DNA of 64,000 nt from an uncultured Pseudomonadota bacterium. Its GTDB lineage: Bacteria > Pseudomonadota > Alphaproteobacteria > JACZXZ01. The translations under genes were made by a program, and so were the position numbers. Location: the NCBI GenBank assembly GCA_963749075.1, contig CAVVLJ010000016.1:992001-1056000 (forward strand), in the 5' to 3' direction. Below, one piece after another: positions 1 through 64,000 of the stretch; position 1 is the stretch's first letter; each line of letters opens with the position of its first letter. The notes below the pieces were generated by a model. The model was not told the origin of the DNA. It worked only from the letters and a program-made list of their open reading frames with translations, and searched no databases.

Positions 1-825
1 GCCACGCCCAAGACGCTCGCCGAGATCGCCGAGGGCAGCCATCCCTTCGCGGCCGTCCTCAAGGAGGCCAAGGCGCCGATGCTCATCCTCGGCATGGGCG
101 CGCTCGCTCGCGGCGACGGCGCTCAGGTGCTCGCCGCGGCACGGCGGCTGGCCGAGGGCTGCGGCCTGGTCAAGGAGGGCTGGAACGGCTTCAACCTCCT
201 CCACACGGCAGCGGGTCGGGTAGGGGGGCTCGATCTCGGCTTCGTGCCGGCCGCGGGCGGGCTCGGCACCGAGGGCATCCTCGAGGCAGCAGCCAGGGGC
301 GACATCGAGGCCGTCTATCTCCTCGGCGCCGACGAGCTCGAGATGCGCCGGCTCGGCAAGGCCTTCGTGATCTATCAGGGCCACCACGGCGACGCCGGTG
401 CCGCGCGCGCGGACGTGATCCTGTCGGGTGCCGCCTATACGGAGAAGAACGCCACCTACGTCAATACCGAGGGCCGCGCCCAGCGCACGGAGCGCGCCGC
501 CTTCCCGCCGGGCGAGGCGCGCGAGGACTGGGCGATCCTGCGGGCACTCTCGGCCGCCCTCGGCCATAAGCTGCCCTACGACAGCCTCGACCAGCTGCGC
601 GCGCGGCTCGCCGCGGCCCACGCGGCCTTCGCCAGCGTCGATGCCGTGACGCCCGCCGCCTGGGGCGGCTTCGGGGCACCCGGCCCATTGTCGGCAGCAC
701 CCTTCGAGAGCCCGATCAAGAGCTATTACATGAGCGATCCGATCAGCCGCGCCTCCGAGACCATGGCGCGCTGCATCGAGGAGATCGAGCGCGGCTTGCC
801 CGAGAAGACCGGCACCCATGGCTGA
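1..825 (+). CDS. nuoG: NADH-quinone oxidoreductase subunit G, 5'-truncated by window edge
   Basis: C-terminal NuoG motifs ([33 protein letters not shown]); directly upstream of nuoH. Confidence 0.95.
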
Positions 826-1858
826 GTTCCTGACCGGATATGTGTGGCCGACGATCCTCATCGTGCTCGAGATACTGGCGATCGTCGTGCCGCTTCTCCT
901 CGCCGTCGCCTACCTCACCTATGCCGAGCGCAAGGTGATCGGCTCCATCCAGCTGCGCAAGGGCCCCAACGTGGTCGGCCCCTTCGGGCTCCTGCAGCCG
1001 ATCGCCGACGGTGCCAAGCTTTTCCTCAAGGAGACGGTGATCCCGAGCGGCGCCAACCGCGCCGTCTTCCTGGCGGCACCCATGGTGACCTTTCTCCTCT
1101 CGCTCGTTGCCTGGGCGGTGATCCCTTTCGGCCGCGGCATGGTGGTCTCCAACATCAACGTCGGCATCCTCTATCTCTTCGCCATCGGCTCGCTCGGCGT
1201 CTACGGCATCATCATGGCGGGCTGGGCGAGCAACTCGAAGTACGCCTTCCTGGGTGCCTTGCGCTCGGCCGCCCAGATGGTGTCCTACGAGGTCTCGATC
1301 GGCTTCGTCATGATCAGCGTGCTGCTCTGCGTGGGCTCGCTCAACCTCTCGGATATCGTGCTGGCGCAGGCCGGCCGCTTCGGGTTCTTGAGCTGGTTCT
1401 GGCTGCCGCTCCTGCCCATGTTCGTGATCTTCTTCGTCTCGGGGCTGGCGGAGACGAACAGGGCACCCTTCGACCTTCCCGAGGCCGAATCCGAGCTCGT
1501 CGGGGGCTACAACGTCGAATATTCGGCGATGACCTTCGCTCTCTTCTTCCTCGGCGAATACGCCAACATGATCCTGATGAGCGCCATGACCTCGATCCTC
1601 TTCCTCGGCGGCTGGCTGCCGCCCGTGGACGTGGCACCCTTCACCTGGATCCCGGGGCCGATCTGGTTCATCCTCAAGATCTGCCTCGTGCTCTTCGTCT
1701 TCCTCTGGGTGCGCGCGGCGTTCCCGCGCTACCGCTACGATCAGCTCATGCGGCTCGGCTGGAAGGTCTTCCTGCCGGCGTCGCTCCTCTGGCTGGTCCT
1801 GACCGCGGGCGTCCTCGTCGCCTTCGACTGGACGCCCGTGCTCAAGGCCGCAACCTGA
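818..1858 (+). CDS. nuoH: NADH-quinone oxidoreductase subunit H
   Basis: [48 protein letters not shown] motifs. Confidence 0.98.
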
Positions 1859-1870
1859 AGGCGGCATGCC

Positions 1871-2359
1871 ATGGCAACCCTTGACCGCACCGCGCGCGCG
1901 CTCCTCCTCTCCGAGCTTCTCGGCGGCCTGTGGCTGACCTTCAAATACATGTTCAAGCACAAGGTCACCCTCAATTATCCCTACGAGAAGGGTCCGCTCT
2001 CGCCGCGCTTCCGCGGCGAGCACGCGCTGCGCCGCTACCCGAGCGGGGAGGAGCGCTGCATCGCCTGCAAGCTCTGCGAGGCGATCTGCCCCGCCCAGGC
2101 CATCACCATCGAGGCCGAGCCGCGCGCCGACGGCAGCCGGCGCGCCACGCGCTACGACATCGACATGACCAAGTGCATCTATTGCGGCTTCTGCCAGGAG
2201 GCCTGCCCGGTCGATGCCATCGTCGAGGGGCCCAATTTCGAGTTCGCCACCGAGACGCGGGAGGAGCTCCTCTACGACAAGGACAAGCTGCTCGCCAACG
2301 GCGACCGCTGGGAGATGGAGATCGCCTCCAACCTCGCGGCGGACGCGCCCTACCGGTGA
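1871..2359 (+). CDS. nuoI: NADH-quinone oxidoreductase subunit I
   Basis: Two 4Fe-4S motifs [12 protein letters not shown] and [12 protein letters not shown]; operon order. Confidence 0.98.
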
Positions 2360-2387
2360 GCTCGAGAGCGAGGGGGCGGTAGTCCGC

Positions 2388-3008
2388 ATGATCATCCAGG
2401 CGCTCGCCTTCTATCTCTTCGCCGCCGTCATGGTGGCGTCGGCGGTCATGGTGATCGTCGCGCGCAATCCCGTGCACTCGGTCTTCTTCCTCATCCTCGC
2501 CTTCTTCAACGCGGCGGGCCTTTTCGTGCTCCTGGGCGCCGAGTTCCTCGCCATGATCCTGGTCGTGGTCTACGTCGGCGCCGTGGCCGTGCTCTTCCTC
2601 TTCGTCGTCATGATGCTCGACATCAACTTCGTGGCGCTGAGGGAAGGCTTCGCGAAATATCTGCCGGTGGGGGCGGTGGTCGGCATCATCCTCCTGGCCG
2701 AGCTCGTCCTCATCGGCGGCAGCTGGGCCTTCGCACCCAAGGTGGCGACGATCGTCAAGGACCCGATCCCGGCGGCGGCACAGGTGCCCAACACCGAGGC
2801 GCTCGGCCTCGTGCTCTACACCAAGTACGTCTATCTCTTCCAGAGCGCCGGGCTCGTGCTGCTCGTCGCCATGATCGGCGCCATCGTGCTGACCTTGCGG
2901 CAGCGCGTAGGCGTCAAGCGCCAGCGCATCGCGAGGCAGCTGGCGCGCGATCCCAAGCAGGCGATCGAGGTGAGGAAGGTGCCGGTCGGCGGGGGAGTGG
3001 GCTCATGA
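2388..3008 (+). CDS. nuoJ: NADH-quinone oxidoreductase subunit J
   Basis: RNPVHS and [17 protein letters not shown] motifs; start moved to ATG at 2388. Confidence 0.96.
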
Positions 3009-3313
3009 CGATCGGCCTCGCGCACTATCTCACCGTCGCCGCGATCGTCTTCACGCTCGGGGTGTTCGGCATCTTCCTCAACCGCAAGAACGTCATCGTC
3101 ATCCTGATGTCGATCGAGCTCATGCTGCTGGCGGTGAACATCAACCTGGTGGCCTTCTCGGCCTTCTTGGGCGACCTCGTGGGCCAGGTCTTCGCCCTCT
3201 TCGTCTTGAGCGTGGCCGCGGCGGAGGCGGCGATCGGCCTTGCCATCCTGGTGGTCTACTTCCGCAACCGCGGCTCGATCGAGGTCGAGGACATCAACGT
3301 GATGAAGGGCTAG
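3005..3313 (+). CDS. nuoK: NADH-quinone oxidoreductase subunit K
   Basis: [14 protein letters not shown] and [11 protein letters not shown] motifs. Confidence 0.97.
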
Positions 3314-3397
3314 GAGTTGAACTTGGCGATGCGACGCGCCCCTTTGTTCCGACGCCGCTCCCGCTTGAAGGCAGGGGTGTCGCGTATGACCGCCTCG

Positions 3398-3500
3398 CCC
3401 TTCGAGACGCGCGCTTTGCGCGCTCCTCAGGGTGAGGCGGCCCCAATGTTTGGGGGATTTCCTCGTCCTGAGGAGGGCCGCAGGCCCGTCTCGAAGGACG
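3398..3500. repeat. REP-like inverted pair, family A (CCTCRTCCTGAGGAG-stem-GTCTCGAAGG), in the nuoK-nuoL spacer
   Basis: Unit 3398-3437 (cccttcgagacgcgcgctttgcgcgctcctcagggtgagg) and inverted unit 3461-3500 (cctcgtcctgaggagggccgcaggcccgtctcgaaggacg); same family at 44335-44457. Confidence 0.85.
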
Positions 3501-3519
3501 AGGAAATCCGTGCGGCGCC

Positions 3520-5454
3520 ATGATCTTCGTCGCCGCCATCTTCCTGCCGCTTCTCGGTGCCGTGGTGGCCGGGCTGTTCGGGCCTTATTTGCGCGACCTC
3601 GGCGCCCAGGCGGTCACCTGCGGCGCCATGCTGATCTCGGCTGTGCTCGGCTGCATCATCCTGTGGCAGGTGGCGCTCGAGGGACAGGACTACAACATCC
3701 ACCTCCTCACCTGGATGGTCTCCGGCACGCTCGAGGTCTCGTGGGCGCTCCATTTCGACACGCTCTCGGCCGTCATGGTCTTCGTCGTCACGGTGGTGAG
3801 CTGCGTCGTCCACTGGTATTCGATCGGCTACATGCACGGCGATCCCGGGGTGCCGCGCTTCTTCGCCTATCTCTCGCTCTTCACCTTCGCCATGCTCATG
3901 CTGGCGACGGCCTCCAATCTGGTGCAGCTCTATTTCGGCTGGGAGGGGGTCGGGCTCTGCTCCTATCTCCTGATCGGCTTCTGGTACGACCGGCCGTCGG
4001 CCAATGCCGCGGCGATCAAGGCCTTCATCGTCAACCGCGTGGGCGATTTCGGCTTCGCGCTCGGCATCTTCGGCACCTACCTCGTCTTCGACTCGGTCAA
4101 CTACGACACCATCTTCGCCGCGGTCGGCGGCAAAGAGGGGACGATCCTCGAGTTCCTCGGCATGCATTTGCCGGCGCTCGAGGTGCTCTGCGTGCTGCTC
4201 TTCATCGGCGCCATGGGCAAGTCGGCGCAGATCGGCCTCCATACCTGGCTGCCGGACGCCATGGAGGGCCCGACGCCGGTCTCGGCCCTCATCCATGCCG
4301 CGACCATGGTGACGGCGGGCGTCTTCATGGTGTGCCGCCTCTCGCCCATGTTCGAGCACGCGCCCGTGGCACTCGGCCTCGTCACCGTCGTGGGCGCCGC
4401 GACCGCCTTCTTCGCCGCGACCATTGCCCTCGTGCAGAACGACATCAAGCGCGTCATCGCCTATTCCACCTGCAGCCAGCTCGGCTACATGTTCCTCGCC
4501 GCCGGCGTCTCCGCCTATCCCGCGGCGATGTTCCATCTCATGACGCACGCCTTCTTCAAGGCGCTGCTCTTCCTCGGCGCGGGCTCGGTCATCCACGCCA
4601 TGTCGGGCGAGCAGGACATGCGCAAGATGGGCGGCCTGTGGCGCAAGATCCCCGTGACCTACGCGCTCATGTGGATCGGCTCGCTCGCACTCGCGGGCAT
4701 CCCGCCCTTCGCCGGCTACTTCTCCAAGGACATGATCCTCGAGGCGGCCTGGGGTGCGCACACGCCGCTCGGCAATTACGCCTACGTGCTCGGCGTCCTT
4801 GCCGCCTTCATGACCGCCTTCTATTCCTGGCGCCTGCTCTTCATGACGTTCCACGGCGAGAGCCGCGCCGACCACCATGTCCAGGAGCACGTCCACGAAT
4901 TGCCGAACATCATGATAGCACCGCTCTACATCCTGGCGCTCGGCGCCGCCGTGGCCGGCTGGGTGGGGGAGGGGAGCTTCGTGGGCGAGGGCAGCCTCGC
5001 TTTCTGGCGCGAGGCGGTGAGCATGCTGCCTGGCCACGCAGCGCTCGAGAACGCGCACATGGCCCCGCTTTGGGTGCAGTTCCTGCCCACCGTGCTGGGC
5101 CTCGCCGGCATCGCGCTCGCGTACCTCTTCTATATCGCGAGTCCCGCCCTGCCGCGCATCTACGCCGAGCGCTTCAAGCCGCTTTACCTCTTCGTCTACA
5201 ACAAGTGGTACTTCGACGAGCTCTATGACGCGCTCTTCGTGGAGCCGGCCAAGGTCATCGGGCGGGGCCTCTGGAAGGGCGGCGACGGCGCCGTCATCGA
5301 CGGCCTCGGGCCGGACGGTTTCGCCGCGACGACGCTGGCGCTGGCGCGCCGCGCCGGCCGCCTCCAGACCGGCTACGTCTACCACTACGCCTTTGCCATG
5401 CTGATCGGCATCGTGCTGATCGTGAGCTGGTATCTCTGGGCGATGAGGGGCTAG
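3520..5454 (+). CDS. nuoL: NADH-quinone oxidoreductase subunit L
   Basis: GKSAQIGLHTWLPDAMEGPTPVSALIHAATMV and IAYSTCSQLGYM motifs. Confidence 0.98.
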   Translation: MIFVAAIFLPLLGAVVAGLFGPYLRDLGAQAVTCGAMLISAVLGCIILWQVALEGQDYNIHLLTWMVSGTLEVSWALHFDTLSAVMVFVVTVVSCVVHWYSIGYMHGDPGVPRFFAYLSLFTFAMLMLATASNLVQLYFGWEGVGLCSYLLIGFWYDRPSANAAAIKAFIVNRVGDFGFALGIFGTYLVFDSVNYDTIFAAVGGKEGTILEFLGMHLPALEVLCVLLFIGAMGKSAQIGLHTWLPDAMEGPTPVSALIHAATMVTAGVFMVCRLSPMFEHAPVALGLVTVVGAATAFFAATIALVQNDIKRVIAYSTCSQLGYMFLAAGVSAYPAAMFHLMTHAFFKALLFLGAGSVIHAMSGEQDMRKMGGLWRKIPVTYALMWIGSLALAGIPPFAGYFSKDMILEAAWGAHTPLGNYAYVLGVLAAFMTAFYSWRLLFMTFHGESRADHHVQEHVHELPNIMIAPLYILALGAAVAGWVGEGSFVGEGSLAFWREAVSMLPGHAALENAHMAPLWVQFLPTVLGLAGIALAYLFYIASPALPRIYAERFKPLYLFVYNKWYFDELYDALFVEPAKVIGRGLWKGGDGAVIDGLGPDGFAATTLALARRAGRLQTGYVYHYAFAMLIGIVLIVSWYLWAMRG

Positions 5455-5457
5455 GCC

Positions 5458-6999
5458 ATGGGCGGGCTTCCACTCCTCTCGGCCGTCACCTTCCTCCCCA
5501 CCCTGGGGGCGGTGCTTATCCTCTTCATCCGCGGCGAGCCCGAGGTGGTCGCGCGCAACGCGCGCTGGGCGGCCCTCTGGACCTCGCTGCTCACCTTCGT
5601 TCTCTCGCTCTTCCTCTGGTTCGGCTTCGATTCCGCGAGCCACGAGTTCCAGTTCGTCGAGGAGGCGGCCTGGATCCCGAGCTTCAACATCAGCTACCAC
5701 ATGGGGATCGACGGCATCTCGCTCTTCTTCGTGCTGCTCTCGACGCTGCTCACGCCGGTCTGCGTGCTGGCGAGCTGGGAGTCGATCAAGGTCCGCGTCA
5801 AGGAATACATGATCGTCTTCCTGGTGCTCGAGACGCTCATGGTCGGCATGTTCTGCGCCCTCGACTTCGTGGTCTTCTACATGTTCTACGAGGGCGTGCT
5901 CATCCCGATGTTCCTCATCATCGGCGTATGGGGCGGCCCGCGCCGGGTCTATTCCGCCTTCAAGTTCTTCCTCTATACGCTCCTCGGTTCGGTCCTGATG
6001 CTGCTCGCCATCCTCGCGATCTATTACCAGCTCGGCTCGACCGACGTGCCCACCGCACTCGCCCACCATTTCCCGGCCGAGGTGCAGCATTGGCTGTGGC
6101 TCGCCTTCTTCGCCTCCTTCGCGGTCAAGGTGCCGATGTGGCCGGTGCACACCTGGCTGCCCGACGCCCACGTCGAGGCGCCGACCGCGGGCTCGGTCAT
6201 CCTCGCGGGCGTGCTCCTGAAGATGGGGGGCTACGGCTTCCTCCGTTTCTCGCTGCCCATGCTGCCGCTCGCCTCGCTGCACTTCGCCCCCTTCATCTAT
6301 ACGCTGAGCGTCGTCGCCGTGATCTATACCTCCTTCGTGGCGCTCGCCCAGGAGGACATGAAGAAGCTCATCGCCTATTCCTCGGTCGCGCACATGGGCA
6401 TCGTCACCATGGGCATCTTCGCGGCGACGACCCAGGCGCTCGAGGGGGCCATGATCCAGATGCTCAGCCACGGCGTGGTCTCCGCGGCCCTCTTCCTCTG
6501 CGTGGGCGTGGTCTATGACCGCATGCACAGCCGCCTGATCGCGACCTACGGCGGGCTCGTCCACCGCATGCCGCTCTATGCCACGGTCTTCATGCTCTTC
6601 ATGCTCGCCTCGGTGGGCCTGCCGGGGACGAGCGGCTTCGTCGGCGAGTTCCTGAGCCTGCTCGGCGTCTTCCGCGTCAACACCTGGGTCGCGACGCTGG
6701 GCTCGACCGGCATGATCCTGGGTATCGCCTATATGCTCTGGCTCTACCGCCGGGTGATCTTCGGCAAGCTCACCAAGCCGGAGCTGATGGCGATCCTCGA
6801 TCTCTCCCCGCGCGAGCTCGCGGTCTTCGCCCCCCTCGTCGTTGTGGTGCTGTGGATGGGCGTCTACCCCGTCTCTTTCCTCGTGCCCATGCACGCCTCG
6901 ATCGGCCATGTGATCGGGCAATACTCGGCCGCGGTGGCGGCTGCGGGCGGCGGCCATCCGCTCCTTGCCGCACTCGGGCACTGGGGGGCGGCGCCGTGA
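5458..6999 (+). CDS. nuoM: NADH-quinone oxidoreductase subunit M
   Basis: [24 protein letters not shown] and [13 protein letters not shown] motifs. Confidence 0.98.
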
Positions 7000-8444
7000 G
7001 CTACCTCGCCAATTTCCAGATCGCCCTGCCCGAGCTTTGGCTGGCCGCCGCCGGCCTGGCGCTCCTCATGCTCGGCGTCTTCAACGGCGACCGGGCGACG
7101 CGCACGGTCTCGTGGCTCGCCGTGCTCGCCTTCGTCGTGGCGGCAGCACTCGTGGTCTCAACCGCGCCCGCGCGCCCGGTCACGGCCTTCTCCCAGCTCT
7201 TCGTCAACGACCGCTTCGGCGCCTTCATGAAGCTGCTTGTGCTGGCCGGCTCGGCCCTCACCCTCATCATGTCGCTCGGCTACAACGAGCGGGAGAAGAT
7301 GGCGCGCTTCGAGTATCCAGTGCTCGTCGTGCTGGCGACGCTCGGCATGCTCATGATGATCTCGGCGAACGATCTCATCGCCCTCTACATCGGCATCGAG
7401 CTGCAGAGCCTGGCACTTTACGTGGTGGCCGCCTTCCATCGCGACGCCCTGCGCTCGACCGAGGCCGGGCTCAAATATTTCGTGCTCGGCGCGTTGAGCT
7501 CAGGCCTGCTGCTCTACGGCGCCTCCTTCATCTACGGCTTCGCCGGCACCACGCGCTTCGCCGCACTGGCACCGCTCTTCGCAGGCGGCACCGCGGCCCC
7601 GATCGGCCTCATCGTCGGCCTCGCCTTCGTGTCGGCCGGGCTCGCCTTCAAGGTCTCGGCGGTGCCCTTCCATATGTGGACGCCCAACGTCTACGAGGGC
7701 GCGCCGACGCCGGTCACCGCCTTCTTCTCGACCGCGCCCAAGATCGCGGCACTGGCGCTCTTCGTGCGCGTGCTCATAGGTCCCTTCGGCCATCTCGTCG
7801 TCGAGTGGCAGCAGATCATCGTGGCGATCTCGATCGCCTCCATGGTGCTCGGCGCCTACGCCGCGATCAATCAGCGCAACATCAAGCGGCTCATGGCCTA
7901 TAGCTCGATCGCCAACGTGGGCTATGCGCTGGTCGGCCTCGCCGCCGGCAGCGAGGCCGGCGTGCGCGGCGTCATCATTTATATGGCGATCTATCTCGCC
8001 ATGGTGGTGGGCGCCTTCGCCTGCATCCTCTGCATGCGCGAGCAGGGCCGCTTCGTCGAGACCATCGCCGACCTGGCCGGTCTCTCCAAGACGCAGCCGC
8101 TCCTCGCCGCGGTCTTCGCCGTCTTCCTCTTCTCGCTCGCCGGCATCCCGCCGCTCGCCGGCTTCTTCGGCAAAGTCTATGTCTTCCTCGCGGCCATCGA
8201 GGCGGGGCTCTATACGCTCGCCGTCGTCGGCGTGCTGGCGAGCGTTGTGGGCGCTTATTACTACGTGCGCATCGTCAAGCTCATGTATTTCGACGAACCT
8301 ACCGTCGCCTTCGAGCAGCCGCTCGGCGCCTCCATGTCCGCCGTGCTCACGGCGACCGGTCTCTTCACGCTCCTCTTCTTCGTCTATCCGGGCCCGCTTC
8401 TCGCCGGCGCCAAGGTTGCCGCGGCGGCCCTCTTCCCCGGATGA
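6996..8444 (+). CDS. nuoN: NADH-quinone oxidoreductase subunit N
   Basis: [32 protein letters not shown] motifs; GTG start overlaps nuoM stop. Confidence 0.97.
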
Positions 8445-9208
8445 GCCAGCCGCCCAGGCTCGCTCCCGGCTTCCGGCTCGTGGCGCTCGAGCGCTGCGCC
8501 AGCACCAACGACGAGGCGAGCCGCCTGGCAGCTGCCGGTGCCGAGGAGGGCACGCTCGTCTGGGCTCGCGAGCAGGAGACGGGGAGGGGACGGCGCGGGC
8601 GGCGCTGGCATTCGCCGCGGGGCAATCTCTATCTCTCCCTCGTCCTGCGTCCGGCAGCACCACCGGCCGAGGCGGCGCTCCTCGGGCTCGTGGCAGCGGT
8701 CGCGGCCGCAGATGCGCTGGCCTCGCTCCTGCCGCAGGAGGCCGATGTGCGCCTCAAATGGCCCAACGACCTCCTGGTGAACGGCCGCAAGGCGGGCGGC
8801 ATTCTCCTCGAATCGGGCGGCGCCGGCGGCCGCAGCATCGCCTGGCTCGTCGTCGGCATCGGCATCAATGCCGAGAGCTCTCCCGAGGGTGCGGCATTTC
8901 CCGCGACCTGCCTCGCGCGCGAGGGCGGGGCGGGGCTCGCCGTCGAGACGCTGCTCGAAGCGGTGAGCCGCACCTTGCGCAAGTGGCTCGACATCTGGGC
9001 CGAGGAGGGCTTCGAGCCGGTGCGCGCGGCCTGGCTCGCGCGCGCTTGGCGGCTCGGCCGCACGATCGAGGTGGGCCTCGAGAACGGCGTGCTCTCGGGG
9101 CTCTTCGCCGATCTCGATGCTTCGGGTACGCTCGTGCTGGCACTTGCCGACGGGACGCACCGCGCTCTTAGCGCCGGCGACGTCATGGCACGCCCGGCGG
9201 GCGCCTGA
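8441..9208 (+). CDS. birA: Biotin--[acetyl-CoA-carboxylase] ligase, no N-terminal HTH
   Basis: [26 protein letters not shown] motifs; nuoN-birA synteny. Confidence 0.95.
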
Positions 9209-9216
9209 GGTTCCGC

Positions 9217-9990
9217 ATGCTGCTGGCGATCAACTGCAATAACACCAACACCGTGTTCTCGGTGTGGGACAAGGGCGAGATGCGCGGCGTGTGGCGCGCG
9301 GCGACCGCCGCCAGCCGTACGGCCGACGAATACATCGTCTGGCTCGACCAGCTCATGGGTCTCGGCGGCCTCGCGCGCAGAGAGATCGACGCCACCATCA
9401 TCGCCAGCGTGGTGCCCGAGGCCGATTTCAACCTCGTGCGCCTCGCCACCCATTATTTCAAAAGCAAGCCGCTCGTGGTGGGCGAGCCGGGCGTCGAGCT
9501 CGGCTGCCGCGCCCTCGTGGACCGCCCGGAGGAGGTGGGGGCGGACCGCCTGCTCAATACGGTCGCGGCCTACGACCGCCACAAATGCCCGCTCATCGTC
9601 GTCGATTTCGGCACCGCCACCACCTTCGACGTGGTCGACCGGGACGGCAACTACTGCGGCGGCGTCATCGCACCCGGCATCAACCTCTCGCTGCGCGCGC
9701 TGCACATGGCGGCGGCCAAGCTGCCGAGCGTGCGCATCGAGCGCACCGCCAAGGTCGTCGGCAAGACCACGATCCCCATGATGCAGGCCGGCATCTTCTG
9801 GGGCTATGTCGGGCTCATCGAGGGGCTGGTCGAGCGCATCCGCCGCGAGTGGGGCGAGCCCATGGGGGTGGTGGCGACGGGTGGGCTGGCGCCGCTCTTC
9901 GAAGGCTCGACCAAGGCGATCGAGACCGTCGACGCCACCTTGACGCTGTGGGGCCTGTGGCTGATCCATCAGCGCAACAAGGGCAAGTGA
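9217..9990 (+). CDS. coaX: Type III pantothenate kinase
   Basis: GADR, VVDFGTATTFD, GGVIAPG, ATGG motifs. Confidence 0.95.
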   Translation: MLLAINCNNTNTVFSVWDKGEMRGVWRAATAASRTADEYIVWLDQLMGLGGLARREIDATIIASVVPEADFNLVRLATHYFKSKPLVVGEPGVELGCRALVDRPEEVGADRLLNTVAAYDRHKCPLIVVDFGTATTFDVVDRDGNYCGGVIAPGINLSLRALHMAAAKLPSVRIERTAKVVGKTTIPMMQAGIFWGYVGLIEGLVERIRREWGEPMGVVATGGLAPLFEGSTKAIETVDATLTLWGLWLIHQRNKGK

Positions 9991-11657
9991 TGGCGGCCGG
10001 AGAGAAGGCAGCCGCGCGCGAGCTCCTCTTCGTGCCCCTTGGCGGGGCCGGGGAGATCGGCATGAACCTCAATCTCTACGGCCTCGACGGCTCTTGGGTG
10101 ATCGTCGATCTCGGCGTCACCTTCGGCGAGGAGCGGCTGCCGGGGATCGAGGTGGTGATGCCCGATCCCGCCTTCATCGTCGAGCGGCGCGAGCATTTGC
10201 TCGGCATCGTGCTCACCCACGCCCACGAGGATCACATCGGCGCCGTGCAGTATCTCTGGCCGCTCCTGCGCTGTCCCATCTATGCGACACCTTTCACCGC
10301 CTCCGTGCTGCGCCGCAAGCTCGAGGAGACCGGCCTCGCCAAGGCGGCAGCCATCACCGTGGTGCCGCTCTCCGGCCGCTTCACGCTGGGCCCCTTCGAG
10401 TTCGAGCTCATCACCCTCACCCACTCGATCCCGGAGCCCAATGCGCTCGCCATCCGCACGTCGCTGGGCACCGTCCTCCATACCGGCGACTGGAAGATCG
10501 ATCCCGACCCGCTCGTCGGCGCCGTGACGGACGCGGCGGCGCTGCGCCGCGTGGGCGAGGAGGGCGTCCTCGCCATGATCTGCGATTCGACGAACGTGCT
10601 GCGCGCCGGCGTCTCGGGCTCGGAGGCGGCCTTGCGCAAGAGCCTCTCCGAGCTCGTGGCGCGCGCGAGCCAGCGCGTCGCCATCGCTTGCTTCGCCTCG
10701 AACGTGGCGCGCCTCGAGACGATCGCGACGGTGGCCGAGGCCAACGGCCGACAGGCCGCCCTCGTCGGCCGCTCGCTCTGGCGCATCTACGAGGCCGCCC
10801 TCGAGAACGGCTATCTCAAGGACATCCCGCGCTTCCTCGACGCCGCCGAGGCGGCCTATCTGCCGCGCGACAAGGTGGTGCTGGCGATGACCGGGAGCCA
10901 GGGCGAGCCGCGCGCGGCCCTCGCGCGCGTGGCCGCCGGCGAGCACCGCCACATCGCGCTCGAGGCGGGCGACGTGGCGATCTTCTCCTCGCGCATCATC
11001 CCGGGCAACGAGCGCGCCATCTTCCGCCTGCAAGGAGCGCTCGCGCAGGCGGGCGTGGAGATCATCACCGAGCACGACGAGTTCGTGCACGTCTCCGGCC
11101 ATCCGGCGCGCGACGAGCTCGCCGAGATGTACAGCTGGGTGCGGCCGCGGATCGCCGTGCCGGTGCACGGCGAGGCGCGCCATCTCATCGAGCATGCCCG
11201 CTTCGCGCGCGCCTGCCAGGTGCGCGAGACCGTGGTGGTGACGAACGGCGACATCCTGCGCCTGGCCCCCGGTCCCGCCGAGATCGTCGGCCAGGCGCCC
11301 TTCGGGCGGCTCGCCCTCGACGGCAAGGCGCTGGTGCCGGCTGAGGGCGAGGTGGTGCGGAGCCGCGCGCGCATGATGTGGAACGGGGCCGCCGTGGCGA
11401 CCGTGGTGGTGGACGGCGAGGGCGAGCTCGCGGCCCCCCTCCAGCTCGCCCTTCCCGGGCTCGTCGGCGACGCGAGCACGGCAGCGCTTGCGGGCGAGGC
11501 CGAAGCCGCCATCAGAGCGGCACTCGCGACGCTCGCCAAGGGTGCGCGCGGCGACGACGCGGCGCTGCGCGAGACGGTGCGCCTCGCGGTCCGCCGCAGC
11601 ATCCGCATGGCGCGCGGCAAGAAGCCGACGATCGACGTCCACCTCGTCCGTGTATAA
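9990..11657 (+). CDS. rnj: Ribonuclease J
   Basis: GEIGMN, THAHEDHIG, HTGDWK, GSQGEP, HVSGH, PVHGE metallo-beta-lactamase/beta-CASP motifs; ATG overlaps coaX stop. Confidence 0.95.
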   Translation: MAAGEKAAARELLFVPLGGAGEIGMNLNLYGLDGSWVIVDLGVTFGEERLPGIEVVMPDPAFIVERREHLLGIVLTHAHEDHIGAVQYLWPLLRCPIYATPFTASVLRRKLEETGLAKAAAITVVPLSGRFTLGPFEFELITLTHSIPEPNALAIRTSLGTVLHTGDWKIDPDPLVGAVTDAAALRRVGEEGVLAMICDSTNVLRAGVSGSEAALRKSLSELVARASQRVAIACFASNVARLETIATVAEANGRQAALVGRSLWRIYEAALENGYLKDIPRFLDAAEAAYLPRDKVVLAMTGSQGEPRAALARVAAGEHRHIALEAGDVAIFSSRIIPGNERAIFRLQGALAQAGVEIITEHDEFVHVSGHPARDELAEMYSWVRPRIAVPVHGEARHLIEHARFARACQVRETVVVTNGDILRLAPGPAEIVGQAPFGRLALDGKALVPAEGEVVRSRARMMWNGAAVATVVVDGEGELAAPLQLALPGLVGDASTAALAGEAEAAIRAALATLAKGARGDDAALRETVRLAVRRSIRMARGKKPTIDVHLVRV

Positions 11658-11683
11658 TGGACGACAGTGGAGGAGGGCGAGCC

Positions 11684-12088
11684 ATGATCGGCAGGCTCAA
11701 TCACGTGGCGATCGCGGTGCCCGATCTCGCGGCGGCGGCAGCACTCTACCGGGACACCCTCGGCGCCAAGGTCTCGCCGCCCGTCGACATGCCGGCCCAT
11801 GGCGTGACGACCGTCTTCGTCGAGCTCGCCAACAGCAAGATCGAGCTTCTCCATCCGCTCGGCGACGGCTCTCCCATCGCCGCCTTCCTTGCGCGCAACC
11901 CGGCGGGCGGCATCCACCACGTGTGCTACGAGGTGCCGGACATCCGCGCGGCGAGGGACCGGCTCAAGGCCGCCGGCCTGCGCGTGCTCGGCGACGGCGA
12001 GCCGCGCACCGGTGCCCACGACAAGGCGGTGCTCTTCCTCCATCCCAAGGACTTCTGCGGCACCCTCGTCGAGCTCGAAGAGGTCTAG
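11684..12088 (+). CDS. mce: Methylmalonyl-CoA epimerase
   Basis: LNHVAIAVPD, IELLHP, GGIHHVCYEV, FLHPKD, LVELEE motifs; SD GGAGG upstream. Confidence 0.95.
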   Translation: MIGRLNHVAIAVPDLAAAAALYRDTLGAKVSPPVDMPAHGVTTVFVELANSKIELLHPLGDGSPIAAFLARNPAGGIHHVCYEVPDIRAARDRLKAAGLRVLGDGEPRTGAHDKAVLFLHPKDFCGTLVELEEV

Positions 12089-12097
12089 GCGCTGGCG

Positions 12098-12335
12098 ATG
12101 AACTGGTTCGAGAGCCTCGTCGCCTTCATCGTCATCTGGTGGCTGGTCCTCTTCATGGTGCTGCCATGGGGCGTGCGCATCCCGGACAAGGCCGAGCCCG
12201 GCCATGCCACGAGCGCCCCCGTGCGGCCCAGGCTGTGGCTCAAGGTGGCTGGTGACGAGCGGTATCGCCGCCGTGCTCTGGGTCATCGTCTTCCTGATCG
12301 CCTCGAGCAACCTCATCACCTTCCGGAACGGCTGA
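12098..12335 (+). CDS. DUF1467 family small membrane protein with apparent +1 frameshift at 12247-12248
   Basis: IWWLVLFMVLPWGVR...SAP motif; removing one G gives a second TM helix (VLVTSGIAAVLWVIVFLIA) and a TGA at 12333-12335 just before the next ATG. Confidence 0.8.
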
Positions 12336-12336
12336 C

Positions 12337-12876
12337 ATGGGCTCCCACTACTGCGACGTAGCCCCGGGCCATCCCTGGCACGGCGCCTACCACGACGACG
12401 AATACGGCTTTCCGCTGGCCGACGAGGCGGGGCTCTTCGAGCGCCTCGTGCTCGAGATCAACCAGGCGGGCCTGAGCTGGCTCACCATGCTGACCAAGCG
12501 CGAGGCCTTCCGCCGCGCCTACCGCGGCTTCGCGGTCGACCGCGTCGCCCGCTTCGGCGCGCGCGACGAGGCGCGCCTGCTCGCCGATGCCGGCATCGTG
12601 CGCAACCGGCTCAAGATCGCGGCCGCGATCGAGAACGCCAAGCGCATCCGGCGCCTGCGCGCGAGCCACGGCTCGCTCGCCGACTGGCTCGCCGCTCACC
12701 ATCCGCGCGACAAGGCCGCCTGGGTCAAGCTCTTCAAGGAAACCTTCGTCTTCACCGGCGGCGAGATCACCGGCGAGTTCCTCATGTCGATCGGCTATCT
12801 CAAGGGCGCCCACCGGGAGGACTGCCCGGTCTTCGAGCGCATCGCCAAGCTATCGCCGCCCTGGATGCAGGCCTAG
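12337..12876 (+). CDS. tag: DNA-3-methyladenine glycosylase I
   Basis: YHDDEYG, LEINQAGLSW, GIVRNRLKI motifs and terminal H-x3-C zinc ligands. Confidence 0.92.
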   Translation: MGSHYCDVAPGHPWHGAYHDDEYGFPLADEAGLFERLVLEINQAGLSWLTMLTKREAFRRAYRGFAVDRVARFGARDEARLLADAGIVRNRLKIAAAIENAKRIRRLRASHGSLADWLAAHHPRDKAAWVKLFKETFVFTGGEITGEFLMSIGYLKGAHREDCPVFERIAKLSPPWMQA

Positions 12877-12902
12877 CGGAGCGCGCGCGCCTCGCTCTGC
12901 GC

Positions 12903-12936
12903 AAAAAGAAAGGCAAGCACCCCGGAGGGGCTTGCC
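12903..12936 (-). terminator. Intrinsic terminator
   Basis: Minus strand reads GGCAAGC-CCC-TCCG-GGG-T-GCTTGCC followed by TTTCTTTTT. Confidence 0.85.
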
Positions 12937-13096
12937 GTTCCGCGTCGCTGGGCAGTGCTGAAAAATCTTGTTTCGATTTTAGCGAGCAGCTTCCCTCTGC
13001 GACGAGAAGTTCTTTCTCCCTACACTTAGGGCCGCCCGACTGGAGCAAGCCCCTTTTTCGCCGCTTCGGCCCGCTGCTCCGGACACCGACGCGGCG
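12903..13096 (-). ncRNA. Candidate small RNA of about 190 nt; 3' end resembles my recollection of the alphaproteobacterial sRNA near proS (possibly BjrC1505 family)
   Basis: Strong minus-strand terminator with no credible minus-strand CDS upstream; sigma70-like TTGCAA-N17-CAATAT at 13131-13103; family assignment unverified. Confidence 0.55.
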
Positions 13097-13102
13097 CCCA
13101 CC

Positions 13103-13131
13103 ATATTGCGCGAGGCCAGACAGGATTGCAA
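13103..13131 (-). promoter_or_regulatory. Putative sigma70 promoter of the candidate sRNA
   Basis: TTGCAA (13131-13126), 17-nt spacer, CAATAT (13108-13103). Confidence 0.4.
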
Positions 13132-13180
13132 TAGAAAACGGCAAAAAACGCCCGGGATTGCCGAGATTTTCGGCAAATTC

Positions 13181-13261
13181 TGCTGCAATGCGGAAGCTCT
13201 TCAGCGGAGCGGGCGTAGGCGTTTCGGCACGGCCTGCCCTTGTTTATGTTGCAGTGCAGCA
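13181..13261. promoter_or_regulatory. Two PhaR-like operator boxes
   Basis: TGCAGTGCAGCA at 13250-13261 fits TGCRNYGCASMA; a one-mismatch copy lies on the minus strand at 13181-13192. Confidence 0.5.
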
Positions 13262-13322
13262 TCATCTATCCAAGGCACGGGCGGGGGCCGTTCCTCCCCG
13301 GCACATTGGCATATGAGGGAGC

Positions 13323-13946
13323 ATGTCCTCCGATTTACCGGCAGCGCCCGATGACGGCGGGCGCTTGATCTACCGCAGGATATGGCCGCGGGAGCGCGCC
13401 TTGGTGAAGGCGCATCTCCTGCGTCTCGACGAGGAAAGCCGCCGGCGGCGGTTCTTCGGCCATGTCTCGGACCTCGTCGTCGAGAGCTATTGCGAGCAGG
13501 TCGTTTCCACCGGCTATCCCATCCTGGGCTGCTTCGCAGCAGGCGTGCTGCGCGCGATAGCTGAGCTGCGCACGTTCGGGGCGGCCGGCGCGCGCAAGGC
13601 CGAGCTCGCGGTCTCCGTGGAGCGGCCGTTCCAGGGCCGCGGCATCGGCGCCGAGCTTGTCCGCGAGGTGATCGTCCTGGCGCGCAACCGCTCGGTGCGC
13701 GTGCTGCACATGTCCTGCCTGCGCGAGAATGGCCCGATGCAACTCATCGCGCGCAAGCTCGGCGGCACGCTCGAGTTCCGCGAAGGTGAGGTGGCGGCCC
13801 GCATCAATCCCCCGTGGCCGACCTATTGGTCGCTCATGGAGGAGGCCTTCTCGGAGGGGCGCGCGGTCATGCATACGCTCGAGCTTGCGCAACACGGCGC
13901 AGCATCGGAGCGCGATGGAGAAGGCCGAAGCGTCGCGGCCGACTGA
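13323..13946 (+). CDS. GNAT family N-acetyltransferase
   Basis: Acetyl-CoA motif A (ELAVSVERPFQGRGIG), ENGPM motif and N-terminal SRRRRFFG; SD upstream. Confidence 0.88.
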   Translation: MSSDLPAAPDDGGRLIYRRIWPRERALVKAHLLRLDEESRRRRFFGHVSDLVVESYCEQVVSTGYPILGCFAAGVLRAIAELRTFGAAGARKAELAVSVERPFQGRGIGAELVREVIVLARNRSVRVLHMSCLRENGPMQLIARKLGGTLEFREGEVAARINPPWPTYWSLMEEAFSEGRAVMHTLELAQHGAASERDGEGRSVAAD

Positions 13947-14027
13947 GCAACGGCGGCGGCGGGCCGCCGCGGCAGAAGCCGGCGATGCCGTTGCGCGCCG
14001 CATCGGCTTTCCCTGTCCCGCCCGGGC

Positions 14028-14285
14028 TCAGCGGCCGCGGAGTGCTGCGACCGCCTTTGCCTTTTCCTCCCTCGACAGGCGGGAGTCGCCGAGGATCATG
14101 GCGATCTTGCCTTCGATAAAGGCGCGCTCGGCCGCGCGGTCGCGCGGCACCTTGCGGCTGATCCGCGCGAATTCCTCGCGCATGTCCGTCGCCGGTACGC
14201 GTTCCCCGCTCCGGGGATCGATCACGTCCATCGGCGTTCCGCCCGGCGGCTCCGGCGGCGTGGCCGGCCTCGATGTGCGAGCCAT
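14028..14285 (-). CDS. Hypothetical 85-aa helical protein, paralogous to the N-terminal segment of the upstream 313-aa protein
   Basis: GGAG 7 nt before ATG at 14285; 17/52 ungapped identity to residues 23-74 of 14316..15257. Confidence 0.75.
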   Translation of the reverse strand: MARTSRPATPPEPPGGTPMDVIDPRSGERVPATDMREEFARISRKVPRDRAAERAFIEGKIAMILGDSRLSREEKAKAVAALRGR

Positions 14286-14315
14286 CGTCTTTCTCCGCAG
14301 TCTCATCGGCAACAC

Positions 14316-15257
14316 TCAGCTGTTCACCGCCCACGTATAGTTGGCATCGAGGAAGAGCAATTTGAAGCCCTTGTTGTCGGTACGCACATAGCTGTCGGCG
14401 GGGCCGGGCAAGTGCCAGCTGCCCCAGTTGCCGTTCTGATCCATGCTGATCAGCTGGGTGTTGATGGCACCCATGGCGCCCGTGCCTTGATAAGCATTCT
14501 GGAACGTTTCGACGATCGGCCCCCAACTCCCCACCCAGCCTGTTTGCTGCTGGGCGACCGTGGCCGTGTAGCCGTATTGGTAGACCAAGTCCCAGCGATT
14601 GGCGGCGTGATTCCAAAGGAACACCTGATTGTACCAATAACCGGACTGGCTCGCGACCGTCGCATTGTAGATCGACAAGGTCTGGTACGGATGTCCGTGG
14701 GCGGAGGTTGTCTGGAGATAGTTGCCGAGATTGCCGAACGGTATGTTCGTCTGCCACGGGGCATTGGGATAGCGGGCCCAATCGAACACCTTGAAGAAGG
14801 TGCTGTTCTGGCCGTTGTAGGCGACAAAGGCCTCGACGCCCATGGCGGAGCGGTTGGTGGCGGTGAGATAGAGGAAGGTATTGACGTTGCCGCCCGGTGG
14901 ATTGGGGCAAATCACCGGAAAATAGATTGCCGTCCCGAGGCCGAATGCAGTCTTGAATGGGCTATTGTAGAAGATGCCGTAGCCCACTCCGCCTGGCACC
15001 GGCCCTTGCGGCTTGGCGCCCTTCGGGAGTGCGAGACGGGCGCTCAATTCGGCGTGCGCAGCATCTCGCTCGGCGAGCGCCAGTGTCGGATGGGTATGAA
15101 GAATATGAAGCTTGCTCGCAAGGAATGCCGCCTCGAACTCCGGCTGGCGCGGGCTCCGCCCCGTCATCTCGGCAAAACTCTCTCTCGCGTCGCCCACCTC
15201 CAAGCCGCCCTGCGGCCCAGCCACGGGAAGCGCCAGCGCGATTGAGCTTTCAGCCAT
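14316..15257 (-). CDS. Hypothetical 313-aa protein: helical N-terminal segment, Pro/Gly linker and aromatic beta-rich domain with two Glu (neprosin-like peptidase or clan GH-C-like hydrolase candidate)
   Basis: GGGAGG SD 7 nt before ATG at 15257; Trp/Tyr/Asn/Gln/Thr-rich composition unlike shadow ORFs; A/T-richer than flanks. Confidence 0.85.
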   Translation of the reverse strand: MAESSIALALPVAGPQGGLEVGDARESFAEMTGRSPRQPEFEAAFLASKLHILHTHPTLALAERDAAHAELSARLALPKGAKPQGPVPGGVGYGIFYNSPFKTAFGLGTAIYFPVICPNPPGGNVNTFLYLTATNRSAMGVEAFVAYNGQNSTFFKVFDWARYPNAPWQTNIPFGNLGNYLQTTSAHGHPYQTLSIYNATVASQSGYWYNQVFLWNHAANRWDLVYQYGYTATVAQQQTGWVGSWGPIVETFQNAYQGTGAMGAINTQLISMDQNGNWGSWHLPGPADSYVRTDNKGFKLLFLDANYTWAVNS

Positions 15258-15503
15258 GGATATGCCTCCCAATGTTGGTCGCCGCCACCCTGCCCGGTCG
15301 CGTCGGGCGGCAACCCAACTAGTGGAAATTATGGACGTTATACCACCGATTGGAGATCGAGAGGCGGAGATTCTCAAAATCGGGCTGTAACGTGCGCGCG
15401 TTTCTCGAAATGCTTGCAGCAGTGCCAGAGCCGGCGCCATTGCCATCCCAGAGGCCATTGCCTACAGTCCGGCCCGACCAAGAGCCAGGAGTGCTAGCCT
15501 GCC

Positions 15504-16820
15504 ATGCGCCTTTCCGCCTACTTCATGCCGACGCTCAAGGAGAACCCGGCCGAGGCGCAGATCGTCTCGCACCGCTACATGCTGCGCGCCGGCATGATCC
15601 GCCAGGCGAGCGCCGGCATCTACAGCTGGCTGCCCCTCGGCTTCCGCGTGCTCAAGCGCATCGAGCAGATCGTGCGCGAGGAGCAGGACCGCGCCGGCTG
15701 CCAGGAGCTCCTCATGCCGACGATCCAGTCGGCCGACCTCTGGAAGGAGTCCGGCCGCTACGAGGACTACGGCAAGGAGATGCTGCGCATCCAGGACCGC
15801 CACGAGCGCGAGATGCTCTACGGCCCGACCAACGAGGAGCTCATCACCGAGATCTTCCGCGCCTCGGTCAAGAGCTACCGCGAGGTGCCGAAGCTCCTCT
15901 ACCACATCCAGTGGAAGTTCCGCGACGAGGTGCGGCCGCGCTTCGGCGTCATGCGCGGGCGCGAGTTCCTCATGAAGGACGCCTATTCCTTCGACCTCGA
16001 CTTCGCCGGCGCCCAGCGCGCCTACAACAAGATGTTCGTCGCCTACCTGCGCACCTTCGCGCGCATGGGCCTCAAGGCCATCCCCATGGCGGCCGAGAGC
16101 GGCCCCATCGGCGGCGACATGAGCCACGAGTTCATCATCCTGGCGGACACCGGCGAGAGCAAGGTCTTCTGCCACCGCGACTTCGTCGAGTTCGACGTGC
16201 TCGGCAGCGACTTGAGCTCCGGGGACGACCTGGCACCCGTCGTCGACCATTGGACGAGCCTCTACGCCGCGACCGACGACAAGCACGACCCCGAGGCCTT
16301 CGCCGCCATCGCTCCGGAGAAGCGCATCGAGGCGCGCGGCATCGAGGTCGGGCACATCTTCTATTTCGGCACCAAGTACTCGGCGCCGCTCAGGGCCTAC
16401 GTGGCCGACGCCAAGGGCGCACCGCACGCCGTGCACATGGGCTCCTACGGCATCGGCGTCTCGCGCCTGGTCGGCGCCATCATCGAGGCGAGCCACGATG
16501 AGAGCGGCATCATCTGGCCGGAGCCGGTATCACCCTTCAAGGTCGGCCTGATCAACCTGCGCGCGGGCGATGCGGCCTGCAGCGAGGCGTGCGACGCCAT
16601 CTATGCCAGGCTGGCCGCAGCCGGGGTCGAGGCGCTCTACGACGACCGCGAGGAGAGTGCGGGCGCCAAGTTCGCCGAGATGGACCTCATCGGGCTGCCC
16701 TGGCAGCTCGTTATAGGGCCGCGCGGCCTCAAGGGGGGCACCGTCGAGCTCAAGGCGCGCAAGAGCGGCGAGCGCCACGAGCTCTCCCTCGAGAGTGCGC
16801 TCGAGCGCCTCTGCGGCTAG
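15504..16820 (+). CDS. proS: Proline--tRNA ligase (short form without editing domain)
   Basis: [48 protein letters not shown] motifs. Confidence 0.98.
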
Positions 16821-16830
16821 GCGCCGGGAG

Positions 16831-18075
16831 ATGATCTTCTCGCCCTTCGAGCGCATGGTGGCGATGCGCTATCTGCGCGCGCGGCGCCAGGAGGGCTTCA
16901 TCTCCGTGGTCTCGTGGTTCTCGCTCATCGGCATCCTCCTCGGCGTGATGGCGCTCATCATCACGCTCGCCATCTTCAACGGCTTCCGCCAGCAGCTCAT
17001 CGAGCGCATCCTCGGGCTCAACGGCCACATCTCGGTGCAGGACGTGAGCGGCGCCATTCTGAACTACGACCAGGTGGCGGCCGCCGTCCGCGCCGTGCCG
17101 GGGGTGGCGAGCGTGACGCCGCAGATCGACAGCCAGGCGATCGTCACGGCGGGCGGCAACTCGCTCGGCGCCGTGGTGCGCGGCATCAAGCCCGACGGCC
17201 TCAAGAAGCTCGCCCTCGTCGCCGACAAGCTGGTCGGCGGCTCGCTCGACGATTTCGCCGACGACGGCGTGGCGATCGGCTACCGCCTGGCCGCCCGCCT
17301 TGGCATCACGGTCGGCGGCCGGCTCTCGCTCATCACGCCCGAGGGGGCGGTGACCGCCTTCGGCACCATCCCGCGCATCAAGACCTACCACGTGGCCGCC
17401 GTCTTCAACGTCGGCATGTTCGAATACGACAGCGGCTACATGTATATGCCGCTCGCCGCGGCGCAGCTCTATTTCAAGCTGCCCAACGAGGTGAACGAGC
17501 TCGAGGTGCGCATCGACGATCCGGAGCGCGCACCCGCCATGGCGGGTCCCGTCCAGCTCGCCGCCGGACCGGGCCTCCACGCCATCCCCTGGCAGCAGGT
17601 CAATGCGAGCTACTTCAATTTCGTGGCATTGCAGCGCAACCTCTACGCCATCGTGGTGACCCTCATCATCGTGGTCGCCGCCTTCAACATCATCTCCGGC
17701 CTGATCATGCTGGTGAAGGACAAGGCGCGCGGCATCGCCATCCTGCGCACCATCGGCGCCACTCGCGCCATGATCATGCGCATCTTCTTCATGACCGGCA
17801 TGAGCATCGGCGTCGTCGGCACCGCGAGCGGCCTCGTCCTCGCCCTCCTCTTCTGCCACAACCTCGAGAGCATCCATCAGTGGCTGCAGCGCAACACCGG
17901 CCAGAACCTCTTCCCCGCTGAGTTCTTCTATCTGACCCAGCTCCCCGCCGTGGTCGATCCCAAGGAGGTGGTGCTCGTCGTGCTCATGAGCCTCGGCCTC
18001 ACCTTTCTCGCCAGCATCTATCCGGCGTGGCGCGCCGCACGCCTCGATCCTGTGGAGGCGCTGCGCTATGAGTGA
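16831..18075 (+). CDS. lolC: Lipoprotein-releasing ABC transporter permease (LolC/E)
   Basis: [49 protein letters not shown] motifs. Confidence 0.93.
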
Positions 18076-18778
18076 GGCGGCCCCGGCAAGCGCCGCCGCG
18101 ACGGCCCCGGCGCTCGCCCTCGTCGAGGTGGTGCGCACCTATCGCCAGGGCAGCGAGGCGGTCGAAGTGCTGCGCGGTGTCACGCTCGCGGTTTCCGCGG
18201 GCGAGGCCGTGGCGCTCGTCGGCCCCTCGGGCGCCGGCAAGTCGACCCTCCTCCATATAGCAGGCCTCCTCGAGCGGCCGGACCGCGGCGAGGTGATGAT
18301 CGAGGGGGCCGCCTGCGGCCGGCTCGGCGACGACGAGCGCACCCGCTTGCGGCGCACGCAGCTTGGCTTCGTCTATCAGTTCCACCACCTGCTGCCCGAA
18401 TTCTCGGCGCTCGAGAACGTCATGCTGCCCCAGATGATCGCGGGCCTCTCGCGCGAGGTGGCGCGGGAGCGCGGACGCCAGCTCCTCGCCATGGTCGGCC
18501 TGCTGCCGCGCGAGAGCCACCGCCCGGCGCGGCTCTCGGGCGGCGAGCAGCAGCGCGTCGCCATCATGCGCGCCGTCGCCAACGTGCCGCGCGTGCTCCT
18601 GGCCGACGAGCCGACCGGCAACCTCGACCAGACGACCGCCGACGGCGTGTTCGGCCAGCTCCTCAGCCTCGTCCGCCGCACCGGGCTCGCCGCCCTCGTG
18701 GCCACCCACAACCGCGAGCTCGCGCGCCGCATGGACCGTGTCGTCGAGCTCAGGAACGGCGTGCTCGTCGCGGCCTGA
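18068..18778 (+). CDS. lolD: Lipoprotein-releasing ABC transporter ATP-binding protein
   Basis: Walker [36 protein letters not shown]. Confidence 0.95.
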
Positions 18779-18848
18779 CGGCCGGTTTTCCACAAGATGT
18801 GGACAGAATATCTCCCGGCAGCCGCAACATGCTGGTATCCTGGCCGCC

Positions 18849-21800
18849 ATGCCGCACGCCGATTTCGTCCATCTCCGGGTCCACTCGGCCTATTCGCTCT
18901 CCGAGGGCGCCATCAAGATCAAGGCGCTCGTCGAGCTCGCCCGGCAGCACGGCATGCCCGCCGTGGCGATCGCCGACAGCGGCAACCTCTTCGGCGCGCT
19001 CGAGTTCGCCCAGGCCGCCGAGGCCGGCGGCATCCAGCCGATCATCGGCTGCCAGCTTGCCCTCTCCCGCGAGGAGCGCGAGCCGCGCAACGGGGGACCT
19101 GCGGCCAAGCCCGACCAGCTCGTGCTCCTGGCCAAGGATGAGACCGGCTACCGCTCGCTCCTCAAGCTGGTGAGCAAATCCTTCCTCGAGACGCCGGGCG
19201 GCGAGGCGCCGCAGCTCGCGCTCGCCGAGCTCGAGGCCGGCAATGCGGGCCTCATAGCACTTACGGGCGGTGCCGCGGGGCCGGTCGGCCGTCTCCTCGG
19301 CGACGGCCAGGCGCCGGCTGCCGAGGCCATATTGCTGCGCCTCGCCAAATGCATGGGCGACCGTCTTTACGTCGAATTGCAGCGCCACGGCATGGCGAGC
19401 GAGGAGCGCATCGAGGCGGCGCTCATCGACCTCGCCTATCGCCACGGCATTCCGCTCGTCGCCACCAACGAGGCCTTCTTCGCCGACGAGAGCATGTTCG
19501 AGGCGCACGACGCGCTCCTCTGCATCGCCGAGGGAAGCTACGTGACCGACGCCGAGCGCCGCCGCTTGACGCCCGAGCATCGCTTCAAGTCCGCGGCGGA
19601 GATGAAGCGGCTCTTCGCCGATCTTCCCGAGGCGATCGCCAACACGCTCGTCATCGCCCGGCGCTGCGCGTTCTACCCGGCGACGCGCAAACCCATCCTG
19701 CCGCGTTTCGAGACGCCCGGCGGGATTTCCGAGGCCGAGGAGCTCAAGCGCCAGGCCGAAGAGGGCCTCGAGCGCCGCCTCGCGGCGCGAGTGCTGACGG
19801 AAGCCAAGAGTGCGGCCGAGCGCGAGGCTGCAGCACGGCCCTACCGCGAGCGCCTGCGCTACGAGCTCGGGGTGATCAGCCAGATGGGCTTCGCCGGCTA
19901 CTTCCTCATCGTCGCGGACTTCATCCAATGGGCCAAGGCGCACGGCATCCCGGTGGGGCCGGGGCGGGGCTCGGGCGCCGGCTCCGTGGTCGCCTGGTCG
20001 CTGACGATTACCGATCTCGATCCCTTGCGTTGGGGCCTTCTCTTCGAGCGCTTTCTCAACCCCGAGCGCGTCTCCATGCCCGACTTCGACGTCGACTTCT
20101 GCCCGGAGGGGCGCGATGAGGTCATCCATCACGTGCAGGAGAAATACGGCCGCGACCGCGTCGCCCAGATCATCACCTTCGGCAAGCTGCAGGCGCGCGC
20201 GGTCCTGCGCGACGTGGGCCGCGTGCTGCAGATGCCCTACGGCCAGGTCGACCGCATCTGCAAGATGGTGCCCAACAACCCGGCCAACCCGGTGAGCCTG
20301 CAGCAGGCCATCGACGGCGAGCCGCTCCTCCAGGACATGCGGCGCGAGGACGAGACGGTCGCCCGTCTCATCGACATCGCCCTCAAGCTCGAGGGCCTCT
20401 ACCGCCATGCCTCGACCCATGCCGGCGGCGTCGTCATCGGCGACCGGCCGCTCGACGAGCTCATCCCGCTCTACCGCGATCCGCGCTCCGAGATGCCGGT
20501 CACCCAGTTCAACATGAAATGGGTCGAAGCCGCCGGTCTGGTGAAGCTCGATTTCCTCGGGCTCAAGACCCTGAGCGTCTTGGTGTCCGCCGAGCGGTTG
20601 CTGCGTCAACGAAAGATAGACATCGATCTCAACAACTTGCCGCTCGACGATCGAGCGACGTTTGAAATGCTGAGCCGCGGCGATTCGACCGGGGTGTTCC
20701 AGCTTGAAGGATCGGGCATGCGCGACGTCTTGCGCAAGCTCAAGCCCGCCCGCTTCGAGGACATCATCGCCGTGGTGGCGCTCTACCGGCCCGGGCCGAT
20801 GGACGACATCCCGAAATACATCAACGTCAAGAACGGCACGGAGGCCCCCGACTATCTGCATCCCGCACTCGAGCCGATCCTGCGCGAGACCTTCGGCATC
20901 ATGGTCTATCAGGAGCAGGTGATGCAGATTGCCCAAGAGCTCTCCGGCTACAGCCTGGGGAAGGCCGATCTCCTGCGCCGTGCCATGGGCAAGAAGATCA
21001 AGTCCGAGATGGAAGCGCAGCGCAAAGGCTTCATCGACGGGGCCATGGCGCGCGGCGTGGACGCGGCCCAGGCGGCCGGCATCTTCGACAAGGTCGCCAA
21101 GTTCGCCGGCTACGGCTTCAACAAATGCCACGCGGCACCCTATGCGCTGATCGCCTACCAGACCGCCTATCTCAAGGCCAATTATCCCGTCGAGTTCTTC
21201 GCCGCCTCGATGACCTACGAGCTCGGGAACACCGACAAACTCAACATATTCCGCCAGGAATTGCAGCGACTTGGCATCGCTCTCCTGGCGCCGGACATCA
21301 ACCGCTCCGAGGCGGCCTTCGCGGTCGAGGAGGCGGCGGGCGGCGGCATCGCGATCCGCTATGCGCTTGCCGCACTCAAGGGCGTCGGGGCCGCGGCCAT
21401 GGCAAGCCTGGTCGCCGAGCGCCGCGCCCGCGGGCCGTTCCGCTCGCTCGCGGACTTTGCCGAACGGCTCGACTCGCGCATCCTCAACAAGCGCCAGCTC
21501 GAGAGCCTCGCCGCGGCGGGCGCCTTCGACGCCCTGACCGCGAACCGCCGCCAGGTCTTCGAGGCGGTCGAGCAGATCGTGCGCCATGCCGGCAAGGCCA
21601 GCGAGGAGCGCACCAGCCACCAGACCTCGCTCTTCGCCACCCTGGCCGGCGAGGGTGCCGCCGAGGCGGCCCCGGCGCTGGCGCTCCCGGCCGTGCCGGA
21701 CTGGCCGCCCATGGAGCGGCTCAAGCGCGAATTCGACGCCGTCGGCTTCTATCTCTCGGCCCATCCGCTCGACGCCTACGGCAAGACGCTGGATCGCCTC

Positions 21801-22331
21801 GGCGTCATCAAGGCGGCCGATGCGGCGCGCCGCCTCGCCGACGGCCGCTTGAGCCGCGTGCGCCTCGCCGGCACCCCGATCGGCAAGCAGGAGCGCACCT
21901 CGGCGCGCGGCAACCGTTTCGCCTTCGTGCAGCTCTCCGACACCAGCGGCGTCTTCGAGGTGACCGTCTTCTCGGAGCTGCTCTCCGCCGCGCGCGAGCT
22001 CATCGACCGGGGGGCGGCACTCCTCATCGCCGCTGACGGCCGCGTCGAGGCGGACCAGGTGCGCTACACCGCCCAGTCGATCGAGCCCCTCGACAAGGCG
22101 GCCGAGAGCGTGGGTGCCTCCTTGCGCATCTACGTCAACGACGCCGACCCGCTCGTCCCCTTGCGCCAGCTCCTCGCGCGCGAGCGCAAGGGCAAGGGCC
22201 GCATCTGGCTCGTGGCACTGGCAGCCGGCCGCGAGATCGAGATCGCACTCGACGGCCGCTTCGGCTGCTCGCCCCAGCTCCGCCAGGCGATCCGCGCGCT
22301 CCCGGGCATCGTCGAGGTCGAGGAGGTGTGA
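18849..22331 (+). CDS. dnaE: DNA polymerase III alpha subunit
   Basis: PHP domain FVHLRVHSAYS; GPGRGSGAGS; ERVSMPDFDVDF; GYGFNKCHA; C-terminal OB fold. Confidence 0.98.
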   Translation: MPHADFVHLRVHSAYSLSEGAIKIKALVELARQHGMPAVAIADSGNLFGALEFAQAAEAGGIQPIIGCQLALSREEREPRNGGPAAKPDQLVLLAKDETGYRSLLKLVSKSFLETPGGEAPQLALAELEAGNAGLIALTGGAAGPVGRLLGDGQAPAAEAILLRLAKCMGDRLYVELQRHGMASEERIEAALIDLAYRHGIPLVATNEAFFADESMFEAHDALLCIAEGSYVTDAERRRLTPEHRFKSAAEMKRLFADLPEAIANTLVIARRCAFYPATRKPILPRFETPGGISEAEELKRQAEEGLERRLAARVLTEAKSAAEREAAARPYRERLRYELGVISQMGFAGYFLIVADFIQWAKAHGIPVGPGRGSGAGSVVAWSLTITDLDPLRWGLLFERFLNPERVSMPDFDVDFCPEGRDEVIHHVQEKYGRDRVAQIITFGKLQARAVLRDVGRVLQMPYGQVDRICKMVPNNPANPVSLQQAIDGEPLLQDMRREDETVARLIDIALKLEGLYRHASTHAGGVVIGDRPLDELIPLYRDPRSEMPVTQFNMKWVEAAGLVKLDFLGLKTLSVLVSAERLLRQRKIDIDLNNLPLDDRATFEMLSRGDSTGVFQLEGSGMRDVLRKLKPARFEDIIAVVALYRPGPMDDIPKYINVKNGTEAPDYLHPALEPILRETFGIMVYQEQVMQIAQELSGYSLGKADLLRRAMGKKIKSEMEAQRKGFIDGAMARGVDAAQAAGIFDKVAKFAGYGFNKCHAAPYALIAYQTAYLKANYPVEFFAASMTYELGNTDKLNIFRQELQRLGIALLAPDINRSEAAFAVEEAAGGGIAIRYALAALKGVGAAAMASLVAERRARGPFRSLADFAERLDSRILNKRQLESLAAAGAFDALTANRRQVFEAVEQIVRHAGKASEERTSHQTSLFATLAGEGAAEAAPALALPAVPDWPPMERLKREFDAVGFYLSAHPLDAYGKTLDRLGVIKAADAARRLADGRLSRVRLAGTPIGKQERTSARGNRFAFVQLSDTSGVFEVTVFSELLSAARELIDRGAALLIAADGRVEADQVRYTAQSIEPLDKAAESVGASLRIYVNDADPLVPLRQLLARERKGKGRIWLVALAAGREIEIALDGRFGCSPQLRQAIRALPGIVEVEEV

Positions 22332-22393
22332 TATTCGTCACAGCGCGGCAGCGCGTGAGCGCCCGCGCGCCCGGTCCTCTTTCCGGTTTTGCC

Positions 22394-22422
22394 TTGCATT
22401 CGCGGGCGTTCGGCGCTATCTA
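22394..22422 (+). promoter_or_regulatory. Sigma70-type promoter of rpsB-tsf
   Basis: TTGCAT-N17-TATCTA. Confidence 0.65.
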
Positions 22423-22429
22423 GCAGCCG

Positions 22430-22563
22430 CTCAATCCACACGCGGGCACGCGGTCGCACGGGGAGAAATCCCGGGCGCTCGCTCCGGTGGCCGGCCTTGA
22501 GCCCGAGGAGGGCGAGGCCGGCCTCAAAGGCTCGCGGCGGCATAACCGGAAAAGGACGCGAAA
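22430..22563 (+). promoter_or_regulatory. Structured rpsB 5' leader (t44-like S2 autoregulatory element)
   Basis: CACACGCG...CCGGTG-hairpin...GGCATAACCGGAAAAGGA layout between promoter and rpsB start. Confidence 0.6.
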
Positions 22564-23409
22564 ATGGCGATACCGACGTTCTCCATGCGCCAGCTGCTCG
22601 AGGCTGGCGTGCACTTCGGCCACCAGACCCGGCGCTGGAATCCGAAGATGGCACCCTACCTCTTCGGGGTGCGCAACAACATTCACATCATCGATCTGCA
22701 GCACACGGTGCCGCTCCTCTATCGCGCCCTTCAGGTGGTGCGCGATGCGGCGGCCAACAACGGCCGCGTGCTCTTCGTGGGCACCAAGCGCCAGGCGGCC
22801 AACATCGTCGCCGAGGAGGCCAAGCGCTGCGGCCAGTACTACGTCAATCACCGCTGGCTCGGCGGCATGCTGACCAATTGGAAGACCATCTCCCAATCGA
22901 TCAAGCGCCTGCGCGGGCTCGACGAGGATCTGGCCCATGAGAGCCTCGGCCGCACCAAGAAGGAGCTGCTCAACCTGACGCGCGAGCGCGACAAGTACGA
23001 GCGGGCCTTGGGCGGCATCAAGGAGATGGGCGGGCTGCCGGATCTGCTCTTCGTGATCGACACCAACAAGGAGGCGATCGCCGTCGCCGAAGCGCGCAAG
23101 CTCGGCATCCCCGTGGTTGCCGTGGTCGACAGCAACTCCAACCCGGACGGCATCGACTATCCGATCCCGGGCAACGACGACAGCCAGCGCGCGATCCGCA
23201 TCTATTGCGAGCTCGTCGCCGGCGCCGTGCTCGACGGTTTGCAGGAGCAGCTCGTCAAGTCCGGGGTGGACATCGGCGCCGGTGCCGAGAGCCCGGTCGA
23301 GCAGCTGCCGGCCGCCGGCGGCGAGGCGGACGCGGCTGCGGCCGGGCCTGCCGCGGCCGCGGCGCTCGGCGAGGCGGAGGCTTTCGTCGGGACCCCCGCA
23401 GGGGAGTGA
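22564..23409 (+). CDS. rpsB: 30S ribosomal protein S2
   Basis: [26 protein letters not shown] motifs. Confidence 0.99.
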
Positions 23410-23475
23410 GACTTGCGGCAGAAAGCTCGATAAAACAATCACTATCAGAGTAAAGCTCGCGTGAAAGGTGAAGCC

Positions 23476-24396
23476 ATGGCGGAGATCAGCGCAGCACTCG
23501 TCAAGGAACTGCGCGAGAAGACCGGCGCCGGCATGATGGATTGCAAGAAGGCGCTGGCGGAGAGCGGCGGCGCGCTCGAGCCGGCGGTCGACTGGCTGCG
23601 CAAGAAGGGCCTCGCTGCGGCGGCCAAGAAGGCCGGGCGGGTCGCCTCCGAGGGCCTCGTGGGCGTTGCGCTCAAGGGCGCTCAAGGCGCCCTCGTCGAG
23701 GTCAATGCCGAGACCGATTTCGTGGCGCGCAACGAGACCTTCCAGGCATTTGCCCGGGCCGTCGCCGAGCTTGCGTTTGCGGCGCGGGGCGACCTCGAGG
23801 CCGTGAAGCGGGCGAAGATGGCGAGCGGCCGCAGCGTGGAGGAGGAGCTCACCCACCTGATTTCGACCATCGGGGAGAACATGGGCCTGCGCCGCGCCGC
23901 CTTCCTCGAGGTGAAGGAGGGGGTCGTCGCCAGCTACATCCACAACCAGGCCTCGCCCGGCCTCGGCCGCCTGGGCGTGCTGGTGGCGCTCGAGAGCAAG
24001 GCGCCGGCCGAGAAGCTGATGCCGTTGGGCCGCCAGCTCGCCATGCAGGTCGCGGCCTCGAACCCGCAGTCGCTCGAGGTCGGCGCTCTCGATGCCGCCC
24101 TCGTCGCGCGCGAGCGCGAGGTGCTGGGCGAGCAGGCGCGGGCCAGCGGCAAGGCGGAGGACATCGTCCAGAAGATGGTCGAGGGGCGGCTCAGGAAGTT
24201 CTATCAGGAGGTCGTTCTCCTCGAGCAGGACTTCGTGCACGAGCCCGGCACCTCGGTCGGCAAGGCGCTCCAGGAGGCTGGCAAGGCGCTCGGCGCCCCG
24301 GTCCGCATAACCGGCTATCTCCGCTTTGCCCTCGGCGAGGGCATCGAGAAGAAGGCGAGCAATTTCGCGGAGGAGGTGGCCGAGCTTACCCGCTGA
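23476..24396 (+). CDS. tsf: Elongation factor Ts
   Basis: [19 protein letters not shown] and [10 protein letters not shown] motifs. Confidence 0.99.
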
Positions 24397-24641
24397 GGGG
24401 CCGGCCCGCCACGCCTGCGCTTGCCGCCGCCGCCGGGGAGATTTGCCTTGGCGGTGCCAAGGCCTTGAATTTGTTACCGCGGAGCGTTGCTGCTTGGGCT
24501 ATAGTGAGAGAGCGCCGGGTGCGCATCCGGACCAGCGGCCGGCTCCCGTCGGGAGTCCGCGCGGCCGGCCGTCCACGAGGGAAGGGATGGGTTGCTTCGG
24601 CGGGCCGCGAGGCCCGCTCAGAGGAGGATGACCCGCACGCC

Positions 24642-25379
24642 ATGTCGAGCGAACCGCAGCCCCGGACAAGCCTTCGCTATCGGCGAATCCTGCTGAAGAT
24701 CTCGGGCGAGGCGCTCATGGGCGCGCGCGATTACGGGCTCGACTGGGAGACCGTGCGCGGCATCGCCGAGGACATCCGCTCGGTCCATGCCTTGGGCGTG
24801 GAGCTCTCCCTCGTGATCGGCGGCGGCAACATTTTCCGCGGGCTCGAGGGCAGCGTGGGCGGCATGGAGCGCGCCGGGGCCGACTATATCGGCATGCTGG
24901 CTACCGTGATGAACGCGCTCGCCATGCAGAACGCGCTGGAGGGGCTCGCGGTCGACACCCGCGTGGTCTCGGCCATCCCCATGCAGACCGTGTGCGAGCC
25001 CTACATCCGGCGTCGGGCACTGCGCCATCTCGAGAAGGGCCGGGTGGTGATCTTCGCGGCCGGCACGGGCAATCCTTTCTTCACCACCGACACGGCGGCG
25101 GCGCTGCGCGCCTCGGAGATGGGCTGCGACGTGCTGCTCAAGGGCACCAAGGTCGACGGCGTCTATTCCGCCGACCCCAACAAGGTGGCCGGCGCCGTGC
25201 GCTACGAGCGCCTCACCTACCTCGAGGTGCTGTCGCGCGATCTCAAGGTCATGGATGCCTCGGCGATCTCGCTGACGCGTGAAAATCGCATTCCCATCCT
25301 GGTGTTTTCGCTGCACAATCCCGGCGCTTTTGCCGATGTGGTGCAGGGCCGGGGCCGCTTCACGCTGATCAGCGACTAG
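24642..25379 (+). CDS. pyrH: UMP kinase
   Basis: [27 protein letters not shown] motifs. Confidence 0.98.
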
Positions 25380-25415
25380 GCGGCCGGCGGCTCGGGCAAG
25401 CAGCAGGGACAAGCC

Positions 25416-25973
25416 GTGAGCGAACATGACATCAGCAACCTGAAGCGGCGCATGGACGGAGCGATCGAGGTGCTGCGCAAGGAGCTCGGCGGCCTCAGGA
25501 CCGGCCGCGCCTCCGTGAATCTGCTCGAGCCGATCCAGGTCAGCGCCTACGGCTCGGCGCTGCCGCTCAACCAGGTCGGCACCGTGGGCGTGCCCGAGCC
25601 GCGCCTCGTCACCGTACAGGTGTGGGACAAGACGCTGGTGGGCGCCGTCGACAAGGCCATCCGGGAGTCGGGGCTCGGGCTCAATCCGCAGACCGAGGGC
25701 ACCCTCATCCGCGTGCCCATTCCGGAGCTTTCCCAGGAGCGCCGCCAGGAGCTCTCGAAGGTGGCGCACAAATACGCCGAGCAGGCGCGCATCGCGGTGC
25801 GCAACGTGCGGCGCGACGGCATGGAGCATCTCAAGCGGCAGGAGAAGAGCCACGAGATCTCGCAGGACGATCACCGCCACCGCTCCGACGAGATCCAGAA
25901 GCTGACCGACGGCTACATCAAGCGGATCGACGAGACGCTCGCGCAGAAAGAGAAAGAGATCATGCAGGTGTGA
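25416..25973 (+). CDS. frr: Ribosome recycling factor
   Basis: LRTGRAS and AVRNVRRD motifs; GTG start. Confidence 0.98.
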
Positions 25974-26725
25974 TGAGCGAGCCTACCACCATGGACACGG
26001 CCACCTCAACGTCCGCGGCTTCGCCGCCGCCGCTTCATGTCGCCATCGTGATGGACGGCAACGGGCGCTGGGCCAAGCTGCGCGGGTTGCCGCGCACGGC
26101 GGGCCACCGGCGCGGCGCCGACGCCGTGCGCCGGGCGGTGCAGAGCGCCTTGGAGCTCGGGGTCGGCTATCTGACGCTCTTCGGCTTCTCGTCCGAGAAT
26201 TGGCGCCGCCCGCCGGCCGAGGTCCACGACCTCATGGCGCTCCTCCGCCTCTATCTGCGCGGCGAGGTGGCCGAGCTGCACGGCAACGGCGTGCGCCTCA
26301 GCGTCATCGGCGAGCGTCAGCGCTTATCTCACGACATCGTCGAGCTGATCGAGAGTGCCGAGGCTCTGACGCGCAACAATAGCGCCCTCGTGCTCACCGT
26401 CGCCTTGAGCTACGGCGGCCGGCAGGACGTGGTGCAGGCGGCCCGCAGGCTTGCCGAGGAGGTGCAGCGCGGCCGGCTCAGCCCGGCCGACATCGACGAG
26501 CGGGCCGTGGCGCACCGCCTGTGGACCGGCGAGCTGCCGGATCCCGATCTCGTGATCCGTACCAGCGGAGAGCGCCGGCTGAGCAATTTCCTCCTCTGGC
26601 AGTCGGCCTATGCCGAGTTCGTCTTTCTCGACACGCTGTGGCCGGATTTCTCCAAGGGCGATTTCGAGCGCGCGATCCGGGAGTTCCAAGGCCGTGAACG
26701 CCGCTACGGCGCGAGCCGTGGCTGA
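25973..26725 (+). CDS. uppS: Undecaprenyl diphosphate synthase
   Basis: HVAIVMDGNGRWA, FSSENW, RTSGERRLSNFLLWQ motifs. Confidence 0.97.
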   Translation: MSEPTTMDTATSTSAASPPPLHVAIVMDGNGRWAKLRGLPRTAGHRRGADAVRRAVQSALELGVGYLTLFGFSSENWRRPPAEVHDLMALLRLYLRGEVAELHGNGVRLSVIGERQRLSHDIVELIESAEALTRNNSALVLTVALSYGGRQDVVQAARRLAEEVQRGRLSPADIDERAVAHRLWTGELPDPDLVIRTSGERRLSNFLLWQSAYAEFVFLDTLWPDFSKGDFERAIREFQGRERRYGASRG

Positions 26726-27530
26726 CAGGCGCGCCAACGCCTTGGCCTTGCGCGCCGCCTCGGCCCTGGTGATGGCGCCGCTCGCCGCCGCGGCCGTGCT
26801 GCTCGGGCGGCCGTTCTTCGCAGCACTGGTCGCACTCGCCTGCGCGGCGCTGGCCTGGGAATGGGATCGTCTGTGCGCCGAGGGCCGCTTCGGGCCAACC
26901 GGCTGGCTCCTCCTCGCGGTGACGCTCGCAGGCGTTCTAGCGGCAAGCCTCGGCTATCAAGGCGCTGCAGCGCTCGGCGCCGTGCCAGGGGCACTCCTCG
27001 TCTATGCCGCGGCCAAGGCCGCCGCTGCGAAGAACCCGGCGTGGCACGCGGCCGGGGTGTTCTATCTCGTGGTGCCGAGCGCGGCGCTCCTTTGGCTCTA
27101 TCGCGACTCAGGAGCCTATGCCGTGCTTTGGCTCTTCGCCGTGGTGTGGGCGACGGATATCGGGGCCTTTGCCTGCGGCCGTCTCCTCGGCGGCCCGCGC
27201 CTCGCGCCGCGGCTCAGTCCCAACAAGACGTGGGCCGGGCTCTGCGGCGGACTGCTCGCCGCCGCCGTGGCGGGGGCACTCCTGGCGCCGCTTCTCGGGC
27301 TCTCGGCGAGGGGCTTTCTGGCCGGGCTCAGCGTCTTCGTCTCGCTCGCGGCGCAGGGCGGCGACCTCCTCGAGTTGGCGGTCAAGCGCCATTTCCATGT
27401 CAAGGACATGAGCCGCCTCATCCCCGGCCACGGCGGCCTCTTCGACCGCGTCGACGGCCTCCTCGCGGCAGCGCCGGCTGCGGCGCTCATGCAGCTCCTC
27501 TCGGGCGGGGGCCTGCTCGCATGGCGCTGA
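26718..27530 (+). CDS. cdsA: Phosphatidate cytidylyltransferase
   Basis: SPNKTW and KR-x4-KD-x4-IPGHGGLFDRVD motifs. Confidence 0.95.
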   Translation: MADRRANALALRAASALVMAPLAAAAVLLGRPFFAALVALACAALAWEWDRLCAEGRFGPTGWLLLAVTLAGVLAASLGYQGAAALGAVPGALLVYAAAKAAAAKNPAWHAAGVFYLVVPSAALLWLYRDSGAYAVLWLFAVVWATDIGAFACGRLLGGPRLAPRLSPNKTWAGLCGGLLAAAVAGALLAPLLGLSARGFLAGLSVFVSLAAQGGDLLELAVKRHFHVKDMSRLIPGHGGLFDRVDGLLAAAPAAALMQLLSGGGLLAWR

Positions 27531-27532
27531 GC

Positions 27533-28736
27533 ATGGCCAAGCCCTTGAGCCGCAGCGAGCCGGGGGCGGTGGAGAAGCGCATCACCGTGCTCGGCTCGAC
27601 CGGCTCGGTCGGGCGCAGCACGCTCGATCTCGTCGAGCGCAACCCGGAGCGCTTCGCCGTCGAGGCGCTCACGGCGCGGAGCAATGTCCGCCTGCTTGCC
27701 GAGCAGGCGCTGCGCCACCGGGCGCGCCTCGCGGTGGTGGCCGACGAGGCGCATTACGCGGCGCTCAAGGAGGCGCTCTCCGGAAGCGGGATCGAGGTTG
27801 CGGCGGGCGGCGAGGCGGTGGTCGAGGCGGCGCGCCGGCCGGCGGAATGGGTCATGGCGGCGATCGTGGGCGCCGCCGGCCTCGAGGCGACGCTGGCCGC
27901 GGTCGAGCGCGGCGCCGTGGTCGGGCTCGCCAACAAGGAGACGCTCGTCTGCGCGGGCGACATCGTCATGGAGCGCGTGGCCGCCAACGCCGCCACGCTG
28001 CTGCCGGTCGATTCCGAGCACAGCGCCATCTTTCAGGTCTTCGATTTCGCGCGCGCCGAGGCCGTCGAGCGCATCATCCTGACGGGCTCGGGCGGGCCGT
28101 TCCGCACCATCCATCCCTCCCAGCTCCATTCGGTGACGCCGGCGCAGGCGGTGGCGCATCCCAACTGGTCGATGGGCGCCAAGATCTCCGTCGAACTCGG
28201 CGACCATGATGAACAAGGGTCTCGAGGTGATCGAGGCGTCCTACCTCTTTCCCGTGCCGGCCGAGCGCATCGAGATCGTGGTGCATCCGCAGTCGGTCAT
28301 CCACAGCATGGTCGAATATGTCGACGGCTCGGTGCTCGCCCAGCTCGGCACGCCCGACATGCGCACGCCCATCGCCTACGCGCTGTCCTGGCCGGCGCGC
28401 ATGGCGGCACCCGCCAAGCGTCTCGACTTCGGGGTGCTGTCGGCGCTCACCTTCGAGCCCCCGGACGAGGAGCGCTTCCCCGCACTGCGCCTCGCGCGCG
28501 AGGCCTTGAAAAGCGGCGGCAATAGCCCGACAATTCTCAATGCCGCCAACGAGATCGCGGTCGCGGCGTTCCTCGAGGGCCGCATCCGCTTCCTCGACAT
28601 CGTGCGCACCGTCGAGGAGGTGCTTGGCGCGCTCCCGAATGCGGCGCTTCGCACCCTTGCCGAGGTGCGCGCGGCGGACGCCGCGGCGCGCGAGCGGGCG
28701 CGGCGTTACGTCAGCGCTTTGCCGGGTCCCGGCTAG
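27533..28736 (+). CDS. dxr: 1-deoxy-D-xylulose 5-phosphate reductoisomerase, split by a +1 frameshift at 28194-28195
   Basis: [31 protein letters not shown] in one frame; MMNKGLE, HPQS, NAANE in the next; deleting one A restores KISVDSATMMNK. Confidence 0.95.
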
Positions 28737-28877
28737 TGTTCCTCGCCCGATGGTTCGTTGCGAACCGCCGGCCGGGAAAACCGGCCACACGATCGTGATG
28801 CGCGGCGGGTTCGATACGATGATCGGGAATCGAGCGTCGCATCCGTATTACTAGAGGCGCAGAAGGACGAGCAGCCG

Positions 28878-30011
28878 ATGCATTTCATTGCCAGCAGCCT
28901 GCAGTACATCGTGCCGTTCCTCGTCGTGCTCACCGTGCTGGTGTTCGTGCACGAGATGGGGCATTTCTGGATCGCGCGCCGCAACGGCGTGCGCGTCGAG
29001 GTGTTCTCGATCGGTTTCGGCCCGGAGATCTTCGGCTGGACCGACCGGCACCGGACGCGCTGGAAGATCAGCCTTCTGCCGCTCGGCGGCTATGTGCGCA
29101 TGTTCGGCGATGCCAACGCCATGAGCGCTCCCGAAGAGGGCTTAGCTGAGATGACGGCCGAGGAGCGCCAGGTCTCCTTCCATCACAAGAGCGTGGGCCA
29201 GCGCGCCGCCGTGGTGGCGGCGGGCCCGATCGCCAATTTCCTCCTGGCGATCGTGGTCTTTGCGGCCCTCTTCGCCATCGTCGGCCAGCCCTTCACCTCG
29301 CCCGTCATCGGCCAGGTCGACCCGGGCAGTGCCGCGGCGCGCGCCGGCTTCGAGCCCGGCGACCGCATCGTCTCGATCAACGGCGAGCTCATCGAGCGCT
29401 TCCAGCAGGTCGTCCGCATCGTCGAGATCGGCCTCGGCGAGCCGCTCGCCGTCGAGGTCCTGCGCGGCGACAAGAAGGTGACGCTGCACGCCGTTCCGGA
29501 GGTGATCGAGCACCGCGACAATTTCGGCCATAGCTACCAGATCGGCCGGCTCGGCCTGCGCGCCAAGGGGGTCGAGTACGTCCGCTACGACCCGCTCTCG
29601 GCGCTGTGGCGTGCCACCGAGGAGACGGGAGAGCTCACCTTCGCGACCCTCAAGGCGATCGGGCAGATGATCGTCGGCACGCGCAGCACGGACGAGCTCC
29701 AGGGCCCGATCGGCATCGGCAAGATGGCAGGCGACATGGCCGAGGGCGGCATCGTTCCGACCGCGTGGTTCTTGGGCGTGCTCTCGCTCAACCTCGGCCT
29801 CATCAACATTCTCCCTATTCCCATGCTTGACGGCGGCCATCTGCTGTTCTACGCCCTGGAGGCCGTCCGCCGCCGGCCGCTCGGCCCCCGCATCCAGGAT
29901 TACGGTTTCCGGATCGGCCTCACTCTGGTATTCCTGTTGATGGTCTTCGCGACATGGAACGACCTCGTGCACCTCAAGGTCATCCAGTACGTCGCCGGTC
30001 TGATATCCTGA
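28878..30011 (+). CDS. rseP: RIP metalloprotease RseP
   Basis: HEMGH, FSIGFG, PDZ domain, NILPIPMLDGGH. Confidence 0.96.
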   Translation: MHFIASSLQYIVPFLVVLTVLVFVHEMGHFWIARRNGVRVEVFSIGFGPEIFGWTDRHRTRWKISLLPLGGYVRMFGDANAMSAPEEGLAEMTAEERQVSFHHKSVGQRAAVVAAGPIANFLLAIVVFAALFAIVGQPFTSPVIGQVDPGSAAARAGFEPGDRIVSINGELIERFQQVVRIVEIGLGEPLAVEVLRGDKKVTLHAVPEVIEHRDNFGHSYQIGRLGLRAKGVEYVRYDPLSALWRATEETGELTFATLKAIGQMIVGTRSTDELQGPIGIGKMAGDMAEGGIVPTAWFLGVLSLNLGLINILPIPMLDGGHLLFYALEAVRRRPLGPRIQDYGFRIGLTLVFLLMVFATWNDLVHLKVIQYVAGLIS

Positions 30012-30054
30012 GCGCCGGTTAGAAAGCACGAAGGGGAAAGGCGGGGAGCGGGCG

Positions 30055-32343
30055 GTGGGTCGTGTTTTTCGATGGGCGGTCGGATTGTGGCTGGCGGCGG
30101 CATGCATGTGGCCGCCGCTTGCGGCTTATGCCCAGACCGCGGCCTCCGGGCCCGACAGCGTGCGCGAGATCCGCATCGAGGGCACCCAGCGGATCGAGCC
30201 CGAGACCGTGCGCTCCTATCTCACCATCCACTTGGCCGACCGCTTCGACCCCGAGAAGATGGACGAGTCGCTCAAGGCGCTCTACGCCACCGGGCTCTTC
30301 GCCGACGTGATCCTGCGCCGGGAGGGCGATGCGCTCGTGGTGCGTGTGGTCGAGAACCCGGTCATCAACCGCGTCGCCTTCGAGGGCAACAAGAAGATCG
30401 AAGACAAGAAGCTGAATGACGAGATCCAGCTCAAGACGCGCTCGGTCTACAGCCGCATCAAGGTCCAGCAGGACGTGAAGCGCATCCTCGAGCTCTACCG
30501 CAAGAGCGGCCGGTTCTCCGCGACCGTCGAGCCCAAGGTGATCACGCTTCCCGAGAACCGCGTCGACCTGGTCTACGAGATCGACGAGGGCGACAAGACC
30601 AAGGTCACGCGGATCAGCTTCATCGGCAATCACGTGTTCAGCGACGGCCGCCTGCGCGAAGTGATCCAGACGACCGAGGCGGCGTGGTGGCGCTTCTTCA
30701 CCAGCAGCGACACCTACGATCCCGACCGCCTGACATTCGACCGCGAGCTGATGCGCAAGTTCTATCTCGCGAACGGCTACGCCGACTTCCGCGTGGTGTC
30801 CGCGGTGGCGGAGCTGGCGCCCGACAAGAGCGGCTTCTACGTCACCTTCACCGTCGACGAGGGCGACCGCTACAAGTTCGGCAAGATCGCCGTGAAGAGC
30901 ACCGTGAAGGACGTCGACCCGAAGACGCTCGAGAGCCTCGTCACCATCCAGGAGGGCGACTGGTACAACGCCGATCAGGTGGAGACCACGATCAAGCAGA
31001 TCTCCGACGCGCTCGGGACCCGCGGTTACGCCTTCGTCGAGGTGCGGCCGCGCGTCCAGCGCGACAAGGCGAAGAAGATCATCAACATCACCTTCGACGT
31101 GCAGGAAGGCCCGCGCGTCTACGTCGAGCGCATCAACATCAAGGGCAACACGCGCACCGAAGACAAGGTGATCCGCCGCGAGCTGCAGTTTGCCGAAGGC
31201 GACGCCTTCAACACCTCCAAGATCGAGGAGTCGCGGCGGCGGCTCAAGAATCTCGGCTTCTTCGAGACCTCGGACATCAGCAATACGCCCGGCTCGCAGC
31301 CCGACACCACCAACGTCACGGTCGAGGTGAAGGAGCAGCCGACCGGCGAGGTCTCGCTGGGCGCCGGCTATTCGACGACGGAAGGCCCCATCGGCGACGT
31401 CGGCGTCCGCGAGAAGAACTTCCTCGGCACCGGCCAGGATCTGTCGGCGCGCTTCGCGATCTCGTTCCGCACGCAGGAGCTCGACACCAGCTGGACCGAT
31501 CCCTACTTCATGGACAGCAATATCGCGGTCGGTGCCGACCTCTTCGACATCCAGCAGGACCTGACCAACCAGAACGACTTCCGCGAGGTGACCCTCGGCG
31601 GCACGCTGCGTGCGGGCTACGAGGTCCTCGACAACCTGCGCCAGACTTGGCACTACACCATCCGCCGAGACATCATCGATAAGATAACGTCCGATGCCTC
31701 GATCTTCATTCAGCAGCAGCACGGCGCCGCGATCACCTCGCTCGTCGGCCAGGAGATCATGTACGACAAGCGCGACAACCGCCTCGATCCGACGAGCGGC
31801 TATTACTGGAAGCTCGATACCGACATCGCCGGGCTCGGCGGCGACGTGGAATACCAGCGCGACGTGCTGTCGGCCGGCTATTATTACCCGATCGCCGATG
31901 AGTGGGTGGTGAGCCTCACGGGCGAGAGCGGCTACATGATCCGGCTCGGCCCGCCCATTCGCATCGTCGACAGCTTCTTCCTCGGCGGCGACAACTTCCC
32001 CGGCTTTGCCACCGCCGGCATCGGTCCTCGCGACAGTGCTACCGGCGACGCGCTCGGCGGCCGGGCCTTTTACGACAGCACGGTCGAGTTGACGGTGCCG
32101 CTCGGCCTGCCCAAGGAGTTCGGCATCGTGGGCAAGGTGTTCACGGAGGTGGGCTCGCTCACGCAGACGGATTACACGGGGCCGACCGTCACCGATAGCG
32201 GAGCGCTCAGGGCGTCGGTCGGCTTCGGCATCGCCTGGCGCTCGCCCTTCGGGCCCATCCGCGTGGACATCGCGCGGCCGTATCTCAAGGAGACCGGCGA
32301 CAAGACGCAGCTCTTCCGCTTCAATTTCGGAACCCGGTTCTAG
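30055..32343 (+). CDS. bamA: Outer membrane protein assembly factor BamA
   Basis: Signal peptide, POTRA repeats, C-terminal SPFGPIR...FNFGTRF. Confidence 0.97.
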   Translation: MGRVFRWAVGLWLAAACMWPPLAAYAQTAASGPDSVREIRIEGTQRIEPETVRSYLTIHLADRFDPEKMDESLKALYATGLFADVILRREGDALVVRVVENPVINRVAFEGNKKIEDKKLNDEIQLKTRSVYSRIKVQQDVKRILELYRKSGRFSATVEPKVITLPENRVDLVYEIDEGDKTKVTRISFIGNHVFSDGRLREVIQTTEAAWWRFFTSSDTYDPDRLTFDRELMRKFYLANGYADFRVVSAVAELAPDKSGFYVTFTVDEGDRYKFGKIAVKSTVKDVDPKTLESLVTIQEGDWYNADQVETTIKQISDALGTRGYAFVEVRPRVQRDKAKKIINITFDVQEGPRVYVERINIKGNTRTEDKVIRRELQFAEGDAFNTSKIEESRRRLKNLGFFETSDISNTPGSQPDTTNVTVEVKEQPTGEVSLGAGYSTTEGPIGDVGVREKNFLGTGQDLSARFAISFRTQELDTSWTDPYFMDSNIAVGADLFDIQQDLTNQNDFREVTLGGTLRAGYEVLDNLRQTWHYTIRRDIIDKITSDASIFIQQQHGAAITSLVGQEIMYDKRDNRLDPTSGYYWKLDTDIAGLGGDVEYQRDVLSAGYYYPIADEWVVSLTGESGYMIRLGPPIRIVDSFFLGGDNFPGFATAGIGPRDSATGDALGGRAFYDSTVELTVPLGLPKEFGIVGKVFTEVGSLTQTDYTGPTVTDSGALRASVGFGIAWRSPFGPIRVDIARPYLKETGDKTQLFRFNFGTRF

Positions 32344-32354
32344 GACAAAGGGAT

Positions 32355-32915
32355 ATGACTCGCAGAACGGTTATGTTGGCGGCCGCGGTGCTGCTGCTCG
32401 GGCCGCTCGCGCTTACGCCGGCGGCCTCGGCGCAGAAGAGGTTTCCTGTGCCGGTGGTCGCCGTTGTCGACGTGCAGGCGGTGCTGCAGACGGCCGAGGC
32501 GCCGAAGGGCATCCGCGGGCAGATACAGAGGGCGCAAACCGGCTTTCAGCAGGGCCTGCAGAGCAAGAACGACGAGCTGAAGAAAGCCGACGAGGATCTC
32601 CAGGCGCAACGCAGCGTGCTCTCCCCCGAGGCCTACAAGCAGCGGCAGCACGAGTTCGAGCAGAGGGTCGCCGACGCCCAGCGCGAGGTGCAGGAGCGGC
32701 GCGGCAAGCTCGAGACCGCATTCAACGCAGCCATGCAGCAGGTCGAGACAGTGGTGGTGCAGATCGTCGAGCAGATTGGCAAGGAGTCGGGTGCCACCCT
32801 CGTGATCAACAAGGGCGCCGCCATCTATGCCGCTCCCGATCTCGACATCACTCAGGAGGTCGTCAGGCGGCTCAATGCCCGGCTACCCTCCGTCTCCGTT
32901 CCGATTCCCAAATAG
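32355..32915 (+). CDS. skp: OmpH/Skp periplasmic chaperone
   Basis: Signal peptide, VAVVD, coiled coil, DITQEVVRRLN; position after bamA. Confidence 0.9.
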   Translation: MTRRTVMLAAAVLLLGPLALTPAASAQKRFPVPVVAVVDVQAVLQTAEAPKGIRGQIQRAQTGFQQGLQSKNDELKKADEDLQAQRSVLSPEAYKQRQHEFEQRVADAQREVQERRGKLETAFNAAMQQVETVVVQIVEQIGKESGATLVINKGAAIYAAPDLDITQEVVRRLNARLPSVSVPIPK

Positions 32916-33086
32916 CCGGCCCGGCGCGCGACGCCTACCTCTGCCATTGATAATTTCCGGCGGATCGGGCACAAGACGCGATATTGCCGCGGCCTCCCTG
33001 GGGCCACGGGGGACCAGGCATTGCGAAAGGCTCGCATGTCGGGCGGTGCCGGGCGCCTGAGGCAAGGAGCTGTGGGCGAAAGAGCC

Positions 33087-33557
33087 ATGGAAGCGACGGT
33101 CTTGCAGAGCAAACCGGCCGAGATCGACATCGAGCGGTTGATGGAGCTGATCCCCCATCGCTACCCGTTCCTGATGATCGATCGCGTGGTGGATGTGGTG
33201 CTCGGCGAGAGCGCCGTCGGGATCAAGAACGTCACCATCAACGAGCCGTTCTTTCCGGGCCATTTCCCCAAGCGGCCGGTGATGCCGGGCGTGCTGATCA
33301 TCGAGGCGATGGCCCAGACCGCGGCCGTGCTGGTCGTCTATACGCTCGGCGGCGAGGCCGAGGGCAAGCTCGTCTATTTCATGACGCTCGACGACTGCCG
33401 CTTCCGTCGCCCGGTCTTGCCGGGCGACCAGCTGCGCATCTACGTGACCAAGCAGCGCCAGCGCGGTGCCGTCTGGAAGTTCCGCGGCGAGGCGAAGGTG
33501 GAGGGCGCCCTCGTGGCGGAGGCCACCTTCGGCGCCATGCTGCTCGAGGACAGCTAG
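33087..33557 (+). CDS. fabZ: 3-hydroxyacyl-ACP dehydratase
   Basis: [27 protein letters not shown] motifs. Confidence 0.97.
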
Positions 33558-33561
33558 GGCC

Positions 33562-34410
33562 ATGGCGGTGCTGCGGCATGAGCCGGCCGCCAAACCCGCG
33601 CGCGCGGCGGGGATCGAGATCCATCCGAGTGCCATCGTCGACCCGCGCGCCGAGCTCGGCAGCGGCGTCGCGATCGGACCCTATTCCGTGATCGGACCTC
33701 ATGTGCGGCTCGCCGCGGGGGTGCGCGTCGGCTCGCACGTGGCGATCGACGGACGCACGGCGGTCGGCGCCCATACGGCGATCTTCCCCTTCGCCTCGAT
33801 CGGCCACATCCCCCAGGACCTCAAGTACAAGGGCGAGCCCTCCGAGCTCGTCATCGGCGCCAACAACTCGATCCGCGAGCACGTCACCATGAACCCCGGG
33901 ACCGCCGGCGGCGGCATGGTGACGCGCGTCGGCGACAGCTGCCTCTTCATGGTCGGCGCCCACGTGGCGCACGACTGTCAGCTCGGCGACCATGTGGTCA
34001 TGGCCAACAATGCGACCCTCGGCGGCCACGTCGGCGTGGGTGACTGGGCCATCCTCGGCGGCCTCTCGGCGGTGCACCAGTTCGTGCGCATCGGCCGCCA
34101 CGCCATGATCGGCGGCATGTCGGGCGTCGAGCACGACGTCATTCCCTACGGCTCGGTGATGGGCAATCGCGCGCGGCTCGCCGGGCTCAATGTCGTGGGG
34201 CTCAAGCGGCGCGGCTTCACGCGCGAGCAGATCCATACGCTGCGCACGGCCTACCGCCTGCTCTTCGCGCAGGAGGGCACCATGGCCGAGCGGCTCTCGG
34301 ACGCCGAGGAGATTTATCACGACAACGAGGCCGTGATGGAGATCGTGGCCTTCATCCGCGCCGACTCCAGCCGCGCCATCTGCCAGCCCAGGCCGGGAGA
34401 TGTCGAATAA
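33562..34410 (+). CDS. lpxA: UDP-N-acetylglucosamine O-acyltransferase
   Basis: Hexapeptide repeats, PQDLKY, HVAHDC, VHQF, GLNVVGLKRRG. Confidence 0.97.
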   Translation: MAVLRHEPAAKPARAAGIEIHPSAIVDPRAELGSGVAIGPYSVIGPHVRLAAGVRVGSHVAIDGRTAVGAHTAIFPFASIGHIPQDLKYKGEPSELVIGANNSIREHVTMNPGTAGGGMVTRVGDSCLFMVGAHVAHDCQLGDHVVMANNATLGGHVGVGDWAILGGLSAVHQFVRIGRHAMIGGMSGVEHDVIPYGSVMGNRARLAGLNVVGLKRRGFTREQIHTLRTAYRLLFAQEGTMAERLSDAEEIYHDNEAVMEIVAFIRADSSRAICQPRPGDVE

Positions 34411-35221
34411 GCTCGGCATCGTGGCGGGCGGCGGTGCCTTGCCCGCGCAATTGATCGAGGCCTGCCGCAGGGATGGACGCGAGGTCTTCGTCATCGCCGT
34501 CCGCGGCCAGGCGGAGGCGGCCGAGCTTGCCGCGGCACCCGATGCCTGGGTGCGCATCGGCGCCCCGGGCCGCGCCGTCGAGCTTGCGCGCCAGCACGGC
34601 GTCACCGACGTGGTCTTTGCCGGGCGCTTCCGCCGGCCGAGCCTCTTGGAGGTGTTTCCCGACCGCCTCGCCATGCAGTTCATCCTCGAGGTAGGCCTGC
34701 ATCTCTTCCGCGACGACGGGCTGCACAAGGCGGTGGTGGATTGGGCGCGGCGCCTCGGCTTCCGCATCGTCGGCCCCGAGACGATCGATCGCGGCCTGCT
34801 CGCCCCCGAGGGCGTCTACGGCAGGGTGGCACCCGATGACGAGGCGCTGAGCGACATCGCGCGCGGCATCGAGGCGGCCAAGGCGCTCGGCCGCGTCGAC
34901 GTGGGGCAGGGCGTCGTCGTCCAGCACGGCGTGGTGCTCGCCCTCGAGGCGATCGAGGGTACCGACGCGATGATCGCACGGGCGGGCAAGTTAGCACTCA
35001 AAGGGCCGGGCGGCGTCCTCGTCAAGGTGAAGAAGCCCGCGCAGGAGGAGTGCATCGATCTGCCGGCCATCGGCGTCCGTACGGTCGAGCGCGCGCGTCA
35101 GGCGGGCCTCCGCGGCATCGCGGTCGAGGCGGGGGGTGCGATCGTCATCGATCGCGAGCGCGTGGCCGCGGCGGCGGACGCGGCCGGCATCTTCGTGGTC
35201 GGCATCAAGGTCGAGCCGTGA
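34400..35221 (+). CDS. lpxI: UDP-2,3-diacylglucosamine diphosphatase
   Basis: GIVAGGGALP, DVGQG, EAIEGTD, DLPAIG motifs; lies between lpxA and lpxB. Confidence 0.92.
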   Translation: MSNKLGIVAGGGALPAQLIEACRRDGREVFVIAVRGQAEAAELAAAPDAWVRIGAPGRAVELARQHGVTDVVFAGRFRRPSLLEVFPDRLAMQFILEVGLHLFRDDGLHKAVVDWARRLGFRIVGPETIDRGLLAPEGVYGRVAPDDEALSDIARGIEAAKALGRVDVGQGVVVQHGVVLALEAIEGTDAMIARAGKLALKGPGGVLVKVKKPAQEECIDLPAIGVRTVERARQAGLRGIAVEAGGAIVIDRERVAAAADAAGIFVVGIKVEP

Positions 35222-36432
35222 GCGCGCCGCCCGCCGCAGCGCAAGCAGGCCCGGGCGGCCCGCTCATCTTCCTCATGGCCGGCGAGCCGTCGGGCGACGC
35301 CCTCGGCGCCCGCCTCATGGCGGCACTCAGGCGCGAGACGAACGGCAAGGTGCGCTTCGCCGGCATCGGCGGCGAACGCATGGCGGAGGAGGGGCTCGAG
35401 AGCCTCTTCGCCATGGAGGAGCTCTCGGTCATGGGCCTGACCGAGGTGCTGCCGCGCCTCCCGCGCATTCTCCGCCGCATGCGCGAGACGGTGGCGCGCA
35501 TCAAGGCGCTCAAGCCGTCGGCGGTCGTCTCGATCGATGCCACCGGCTTCTGCTTCCGCGTCGAGCGCCGCTTGAAGGGCCTCGGCATTCCGCTCGTCCA
35601 TTATGTGGCGCCCATGGTGTGGGCATGGCGGCCGTGGCAGGCCAAGACGCTCGCCAAGTTCCTCGATCACCTGATGACGCTGCTGCCCTTCGAGGCGCCC
35701 TATTTCAGCCGCGTCGGCGTGCCGGCGACCTTCGTCGGCCATTCGGTGATCGAGGAGCCGGCGGAGAGGGGCGACGGCGCTGCCTTCCGCCGCCGCCACG
35801 GCATTCCGCCCGAGGCGTCGCTCCTTGCCGTGCTGCCTGGAAGCAGGCGCGGCGAGGTGCGCCGGCTGCTCCCCGTCTTCGCGGCGACGCTTCTGCACCT
35901 CAAGCGCGAGTTCCCAGAGCTTCACGCCGTCGTGGCTACGGTGGGCACCGTCGCCGAGCAGGTCCGCGAGGCGGCGGCAAGCTGGCCGGTGCCGGCCGTC
36001 GTCGTGCGCGGCGTTGCCGAGAAATACGACGCCTTTGCCGCGGCGACGGCGGCACTCGCCGCCTCTGGCACCGTCTCGCTGGAGCTTGCGCTCGCGCGCC
36101 GTCCGATGGTGATCGCCTACAAGGCGAACCCGCTCACCGTCTGGATCGTGCGCCACTTCCTGATCAAGGTGCGCTACGTGACCGTGGTCAACCTGCTGCT
36201 CGACCGCGAGGTCGTGCCCGAGCTCCTCCAGGAGAAGTGCCGGCCGGAGCTCCTCTCCGAAGCGGTCGCCCGCCTGCTGCGCGACCCCGAGGCGCGGCGC
36301 GCGCAGGTCGAGGGCTCGCTCGCCGGCCTCCGCCAGCTCGGCCTCGACGGCCCGCCGCCCTCGCTCCGCGCCGCGCGCACCATTCTCGGCGTGATCGCGG
36401 AAAAGCGCGCTCAGCGGGCTATTGCGGATTGA
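35218..36432 (+). CDS. lpxB: Lipid-A-disaccharide synthase
   Basis: AGEPSGD, HYVAPMVWAWR, LPGSRRGE, ASGTVSLE motifs. Confidence 0.96.
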   Translation: MSAPPAAAQAGPGGPLIFLMAGEPSGDALGARLMAALRRETNGKVRFAGIGGERMAEEGLESLFAMEELSVMGLTEVLPRLPRILRRMRETVARIKALKPSAVVSIDATGFCFRVERRLKGLGIPLVHYVAPMVWAWRPWQAKTLAKFLDHLMTLLPFEAPYFSRVGVPATFVGHSVIEEPAERGDGAAFRRRHGIPPEASLLAVLPGSRRGEVRRLLPVFAATLLHLKREFPELHAVVATVGTVAEQVREAAASWPVPAVVVRGVAEKYDAFAAATAALAASGTVSLELALARRPMVIAYKANPLTVWIVRHFLIKVRYVTVVNLLLDREVVPELLQEKCRPELLSEAVARLLRDPEARRAQVEGSLAGLRQLGLDGPPPSLRAARTILGVIAEKRAQRAIAD

Positions 36433-36844
36433 TGATCTGGTCGCAATAGGCGCGGTGCGAGGCGAGGCAATTCTCGAGCTTGCTTTCCTGGATGAGCCTC
36501 TCGACGAGGAAGAGCCCGACGAGGGCCGCGATCACGGCGACGGCGACCCCGGCCCAGGTGGCAAAGCCGTTGTCATACTCCTTCTCGATGCGGCGGGATT
36601 CGTGCGCGCGGCGCTCGCGCGCGGCGGCGGCGTCCGCGGCGGCGGCGGCGTCCATCTCGGCCTTGCGCGCCTGCCACTCGCGCGCCTTGAGGGTGGCGCC
36701 CTTGCCCGCCTTGCCGCGCGCATCGCCATTGGCCGCCGGCGCCTCGCGCGCGCGCTCGCCATCCACTCCGGCGGACGGCGGATGCAGCAGCGGGTGGAGT
36801 TCCTTGAGGCGCTCGACCCATCCCCTCGGCAATTGCGTGTTCAT
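36419..36844 (-). CDS. Hypothetical protein with C-terminal TM helix and Cys pair
   Basis: Coiled-coil-like middle, hydrophobic WAGVAVAVIAALVGLFLV, then C-x7-C; 14-nt convergent overlap with lpxB. Confidence 0.65.
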   Translation of the reverse strand: MNTQLPRGWVERLKELHPLLHPPSAGVDGERAREAPAANGDARGKAGKGATLKAREWQARKAEMDAAAAADAAAARERRAHESRRIEKEYDNGFATWAGVAVAVIAALVGLFLVERLIQESKLENCLASHRAYCDQIINPQ

Positions 36845-36929
36845 GATGCGAGCCGATCTCGATCCGCTTGCCTGCCGTCGCAGATGCGAGTCTGCTCCCT
36901 TCGCGCCCGTTTTACAATTGTCCGCTCGG

Positions 36930-37811
36930 CTACCCTGCGAAGAACCTGATGAGCCATTGATAGGTCGTCTCCGGGGCATCCTCGGGCACGTAATGCCCGC
37001 ATGGGATGGCTCCGCCCGTCACGTCCGCCGCGTATTGCCGCCAGATCGGCAGGAGATCGCCGTGGACCGAGCCGGTATGGCTCTCGCTCCCCCAGATGGC
37101 GAGGGCGGGCATGGCGATCTTGTGCCCGCGGTCGAAATCCGCCTGGTCCATCTCGAGGTCGCACGTCACGCAGGCGCGGTAGTCTTCGCAGGAGCCGTGG
37201 ATGGTCTTCCAGGTGAAGCAGCGCACGTACTCGGCGAAAGCCTCGGGCGTGAAGGGGCGCAAGCCGATGCCGGGCTTGGCGAGCTTCTTCTCCATGTACC
37301 ATTCGGCCGGCACCGCCGCCATCATGCGCTCGGGGAAGTCGAAGGGCTGCGCCATGAAGGGCCAGTGCCAGGACTTGAGCGCCCAGTCCTTCGAGGTGTG
37401 GGTCCAGATGTGGTGGCTCGGCAGGATGTCGATGAGGGCCGCCTTGATGACGCGCTCCGAATGGTCCAGGCACATGCGGTGGGCCGTGCGGGCGCCGCGG
37501 TCGTGGCCGGCCACGAAGAAGCGCTCGTGGCCGAGTGCCGCCATGACCTCGACCTGGTCCTGGGCCATGGCGCGGAAGGAATAATTGATGTGGTTCTCGC
37601 CGGGCTCGGGGCCCGAGCTGTCGCCGTAGCCGCGCAGGTCGGCGGCAACCACGTGGAAGCGCTCGGCCAGGCGCCCTGCGATCTTGTGCCAGGAGACGTG
37701 GCTCAGCGGATTGCCGTGCAGCAGAAGGAGAGGGGGCCCGTCGCCGCCGTGGCGGAGATGGATGCGGGCGCCGCTCGTGGCGATCTCCGTGCGCGTGAAG
37801 CCCTCGAACAT
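36930..37811 (-). CDS. Alpha/beta hydrolase, haloacetate (fluoroacetate) dehalogenase-like
   Basis: DLRGYG, GHDRGAR nucleophile elbow, WHW, CEDYRA, CGHY; SD GAGGAGG. Confidence 0.88.
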   Translation of the reverse strand: MFEGFTRTEIATSGARIHLRHGGDGPPLLLLHGNPLSHVSWHKIAGRLAERFHVVAADLRGYGDSSGPEPGENHINYSFRAMAQDQVEVMAALGHERFFVAGHDRGARTAHRMCLDHSERVIKAALIDILPSHHIWTHTSKDWALKSWHWPFMAQPFDFPERMMAAVPAEWYMEKKLAKPGIGLRPFTPEAFAEYVRCFTWKTIHGSCEDYRACVTCDLEMDQADFDRGHKIAMPALAIWGSESHTGSVHGDLLPIWRQYAADVTGGAIPCGHYVPEDAPETTYQWLIRFFAG

Positions 37812-37821
37812 GCTCGCCTCC

Positions 37822-39180
37822 TCAACTATGCGGGCCGCGCTCGAGCGCCAGCACCCGGTCGACCATCTCGCCCGCGAGCCCGAGATAATTTCCCGGATCG
37901 ACCAGCTTGGCGAGCTCGTGTCGCGGCATGTGGCGGGCGATCTCCTGGTTCGCCGCGAGGAGGTCGAGGAGCGGCCGGCCGCTCCGCACCACCTCGCGGC
38001 AGATGTCGTAGACGAGATCGTGGGCGCGCTGGCGGCCGAGATGCGGTGCCAGGCCCATCATCACCGCCTCGGAGACGATGAGGCCGCCCGTGAGATCGAG
38101 GTTGCTGCGCATGCGCGCCGCGTCCACCTCGAGCCCGGCCGCCAGGCTCCCGCTCTGGGCGAGCGCACCCGAGGCGAGGAGGAAGATCTCGGGAAGGGCG
38201 ATCCACTCGATCTCCCAGGGGCCGGTCGAGCGCTCGTGGTCGGCCGCCATGGCCTCGAGCATGGCCGCCACGTTCTGGCGCACGAGTGCCGAGGTGGCGT
38301 GGATATAGAGGCAGGAGATCGGATTGCGCTTCTGCGGCATGGTGCTGCTCGAGCCGCGCCCCTCGTGGAACGGCTCATAGACCTCGGCCACCTCGGTCTG
38401 CATGAGGAGCTTCACGTCGGTCGCGAGCTTGGCGAGCGTGCCCGTGACGAGGCCGAGGAAGCAGGCTGCCTCGGCGAAGCCGTCGCGCACCGTGTGCCAG
38501 GCGATGGCCGGCTGGCCGAGGCCGAGCTCCGCCATGAGGGCCGCCTGGACCTTGAGGCCGTCTGAGCCGAGGGAGGAGAGGGTGCCGGCCGCACCGCCGA
38601 ACTCACCCACCAGCACGCGCGGGCGCAGCTCGGCAAGCCGCGCGCGGTGGCGCTGCATGGCCGCGAGCAGCGTCGCCATCTTGTAGCCGAAGGTGATGGG
38701 CACGGCCTGCTGCAAGTTGCTGCGCCCGGCCATGGGGGTGAGCCTGTGGCGCTCGGCGAGGGTCGCGAGCGAGGCGGAGATGCGCGCCATCTCCTCCTCG
38801 ACGAGCGTCAAGGCGGCGCGCAGCTGGAGCACCGCGGCCGTGTCGGTCACGTCCTGGGTGGTGGCGCCCCAATGGCAATATTCGCCGAGGCCGTCCGAGC
38901 AGCGCTCGACGATCTGCTGCACCACGCCGAGGATGGGGTAGCCGATGCGCTCGGTGGCGGCCTTGAGCTTCGCGAGGTCGATCTTCTCGATGCGGCAGTT
39001 GCGCGCGATCTCCTCGGCGGCGCGCGCGGGGATGATGCCGAGCCGGCCCTGCACGCGGGCGAGTGCCGCCTCGAAGTCGAGATAGCGCTGCACGCGGTTC
39101 TCGTCCGAGAAGATGTGGCGCATCGCCGCGGTCGAGAAGATGTCGCGGAAGATCGCGGAATCGAGCGTCGTAGCAGGCAT
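37822..39180 (-). CDS. Fumarase/aspartase superfamily lyase (PcaB/adenylosuccinate lyase-like)
   Basis: HWGATTQD, GRSNLQQA, GSSSTMPQKRNP signature, DHER motif. Confidence 0.9.
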   Translation of the reverse strand: MPATTLDSAIFRDIFSTAAMRHIFSDENRVQRYLDFEAALARVQGRLGIIPARAAEEIARNCRIEKIDLAKLKAATERIGYPILGVVQQIVERCSDGLGEYCHWGATTQDVTDTAAVLQLRAALTLVEEEMARISASLATLAERHRLTPMAGRSNLQQAVPITFGYKMATLLAAMQRHRARLAELRPRVLVGEFGGAAGTLSSLGSDGLKVQAALMAELGLGQPAIAWHTVRDGFAEAACFLGLVTGTLAKLATDVKLLMQTEVAEVYEPFHEGRGSSSTMPQKRNPISCLYIHATSALVRQNVAAMLEAMAADHERSTGPWEIEWIALPEIFLLASGALAQSGSLAAGLEVDAARMRSNLDLTGGLIVSEAVMMGLAPHLGRQRAHDLVYDICREVVRSGRPLLDLLAANQEIARHMPRHELAKLVDPGNYLGLAGEMVDRVLALERGPHS

Positions 39181-39301
39181 CGGGCGGTCTCCCTGGCAGG
39201 CGGCGCAGTCGACAATCATCTTGCACCGCCGCGCCCCGGCGACAAAGATGCAATCCCGGAAAAAGCCCGATCCCGCGCCCAAGCCGCGGAGGGGAGCGAT
39301 C

Positions 39302-40558
39302 ATGGGAGGAAAGGGGAGCGCCGGCCCGCTCGACGGCCTCAAGGTCGTTGAATTCGGCGTCGCCATGGCCGGTCCCTTCTGCGCCATGCTGCTCGCCGAC
39401 TATGGCGCCGGCGTGGTCAAGGTCGAGCGCGTCGGGGAGGGCGACGACAGCCGCGGCTGGCCGCCCTATTTCGCGGGTGCCTTGCCCTATTACTTCGCCG
39501 CCGCCAACCGCAACAAGCGCTCGATCGCCCTCGACCTCAAAAGTGCCAAGGGCCGCGCCATCGCCTGGCGGCTCGCCGCCGAGGCCGACGTGCTGATCGA
39601 CAACTACCGCGTGGGTGCGCTCGCCCGCGCCGGCCTCGGCTACGAGGCGCTTGCCGCCGCCAATCCGCGCCTCGTCTATTGCAGCATCAGCGGCTTCGGC
39701 GCCTCGGGCCCGCGCGCCGAGGAGCGCGCCAACGACCTCTTCATGCAGGCTTTTGCCGGCAGCATGAGCATCACCGGCGAGCCGGGCGGCGGGCCGGTCA
39801 AGATCGGCCCCTCGATAGCCGACATCGGCGCCGGGCTCTTCGCCGCGGTCGGCATCCTGATGGCGCTCGAGGCGCGGCACCGCAGCGGGCGCGGCCAGCG
39901 CGTCGAGACCTCGCTCCTCGAGGGCCAGCTCGCCATGCTCGCCTACCACCTCACCTATTACTTCGCCTCGGGCCGCGTACCGGAGCGCAGGGGCTCGGCG
40001 AGCCAGGTCAACGTCCCCTATCAGGCCTTCGCGACCGCGGACGACTGGGTGGTGATCGCCGCTTTCAACGAGCCCACGTGGCGCCGCTTCGCCGCCGCCG
40101 TCGGGCATCCCGCATGGGCCGACGACCCGCGCTTCCGCAGCGCCGACCGGCGCGAGGCGAGCCGCGAGCTCCTCGTCGGCATGATCGGGGAGGCGCTCGC
40201 CCAACTCCCGGCCGCCGAATGGGAGCGCCGTTTCAAGGCCGCGGGCGTGCCCTGCACCCGCGTCAACCGCATCGACCAAGTCGTCGAGGACGCCCAGGTC
40301 AGGGCGCGCGAGATGATCGCCGAGCTCGCGGTGCCGGGCGTAGGCTCCGTGCGCATGGCCGGGCTCCCCGTCAAGCTCGCGGCGACGCCCGGCCGCATCG
40401 CAGCCCCGCCTCCGCGGTTGGGCCAGCACACCGACGAAGTGCTGCAGGAGCTGGGCTTCAGCGGGACGGAGATTGCGGCTCTCGCGGCCAGCGGCGCGGT
40501 CGCCCTCGATCAGGGCTTCCGCGGCACCCGCGAGGCGCTCGCCGAGCCGCAGGCTTGA
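39302..40558 (+). CDS. Family III (CaiB/BaiF) CoA-transferase
   Basis: AGPFC, NRNKRSIALDLK, SGFGASGP, catalytic IAD motif, PPRLGQHT. Confidence 0.93.
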   Translation: MGGKGSAGPLDGLKVVEFGVAMAGPFCAMLLADYGAGVVKVERVGEGDDSRGWPPYFAGALPYYFAAANRNKRSIALDLKSAKGRAIAWRLAAEADVLIDNYRVGALARAGLGYEALAAANPRLVYCSISGFGASGPRAEERANDLFMQAFAGSMSITGEPGGGPVKIGPSIADIGAGLFAAVGILMALEARHRSGRGQRVETSLLEGQLAMLAYHLTYYFASGRVPERRGSASQVNVPYQAFATADDWVVIAAFNEPTWRRFAAAVGHPAWADDPRFRSADRREASRELLVGMIGEALAQLPAAEWERRFKAAGVPCTRVNRIDQVVEDAQVRAREMIAELAVPGVGSVRMAGLPVKLAATPGRIAAPPPRLGQHTDEVLQELGFSGTEIAALAASGAVALDQGFRGTREALAEPQA

Positions 40559-40618
40559 TGGCGCGGGCACGGAAAGCGGGTGTAAGATCGACGACGGACC
40601 AGGGCAAGGAGCGGTGCC

Positions 40619-41581
40619 ATGTCGGATCTTCCGAAGGCGGTGCGCATCAACGAGGAAGGCCCGCGCGAGGGCTTCCAGATCGAGAAGGGGCCGATCTCGA
40701 CCGCGCGCAAGATCGCGCTCATTGACGCGCTCTCCGAGACCGGCCTCAGGCAGATCCAGGTGGTCTCCTTCGTGAGCCCCAAGGCGGTGCCCCAGATGGC
40801 CGATGCCGAGGAGGTGGTGAAGGGCTTCGCCAGGAAGCCGGGCGTGCGCTATACCGCCCTTTGGCTCAACGACAAGGGCCTGGCCAGGGCGCTCGCCACG
40901 GGCCGCCTCGACGTCGACGGCTCGCTCTCGCTCACCGCGTCCGAGAAATTCCTCACGCGCAACCAGAACCGCACGCTCGCCGAGAACCTGGCGGCGCAGC
41001 ACAGCATCATCGGCATGTACAAGGAGAACGCCGTGCCGGTCGAGCGCGGCTCGGTCATGGCGGCCTTCGGCTGCAACTTCGAGGGCGACGTCCCGGTCGC
41101 GACCGTGCTCGGCATCATCGCCGAGATGCTCGAGGTGGCGGAGGAGCATCAGATCAAGATCAAGACGGTCACGCTCGCCGACACCATGGCCTGGGCCACG
41201 CCGCTCTCGATCAAGCGCCTCGTCGGCGCCGTGCGCGAGCGCTTTCCCGAGCTCAAGATCAACCTCCACCTCCACGACACGCGCGGCATGGGGATCGCCA
41301 ACGCCTATGCCGCCCTCGAGATGGGGGTCGAGAGCTTCGATGCCGCCGTCGCCGGACTCGGCGGCTGTCCCTTCGCGGCGCACGCGGGTGCCGCCGGCAA
41401 CGTCTGCACCGAGGACCTGGTATTTATGTGCGAGGAGATGGGCATCGCGACCGGCGTCGATCTCGAGAAGCTCATCGAGACGGCGCGCCTCGCCGAGGAC
41501 ATCGTCGGGCATCCGCTGCCGGGCTCGGTGATGAAGGGCGGCAGCCTCGCCCGCCTGCGCGCCGCCGTGGGAGCGCACTGA
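40619..41581 (+). CDS. HMG-CoA lyase-like (DRE-TIM) acyl-CoA lyase
   Basis: GPREGFQ, SFVSPKAVPQMAD, HLHDTRG, GLGGCPFA, GNVCTEDL motifs. Confidence 0.9.
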   Translation: MSDLPKAVRINEEGPREGFQIEKGPISTARKIALIDALSETGLRQIQVVSFVSPKAVPQMADAEEVVKGFARKPGVRYTALWLNDKGLARALATGRLDVDGSLSLTASEKFLTRNQNRTLAENLAAQHSIIGMYKENAVPVERGSVMAAFGCNFEGDVPVATVLGIIAEMLEVAEEHQIKIKTVTLADTMAWATPLSIKRLVGAVRERFPELKINLHLHDTRGMGIANAYAALEMGVESFDAAVAGLGGCPFAAHAGAAGNVCTEDLVFMCEEMGIATGVDLEKLIETARLAEDIVGHPLPGSVMKGGSLARLRAAVGAH

Positions 41582-41583
41582 CC

Positions 41584-42972
41584 ATGGCGCGCGCCGCTGC
41601 CAAAGCCGCCGGCACGCCGGGCACGAAGGCGCTCACGCGCGCTGCCGGCGAGTTCGTAGCAACTCTCGATTTTAGAGACCTTCCGGCGGAGGCGGTCGCC
41701 ATCGCGCGCACCGGCTTCATCGACTGCATCGGCACCATGATCGCCGGCAGCGTGGAGCCGCCGCCGCGGCTCTTGCGCCAGGTGCTGGCCGCCGATGGCC
41801 GGGCCGGAGAATCCTCGCTCTATCTCGGCCGCGAGCGCGCGCCGGCGCCCGAGGCCGCCTGGATCAACGGCACGGCGGCCCACGCGCTCGACTATGACGA
41901 CGTGGCCCAGCGCGGCCATCCGAGCACGGTCTTGGTACCTGCCCTCCTGGCCGAGGGCGAGGCGCTGGGTGCCTCGGGCCGCGACCTCATCGCAGGCTAT
42001 GCCGCCGGCTATGAGCTGTGGGCCGAGCTCGTCGGGCGCGAGAAAGACCAGCATCACGAGAAGGGCTGGCACCCGACGGGCATCTTCGGTGCGGTCGCGG
42101 CCGCGGCTGCCGTGGCGGCGCTGCGCCGCCTCGATCCCGCGAGCGCCGCCCATGCCATCGCCATCGGCGCCTCGCAGGCAGGCGGCCTGGTGGCCAATTT
42201 CGGCACCATGACGAAGCCCTTCCACGCCGGCCGCGCCGCCCACGCGGGCGTCATCGCGGCGCGCCTGGCCGCCGCCGGCTTCACCGCCTCGCCGGATGCC
42301 CTCGAGCACCCGCTCGGCTTCCTCGCGGCCACCTCACCCAAGGGCCGCGCCGAGCGCGAGAGGCCGAGCGCTCTCGGCACCACCTGGCGCCTCGCCAAGG
42401 ACGGTCTCAACATCAAAAAGTACCCCTGCTGCTACTGCACCCACCGCGCGCTCGACGCCATGCTGGACCTCTTGGCGCTGCATCCGACAGCGCCCGAGAG
42501 CATCGCGCGCATCACCGTCTCGCTGAGCAAGACCCACGCCCTCATCCTGCGCAACCACCGGCCGGATACGGGGCTCGCTGCCAAGTTCAGCATGGAGTTC
42601 GCCATGGCGGCAGCGGCCGTCGCCGGGCGCTGCGGCCTGGCCGAGCTAAGCGACGGCTTCGTGCAGCGCCGCGACGTGCAGGGGCTGATGGCGCGCGTCA
42701 CCCTCGAGCCCAACGAGAATTACGAGGCGGAAGAGGCGGGCGGTGCGATCTACGACCAGGTCTTCGTGCATCTCAAGGACGGCGTCGTGCTCAAGAGCGA
42801 GCAAGTGCGCCGCGCGCGCGGCCACGCGGAGCGCCCGCTCAAGACGGAGGAGCTGTGGCAGAAGTTCGCGGGCTGCCTCGAGGCCGCGGGCAGTAGCGCG
42901 CGCGCGTCCGAGCTCTTCGTGCGGCTCGAGAAGCTCGATGACCTCGCCTCGGTGCGCGAGCTTGCGGGGTAG
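41584..42972 (+). CDS. MmgE/PrpD family protein
   Basis: NGTAAHALDYDD, GHPS, GWHPT, KPFHAG, KKYPCC, AKFS motifs. Confidence 0.92.
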   Translation: MARAAAKAAGTPGTKALTRAAGEFVATLDFRDLPAEAVAIARTGFIDCIGTMIAGSVEPPPRLLRQVLAADGRAGESSLYLGRERAPAPEAAWINGTAAHALDYDDVAQRGHPSTVLVPALLAEGEALGASGRDLIAGYAAGYELWAELVGREKDQHHEKGWHPTGIFGAVAAAAAVAALRRLDPASAAHAIAIGASQAGGLVANFGTMTKPFHAGRAAHAGVIAARLAAAGFTASPDALEHPLGFLAATSPKGRAERERPSALGTTWRLAKDGLNIKKYPCCYCTHRALDAMLDLLALHPTAPESIARITVSLSKTHALILRNHRPDTGLAAKFSMEFAMAAAAVAGRCGLAELSDGFVQRRDVQGLMARVTLEPNENYEAEEAGGAIYDQVFVHLKDGVVLKSEQVRRARGHAERPLKTEELWQKFAGCLEAAGSSARASELFVRLEKLDDLASVRELAG

Positions 42973-42991
42973 GGCGGGCTGACGGTTGATA

Positions 42992-43038
42992 CCCCCACCC
43001 CAACCCTCCCCCTCAAGGGGGGAGGGTTGGGGTGGGGG
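42992..43038. repeat. REP-like family B, single perfect hairpin
   Basis: 21-bp perfect stem CCCCCACCCCAACCCTCCCCC / GGGGGAGGGTTGGGGTGGGGG with TCAAG loop. Confidence 0.9.
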
Positions 43039-43094
43039 GCGCACTTGCGTCCAAGAAAATTCGCACTGCGCGCGGGAGGACGGGGGTGGCGCAA

Positions 43095-44312
43095 ATGGAC
43101 ACCGAGAGCGAGGCGGGCGTAGCGGCCTATCGGCTGCCGCCGGCGATCCGCGAGTTCCGCGAGCTCGCGCGGCGCATCGTGCGCGATGAGCTCTTGCCGC
43201 TCGAGCGCGATTTTCTCCTGAGCTCCGGCCACGTCTACGGCATGGCGCCGATCAACAACCTGCGGCTCGCCCTGCCGTCCGAGACGGTGGAGCGGCTCGT
43301 CGCCCTCTCGCGCTCGACCGGGCTCTGGTACCTCATGGTGCCCGAGCGCTTCGGCGGCGCCGGCCTCGGCATGCTCGCCCAGTCGGTCGTCCTGGAAGAA
43401 TTCATGTATACGGCGGTGCCGTTCCCCTTCGCCAACGTCCCCAACATCCTCTACGAGTGCAAGGGCGCCCAGCTCGAGCGCTGGCTCATGCCCGTCATCG
43501 AGGGCGAGAAGACCACCTGCTTTGCCCAGACCGAGCCCGATGCCGGCTCGGACCCGGGCGGCATGATGAAGACGCGCGCGGTCAGGGACGGCGGCGGCTG
43601 GGTCATCAACGGCACCAAGATGTGGATCTCGAACGCCGCCGAATCCAACGTCATCATGGTGCAGGCGGTGACGGACCCCGAGAAGCGCCAGCGCGGCGGT
43701 ATCACCATGTTCCTCGTCGACCGCCGCAATCCCGGCGTCAAGATCGTGGAGCCGGGGCTCTCGACGTGGCTCGGGCCGCGCCCGGCTCAGTACCTCATCC
43801 ATTTCGACGACTGCCGCGTGGGCGAGGAGGACGTGCTCGGCGAGGTGGGGAGAGGCTTCTCCTTGGGCCAGCGCTGGCTCACCATCCACGACCGCCTGCA
43901 GCGCGGCGCTTACGCGCTCGGCAAGATGCAGCGCGCCCTCGACATGTCGATCGAGTGGGCGAAGCAGCGCGTCACCTTCGGCCGCCCCATCGCCGAGCGC
44001 CAGGCCATCCAGTGGAAGCTCGTCGACATGCACGTCGACATCACGGCGCTGCGCTCCATGAGCTACGAGATGTCGGCGCGGGCGGACGCCGGCGAGGACG
44101 TGCGCGGCGAGGCGGCGCTCGTCAAGATGTGCGCGGGCGACTGGGGTGCGCGCACCCTCGACCGCGCCATCCAGGTCCACGGCGCCATGGGCGAATCGAC
44201 CGAATTGCCGCTGACGCTCTTCTACCGCCTGCTTCGCCACGCCCAGATCGGCGGCGGCACCAGCGAGATCCAGCGCATGCTGATCGCGCGGCAGCTCTTA
44301 GGCAAGGCGTAG
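43095..44312 (+). CDS. Acyl-CoA dehydrogenase family protein (alternative GTG start at 43086)
   Basis: FAQTEPDAGSD, INGTKMWISNA, RVTFGRPI, QVHGAMG, GTSEIQR motifs. Confidence 0.93.
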   Translation: MDTESEAGVAAYRLPPAIREFRELARRIVRDELLPLERDFLLSSGHVYGMAPINNLRLALPSETVERLVALSRSTGLWYLMVPERFGGAGLGMLAQSVVLEEFMYTAVPFPFANVPNILYECKGAQLERWLMPVIEGEKTTCFAQTEPDAGSDPGGMMKTRAVRDGGGWVINGTKMWISNAAESNVIMVQAVTDPEKRQRGGITMFLVDRRNPGVKIVEPGLSTWLGPRPAQYLIHFDDCRVGEEDVLGEVGRGFSLGQRWLTIHDRLQRGAYALGKMQRALDMSIEWAKQRVTFGRPIAERQAIQWKLVDMHVDITALRSMSYEMSARADAGEDVRGEAALVKMCAGDWGARTLDRAIQVHGAMGESTELPLTLFYRLLRHAQIGGGTSEIQRMLIARQLLGKA

Positions 44313-44334
44313 AGACTTGCAGGACCGCCGCGGG

Positions 44335-44457
44335 TCCTTCGAGACGCGCCCCTTCGGGGCGCTCCTCAGGATGAGGAGATTTTGTGGATGGCAGAAAGAC
44401 CTTGCCCCCGGGACGAAGTGCCCGGGGGAGCGAGCGCAGCGAGCGTCTCGAAGGACG
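44335..44457. repeat. REP-like inverted pair, family A, between convergent genes
   Basis: tccttcgagacgcgccccttcggggcgctcctcaggatgagg plus degenerate inverted unit ending gcgtctcgaaggacg. Confidence 0.85.
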
Positions 44458-44505
44458 CGCCGGACTTGGACCGAGGCACTCTCGAGCCGTTGTGAAAATT
44501 TGGCG

Positions 44506-46035
44506 TCAGCGCTCGACGAGGCTCGGGTGCGCGCCGTCGAGAAGGCGGTAGCGCTCCAGCACGAGCGCGCGCACGCGGCTCCGCGGCACCTTGCCCTGCA
44601 TATTGCGCGGCAGGCTCTCGAGCGTGAGATAGCCGCGCGGGTGCTTGTATCTGGCGAGTCCCTCGACGGCGGCGCGCGCCCGCTCGGGCCAGTCGCCCGG
44701 CGCCTCTTCCGCCACCGCCACGATGACCTCGCCCCAGTACTCGGAGGGCAGCGAGATCACGCTCACCGTGCCGCCGGCGGCACTCGCCGCGAGCGCCACC
44801 TCGATCTCCTCGGGATGCACCTTGTAGCCGCCGGACTTGATCACGTCCGCGGTGCGGCCGACGAGGTGGAGGCGGCCGCGCTCGTCGAGGCGCCCGAGAT
44901 CGCCCGTGGCGTGGAAGTCGCCGTCGCCGATCGCATGGAAGCCCTGCTCGTCGATGTGGCCGACCAGCATGTGGCGGGCGCGCAGATGCACCTCGCCCGT
45001 CTCGCCCGCAGCGGCGGCGGCCCCGTCCTCGCCGCGGATCGCGATCTCGACGCCGGCGCCCGGCCAGCCGACGCAGAAGCCGCCGTCCTCGGGCTCGTTC
45101 ATGTAGTAGTCGTCGCACGCCTCGGGCAAGAGGGTGGCGATCGGGTTATTCACCTCGGACTTGCCGTAGGTGACGCGCACGACGGGTCCGAAAAGCGCCC
45201 GCGCGCGGCGGTAGAGGGCGGGCGTCAAGGGTGCCGTGCCGCAGAAGACCGTGCGGATGCCGGCGAAATGGCGGCCGTCGAAGGCGGCGGTGAGCTTGGC
45301 CAGCACGGTCGGCGGGGCGAAGATGTGATCGACGCCGCCCGCTGTGAGGATGGCCTCGACCCTCTCCACATCGACGCCGTCGAGAAGGGTCACCGCGGCA
45401 CCCCGGTCGAGGAAGCAGTAGCTCAAGAGCGAGGCGCCGTGGGGGAAGGGCGTCATGAGGAGGATGCGGTTCCCCGGCCCCGGCATGGTGGAGAGGCTCG
45501 CGCGCAGGAGGAGGGCGCCCAACCAGCGCCGCGCGTGGCTGGTGACGATCGCCTTGGGCCGGCCGGTGGTGCCCGAGGTGAAATTGATGCGGCCCCAGGC
45601 CTCTCCCGGTACGGGCAGGAAGCGGGAGAGGGGGAGCGCCTCTCGGGGCAGGCTCTCGACCGTGAGCACCTCGCAGCCGAGCGCGCGGAAGAGGCCCGCC
45701 TCCGCCTCGGTCGTCACTACGCAGCGCACGCCCGCGAGGGCGATGAAATGGCGCCGCTCCGCCGGGCCGAGCGCCGGGTTGAGCCCGGTCTCCGCGGCGC
45801 CGCTGAGCTTGACGCCGTAGCTCGCCCACACGGCGGGAATGCCATTGCGCAGGCATGTGGCGACCGGCTCGCCCGGGACCACGGCCATGTCCTCGAGCGC
45901 CGTAGCGAGCCGCGCCGCATCGGTCGCGAGCGTCCTGAAGTCGATTTCCGCGGCGCCGTCCGAGACGCACGGCAGCCCGGCGAAGGCGTCGGCCGCCGCT
46001 TGCAGATCATGGGCCCACGGGATGGTCGAGAGCAT
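44506..46035 (-). CDS. AMP-dependent acyl-CoA synthetase/ligase
   Basis: FTSGTTGRPK, YGKSE, TGDLG, GR...IKSGG, LPRNMQGKV motifs. Confidence 0.92.
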   Translation of the reverse strand: MLSTIPWAHDLQAAADAFAGLPCVSDGAAEIDFRTLATDAARLATALEDMAVVPGEPVATCLRNGIPAVWASYGVKLSGAAETGLNPALGPAERRHFIALAGVRCVVTTEAEAGLFRALGCEVLTVESLPREALPLSRFLPVPGEAWGRINFTSGTTGRPKAIVTSHARRWLGALLLRASLSTMPGPGNRILLMTPFPHGASLLSYCFLDRGAAVTLLDGVDVERVEAILTAGGVDHIFAPPTVLAKLTAAFDGRHFAGIRTVFCGTAPLTPALYRRARALFGPVVRVTYGKSEVNNPIATLLPEACDDYYMNEPEDGGFCVGWPGAGVEIAIRGEDGAAAAAGETGEVHLRARHMLVGHIDEQGFHAIGDGDFHATGDLGRLDERGRLHLVGRTADVIKSGGYKVHPEEIEVALAASAAGGTVSVISLPSEYWGEVIVAVAEEAPGDWPERARAAVEGLARYKHPRGYLTLESLPRNMQGKVPRSRVRALVLERYRLLDGAHPSLVER

Positions 46036-46083
46036 GCTGGATCGCGCCGGGCAGGACCGCTCGCCGCTACCCCTGCCGCCGTC

Positions 46084-46428
46084 TCAGGAGCCGCTCGAGA
46101 CGAGCGTGAGCTTGCGGGCGAACACGCTCAGCACCTCGGCGAGCGCCGGGCTGCGCTTCAAGGGGCAGGCGCCCTGGGCGACGAGATAGCTGGCGCGGCC
46201 CTCGCGGTCGGGCGCCCATTTGACGATTGTGAAGGCCGGGCCCTCGAGCCGGTTGCGGAAGACGAGGAAGCGCGCCCGCAGGCTGTCGTGCTGGATGGCG
46301 TAATCGCGCCATTCGCCGTCGGCCACGCGCCGGCTGTAGATCTGGAGAAGCTGGTTGAGTTCCTGGCGGGTGAAATGCACAAAGCTGCGTCGACGCTTGA
46401 AGTCGTCGAGCCGGACCAGCTTCGCCAT
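46084..46428 (-). CDS. DUF2794 family protein
   Basis: F-x-R-x-ELNQLLQIYSRRVADGEWRDYAI motif. Confidence 0.85.
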   Translation of the reverse strand: MAKLVRLDDFKRRRSFVHFTRQELNQLLQIYSRRVADGEWRDYAIQHDSLRARFLVFRNRLEGPAFTIVKWAPDREGRASYLVAQGACPLKRSPALAEVLSVFARKLTLVSSGS

Positions 46429-46599
46429 GAGCAACGCCTCCCTGTCGGCCACCCTTTATCCTGGCAAAGGCCTAGTTTTCCCCATTTCCGCCGGGGAGTC
46501 CAGCTTGCCCCGGCCATATCCCCCGGAGCCCGCCATCGACCGCGCCGCAGCGGGCGGATAGGATCGCGGCTCTACCCATCTCGATGGCGGGGGCGGGCG

Positions 46600-47418
46600 A
46601 TGTTCTCACTGGCGGGAAAAGTCTGCGTGGTGACGGGAGCGAGCCGCGGCCTCGGGCGCGCCATGGCGCTCGCCTTTGCCGATCAGGGCGCCGACGTGGT
46701 CGTTGCCGCGCGCAGCGGACCTGAGCTCAAGGCGCTGGCGCGCGAGATCGAGCTCAAGGGCCGGCGCGCGCTCGCTCTCGAGACGGACGTGACCGATCTG
46801 CGCCAGCTCGAGTCGCTCGCCGGCCGAACTGCCACGCACTTCGGCCGCCTCGACGTGTGGGTCAATAACGCGGGCGGCTTCACCTCGGAGCCCGGCGGCA
46901 TGAGCGAGTGGCTCGAAGTCAGCGAGCGCGGCTGGGAGGCGATGATCCGTCTCAACCTCACCGCCCAGGTCTTCGGCGCCCAGGCCGCCGCGCGCGCCAT
47001 GCGCGAGGCCGGCAACGGCGGGCTCATCCTCTTCCTGAGCTCGATCGATAGCCTCTATGCGGCACCCGGCGGCGAGGGCATCTATGCCGCGTGCAAGGCG
47101 GCGCTCAACAGCATCACCCAGTCGATGGCGATCGAGCTCGGCCAGTACGGCATCCGGGTCAACGCGCTGGCGCCCGCCATCGTCGAGACGCCGCTCACCG
47201 CACCCTGGCTCGCGAGTGAGGCCGCGCGCCGCGAGCGCGCCCAATTCTACCCGCTCCGCCGCATCGGCACGCCGGCGGACGTGGCGGCGGCAGCGGTCTA
47301 TTTCGCCTCCGACGAGGCGGCCTGGGTGTCGGGTGCGGTGCTGCTGATCTCGGGCGGCGCCGTGATGACGAGCGACCCCTACCGCTATCTCCTCCGCGTC
47401 AACCGCGATCTCGCGTAG
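46600..47418 (+). CDS. Short-chain dehydrogenase/reductase
   Basis: TGASRGLG, NNAG, YAACK, RVNALAP motifs. Confidence 0.93.
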   Translation: MFSLAGKVCVVTGASRGLGRAMALAFADQGADVVVAARSGPELKALAREIELKGRRALALETDVTDLRQLESLAGRTATHFGRLDVWVNNAGGFTSEPGGMSEWLEVSERGWEAMIRLNLTAQVFGAQAAARAMREAGNGGLILFLSSIDSLYAAPGGEGIYAACKAALNSITQSMAIELGQYGIRVNALAPAIVETPLTAPWLASEAARRERAQFYPLRRIGTPADVAAAAVYFASDEAAWVSGAVLLISGGAVMTSDPYRYLLRVNRDLA

Positions 47419-47426
47419 CGCCCCCC

Positions 47427-48233
47427 TTACCCCGTGTGGTCGGGCGCCTGGGAGCGGCGGGAGAGCTCGACGCCGACGAGCACGAGCACGGCGACCAGCG
47501 TCAGCAGGCTCGAGATGGCGGTGAGCGTCGGGTCGATCTCGAAGCGGATCGTCTCCCACATGCGCTTGGGCAGCGTCGTGGCATCGGGTCCGCCGAGGAA
47601 GATCGCGATGACGACCTCGTCGAAGGAGATGAGGAAGGCGAAGGCGGCACCGGCCAGCACGGCGGGCCTGATGGCGGGGAGCGTCACGTGCCAGAGTGCG
47701 CGCCAATAGCCGGCGCCGAGGCTGCGCGCGGCGAGCTCCATCGCGGGATCGCTCACGCGCAGCGCGGCGAGCACGATGACGATGACGAGCGGCGTCGCGA
47801 TCACCGTATGGCCGAGGCAGATGGCGAGCGGCGTGCCGAGGAGGTGATAGCCCGAGAAGAGGAAATAGAGCCCGAGCGCCATGACGATGACCGGCACCAC
47901 CATCGGCGAGACGAAGAAGAGCTCGAGGCTGCGCTTGGCGCGAAAATGCCCGCGCGCGATGCCGATCGCCGCCGCGGTGCCCAACGTCGTCGCCGCCGCC
48001 ATGACGATGAGGGCCACGCGCAGGCTCAAGAGCGCCGAGTCGAGCCAATTGGCCGAGGCGAAGAAATTGACGTACCAGCGCAGCGAGAGGCGGCGCGGCG
48101 GAAATTCCATGTAGGGCGTGTCGTTGAACGAGGTGACGACGATCACGAGGATGGGTGCCACGAGGAAGACGACCAGGAGAATGCAGAAGGCCCACAGCAC
48201 GAGTCGGCCGGGCTGGGTGCGCGCGGCCGTCAC
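47427..48233 (-). CDS. ABC transporter permease, PotC-like
   Basis: ELAARSLGA EAA loop, FLISFDEVVIA, TLPKRMW; GTG start overlaps upstream stop. Confidence 0.92.
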   Translation of the reverse strand: MTAARTQPGRLVLWAFCILLVVFLVAPILVIVVTSFNDTPYMEFPPRRLSLRWYVNFFASANWLDSALLSLRVALIVMAAATTLGTAAAIGIARGHFRAKRSLELFFVSPMVVPVIVMALGLYFLFSGYHLLGTPLAICLGHTVIATPLVIVIVLAALRVSDPAMELAARSLGAGYWRALWHVTLPAIRPAVLAGAAFAFLISFDEVVIAIFLGGPDATTLPKRMWETIRFEIDPTLTAISSLLTLVAVLVLVGVELSRRSQAPDHTG

Positions 48234-49108
48234 CGTGCCGGCTCCCCGCTCGAGCCGGTGATGCGGCCCAAGCCCATGAGGCTCGTGAAGGCCACGAAGA
48301 TGAGGCCCACCACGACGAGAAGGAGGATGCCGAGCGTCGCCGCGAAGCCCCAGTTGAGGAGGGTGTTGATCATCATGTCGATCATGATCGCAAGGGTGAT
48401 CTCGCCCGGGCCGCCGAGGAGGGCGGGCGTCACGTAGAAGCCGATCGCCAGGAGGAAGACGAGCACGCATCCCGCCGCGACGCCCGGCAGGCTCAAGGGG
48501 AGGAAGACGTGGAGGAAGGCGCGGGCGGGCGAGGCGCCCAGGCTGCGCGCCACGCGCACCACGCTCAAATCGATGCGCGACATGACGCCGTAGAGCGGGA
48601 AGATCATGAAGGGCAGCAGCACGTGCACCATGCCGACCTGCACGCCGATCATGTTGAAGAGGAGCTTCACCGGATGGGCGAAGAGGCCGAGCGCCACCGC
48701 CGCCCGGTTCACGAGGCCGTTGTTGCCGAGGATGACGATCCAGGCGAAGGTGCGCACCAGGATGCTGGTCCAGAACGGCACCAGCACGAGGACCATGAGG
48801 ATGCGCCGCGCCCGCGCCGAAGTGGTCGTCATGACGTAGGCGAGCGGATAGCCCAGGAGGAGCGAGATCGCCGTCACCAGCACGCTGATCTCGAGCGTGT
48901 TCTTGAGGGCGCGGAAGTAGGTCGGCTCGGCGAAGAGCTCGCGGTAGAACTTGAGCGTGAAGCCGGGGTCGAAGAAGCTCCAGGCGCCGAGCCGCGAGAG
49001 CGGATAAAGATAGACCGCGGCATAGAAGGCGAGCGCCGGGAGGACGAGCATGCCCTCCCGGGAGCGCCAGAAGCGCCTCTCCGCCGCCGCAGGGCCAGAC
49101 GGCGCCAT
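48230..49108 (-). CDS. ABC transporter permease, PotB-like
   Basis: LLGYPLAY, PFWTSILVRTFAW, GFYVTPALLGG motifs. Confidence 0.93.
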   Translation of the reverse strand: MAPSGPAAAERRFWRSREGMLVLPALAFYAAVYLYPLSRLGAWSFFDPGFTLKFYRELFAEPTYFRALKNTLEISVLVTAISLLLGYPLAYVMTTTSARARRILMVLVLVPFWTSILVRTFAWIVILGNNGLVNRAAVALGLFAHPVKLLFNMIGVQVGMVHVLLPFMIFPLYGVMSRIDLSVVRVARSLGASPARAFLHVFLPLSLPGVAAGCVLVFLLAIGFYVTPALLGGPGEITLAIMIDMMINTLLNWGFAATLGILLLVVVGLIFVAFTSLMGLGRITGSSGEPAR

Positions 49109-49152
49109 CGCTCAGCCCTGGCACCGCCGGCGGCGGCGAGGGCTTATGACCC

Positions 49153-50245
49153 TCACCCGTTCACCATCCATTTGGCGAAGCGCTCGGCCTGGGCCTCGCG
49201 CGGGGTCTTGCCGTCGGGCCCCGGCGCCGCCCACCACTCCACGTTCTGCCAGAACTGGTGCTTGATGTTCTCGGGCGAGGTGTTGAGGTCTTGCGCCTCC
49301 TCCGCCGAGAGGAACTCGAAGGCGCCGCCGTTGCTCGGGCCGTAGGGCACGCGCTTGGCGATCGCCGCCTGGGCCTTGGCGTCGACGGCGCAGTCGATGA
49401 ACGCCATGGCCGCCCTCTTGTCGCGCACGCCCTTGACGAGGCACCAGTTGTCCGAGGCGAGCTTGCCCTGGTTGTACTCGACGTTCGACGGGAGCGCCGC
49501 TGTGCTTGGCGGTAATCCCGCGCGGGCCGATGGTGCAGCCGACGGCCGCCTCGCCGGCGCTGATGAGCTGGATGGCCTCGGCGTGGGAGGTGTACCATTT
49601 GCCGACGAGCGGGCGGAGCTTGTCGAACATCTTCCAGGCGCGCTCCACGTCGAGCGGATAGAGCTTGTCGACCGGCACGCCGTCGGCCAAGAGCGCCACC
49701 TCGAGCTGGGGCTGGATGCCGCCCTGGAAATTGAAGGTGCGCGAGCCCGGGAAGCCCTTGCCGTCCCATACCTCGGCCCAGTCGCGCGGATGCTTGGCCT
49801 TGGGCAGCTCCTTCGTGTTGTAGACGATGTTGAAGGAGTAGATGCGCTGGCCGAGCGCGTGGCTGCGCTGCAGCTCCTTCGGGATATGCGCGAGCTTCTC
49901 CTTGCCGATCCCTGAGTAGTCGAGTGGCTCGAGGAGATTGTCCTTCATCAGCGTCAGCACGGCGGGAATGTCGGTCAAGATGACGTCCCAGCTCACGTTG
50001 CCGCTCTGCACCATCGCCTTGACCTTGGCGGTCTCGGGAGGCGCATCGAGCTTGACCGTGAATCCCGTGGCCTTCTCGAAGGCGGGAAACGCCGCCTCGC
50101 GCAGGGCCTGATCGTATTCGCCGCCCCAGCTCACGACGACCAGCTCGCCCTTGTCGGCGCGCGCCGGCCGTATGTGGAAGAACGGGCCCGCAGCCGCCAA
50201 TGCCGCAGCGCCGCCCGTAACCTTGACGAAATCCCGTCTTTTCAT
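49153..50245 (-). CDS. ABC substrate-binding protein (PotD-like, Tat signal), split by a +1 frameshift at 49484-49485
   Basis: MKRRDFVK twin-arginine signal, VVSWGG, LLADGV...LYPLDVERA; deleting one base joins it to YNQGKLASDNW...FAKWMVNG. Confidence 0.9.
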
Positions 50246-50302
50246 TGTCTTGCTCCCTTTCCCGGCGTTGTCCCCGTTGCACGATGGAGTTGTTGTGCAG
50301 GC

Positions 50303-51412
50303 TCAGGCCCGCAGGACGCGCGCGTCCTCGGGGTCGAGAACGACGCGCACCTCTTCGCCTTGGCGCACCCGGCAGGCGGCTCGATTGTTCTGGACCTTGA
50401 GGGTGAGCTGCAGCCCGGCCTCGGTCTCGATACGGTAGCGCGTGAAGTCGCCCACGTAAACGAGCTCCCGCACGCGGCCGGGAATGCCGCTCCCGGGCTC
50501 GGCCGCGGGGAGAAGCGAGAGCTTCTCCGGCCTCACCACGAGCAGGCCCGGCTCGCCCGCCGCCACGTCCGAGCGCGCGAGCGACACGGGCAGCCGCCCG
50601 CCGCGGGCGGCCAGGAACCAGCCGTGGCGCTGACCGTCGGCCGCCGCGAGCCGCCCCTCGATCACGTTCAATTCCCCGATGAACTCGGCAACGAAGCGGT
50701 TGACCGGGCGCTCGTAGAGCTCCTCGGCGCGCCCGAGCTGCTCGATGGTACCGCGGTTCATGAGCGCCACGCGATCGGACATGGTGAGCGCCTCCTCCTG
50801 GTCGTGGGTGACGTAGAGGATGGTGATGCCGAGCTCGGCGTGGAGGCGCTTCAGCTCGAACTGCATCTGCTCGCGTAAATGCTTGTCGAGGGCACCGAGC
50901 GGCTCGTCCATCAGGAGGAGGTCGGGGTCGAAGACGAGGGAGCGCGCGAAGGCCACGCGCTGCTGCTGGCCGCCGGAGAGCTGACGGGGGAGGCGTGCGC
51001 CCAATTCGCCAAGGCGGACGAGCTGGAGCGCCGTGGCGACGCGCTCGGCGATCAGCGTGCGGGAGAGGCGCCGCATCTTGAGGGGGAACGCCACGTTGTC
51101 GAAGACGCTCATATGGGGGAAGAGCGCATAGTTCTGGAACACCACGCCGATGTTCCGCCGCTCGGGCGCCAGTGCCGCGATGGGCCTGTCGTTGAGGAAG
51201 ATGGCGCCGCTCGAGGGTGCCGTGAAGCCCGCCACCATCATGAGCGTGGTCGTCTTGCCCGAGCCGCTCGGCCCGAGCAGCGTCACGAACTCGCCCGCGG
51301 CCACGTCGAGATCGAGGGCATTCACGGCGAGGAAATTGGCGTAGTGCTTCGTCAGCTTCTCGAGAACGAGCCGCCGGCCCCTGGATTCTCGCGCCACCTC
51401 GCCACTCCGCAT
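50303..51412 (-). CDS. ABC transporter ATP-binding protein, PotA-like
   Basis: [37 protein letters not shown]; TOBE-like tail. Confidence 0.95.
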
Positions 51413-51552
51413 CCGGCCATTCGCCTAGTCATAGCACAGCGCCCCACGGCGCGGGCCGGCAAAATCGGCAGCGAAATCGGGCGCTGGCGCCGGGTGCTTG
51501 CGCCGTGCTCCAATGGTTTTTGTCGTCATGCAACAGGAGATGAGTAGGCCAC

Positions 51553-52239
51553 ATGACATTCTCGATTGCGGGTCTTTGTCCGAGAAGCGGCGAGTTCGGC
51601 TGTGCTTTGGCCACCTCGAGCATGGCCGCCGGCTTCCGCGCCGCCTTCGTCGGCCCCGATGTCGGCGTCGTGCTGTCCCAGGCGCGCTCCGATCCGCGGC
51701 TCGGCGTCCTCGGCCTCGAGCGTCTCAAGGCCGGCAGCACCGCCGCAGAGACGCTCGCCGACATGATCGCGTCCACGCCGCACGCGGAATGGCGCCAGCT
51801 CGCGGTGCTCGACCGGGAGGGCGGCACCGCGCACTTCACGGGTGCCCACTGCACGCTCGCCAAGGGAGGACGCGCGAGCAAGGGCGCGATCGCCGTCGGC
51901 AACGGACTTGCCAACGACGCGGTGGTGGGCGCCACGCTCGCGGGCTTCGAGGCGGCACCCGAGAAGCCGCTCGCCGAGCGCCTCGTCATGGCGCTCGAAG
52001 CCGGCCTCGCGGCCGGCGGCGAAGCCTATCCGCTGCGCTCCGCCGCGATCAAGGTGGCCCTGCCGAACGTCCCCTTTCCGCCGATCGACCTGCGGGTCGA
52101 TTTTTCCGAGACCCCCATCGCCGAGCTGAGCCGGCTATTGGCGCTGTGGAGGCCCATGGTCCAGGGTTACGTGCAGCGCTGCCTCGACCCGGAGAACTCG
52201 CTACCGGCCGCCGCGATCGAGGGGCATCCGGCGCGGTGA
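51553..52239 (+). CDS. DUF1028 family protein (Ntn-hydrolase-like)
   Basis: MTFSI start, RQLAVLD, GNGLA, AGGE, SAA, DLRVD motifs. Confidence 0.88.
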   Translation: MTFSIAGLCPRSGEFGCALATSSMAAGFRAAFVGPDVGVVLSQARSDPRLGVLGLERLKAGSTAAETLADMIASTPHAEWRQLAVLDREGGTAHFTGAHCTLAKGGRASKGAIAVGNGLANDAVVGATLAGFEAAPEKPLAERLVMALEAGLAAGGEAYPLRSAAIKVALPNVPFPPIDLRVDFSETPIAELSRLLALWRPMVQGYVQRCLDPENSLPAAAIEGHPAR

Positions 52240-52289
52240 GGTGCAGAAGGGGCCGGGCCCTCGAACTTGCGACATTGAAGCGCAGCATA

Positions 52290-52386
52290 CCCCCTCCCTA
52301 ACCTTCCCCCTCAAGGGGGGAGGGGAACTCTATGGAAAGGCGCCAAAATTCCCCCTCCCCCTTGAGGGGTGAGGGTGGGGAGGGGG
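52290..52386. repeat. REP-like family B inverted pair between convergent genes
   Basis: ccccctccctaaccttccccctcaagggggg-agggg (52290-52325) and inverted unit 52351-52386. Confidence 0.88.
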
Positions 52387-52413
52387 TGACGCACGCTTTA
52401 GCGGTGGTGAGCG

Positions 52414-53853
52414 CTACCGCATCACCGGGAGGCTTAGCGGCACGATCTCCTCGGCCTTGCGCCGCTTGTAGTCGCGCCGGGGCACGTCCCGCTCCATGCG
52501 CCGTTGCGCCTCGGCGAGCGCCTCCAAGGCAGCCGCGTGGTCGAGGGTGAGGACGCGGCCGTCCGCCACCACCTTGATGCCGTCCACGTACACGTCGCGG
52601 ACCGCACGGTCGGCCGCGGTGTAGACGAGCGAGCGCAACGGGTCGCGGGCCGGCATCATGTAGGGGTTCTTGAGGTCGACCAGCACGAGGTCGGCGCGCA
52701 TGCCCGGCGCCAGGCGCCCGAGGTCGCCGCGTCCGAGGGCCGCAGCACCGCCCACCGTCGCCGCGTGGAGGAGATCGCCGGTGCTCACCGCGGCAACGTC
52801 CTCGCCGGCAACGCGCGCGAGGATCGCAGCCAAGCGCATCTCCTCGATGAGGTTATGCGGCGCCACGTCGGTGCCGAGCCCGAGGTTGACGCCCGCGCGC
52901 CGGTAGCGGCCGAAATCCTCGAGCATCTGTCCATAGCGCGCGAAGGGCTGCGGGCAGTGGGCGACCGAGGTGCCGCTCTCGGCCAGGAGGCGCAGATCCT
53001 GGCGCGTGTGCCAGTGCAGCCAGGAATGCTCGTCGATGAAGATGGCGTGGCCCAAGAGGGTGCCCTCGCCGAGGATGCCGATCTCCTTGGCCCACTGGAT
53101 CGGCGTCTTGCCGTGGCGCTCTACCATCTCGTTGAACTCGTTGACGCTCTGGGCGCAATGGGTGGTGAAGGGGAGCTTGCGCTCTAGCGCCGCGTCATGG
53201 CTGTCGCGCAGGAGGTCGGCGCTGCACGTATCGATCTGCGCCGGCGACAGGATGCCCGAGAGGCGGCCGGAGGGATGACGCGCGATCTCGTCCAAGAGCT
53301 TCAAGGCCTCCGCGAAGCGGGTGCCGCCCGCCTCCTCGTCCCACTCGTATTTGAGCTCCCACTCGTTCTCGAGACGCCAGCGCGCCGAGGCGTAGGAGGG
53401 GGCGAGGAAGACCCGCAGCCCGCTCCGCGCTGCAAGCTCGAGCCAGCCAGGATAGATGCCCGAGAGATCGGCGACCGAAGTCACGCCGCCCGCCAGCATC
53501 TCGCAATAGGCGACCTCGGCACCGATGCGGCGCCCCTCCGCATCGGGCGAGAAGGCAAGCGAGCGCTCGTAGAGCCCCGACATGTACATCTGGGGCACGC
53601 CGTGCTCCTCGCGGATGCCGCGGTAGAAGGGCTCGCTGCTGGGATGGGAATGGACGTCGATGAGCCCCGGCATGACCAGGAGATCGCGGCCGTCGATCGT
53701 CTCGTCGGCAGCCCCGCTAAAGCCCTTGCCGACGAAGCTTACGGCATTGCCGGAGAAAACGAGGTCGGCGCCCTTGAGATAGCTCTGGCGGCCGCTCGCT
53801 CTGTCCCAGGCAATGATCCACTCGGCGTTCCTGATCCACGTGGTCCTCGGCAT
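52414..53853 (-). CDS. Metal-dependent amidohydrolase (AtzA/TrzN/SsnA-like deaminase-chlorohydrolase group)
   Basis: MPGLIDVHSH, HCAQS, GHAIF, AHCP, LGTD, ADLVLVD motifs. Confidence 0.9.
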   Translation of the reverse strand: MPRTTWIRNAEWIIAWDRASGRQSYLKGADLVFSGNAVSFVGKGFSGAADETIDGRDLLVMPGLIDVHSHPSSEPFYRGIREEHGVPQMYMSGLYERSLAFSPDAEGRRIGAEVAYCEMLAGGVTSVADLSGIYPGWLELAARSGLRVFLAPSYASARWRLENEWELKYEWDEEAGGTRFAEALKLLDEIARHPSGRLSGILSPAQIDTCSADLLRDSHDAALERKLPFTTHCAQSVNEFNEMVERHGKTPIQWAKEIGILGEGTLLGHAIFIDEHSWLHWHTRQDLRLLAESGTSVAHCPQPFARYGQMLEDFGRYRRAGVNLGLGTDVAPHNLIEEMRLAAILARVAGEDVAAVSTGDLLHAATVGGAAALGRGDLGRLAPGMRADLVLVDLKNPYMMPARDPLRSLVYTAADRAVRDVYVDGIKVVADGRVLTLDHAAALEALAEAQRRMERDVPRRDYKRRKAEEIVPLSLPVMR

Positions 53854-54032
53854 CTTCATCTCCAGCGGCGCCCGCACGGTCTCGTTTCAAGGTTGAAAGT
53901 TTCGTGTTATGGACATGACCGGCCGGACCCCGCCTTGTCAATCGCGTGCCTGTCGCCGCTTCGGCGGCCTTGCGGCGAGGCGCTGTTCGGCCAACATGAG
54001 AGTCCGGTTGCGGCCAGATGGCGGAGGATGTC

Positions 54033-54584
54033 ATGGCGAGCTCGACTGCGGTCTGCGATTTCGGCTGGAAGGCCCTCGATTTCTCCCTCGAAGGGGTGGA
54101 CGGCAAGCGCTACGGGCTCGCGGACGTCCGCGGGCCCAAGGGCACCCTCGTCATGTTCATCTGCAACCATTGCCCCTATGTGAAGGCGGCGATCGACCGC
54201 ATCGTCGAGGATGCGGCGGCGTTGCAGAAGCTCGGCATCGGGACGATCGCCATCATGCCCAACGACGCCCGCAGCTATCCGGAGGACTCGCTGCCCAATA
54301 TGAAGGCCTTCGCGGCGCAGCATCATTTCGGCTTCCCTTACGTGATCGACGAGAGCCAGGAGACCGCACGCGCCTATGACGCCGTGTGCACGCCCGAGTT
54401 CTTCGGCTTCAATGCGGGCCTCGAGCTCCAGTACCGCGGCCGGCTCGATGCCGGCAAAACCACGGCGCCGCCACCCGGCGCCAAGCGCGAGCTCCTCGAC
54501 GCCATGGCCGAGATCGCGGCGAGCGGCCGCGGCCCGCGCGAGCAGGTCTCCAGCATGGGCTGCTCGATCAAATGGCGCTACTGA
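54033..54584 (+). CDS. Thioredoxin family (AhpC/TSA-like) protein
   Basis: FICNHCPYV, CTPEF, YRGRLD, GCSIKW motifs. Confidence 0.92.
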   Translation: MASSTAVCDFGWKALDFSLEGVDGKRYGLADVRGPKGTLVMFICNHCPYVKAAIDRIVEDAAALQKLGIGTIAIMPNDARSYPEDSLPNMKAFAAQHHFGFPYVIDESQETARAYDAVCTPEFFGFNAGLELQYRGRLDAGKTTAPPPGAKRELLDAMAEIAASGRGPREQVSSMGCSIKWRY

Positions 54585-54728
54585 GCGCCCCCCGCCGGCC
54601 CTCCACTGGATGAGCTAAGATATTGCAGGGTCAGGATAAATTCCCTCATCCTCGAGATTTCCCAATGGCTGCGGGGCGACGGCGGGAGGGTCCTGCGGCA
54701 GGCCTCTGGGCCCCGGCGCAGCGCGGGT

Positions 54729-54757
54729 TTGCCAAGGCCGGGGGTGGCCGCTATTGT
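54729..54757 (+). promoter_or_regulatory. Putative sigma70 promoter of yfgM-bamB-der
   Basis: TTGCCA-N17-TATTGT. Confidence 0.55.
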
Positions 54758-54944
54758 ACCGGCCCTCGACCGCGCCGATGAACCCGAGTGAGCCACCACC
54801 CCACAAGAAGATGCAGAGGGAGGCGGGCTCGGCGGGCGAGGCTCGCCCTTCCGCGATGCCAGGGAGCGGCGCGCGCGCCGCGCCGAGCGGGCGAGTGGCG
54901 GCCAGCTCGGAAGAGCGGCCGGTAGGAGTTGGCTGGAGGGTTTG

Positions 54945-55589
54945 GTGAGCGACCTGTTCCGCGAGATCGAAGAAGATCTCCAACGCGACCGCTATAAGAA
55001 GCTGTGGGCCAAGTACGGTCATCTGGTGATCGTCGCGGCCTTGGGCCTTGTCGTGGGCACGGCCGGCTGGCAGGGCTGGAAGGCCTATAAGTCGCGCCGC
55101 GACCAGGCGCTCGGCGCGCGCTATGCCGAGGCGGTGAAGCTCGCCGAGAGCGGCAAAGGTGCCGAAGCCGAGGCGGGTTTCGCCAAGCTCGCCGCCGACG
55201 CGGGTGCCGGCTATGAGGCCCTGTCGCGCCTGCAGGAGGCGGGCCTTCTCGCCAAGTCGGGGAAGCAGCAGGAGGCGATCGCCCTCTACGACAAGCTGGC
55301 CGAGGACGGCTCGCTGCCGCAACCCTATCGCGATCTTGCGACCTACCTCTCCGTGCTGCACGCGAGCGACAGCGGCGATCCGGCGGCGCTGATCAAGCGC
55401 CTCGAGCCGCTGACCGACGGCGCCAGCCAATGGCGCTTCAGCGCGCTCGAGCTCACCGCCCTGCTCGCCGCGCGCATGGGCGACAAGGCACGGGCCGAGC
55501 AGCTCTATGCCCGGCTTTCCGACGACGCCACGGCACCGCCCGGCGTGCGCGCGCGCGCCGCCGAGATGCTGGCCGCGCTCAAAGGATAG
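54945..55589 (+). CDS. YfgM-like membrane-anchored TPR protein
   Basis: DLFREIEEDLQRDR...W, single TM helix, TPR-like helices; yfgM-bamB-der synteny. Confidence 0.88.
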   Translation: MSDLFREIEEDLQRDRYKKLWAKYGHLVIVAALGLVVGTAGWQGWKAYKSRRDQALGARYAEAVKLAESGKGAEAEAGFAKLAADAGAGYEALSRLQEAGLLAKSGKQQEAIALYDKLAEDGSLPQPYRDLATYLSVLHASDSGDPAALIKRLEPLTDGASQWRFSALELTALLAARMGDKARAEQLYARLSDDATAPPGVRARAAEMLAALKG

Positions 55590-55600
55590 GGTGCCGCCCC

Positions 55601-56938
55601 GTGCGCCGCATCGCGACCCTGCTCTCCCTCTTAGCCTTCCTCTTCACCGCCACCGGCTGCGACATGGTGAAGGACTGGTTCGGCGGCGAGAAGAAAGTCC
55701 GGCTCAAGGGCGAGCGCGTGCCGGTCATGCTGGGCGACCAGGAGCTCAAGCCCGATCCCGACATTCAGGATCTCAAGATCACCCTGCCGGCCCCGCAGAC
55801 GAACCCCGACTGGCCGGTGTCGGGCGGCAATGCGGCGCATGATTTGCAGAACGTCGCACTCAGCGATACGGCCAAGGAGATCTGGAGCGTCAGCATCGGC
55901 TCCGGCAAGAGCCCCGAATGGAAGCACCTCGCGGCACCGGTCATGGCGGGCGGCCGCATCTACGCGATGGACACGGAAGGGAGCGTCTCGTCGTTGAACG
56001 CCGACACCGGCGCCCAGGTGTGGCAGGCCGACGTGACGGCGGAGGGCGACGACGTGGGTCATGGCGACGTGGGCGGCGGCCTCGCCTTTGCGGACGGCCG
56101 GCTCTACGTCACCAACAATTACGGCGAGGCCCTCGCGCTCGACGCGACGAACGGCAAGATCCTGTGGCGCCGCTCGCTCGGCGGCCCGACGCGCGCCGCA
56201 CCGGCGGTCGGCGGCGGACGCGTCTTCGTGGTCACCGCGGACAACCAGCTGCACACGCTCAATGCCACGGACGGCACGGTCGAGTGGACCCATGCGGGCC
56301 TCAACGAGGTCACCGGCCTGCTCGGCGCCGCCAGCCCCGCCTTTGACGGCAGCGTCGTGGTGGTGCCCTATACCTCGGGCGAGATCTACGGCCTCAGGCC
56401 CGACAACGGACGCGTGCTGTGGTCCGACACGCTTGCCGCGATCCGGCCCTCCGATACGGTCTCCAGCCTCGCCGACATCCGTGCCGATCCGGTGATCGAC
56501 CGCGACCGCATGATCGCCATCGGGCACAGCGGGCGCATGGAGGCGATCGACCTGCGCTCGGGCGGCCGCGTGTGGGACGATCCCGTCGGCGGCATCACCA
56601 TGCCCTGGGTCGCGGGCAATTTCGTCTTCGTGATATCGACCGACAACGTGCTGGCCTGTCTCACGCGCGACGAGGGGCGGGTGCGCTGGCTGACCCAGCT
56701 CGACCGCTTTCAGAACGTCGTGAAGAAGACGGACCTCATCCTCTGGGTCGGGCCGGTGCTGGTCGGCGACCGCCTCATCATCGCGAGCAACGACGGCCGG
56801 CTGCTTTCCATCTCGCCCATGGACGGCGAGGTCATGAACGTCATCGGCGTGGGCGATCCCGTGTCGGTGCCGCCGATCGTCGCCAACGGCACGCTCTATG
56901 TTCTGACCGATGCCGGGGACCTCAAGGCCTTTCGCTAG
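55601..56938 (+). CDS. bamB: PQQ-like beta-propeller lipoprotein (BamB-like)
   Basis: Lipoprotein signal ending TATG-C; repeated ALD-x2-TG-x3-W blades; synteny. Confidence 0.85.
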   Translation: MRRIATLLSLLAFLFTATGCDMVKDWFGGEKKVRLKGERVPVMLGDQELKPDPDIQDLKITLPAPQTNPDWPVSGGNAAHDLQNVALSDTAKEIWSVSIGSGKSPEWKHLAAPVMAGGRIYAMDTEGSVSSLNADTGAQVWQADVTAEGDDVGHGDVGGGLAFADGRLYVTNNYGEALALDATNGKILWRRSLGGPTRAAPAVGGGRVFVVTADNQLHTLNATDGTVEWTHAGLNEVTGLLGAASPAFDGSVVVVPYTSGEIYGLRPDNGRVLWSDTLAAIRPSDTVSSLADIRADPVIDRDRMIAIGHSGRMEAIDLRSGGRVWDDPVGGITMPWVAGNFVFVISTDNVLACLTRDEGRVRWLTQLDRFQNVVKKTDLILWVGPVLVGDRLIIASNDGRLLSISPMDGEVMNVIGVGDPVSVPPIVANGTLYVLTDAGDLKAFR

Positions 56939-56947
56939 GGCCGGGCT

Positions 56948-58315
56948 ATGGGCTTCACCGTGGCCATCGTCGGCCGGCCCAATGTGGGCAAGTCGACGCT
57001 CTTCAACCGCTTGGCCGGCCGCCGGCTCGCTATCGTCGACGATATCGCCGGCGTGACGCGCGACCGCCGCGAGGCGCGCGCGCGCGCGGGCGGGCTCGAC
57101 TTCACGGTGGTCGACACCGCCGGGCTCGAGGAGGCGCCTCGCGGCAGCCTCGCCGCGCGAATGCTGGGAGCGACCGAGCGCGCCGCCGCGGCGGCCCAAG
57201 TCGTGCTGCTGCTGGTCGATGCGCGGGCCGGCTTAACACCCCTCGACGGCCATTTCGCGCGCCGCCTGCGCCGGCTCAAGGTGCCGGTGATCCTCGTCGC
57301 CAACAAGTGCGAGGGCCGCATCGACGCGGCCGTCCTCGCCGAGTGCCATGGGCTGGGACTCGGCGAGCCCGTCGCGATCTCGGCCGAGCACGGCCTCGGC
57401 ATGGCCGAGCTCTTCGAGGCGCTGCGCCGCCATCTGCCCGCCGCCGCAATGGCGGAGGAGGGCGCCGAGCCGCCAGCTGAGCCCGAGGCCGCCCAAGCGG
57501 AGGAGCGTCCGCTCCAGCTCGCCATCCTCGGCCGGCCCAACGTCGGCAAATCGACGCTCGCCAACCGCCTCCTCGGCGAGGAGCGCCTCTTGACCGGGCC
57601 CGAGCCGGGAGTGACGCGCGACGCGATCCCGCTCGACTGGAGCTATGGCGGCCGCGCCATCCGCCTCGTCGATACGGCCGGCCTCAGGCGCCGCGGCAAG
57701 GCGGGCGGGAAGCTCGAGCAACTCTCCGCCGCGAGTGCCTTGAACGCGTTGCGCTTCGCCGAGGTCGTCATCCTCGTCGCCGATGCGGGCGATCCGCTCA
57801 ACCGCCAGGACCTGGCCCTGGCGAGCCGGGTGGTCGAGGAGGGCCGCGCCCTCGTCATCGCGGTGAACAAGTGCGACCTCGTGCGCGACAGCGCCAAGGT
57901 GCTGCGCGAGATGCGCGAGCGCATCGAGATCTCGCTCCACCAGGTGAAGGGCGTGGCCTTGGTCCCCATCTCGGCGCTCACGGGCAAAGGCCTCGCGCGA
58001 CTGATGCAGGCGGTCTTCCGCGCCCACGAGCTGTGGAACCGCCGCGTGCCCACCGCGCGCCTCAACCGCTTCCTCGCCGAGGTGCTGGCGGCCCACCCGC
58101 CGCCCATCGTCGGCGGCCGGCGCAGCAAGATCCGCTACATCACGCAGGCCAAGACGCGCCCGCCGAGCTTCGCCCTCTTCGGCAACAAGCTCGCGGATCT
58201 GCCCGAGAGCTATTTGCGCTACCTGGCCAACGCCATGCGCGAGGCCTTCGATCTCCCCGGCGTGCCCATCCGCCTCAGCCTGCGCCAGGGGACGAACCCC
58301 TACGAGCGGGAATAG
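56948..58315 (+). CDS. der: Ribosome biogenesis GTPase Der
   Basis: Two G domains ([12 protein letters not shown], NKxE/D) and KH-like tail. Confidence 0.97.
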
Positions 58316-58387
58316 CGCACTTCGCCGGCGCCTGCCGCGGCGGCGGGTCGGTTCACCCGTGCGCTTTCTGGCTTGGGCTTCCGGCCC

Positions 58388-58858
58388 TCACCTCGAGCAC
58401 TGCGAGACCTGCACCTCGCAATCCTTGCCGCCGCCTTCGACGCACTTGTTCTGGGCGTCCGCGCGCGCCTGGCCATCGCTATCGCCAAGGCCCCAAAAGG
58501 CGGTCCCGCCTTCGCCCGAGGCCACCGCGCCGCATTTGCGCTCGAACCACACCATCACTTCGCAATCGTCGCCGTGCTGCGCGCAGTTCTCCATGGCGAC
58601 GCTTTCCGCTTTCGCCTCGCTCTCCCAGCGATAGGAATAGCCCCAGGCCCCGCTCGTGCGGCCATAGGCGATGGCGCCATAGCTGGGTGGAGGGGGGGAT
58701 GGGGTCGTGCAGGAATAGTGCGTGTACTCGACGCATTGCCCCTGGTCATACCTGCTGCAAACAGTCGAGCATGGCACTTGAGCCCGCGCCGGCGCGCCGG
58801 CCGTCAATGCGAGCAAGACGCCAATCGTGATCGCGGCAATTCCTCTCGCCTGTCTCAT
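58388..58858 (-). CDS. Secreted Cys-rich DUF4189 domain protein
   Basis: Signal peptide ending ARA, 4-Cys N-terminal segment, poly-Pro linker, YGAIAY...CGAVA pattern. Confidence 0.82.
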   Translation of the reverse strand: MRQARGIAAITIGVLLALTAGAPARAQVPCSTVCSRYDQGQCVEYTHYSCTTPSPPPPSYGAIAYGRTSGAWGYSYRWESEAKAESVAMENCAQHGDDCEVMVWFERKCGAVASGEGGTAFWGLGDSDGQARADAQNKCVEGGGKDCEVQVSQCSR

Positions 58859-59092
58859 GGCTCGCCCCTGTGCGTTCGGCCGAGATTATCCTCTCGCAGG
58901 TCCGTTCTAACAGAAGATCCCCGGACGCTCGGTTGTTCGCGGGGAAATCTGCCCCGTTTCGACGCGTCCAACAAGCACCGCCCACAGCACCCCCCATAGC
59001 TGAGGTTCGGACTTACCCGCTACCCTTGCCGCCTCCTTGCAGGAGGCCGGCCGCTTCCATAACATCGGGCAGCGCTTCGTTGGGAGCCCGCC

Positions 59093-59722
59093 ATGCAGAC
59101 GATCAGGATCGCAGCACTTCTCGTGGCCGCGTCGCTTGCTCTATTCCCGCCAGATGCTGTCCGGGCGGATACGGCGGCGGCCGGCGAGGTTCTCGCCTTC
59201 GCCGGGCAATGTTTCGTCGAGGCGGGCGGCCATAAGAGCCCGCTCAAGAACGGCGATCCCGTCCACGTCGGCGACGTGATCGAGGTTCCGGCCGGCTCCA
59301 AGCTCAAGCTGCGCATGAGCGACGGCTCGATCATCGCCGCCGCCTCCGGGACCAGATTGACCATCGCCGCCTTCTCCTCCGAGGGCGGCGGCCAGCATCG
59401 CGATGCCAAATTCTCGCTCGCCACGGGGCTCTTGCGGGCGGTGGTGTCGCCGGCGGGCGAGGTCTCGCATTTCGAGGTCGATACCGCGACCGGAGTCGCG
59501 GCGGTGCGCTCGACCGACTGGTTCGTCGAGGCACAGCCGGGTGCCATGCAGGTCGGCGTGCTGAACGGCGTCGTCAGCATGACGAGCCGCGCCACCGGGC
59601 GGACGGTGGACATCCCCGCGCGCTGGGGTGCCAGGCTCGAGGCCGGCCGCGACCCCGTGCCGCCGCGCGTTTGGACCGCGGCCGAGTTCAACGGCGTGAT
59701 CGAACGGACCACAGTGAATTGA
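59093..59722 (+). CDS. Secreted FecR-domain protein
   Basis: Signal peptide, GDVIEV, SDGS, FEVDTATGVAAVRST, VLNGVV FecR pattern. Confidence 0.85.
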   Translation: MQTIRIAALLVAASLALFPPDAVRADTAAAGEVLAFAGQCFVEAGGHKSPLKNGDPVHVGDVIEVPAGSKLKLRMSDGSIIAAASGTRLTIAAFSSEGGGQHRDAKFSLATGLLRAVVSPAGEVSHFEVDTATGVAAVRSTDWFVEAQPGAMQVGVLNGVVSMTSRATGRTVDIPARWGARLEAGRDPVPPRVWTAAEFNGVIERTTVN

Positions 59723-61959
59723 GCTTTCCCCGGGGTTCGCGCGAGGCGGGACTGGCGCTGGCCGCCGCAGCCGCCGTCCTTCTGCTGTTCTCCTTCTTCG
59801 GCAATAGCGGGCTCTTGCGCGCGCTCGAGACCGCATCCCTCGATTTCCGCTTCCGCCTGCGCGGCGTGCGCCCGCCGGGACCCGAGGCCGCGGTCATCCT
59901 GGTCGACGACCGCAGCCTCGCCGCACTCGGGCGCTGGCCCTTCAGCCGCCACCTCTTCGCCTCCGCCGTCGACGCGCTCGATCGCGCCGGCGCCAGGCTC
60001 ATCGTCTTCGACCTGCTCTTTGCCGAGCCCGACGAGCCGGTTCCGGCACCTCTGCGCGCGACGGCGAGGAGTGCTGCAAAGGCCATTCCGCCGGAGGGCA
60101 ACGGACCGCTGCGCGCGGAGCTCGAGCGTCTCGCCGGGGACGACCCAGACGGCGACTTCGCGGCGGCGATCCGCAGGTCCGGGAAGGTGCTGCTCCCGGT
60201 GGGCTTCGCCTTCACCGGTGCCGCGCGGCCGGAGCCGGATTTCGTCTCGGCTGCCGCCTATGTGCGCTTCGACAAGAGCCCGCGCGAGCCCGCCTTTCCC
60301 CTCCGTCCCGTGGCAGCGGTGCCGCCGATCGAGGAGCTGGCCACGGCGGCGCTCGGCCTCGGTCACGCCGCCATCGCCTACGACCGCGACGGCGAGCCGC
60401 GCTACGATTACCTCGCCTTGCCCTTCGAAGCCGATTTCATTCCCTCGCTCTCCTTGCGCGCGGCGGCGGCCTACCTCGGTCTCAAATGGGAGAACGTCGG
60501 CCTAGCGCTCGGCGAGGGCGTGCGTCTCGGCAACCGCATGGTTTCCACCGATCCGGCGATGCGCCTCCTCATCAACTACCGCGGGCCGCGCGGCACATTT
60601 CCCACCTTCTCCTTCGTCGATCTCGTGCAGGGCCGCATCCCGGCGGACGCCTTGCGCGGGCGCATCGTGCTCTTGGGCGCCTCCTTCGTCGGCAACAGCG
60701 ACGCCTATAGCGCACCCTTCGGCAGCACGCCGCTCCCGGGGGTCGAGCGCATGGCGAACGTCATCGACACCATCCTCGGCGGCGACTTCATCGCCGAGCA
60801 TCCACCGCCCTGGCCGGCGGCGGCCGCCGCCGCGGTCCTCGTGCTGGCGCTCGCCATGGGGGCGACGAGCGGGCTCCTGCCGACGCGGGCGGCAGCACTC
60901 GTGGGCGGCGCTCCGCTGCTGCTCTGGGCCGGCGGTGCCGAGCTCGCCTTCCTCCACGGCCTCTGGCTGCCCGTGGTGGGACCGCTTGCGGCGCTGGCCG
61001 CGGCGGCGCTCAGCGTGCTTCTCTTCCGCTATTGGGTGGTCGATCGCGACGGGCGGCGGATCGCGCTCGCGTTCCGGCACTATCTGGCACCGGAGATGGT
61101 GAGCGTCCTCGCGGCGCACCCCGAGCGGCTGCAGTTGGGCGGCGAGCTCCGCGAGATGACGTTCCTCTTCTGCGACGTGCGCGGCTTCACCTCGATCTCC
61201 GAGCAGTTCAAGTCGAATCCGCAGGGTCTCACGCACCTCATCAACCGCTTTCTCACGCCGATGACCGACATCATCATGGCGCGGCACGGCACCATCGACA
61301 AATACATGGGCGACTGCATCATGGCGTTCTGGAACGCGCCGCTCGACAACGAGCGCCATGCCGACCGCGCCTGCGAGAGCGCGCTCGCCATGATCGCGGC
61401 ACTCGAGACGATCAATGCGCGGCTCGCGGCCGAGACGGGGGCGGAGCAGCGTCCGTTCCGCCCGCTCAAGATCGGCATCGGGCTCAACAGCGGCGAATGC
61501 GTGGTCGGCAACATGGGCTCGGACCAGCGCTTCGACTATTCGGTCCTGGGCGATGCGGTCAATCTCGCCTCGCGGCTCGAGGGGCAGTCGAAAACCTACG
61601 GCGTCGATATCGTCATCGGCGAGGCGACGCGTGCTGCGGCGCCGACCTTTGCCGCACTCGAGCTCGATCTCATTGCGGTCAAGGGCAAGAAGGAGGCCGT
61701 GCGCATCTACGCCCTCCTGGGCGACACCGCGGCGGCGCAATCGCCGGACTTCGGAGCGCTCCGCGAGCGCCACGGCGCCATGCTGGCCTGCTACCGCGCG
61801 CAGGATTGGGCGGGCGGGCGCGAGGCGCTCGGCCAATGCCGGCGGCTCGGGGGCGGCCTCGGGCAGCTCTACGACCTCTTCGAGGAGCGCATCGCCCATT
61901 ACGCCGCGAATCCGCCGGGCGAGGGTTGGGACGGCGTCTTTGTCGCCACCGCAAAATAG
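59719..61959 (+). CDS. CHASE2-domain class III adenylate cyclase
   Basis: GRWPFSR, VFDLLFAEP, PGVE CHASE2 motifs; three TM helices; FCDVRGF, DKYMGD, DYSVLGDAVNLASRLE (Lys/Asp ATP-type specificity); TTG start overlaps fecR stop. Confidence 0.93.
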   Translation: MSFPRGSREAGLALAAAAAVLLLFSFFGNSGLLRALETASLDFRFRLRGVRPPGPEAAVILVDDRSLAALGRWPFSRHLFASAVDALDRAGARLIVFDLLFAEPDEPVPAPLRATARSAAKAIPPEGNGPLRAELERLAGDDPDGDFAAAIRRSGKVLLPVGFAFTGAARPEPDFVSAAAYVRFDKSPREPAFPLRPVAAVPPIEELATAALGLGHAAIAYDRDGEPRYDYLALPFEADFIPSLSLRAAAAYLGLKWENVGLALGEGVRLGNRMVSTDPAMRLLINYRGPRGTFPTFSFVDLVQGRIPADALRGRIVLLGASFVGNSDAYSAPFGSTPLPGVERMANVIDTILGGDFIAEHPPPWPAAAAAAVLVLALAMGATSGLLPTRAAALVGGAPLLLWAGGAELAFLHGLWLPVVGPLAALAAAALSVLLFRYWVVDRDGRRIALAFRHYLAPEMVSVLAAHPERLQLGGELREMTFLFCDVRGFTSISEQFKSNPQGLTHLINRFLTPMTDIIMARHGTIDKYMGDCIMAFWNAPLDNERHADRACESALAMIAALETINARLAAETGAEQRPFRPLKIGIGLNSGECVVGNMGSDQRFDYSVLGDAVNLASRLEGQSKTYGVDIVIGEATRAAAPTFAALELDLIAVKGKKEAVRIYALLGDTAAAQSPDFGALRERHGAMLACYRAQDWAGGREALGQCRRLGGGLGQLYDLFEERIAHYAANPPGEGWDGVFVATAK

Positions 61960-62038
61960 CGCTATGATCGGAGCCGGCGGACGGGGCAGCCGAATGGCGA
62001 CGTAGTCGCCGAGCAGCACGCCGGGCGGGGAGGGGGAG

Positions 62039-62941
62039 GTGGCTTACGCGGGATCGGCTCGTTGGGCAGGCGCGCTCGCCTTGCTCTTCATTGCAGGCTT
62101 CGCCTCCGTAGCCGACGCCTACACGGCCGCGGGCGACCGTACCTTCCCTGCCACCATCCTCATTCCGCAGATCGCACCCACCGACGAATTCTATCTCACC
62201 ACCTCCGCCACCCATCCGGCGCCGGGTCGGGATCTGACCAATTTCACCAGCGTCTACAACAAGACCATCACCGAGCGGCTGAGCTTCGGCATCAAGGACG
62301 GCTACAACTGGCTCGATCGTCCCGGCGTCGCCACCCTCAGCGGCTTCCAGAACCTCGAGACCACGGCCAGATATCTCGCGGTCCTCGATCCGGAGAGCGA
62401 GTTTCTCGCCTCGCTCGGCGTCGACCGCGCCTGGGGCGGCACGGGCCAGGCGGCGCTCGGCGCCAGCGCAAGCCCCAAGGGCGCCACCACGCCTCAGTTC
62501 ACCTTCGGCAAAGGCATGCTCGACATCGGTGCCGATTATCTGCGCCCGGTCGGGCTCGCCGGGATCGCGGGCTACCAGATATCCGACGGCAAGCCGCGTC
62601 CGGACTTGTGGCAGCTCGGCTTCGCGCTCGACTACTCGATCCCCTACCTCGAAGCCAAGGTGCAAAGCGTCGACCTGCCGGACTTCGTTCGCGCGCTCAC
62701 GCCGCTCGTCGAGGTCCTCTTCGGCGTTCCGAGCGGCAGCAGCTTCGGCGCCAGGACGACGATCACGGTGGCGCCCGGCGTCAATTATGCGGGCGGAGGC
62801 TGGGAGTTCGGCCTCGAGGCCCTGCTGCCGGCGACGCGGGCGACCGGGAGCGGCGTCGGCGTGGCGGCGCAACTCCATTTCTCGCTCGATTACCTCTTCG
62901 CCGGCGGCTTCCTCGGAAGGCCCATCTTCTCGTCGGATTGA
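62039..62941 (+). CDS. Putative outer-membrane beta-barrel protein of unknown function
   Basis: Signal peptide ending ADA; many amphipathic beta strands; GDRTFPAT N-terminal motif. Confidence 0.7.
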   Translation: MAYAGSARWAGALALLFIAGFASVADAYTAAGDRTFPATILIPQIAPTDEFYLTTSATHPAPGRDLTNFTSVYNKTITERLSFGIKDGYNWLDRPGVATLSGFQNLETTARYLAVLDPESEFLASLGVDRAWGGTGQAALGASASPKGATTPQFTFGKGMLDIGADYLRPVGLAGIAGYQISDGKPRPDLWQLGFALDYSIPYLEAKVQSVDLPDFVRALTPLVEVLFGVPSGSSFGARTTITVAPGVNYAGGGWEFGLEALLPATRATGSGVGVAAQLHFSLDYLFAGGFLGRPIFSSD

Positions 62942-62963
62942 GCAGCGGAGCCGAGCGCGCAGC

Positions 62964-63686
62964 CTAATAGCACCTCACCACCTCGCCGTGCCGCGTGCAG
63001 CCGGGTGCTGCGAGCGCCACGAAATGGTGTGCCACCGCATCGGGGTGGGGGAGCGTCGAGGGGTTCTCGCCGGGGAAGGCCTCGGCGCGCATGGCGGTGC
63101 GCACGACGCCGGGATCGAGGAGGTTGACGCGCAGCCTCGTCTTGCTCGTCTCGCCGGCATAGGTGCGCACCATCATCTCGAGGGCGGCCTTGCTCGCCGC
63201 GTAGGCGCCCCAATAGGGAAAGACGCCCGAGCCGGCGCCCGAGGTCACGAAGATGGCGCGGCCGGCATCCGATTGGCGCAAGAGCGGGTCCATGCTGCGG
63301 ATGAGCCGCCAGTTGGCGGTGAGGTTGACCGCCATCACCTCGGCCCACGCCGGCGGGTCGATGTGGCCGAGCGGCGAGAGCACGCCGAGCACGCCCGCGT
63401 TGCCGACCAGGATGTCGAGCCTGCCGTAGCGCTCGTAGAGTGCGGCTCCCAGGCGGTCGATCTGCTCGGCCTCCTTGAGGTCGAGGGGGACGAGGGTTGC
63501 CGTCCCGCCGGCCGCCTGGACGGCGTCGTCCACCTCCTCGAGCCCGCCGACCGTGCGCGCCGCCAGCACGACGTGGGCGCCCTCGGCCGCGAAGCGCCGC
63601 GCCACCGCGGCGCCGATGCCGCGCGAGGCGCCGGTGATGAGGGCGATGCGGCCGTGAAGGGTCTGATTTGGCGGGTCCGCTGCCAT
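62964..63686 (-). CDS. Short-chain dehydrogenase/reductase, YciK-like
   Basis: TGASRGIG, GNAG, WGAYAASK, RTAMRAEAFPGE motifs; follows purF. Confidence 0.92.
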   Translation of the reverse strand: MAADPPNQTLHGRIALITGASRGIGAAVARRFAAEGAHVVLAARTVGGLEEVDDAVQAAGGTATLVPLDLKEAEQIDRLGAALYERYGRLDILVGNAGVLGVLSPLGHIDPPAWAEVMAVNLTANWRLIRSMDPLLRQSDAGRAIFVTSGAGSGVFPYWGAYAASKAALEMMVRTYAGETSKTRLRVNLLDPGVVRTAMRAEAFPGENPSTLPHPDAVAHHFVALAAPGCTRHGEVVRCY

Positions 63687-63786
63687 CCCCCCTCCCTACC
63701 CTCCCCCTCAAGGGGGGAGGGGAAGTTCACGAGCAGGCCCGATAAGAACCCCCTCCCCCCTTGAGGGGGAGGGTTGGGGTGGGGGG
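63687..63786. repeat. REP-like family B inverted pair between purF and the SDR gene
   Basis: cccccctccctaccctccccctcaaggggggagggg...ccccctccccccttgagggggagggttggggtgggggg. Confidence 0.88.
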
Positions 63787-63821
63787 ACAGCCCAACGACA
63801 ACGGCGGAGGCATCACCCGGC

Positions 63822-64000
63822 TCAGGCGATCTCGGCGAGGAGGGAGAGCTGGGGGGTCTGCTCGCCGCCGTCGTGGTCGGTGAGCGCCGTCGGGTAGTCG
63901 CCGGTGAAGCAGGCGTCGCAGAACTGGGGGTGGACCTTATCGCGGGCGGCAGCGCCGAGCGCGCGGTAGAGCCCGTCGATCGAGATGAAGCTCAGGCTGT
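63822..64000 (-). CDS. purF: Amidophosphoribosyltransferase, C-terminal fragment
   Basis: Manual translation SLSFISIDGLYRAL...FCDACFTGDYPT...QLSLLAEIA-stop. Confidence 0.93.
   Translation of the reverse strand, partial: SLSFISIDGLYRALGAAARDKVHPQFCDACFTGDYPTALTDHDGGEQTPQLSLLAEIA

What the first reader, a model, noticed from the sequence alone, without database searches (positions are those of the whole stretch)
14028..15257. Two-gene module: a putative zymogen followed by a stand-alone copy of its own pro-segment
Seen: the 313-aa protein (15257-14316) and the 85-aa protein (14285-14028) are co-oriented, 30 nt apart, and each has its own SD. Residues 23-74 of the large protein (DARESFAEMTGRSPRQPEFEAAFLASKLHILHTHPTLALAERDAAHAELSAR) align without gaps to residues 34-85 of the small one (DMREEFARISRKVPRDRAAERAFIEGKIAMILGDSRLSREEKAKAVAALRGR). 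By hand count 17 of 52 positions are identical, with pattern D-x-R-E-x-F-A-x6-P-R-x4-E-x-A-F-x3-K. In the large protein this helical segment is joined by a Pro/Gly linker (LPKGAKPQGPVPGG) to a compositionally different beta-rich domain. Neither protein has a Sec or Tat signal. Established: free propeptide-like proteins inhibit cognate proteases in other families (MEROPS I9 for subtilisins, I29 for papain-like enzymes). Inference: the small gene is a trans-acting inhibitor, immunity protein or folding chaperone for the processed enzyme; alternatively the shared helix pair is a heterodimerisation or export tag. I know of no description of this pair.
Basis: partly seen in the sequence, partly recalled or inferred. 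Interest (0 to 1): 0.88.

Follow-up and report, generated by a model that had tools for sequence, protein, structure and literature searches.

The report
Latent enzyme with spare lid gene
A horizontally spread two-gene cassette encodes an uncharacterised enzyme-like protein whose probable active face is covered by its own N-terminal helical module, followed by a small gene for a free copy of that module, which most likely re-caps the enzyme in the way a propeptide-like protease inhibitor does.

Summary
Residues 23-74 of the 313-aa protein align without gaps to residues 34-85 of the 85-aa protein (17 of 52 identical; BLASTP E=2e-7; 0 of 5000 shuffles reach the score). A profile built only from the N-terminal segments of 20 large proteins finds a stand-alone copy just downstream in 51 of 75 loci from many phyla. 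No other neighbour is conserved. Neither protein matches Pfam, NCBIfam, PADLOC or PHROGs.

A confident model (pLDDT 94, pTM 0.92) shows a three-helix module, a linker and a beta-sandwich. Its best structural matches are glutamic peptidases (scytalidoglutamic peptidase, neprosin), with low TM-scores and no sequence-profile similarity. Two near-invariant glutamates (E142, E250) lie on the covered face.

The small protein is predicted to bind the truncated sandwich (score 0.91, best control 0.01). Covariation inside the large family places the cis module on the same contacts.

Distant relatives without the small gene often have signal peptides; relatives with it do not.

Best reading: an autoinhibited hydrolase, probably a glutamic-type peptidase, plus a trans-acting paralogue of its lid. 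Catalysis, processing and inhibition are untested. The closest precedent is SpeB-Spi.

The parts
14316..15257 (-). Large gene, 313 aa (P0001), stop codon included
   Evidence: Translation. 570 homologues at E<=1e-3 and 483 representative clusters, all unnamed or 'hypothetical'. No Pfam or NCBIfam match.
15265..15270 (-). Shine-Dalgarno-like GGGAGG, 7 nt before the ATG of the large gene
   Evidence: Read directly from the sequence.
15036..15233 (-). N-terminal module (residues 9-74): Pro-rich leader, short strand 21-23, three helices (25-33, 39-54, 61-74). This is the 'lid' or pro-like segment.
   Evidence: Model pLDDT is 92-98 over residues 21-70. Conserved D23, F45 and basic residue 49. Covaries with sandwich positions 172, 173 and 224.
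14997..15035 (-). Variable Pro/Gly/Lys linker (residues 75-87)
   Evidence: Variable in length and sequence in alignment A1. Mean pLDDT of the 10-residue blocks falls to 86 (residues 71-80) and 68 (residues 81-90) in model 2.
14319..14996 (-). Beta-sandwich domain (residues 88-313) starting with the invariant PGGVGYG strand
   Evidence: Model pLDDT 94-98. Foldseek best matches are scytalidoglutamic peptidase and neprosin.
14832..14834 (-). Codon of E142, candidate catalytic glutamate
   Evidence: E in 278 of 280 aligned family members. Covaries with or lies beside positions 92 and 250.
14781..14783 (-). Codon of D159, invariant aspartate
   Evidence: D in 280 of 280.
14508..14510 (-). Codon of E250, candidate catalytic glutamate
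   Evidence: E in 274 of 280. Named in the predicted interface with the small protein. The 2 sequences that lack E142 also lack E250.
14293..14296 (-). Shine-Dalgarno-like GGAG, 7 nt before the ATG of the small gene
   Evidence: Read directly from the sequence.
14028..14285 (-). Small gene, 85 aa (P0002), stop codon included: a stand-alone paralogue of the N-terminal module that ends where helix 3 ends
   Evidence: Downstream copies in 51 of 75 loci. 237 stand-alone clusters of about 74-98 aa. Predicted to bind residues 85-313 of the large protein.

Best explanation
The cassette encodes an autoinhibited hydrolase and a spare, trans-acting copy of its inhibitory module. In the large protein, a Pro-rich leader, a short beta-strand (D23-x-R25) and three helices pack against one face of a beta-sandwich. 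That face carries two near-invariant glutamates (E142, E250), which flank an invariant Gly-rich strand (G92-Y93-G94). The sandwich is most likely a very divergent glutamic-type peptidase, nearer in dyad layout to neprosin (Glu/Glu) than to eqolisins (Gln/Glu). The small protein is an ancient paralogue of the lid. It docks on the same face by adding its D34-M35-R36 strand to edge strand 221-227 and laying its helices over residues 168-173, 245-252 and 292-294. It can therefore only bind once the tethered lid has swung out or been cut off at the flexible linker. It would then re-cap the enzyme as a propeptide-like inhibitor or safety catch. This clade lacks signal peptides, so the control would act in the cytoplasm. 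Shown computationally: homology, conserved synteny, fold, predicted binding and a shared docking site. Inferred: catalysis, lid removal and inhibition.
For: Homology of the lid and the small protein: BLASTP E=2e-7; 0 of 5000 shuffles reach the score.

Conservation: a profile made from the large proteins only finds a downstream stand-alone copy in 51 of 75 loci, including all 47 closest ones. The gap is <=35 nt or the genes overlap in 41 of 48 loci where a start could be set. No other neighbour is conserved.

Ancient duplication: small-to-small identity is 48.8%, lid-to-lid 39.6%, own lid-to-small 33.1% and other lid-to-small 30.9%. One clade of small proteins is not rejected (p-AU 0.88).

Fold: model pLDDT 94.3, pTM 0.92. 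Foldseek PDB top hits are 2ifr (E=2.6e-6) and 2ifw (E=2.3e-5), both prob 1.00 and TM 0.42, and neprosin 7zu8, 7zva and 7zvb (E=2.7e-5 to 1e-4, prob 1.00, TM 0.33-0.41). The same families topped the first, poorer model.

Language-model features: Peptidase_A4 is the nearest named family, with 6 of 30 hits and score 0.93, and 0.90-0.91.

Glutamates: E142 in 278 of 280, E250 in 274 of 280, D159 in 280 of 280; both sequences lacking E142 also lack E250. Covariation ranks among 25,200 pairs: 94-248 rank 38, 94-252 rank 48, 92-143 rank 49, 142-250 rank 122. The E142-E250 spacing is 108 residues, against 109 for neprosin E188-E297. They are the 58th and 166th residues counted from residue 85; in neprosin they are the 60th and 169th of the catalytic domain S129-Q380 (PMC9343461, passages).

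Binding: ipSAE 0.90, 0.91 and 0.93 in three runs, best of 3 controls 0.01. The mark was reached by 58 of 80 solved complexes and 2 of 110 mismatched pairs. The runs agree in at least 72% of contacts and the partner's pLDDT is at least 78.

Same site in cis: among the top 20 inter-domain covariation pairs of the large family are 28-172, 31-173 and 25-224. With the +11 offset of the alignment, these equal three of the 25 lowest-error trans contacts (small 39 with 172, small 42 with 173, small 36 with 224).

Architecture of relatives: 8 of 19 loci without the small gene have a signal-peptide-like hydrophobic N-terminus (hydropathy >=2.0), against 0 of 45 loci with it. L066 shows signal peptide, then N-module (E=2e-10), then sandwich.
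Against: Nothing at sequence level links the family to any peptidase. There is no Pfam hit at E<=1. hhalign probability is 0.5% against 12 bacterial Peptidase_A4 ORFs and 0.5% against 3 bacterial neprosin-family ORFs.

The structural TM-scores are low (0.31-0.45) with rmsd 8-9 A. Other concanavalin-like sandwiches also match: a phage tailspike domain, a putative sugar hydrolase (4qhw), alginate lyases and spike N-terminal domains. Two glutamates on a jelly-roll sheet also fit several glycoside hydrolase families (recalled, not tested).

I had no model coordinates, so the geometry of E142 and E250 rests on covariation and strand parity alone.

Known glutamic peptidases work at acid pH and are secreted, whereas this clade has no signal peptide. 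The lid is helical, unlike neprosin's all-beta pro-domain.

The complex predictor may simply place the small protein where its paralogue sits in full-length relatives it has seen. That shows likeness, not binding.

The signal-peptide association comes from a crude hydropathy scan over related, non-independent loci.
Confidence: 0.5

Rival explanations
1. The sandwich is not a peptidase. It is a glycan-active enzyme or lectin of the concanavalin-like fold (glycoside hydrolase, polysaccharide lyase or binding module). The lid and the small paralogue gate its binding cleft.
For: Foldseek also matches a putative sugar hydrolase (4qhw: prob 0.99 and the highest query TM, 0.36) and alginate lyases, and a tailspike glycanase domain. 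The viral library gives only generic concanavalin-like hits. An alginate-lyase cluster is among the nearest named clusters (0.89). The conserved core is rich in Trp, Tyr, Asn, Gln and Arg (N135, R136, W160, N198, N210, Y226, Y230, Q237, W245), as in sugar-binding sites. A distant member is fused to SLH, PKD and Ig-like domains (P0261).
Against: The glutamic peptidases rank first by E-value in both models. Peptidase_A4 is the commonest named family among the feature hits. The layout of signal peptide, removable-looking N-module and catalytic domain, plus a free copy of that module, is the usual logic of latent proteases. Glycan enzymes rarely need latency (established knowledge, not tested here).
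Confidence: 0.22
2. The pair is a toxin-antitoxin-like or defence module. The large cytoplasmic protein is harmful when uncapped. The small protein is a labile antidote, and its loss (through stress, phage infection or loss of the cassette) releases the enzyme.
For: The cassette is an autonomous two-gene unit with no conserved neighbours. Its distribution is patchy across Planctomycetota, Acidobacteriota, Alpha- and Betaproteobacteria, Actinomycetota and others. It was not found in 40 of 40 relatives searched, 5 of them of the same genus. The large gene has lower GC (0.58-0.62) than the flanks (0.65-0.73). The small gene occurs only with forms that lack a signal peptide. Neutralising binding is predicted.
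Against: Neither protein matches PADLOC or PHROGs. No DNA-binding domain is evident in the small protein. The large protein already carries its own lid in cis, so an antidote looks redundant unless the lid is removed. Four loci have frameshifted large genes (L026, L038, L042, L058), which could equally be decay or assembly error. There is no phage or mobile-element context in the window.
Confidence: 0.15
3. The small protein is not an inhibitor. It is a folding helper (a pro-domain chaperone supplied in trans), or a partner that pairs with the N-terminal module itself to build a hetero-oligomer.
For: Pro-domains of several protease families act as folding catalysts (established knowledge, recalled). 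The small protein is more conserved than the cis lid (48.8% against 39.6%), so it has a constrained role of its own. Lid-to-small pairing was not tested, because only one complex job was available.
Against: The predicted high-confidence interface is with the sandwich, not with a helical partner, and it coincides with the cis lid's covariation contacts. AlphaFold folds the large protein confidently without the small one, though that is no test of folding in vivo.
Confidence: 0.1

Closest known systems
SpeB-Spi of Streptococcus pyogenes (cysteine protease zymogen plus adjacent propeptide-analogue inhibitor)
   Same: A small gene lies next to and is co-transcribed with the enzyme gene, and it encodes an analogue of the enzyme's own pro-region. 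Its proposed role is to protect the cell from ectopically active enzyme (PMC2873492, passages read; the primary paper, Kagawa 2005, is cited there and was not read).
   Different: SpeB is a papain-like C10 cysteine protease and is secreted. Here the enzyme has a beta-sandwich fold of unknown activity, no signal peptide and no sequence relation to SpeB. The pair is spread over many phyla.
Neprosin (glutamic peptidase family G3) zymogen
   Same: Beta-sandwich catalytic domain with an N-terminal pro-domain covering the active face. It has a Glu/Glu dyad (E188, E297) 109 residues apart and a basic residue of the pro-segment plugging the site (K118-E188) (PMC9343461, passages). It is a top Foldseek match. 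The glutamate spacing and offsets here are similar (E142, E250).
   Different: No Pfam PF03080 or PF14365 match. hhalign probability 0.5%. TM only 0.33-0.41. Neprosin's pro-domain is all-beta, whereas here it is three helices. Neprosin is a secreted plant enzyme that activates at acid pH, and no free pro-domain gene is described for it in the passages read.
Eqolisins / scytalidoglutamic peptidase (family G1, Pfam Peptidase_A4)
   Same: Best structural match (2ifr E=2.6e-6; 2ifr and 2ifw both prob 1.00, TM 0.42) and the nearest named family by language-model features.
   Different: G1 has a Gln/Glu dyad (PMC3009609, abstract as listed), whereas here both candidate residues are Glu. No PF01828 match. 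hhalign probability 0.5% against 12 bacterial members.
Staphopain-staphostatin and Bacteroides Bfp-Bfi pairs
   Same: An adjacent, co-transcribed, small specific inhibitor guards against premature protease activity (PMC2873492).
   Different: Those inhibitors are lipocalin-like and unrelated to the enzyme's pro-region. Here the small protein is a paralogue of the enzyme's own N-terminal module.
   Different: Different folds and enzyme classes, and as far as I recall not usually encoded as an operon partner of their cognate zymogen.

Membership tests
Glutamic peptidase family G1 (eqolisins, Pfam PF01828 Peptidase_A4) | Sequence match to the family profile | tested here: not met
   No PF01828 hit at E<=1. 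hhalign of a 178-sequence family alignment against 12 bacterial PF01828 ORFs gives probability 0.5%.
Glutamic peptidase family G1 (eqolisins, Pfam PF01828 Peptidase_A4) | Two-sheet beta-sandwich fold of scytalidoglutamic peptidase | tested here: inconclusive
   2ifr, 2ifw and 1s2b are top matches with prob 1.00, but TM is 0.42-0.43 on the target and 0.31 on the query, with rmsd 7.5-8.1 A.
Glutamic peptidase family G1 (eqolisins, Pfam PF01828 Peptidase_A4) | Gln/Glu catalytic dyad | tested here: inconclusive
   The candidate pair is Glu/Glu (E142 in 278 of 280, E250 in 274 of 280). Equivalence to the G1 positions could not be checked because no coordinates were available.
Glutamic peptidase family G1 (eqolisins, Pfam PF01828 Peptidase_A4) | Acid-pH, pepstatin-insensitive peptidase activity | not testable with these tools
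   Needs enzyme assays.
Glutamic peptidase family G3 (neprosin, Pfam PF03080 with PF14365 pro-domain) | Sequence match to the family profiles | tested here: not met
   No hit at E<=1. hhalign probability 0.5% against 3 bacterial PF03080 ORFs. In the same script G1 against G3 was also undetectable (probability 0.04%), so this test has little power.
Glutamic peptidase family G3 (neprosin, Pfam PF03080 with PF14365 pro-domain) | Glu/Glu dyad on the concave sheet face | tested here: inconclusive
   Two near-invariant Glu 108 residues apart (109 in neprosin). Covariation puts them next to one Gly-rich strand and to each other (ranks 38-122 of 25,200). E250 lies in the covered face. The 3D geometry was not verified.
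Glutamic peptidase family G3 (neprosin, Pfam PF03080 with PF14365 pro-domain) | All-beta pro-domain with a lysine latency plug | tested here: not met
   The N-terminal module is three helices plus one short strand. A conserved basic residue (K or R at position 49 in 250 of 280, 14 rows gapped; R25 in 167 of 280, 14 rows gapped) exists, but its contact with a glutamate is not known.
Protease plus adjacent propeptide-analogue inhibitor (SpeB-Spi type) | Small gene adjacent to and co-oriented with the enzyme gene | tested here: met
   30-nt gap in the window. Downstream copy in 51 of 75 loci. Gap <=35 nt in 41 of 48.
Protease plus adjacent propeptide-analogue inhibitor (SpeB-Spi type) | Small protein homologous to the enzyme's own N-terminal pro-region | tested here: met
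Protease plus adjacent propeptide-analogue inhibitor (SpeB-Spi type) | Small protein binds and inhibits the mature enzyme | tested here: inconclusive
   Binding is predicted only: ipSAE 0.91 against a best control of 0.01; the mark was reached by 58 of 80 solved and 2 of 110 mismatched pairs; runs agree in at least 72% of contacts; partner pLDDT at least 78. Inhibition was not testable.
Protease plus adjacent propeptide-analogue inhibitor (SpeB-Spi type) | Enzyme is a secreted zymogen whose pro-region is cleaved off | tested here: not met
   No signal-peptide-like N-terminus in 45 of 45 small-gene-bearing loci scanned, nor in the window protein. Cleavage is not testable here.
Type II toxin-antitoxin or known anti-phage defence systems | Match to known toxin, antitoxin or defence protein models | tested here: not met
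   0 PADLOC families for both proteins. PHROGs gives only one hit, at E=0.3.

The most novel reading that the evidence does not exclude
The core clade is a cytoplasmic, double-locked protease switch. It would be the first glutamic-peptidase-fold enzyme to work inside bacterial cells. It is kept silent by a tethered lid and by a separately encoded, faster-turning-over copy of that lid. Loss of the free lid (through stress, acidification, phage attack or loss of the cassette) would unleash self-proteolysis. That would make it a toxin-antitoxin or abortive-infection logic built from a zymogen and its own pro-domain.
Probability: 0.15. Interest if true: 0.85.

Novelty: new variant of a known kind. 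Interest (0 to 1): 0.66.

Why it matters
Both proteins belong to sizeable families that carry no annotation at all. The large family has 570 homologues and 483 clusters at 50% identity; the small family has 237 clusters. If the sandwich is a peptidase, it would be a new family of the rare glutamic class, and it would be found inside cells. If the small protein is its inhibitor, the pair shows how a pro-domain becomes a free regulator. Secreted relatives keep only the tethered lid, while forms without a signal peptide always carry the extra gene. The pair is short and soluble-looking, and the prediction comes with named contact residues (D34-R36 with 221-227; F39, I42 and S43 with 171-173) and named candidate catalytic residues (E142, E250). 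It can therefore be tested directly at the bench.

Tried and rejected
- **Family libraries.** Pfam, NCBIfam, PADLOC and PHROGs gave nothing usable for either protein.
- **PDB by sequence.** Searches with one sequence and with a profile gave only chance hits at E>1.
- **Profile comparisons.** Comparisons with bacterial Peptidase_A4 and neprosin-family ORFs taken from whole genomes gave probability 0.5% each. The forced alignment to neprosin homologues put E142 one residue and E250 six residues from their conserved glutamates. I give that no weight.
- **Protein atlas.** No stored model for either query, so no structure search was possible; only feature hits came back.
- **Viral structure library.** Generic concanavalin-like matches only.
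- **Fusion partners of distant members.** Pfam families appeared in 2 of 10 proteins scanned: SLH, PKD and Ig-like domains in one, and a weak FG-GAP hit in another.
- **Conserved neighbours.** None beyond the pair. The next clusters were shadow ORFs inside the large gene or shared only by 6 closely related Mycobacteroides-type loci.
- **Single-sequence search with the small protein.** Found only 3 proteins. The profile search was needed.
- **Second copy in the genome.** None found.
- **Sequencing runs.** No RNA holder listed. Four DNA runs were listed, 2 of them holding half or more of the sampled words.
- **Earlier findings of this scan.** None found by sequence.
- **Promoter and terminator scan.** No site on the minus strand for the operon.
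- **Tree of the 54-column domain alignment.** Poorly resolved (7 of 104 branches starred). Only the constrained-clade test and the label clustering were used. A first tree script failed on unequal row lengths.
- **Literature.** The five searches turned up no description of this family or pair. Supplements were not consulted.
Full report
**1. The observation**

They are co-oriented and 30 nt apart. Each ATG has a purine-rich Shine-Dalgarno-like motif 7 nt upstream: GGGAGG at 15270-15265 and GGAG at 14296-14293.

Residues 23-74 of the large protein align without gaps to residues 34-85 of the small one, with 17 of 52 identities. BLASTP with composition-based statistics extends the match to 67 columns (31% identity, E=2e-7). 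The Smith-Waterman score of 69 was reached by 0 of 5000 shuffles of the small protein (mean 26.6, sd 4.8). It was also reached by 0 of 5000 shuffles of the N-terminal 84 residues. The resemblance is therefore not a composition effect.

**2. Is the pair conserved?**

The large protein has 570 homologues at E<=1e-3 in the word-indexed search. It has 483 representative clusters at 50% identity in the exhaustive profile search. Every source name shown is 'hypothetical protein'. Neither protein matches Pfam, NCBIfam, PADLOC or PHROGs.

A scan of one genome per prokaryotic species returned 75 loci. They come from Planctomycetota, Acidobacteriota, Alpha- and Betaproteobacteria, Actinomycetota (Streptomyces, Mycobacterium, Mycobacteroides), Rokubacteria, Bacillota, Bifidobacterium, Verrucomicrobiota and others.

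I built a profile from residues 21-76 of 20 large proteins only, with no small protein in it. I searched all 10,638 six-frame ORFs of the 75 loci with it. The results were:

| Result | Loci | Which |
|---|---|---|
| N-terminal module in the large gene plus a second copy in a short ORF just downstream on the same strand | 49 | L001-L047, L058, L064 |
| Downstream copy only (large gene cut or degraded) | 2 | L050, L074 |
| Different, tandem arrangement | 1 | L059 |
| N-terminal module only | 10 | |
| No hit | 13 | |

So 51 of 75 loci carry the stand-alone copy, including all 47 closest relatives.

A start codon could be assigned in 48 of the 50 two-hit loci. The small proteins are 58-123 aa long as called from the first in-frame start (the 58-aa one is the atypical L059). 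The gap to the large gene's stop is <=35 nt, or the genes overlap, in 41 of 48. Five have gaps of 57-118 nt. Two (L026, L042) have an interrupted large gene.

A profile of 46 small proteins finds 237 stand-alone clusters, about 74-98 aa among the 120 listed, all unnamed.

No other gene family is shared by the neighbourhoods. The unit is exactly these two genes.

**3. History of the duplication**

I compared 49 lid/small pairs (48 loci plus the window).

| Comparison | Mean identity |
|---|---|
| Small to small | 48.8% |
| Lid to lid | 39.6% |
| Lid to its own small protein | 33.1% |
| Lid to another locus's small protein | 30.9% |

Both kinds share D-x-R-x-x-F, A-F-x-x-x-K, P-x-L and a C-terminal A-x-x-x-L. 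They differ consistently at a few columns: H56 in lids against D67 in small proteins, and R64 against K75.

On a poorly resolved tree of 107 domains, the two labels need 4-5 changes, against about 35 when shuffled. Holding all small proteins as one clade is not rejected (p-AU 0.88).

This fits one old duplication followed by joint inheritance. It does not fit repeated recent copying.

The small proteins keep a leader of the form I-D-P-x-(S/T)-G-x-x-V-P. This leader also occurs before the module in distant, secreted relatives. The lids of the core clade have L-P-x-P-x-P instead.

**4. What the large protein looks like**

With 20 sequences, AlphaFold gave pLDDT 77. With 122 diverse sequences it gave pLDDT 94.3 and pTM 0.92. 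The parts of the second model are:
- residues 21-23: a short strand;
- residues 25-33, 39-54 and 61-74: three helices;
- residues about 75-87: a lower-confidence linker, variable in length and sequence across the family;
- residues 88-313: a beta-sandwich.

Foldseek against the PDB put glutamic peptidases first for both models. For the second model:

| Target | E-value | Probability | TM (target) |
|---|---|---|---|
| Scytalidoglutamic peptidase 2ifr | 2.6e-6 | 1.00 | 0.42 |
| Scytalidoglutamic peptidase 2ifw | 2.3e-5 | 1.00 | 0.42 |
| Neprosin zymogen and mature forms 7zu8, 7zva, 7zvb | 2.7e-5 to 1e-4 | 1.00 | 0.33-0.41 |

The TM-scores are low and the rmsd is 8-9 A. Generic sandwiches follow closely: coronavirus spike N-terminal domains, a phage tailspike domain, and a putative sugar hydrolase and alginate lyases.

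Language-model features point the same way. Peptidase_A4 clusters are the nearest named ones, at 0.90-0.91 and with 6 of 30 hits at 0.93.

Sequence profiles do not support the link. hhalign gives 0.5% probability against 12 bacterial Peptidase_A4 ORFs. It gives 0.5% against 3 bacterial neprosin-family ORFs. In the same set-up G1 against G3 is also undetectable, so this test has little power.

The link to glutamic peptidases is therefore a fold-level lead, not membership.

**5. A candidate active site under the lid**

In 280 aligned family members:

| Residue | Conserved in |
|---|---|
| E142 | 278 of 280 |
| E250 | 274 of 280 |
| D159 | 280 of 280 |
| N210 | 278 of 280 |
| W160 | 277 of 280 |
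| W245 | 275 of 280 |

The two sequences that lack E142 also lack E250.

I had no coordinates, so I used mean-field covariation analysis (176 effective sequences). It recovers the hairpins of the model, for example 143-155, 146-153, 209-229 and 211-227. It also places the invariant Gly-rich strand G92-Y93-G94 between the strand of E142 and the strand of E250. The ranks among 25,200 pairs are: 92-143 rank 49; 94-248 rank 38; 94-252 rank 48; 142-250 itself rank 122.

By strand parity, E142 shares a face with residue 148, and E250 shares a face with residue 252. Both 148 and 252 are named in the predicted interface.

The two glutamates are 108 residues apart. They are the 58th and 166th residues counted from residue 85. 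In neprosin, the dyad E188/E297 is 109 residues apart, at the 60th and 169th residues of the catalytic domain S129-Q380. A lysine of neprosin's pro-segment (K118) plugs E188 (PMC9343461, passages read).

This parallel is suggestive. It is not a structural superposition.

**6. Does the small protein bind where the lid sits?**

The complex predictor was given residues 85-313 (alignment of 122 rows) and the small protein (alignment of 46 rows). It scored 0.90, 0.91 and 0.93 in three runs, against 0.01, 0.01 and 0.00 for three controls. The mark was reached by 58 of 80 solved complexes and 2 of 110 mismatched pairs in the tool's calibration. The runs agree in at least 72% of contacts, and the partner's pLDDT is at least 78.

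In the predicted complex:
- residues 32-36 of the small protein (with the invariant D34 and R36) pair with edge strand 221-227;
- F39, I42 and S43 touch residues 171-173;
- the interface also names 245, 250, 252, 292 and 294.

The alignment offset is +11 (small residue number = large residue number + 11). Independently, covariation within the large family alone lists 28-172, 31-173 and 25-224 among its 20 strongest inter-domain pairs. With the offset, these are the same as three of the 25 lowest-error trans contacts: small 39 with 172, small 42 with 173, and small 36 with 224.

So the tethered lid and the free protein are expected to use the same surface.

One caveat applies. The predictor may be copying the cis arrangement of full-length relatives. 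The pass shows likeness and complementarity, not affinity.

**7. Secreted relatives lack the small gene**

Distant members (34-45% identity) in Bacillota, Bifidobacterium, an anammox bacterium, Acidobacteriota and Verrucomicrobiota start with a classical hydrophobic signal or anchor. This is followed by a recognisable or vestigial N-module and then the sandwich. L066 has all three parts.

I ran a crude hydropathy scan with a 15-residue window. A score of >=2.0 occurred in 8 of 19 loci without the small gene and in 0 of 45 loci with it. The highest score among the 45 was 1.89, in L037, far upstream.

This is not SignalP, and the loci are phylogenetically related. The pattern is nonetheless clear: signal peptide, pro-like module and enzyme in the secreted forms; no signal peptide plus an extra free lid in the core clade.

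One remote member is fused to SLH, PKD and Ig-like domains.

**8. Context in this genome**

The pair sits between a divergently transcribed prolyl-tRNA synthetase-like gene (15504-16820, plus strand) and a convergent acetyltransferase-like ORF (13323-13946, plus strand). I named these neighbours by eye from the translations, not by a search.

The genome holds one copy only. None of 40 relatives searched has the family: 5 of the same genus, 5 of the same family and 30 of the same class.

The large gene is GC-poorer (0.58-0.62) than its flanks (0.65-0.73). Its closest homologues are in Planctomycetota and Acidobacteriota. The cassette is therefore best read as horizontally acquired.

No RNA data set holding the region is listed.

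**9. Mechanism, in order of support**

- **Shown by computation:** the homology, the synteny, the fold class, a conserved acidic pair on the covered face, and a shared docking site for the lid and the small protein.
- **Inferred:** the sandwich is a hydrolase, most likely a very divergent glutamic-type peptidase. The cis lid keeps it latent. The lid is displaced or cut at the flexible linker. The small protein then re-caps it.

The rivals are a glycan-active enzyme or lectin with the same gating; a toxin-antitoxin-like or defence role for the same neutralisation; and a folding or assembly role for the small protein.

My confidences are about 0.75 that the small protein binds the sandwich at the lid site, about 0.5 that the enzyme is a peptidase, and about 0.5 for the whole best explanation.

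**10. Comparison with what is known, and novelty**

The logic of a zymogen plus an adjacent free analogue of its pro-region is known from SpeB-Spi. Adjacent cytoplasmic guards are known from staphopain-staphostatin (PMC2873492).

Three things are new here:
- the families themselves, which are unannotated, have a glutamic-peptidase-like fold and no detectable sequence relation to G1 or G3;
- the strict association of the free lid with forms that lack a signal peptide;
- the breadth of the pair across phyla.

The five literature searches found no description of it.

I rate it a new variant of a known kind, with interest 0.66.

Noticed in passing
L049, L055, L057, L062, L066, L068, L070, L072 (N-termini of the large ORFs): Distant family members carry Sec-type signal peptides or membrane anchors and have no small gene within 4 kb. 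The core clade has no signal peptide and always has the small gene.
   Followed up: partly
P0261 (751 aa): A remote member fuses the sandwich domain (residues 511-749) to SLH, Big_7 and PKD domains, which is a cell-surface architecture.
   Followed up: partly
L026, L038, L042, L058: The large gene appears interrupted by a frameshift or premature stop while the small gene stays intact. This could be gene decay or an assembly error in metagenome-assembled genomes.
   Followed up: no
L059:2873-4900: Apparently a tandem arrangement: an upstream 336-aa ORF with an N-module hit, then a 77-aa ORF with a weak hit, then a sandwich-domain ORF. It may be a duplicated or rearranged cassette.
   Followed up: no
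window 14300-15200 against flanks: The GC content of the large gene (0.58-0.62) is well below that of the neighbours (0.65-0.73), while the small gene is at 0.70. The family was not found in 40 relatives searched. The cassette looks like an island.
   Followed up: partly
window 15258-15458 (minus strand): The large ORF stays open upstream to an ATG at 15458, which would add 67 residues. The extension is not shared by the homologues and runs to within 46 nt of the divergent plus-strand gene. It is probably non-coding.
   Followed up: partly
Small proteins of L002, L004, L014 and others; window small protein residues 19-31: The small proteins keep a D-P-x-(S/T)-G-x-x-V-P leader that is also found in the N-modules of the secreted distant relatives. 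The cis lids of the core clade have replaced it with L-P-x-P-x-P.
   Followed up: partly
window 10000-20000, both strands: There are many long shadow ORFs on the opposite strand and in alternative frames, as expected at about 68% GC. None overlapping the pair is conserved except as a shadow of the large gene.
   Followed up: partly
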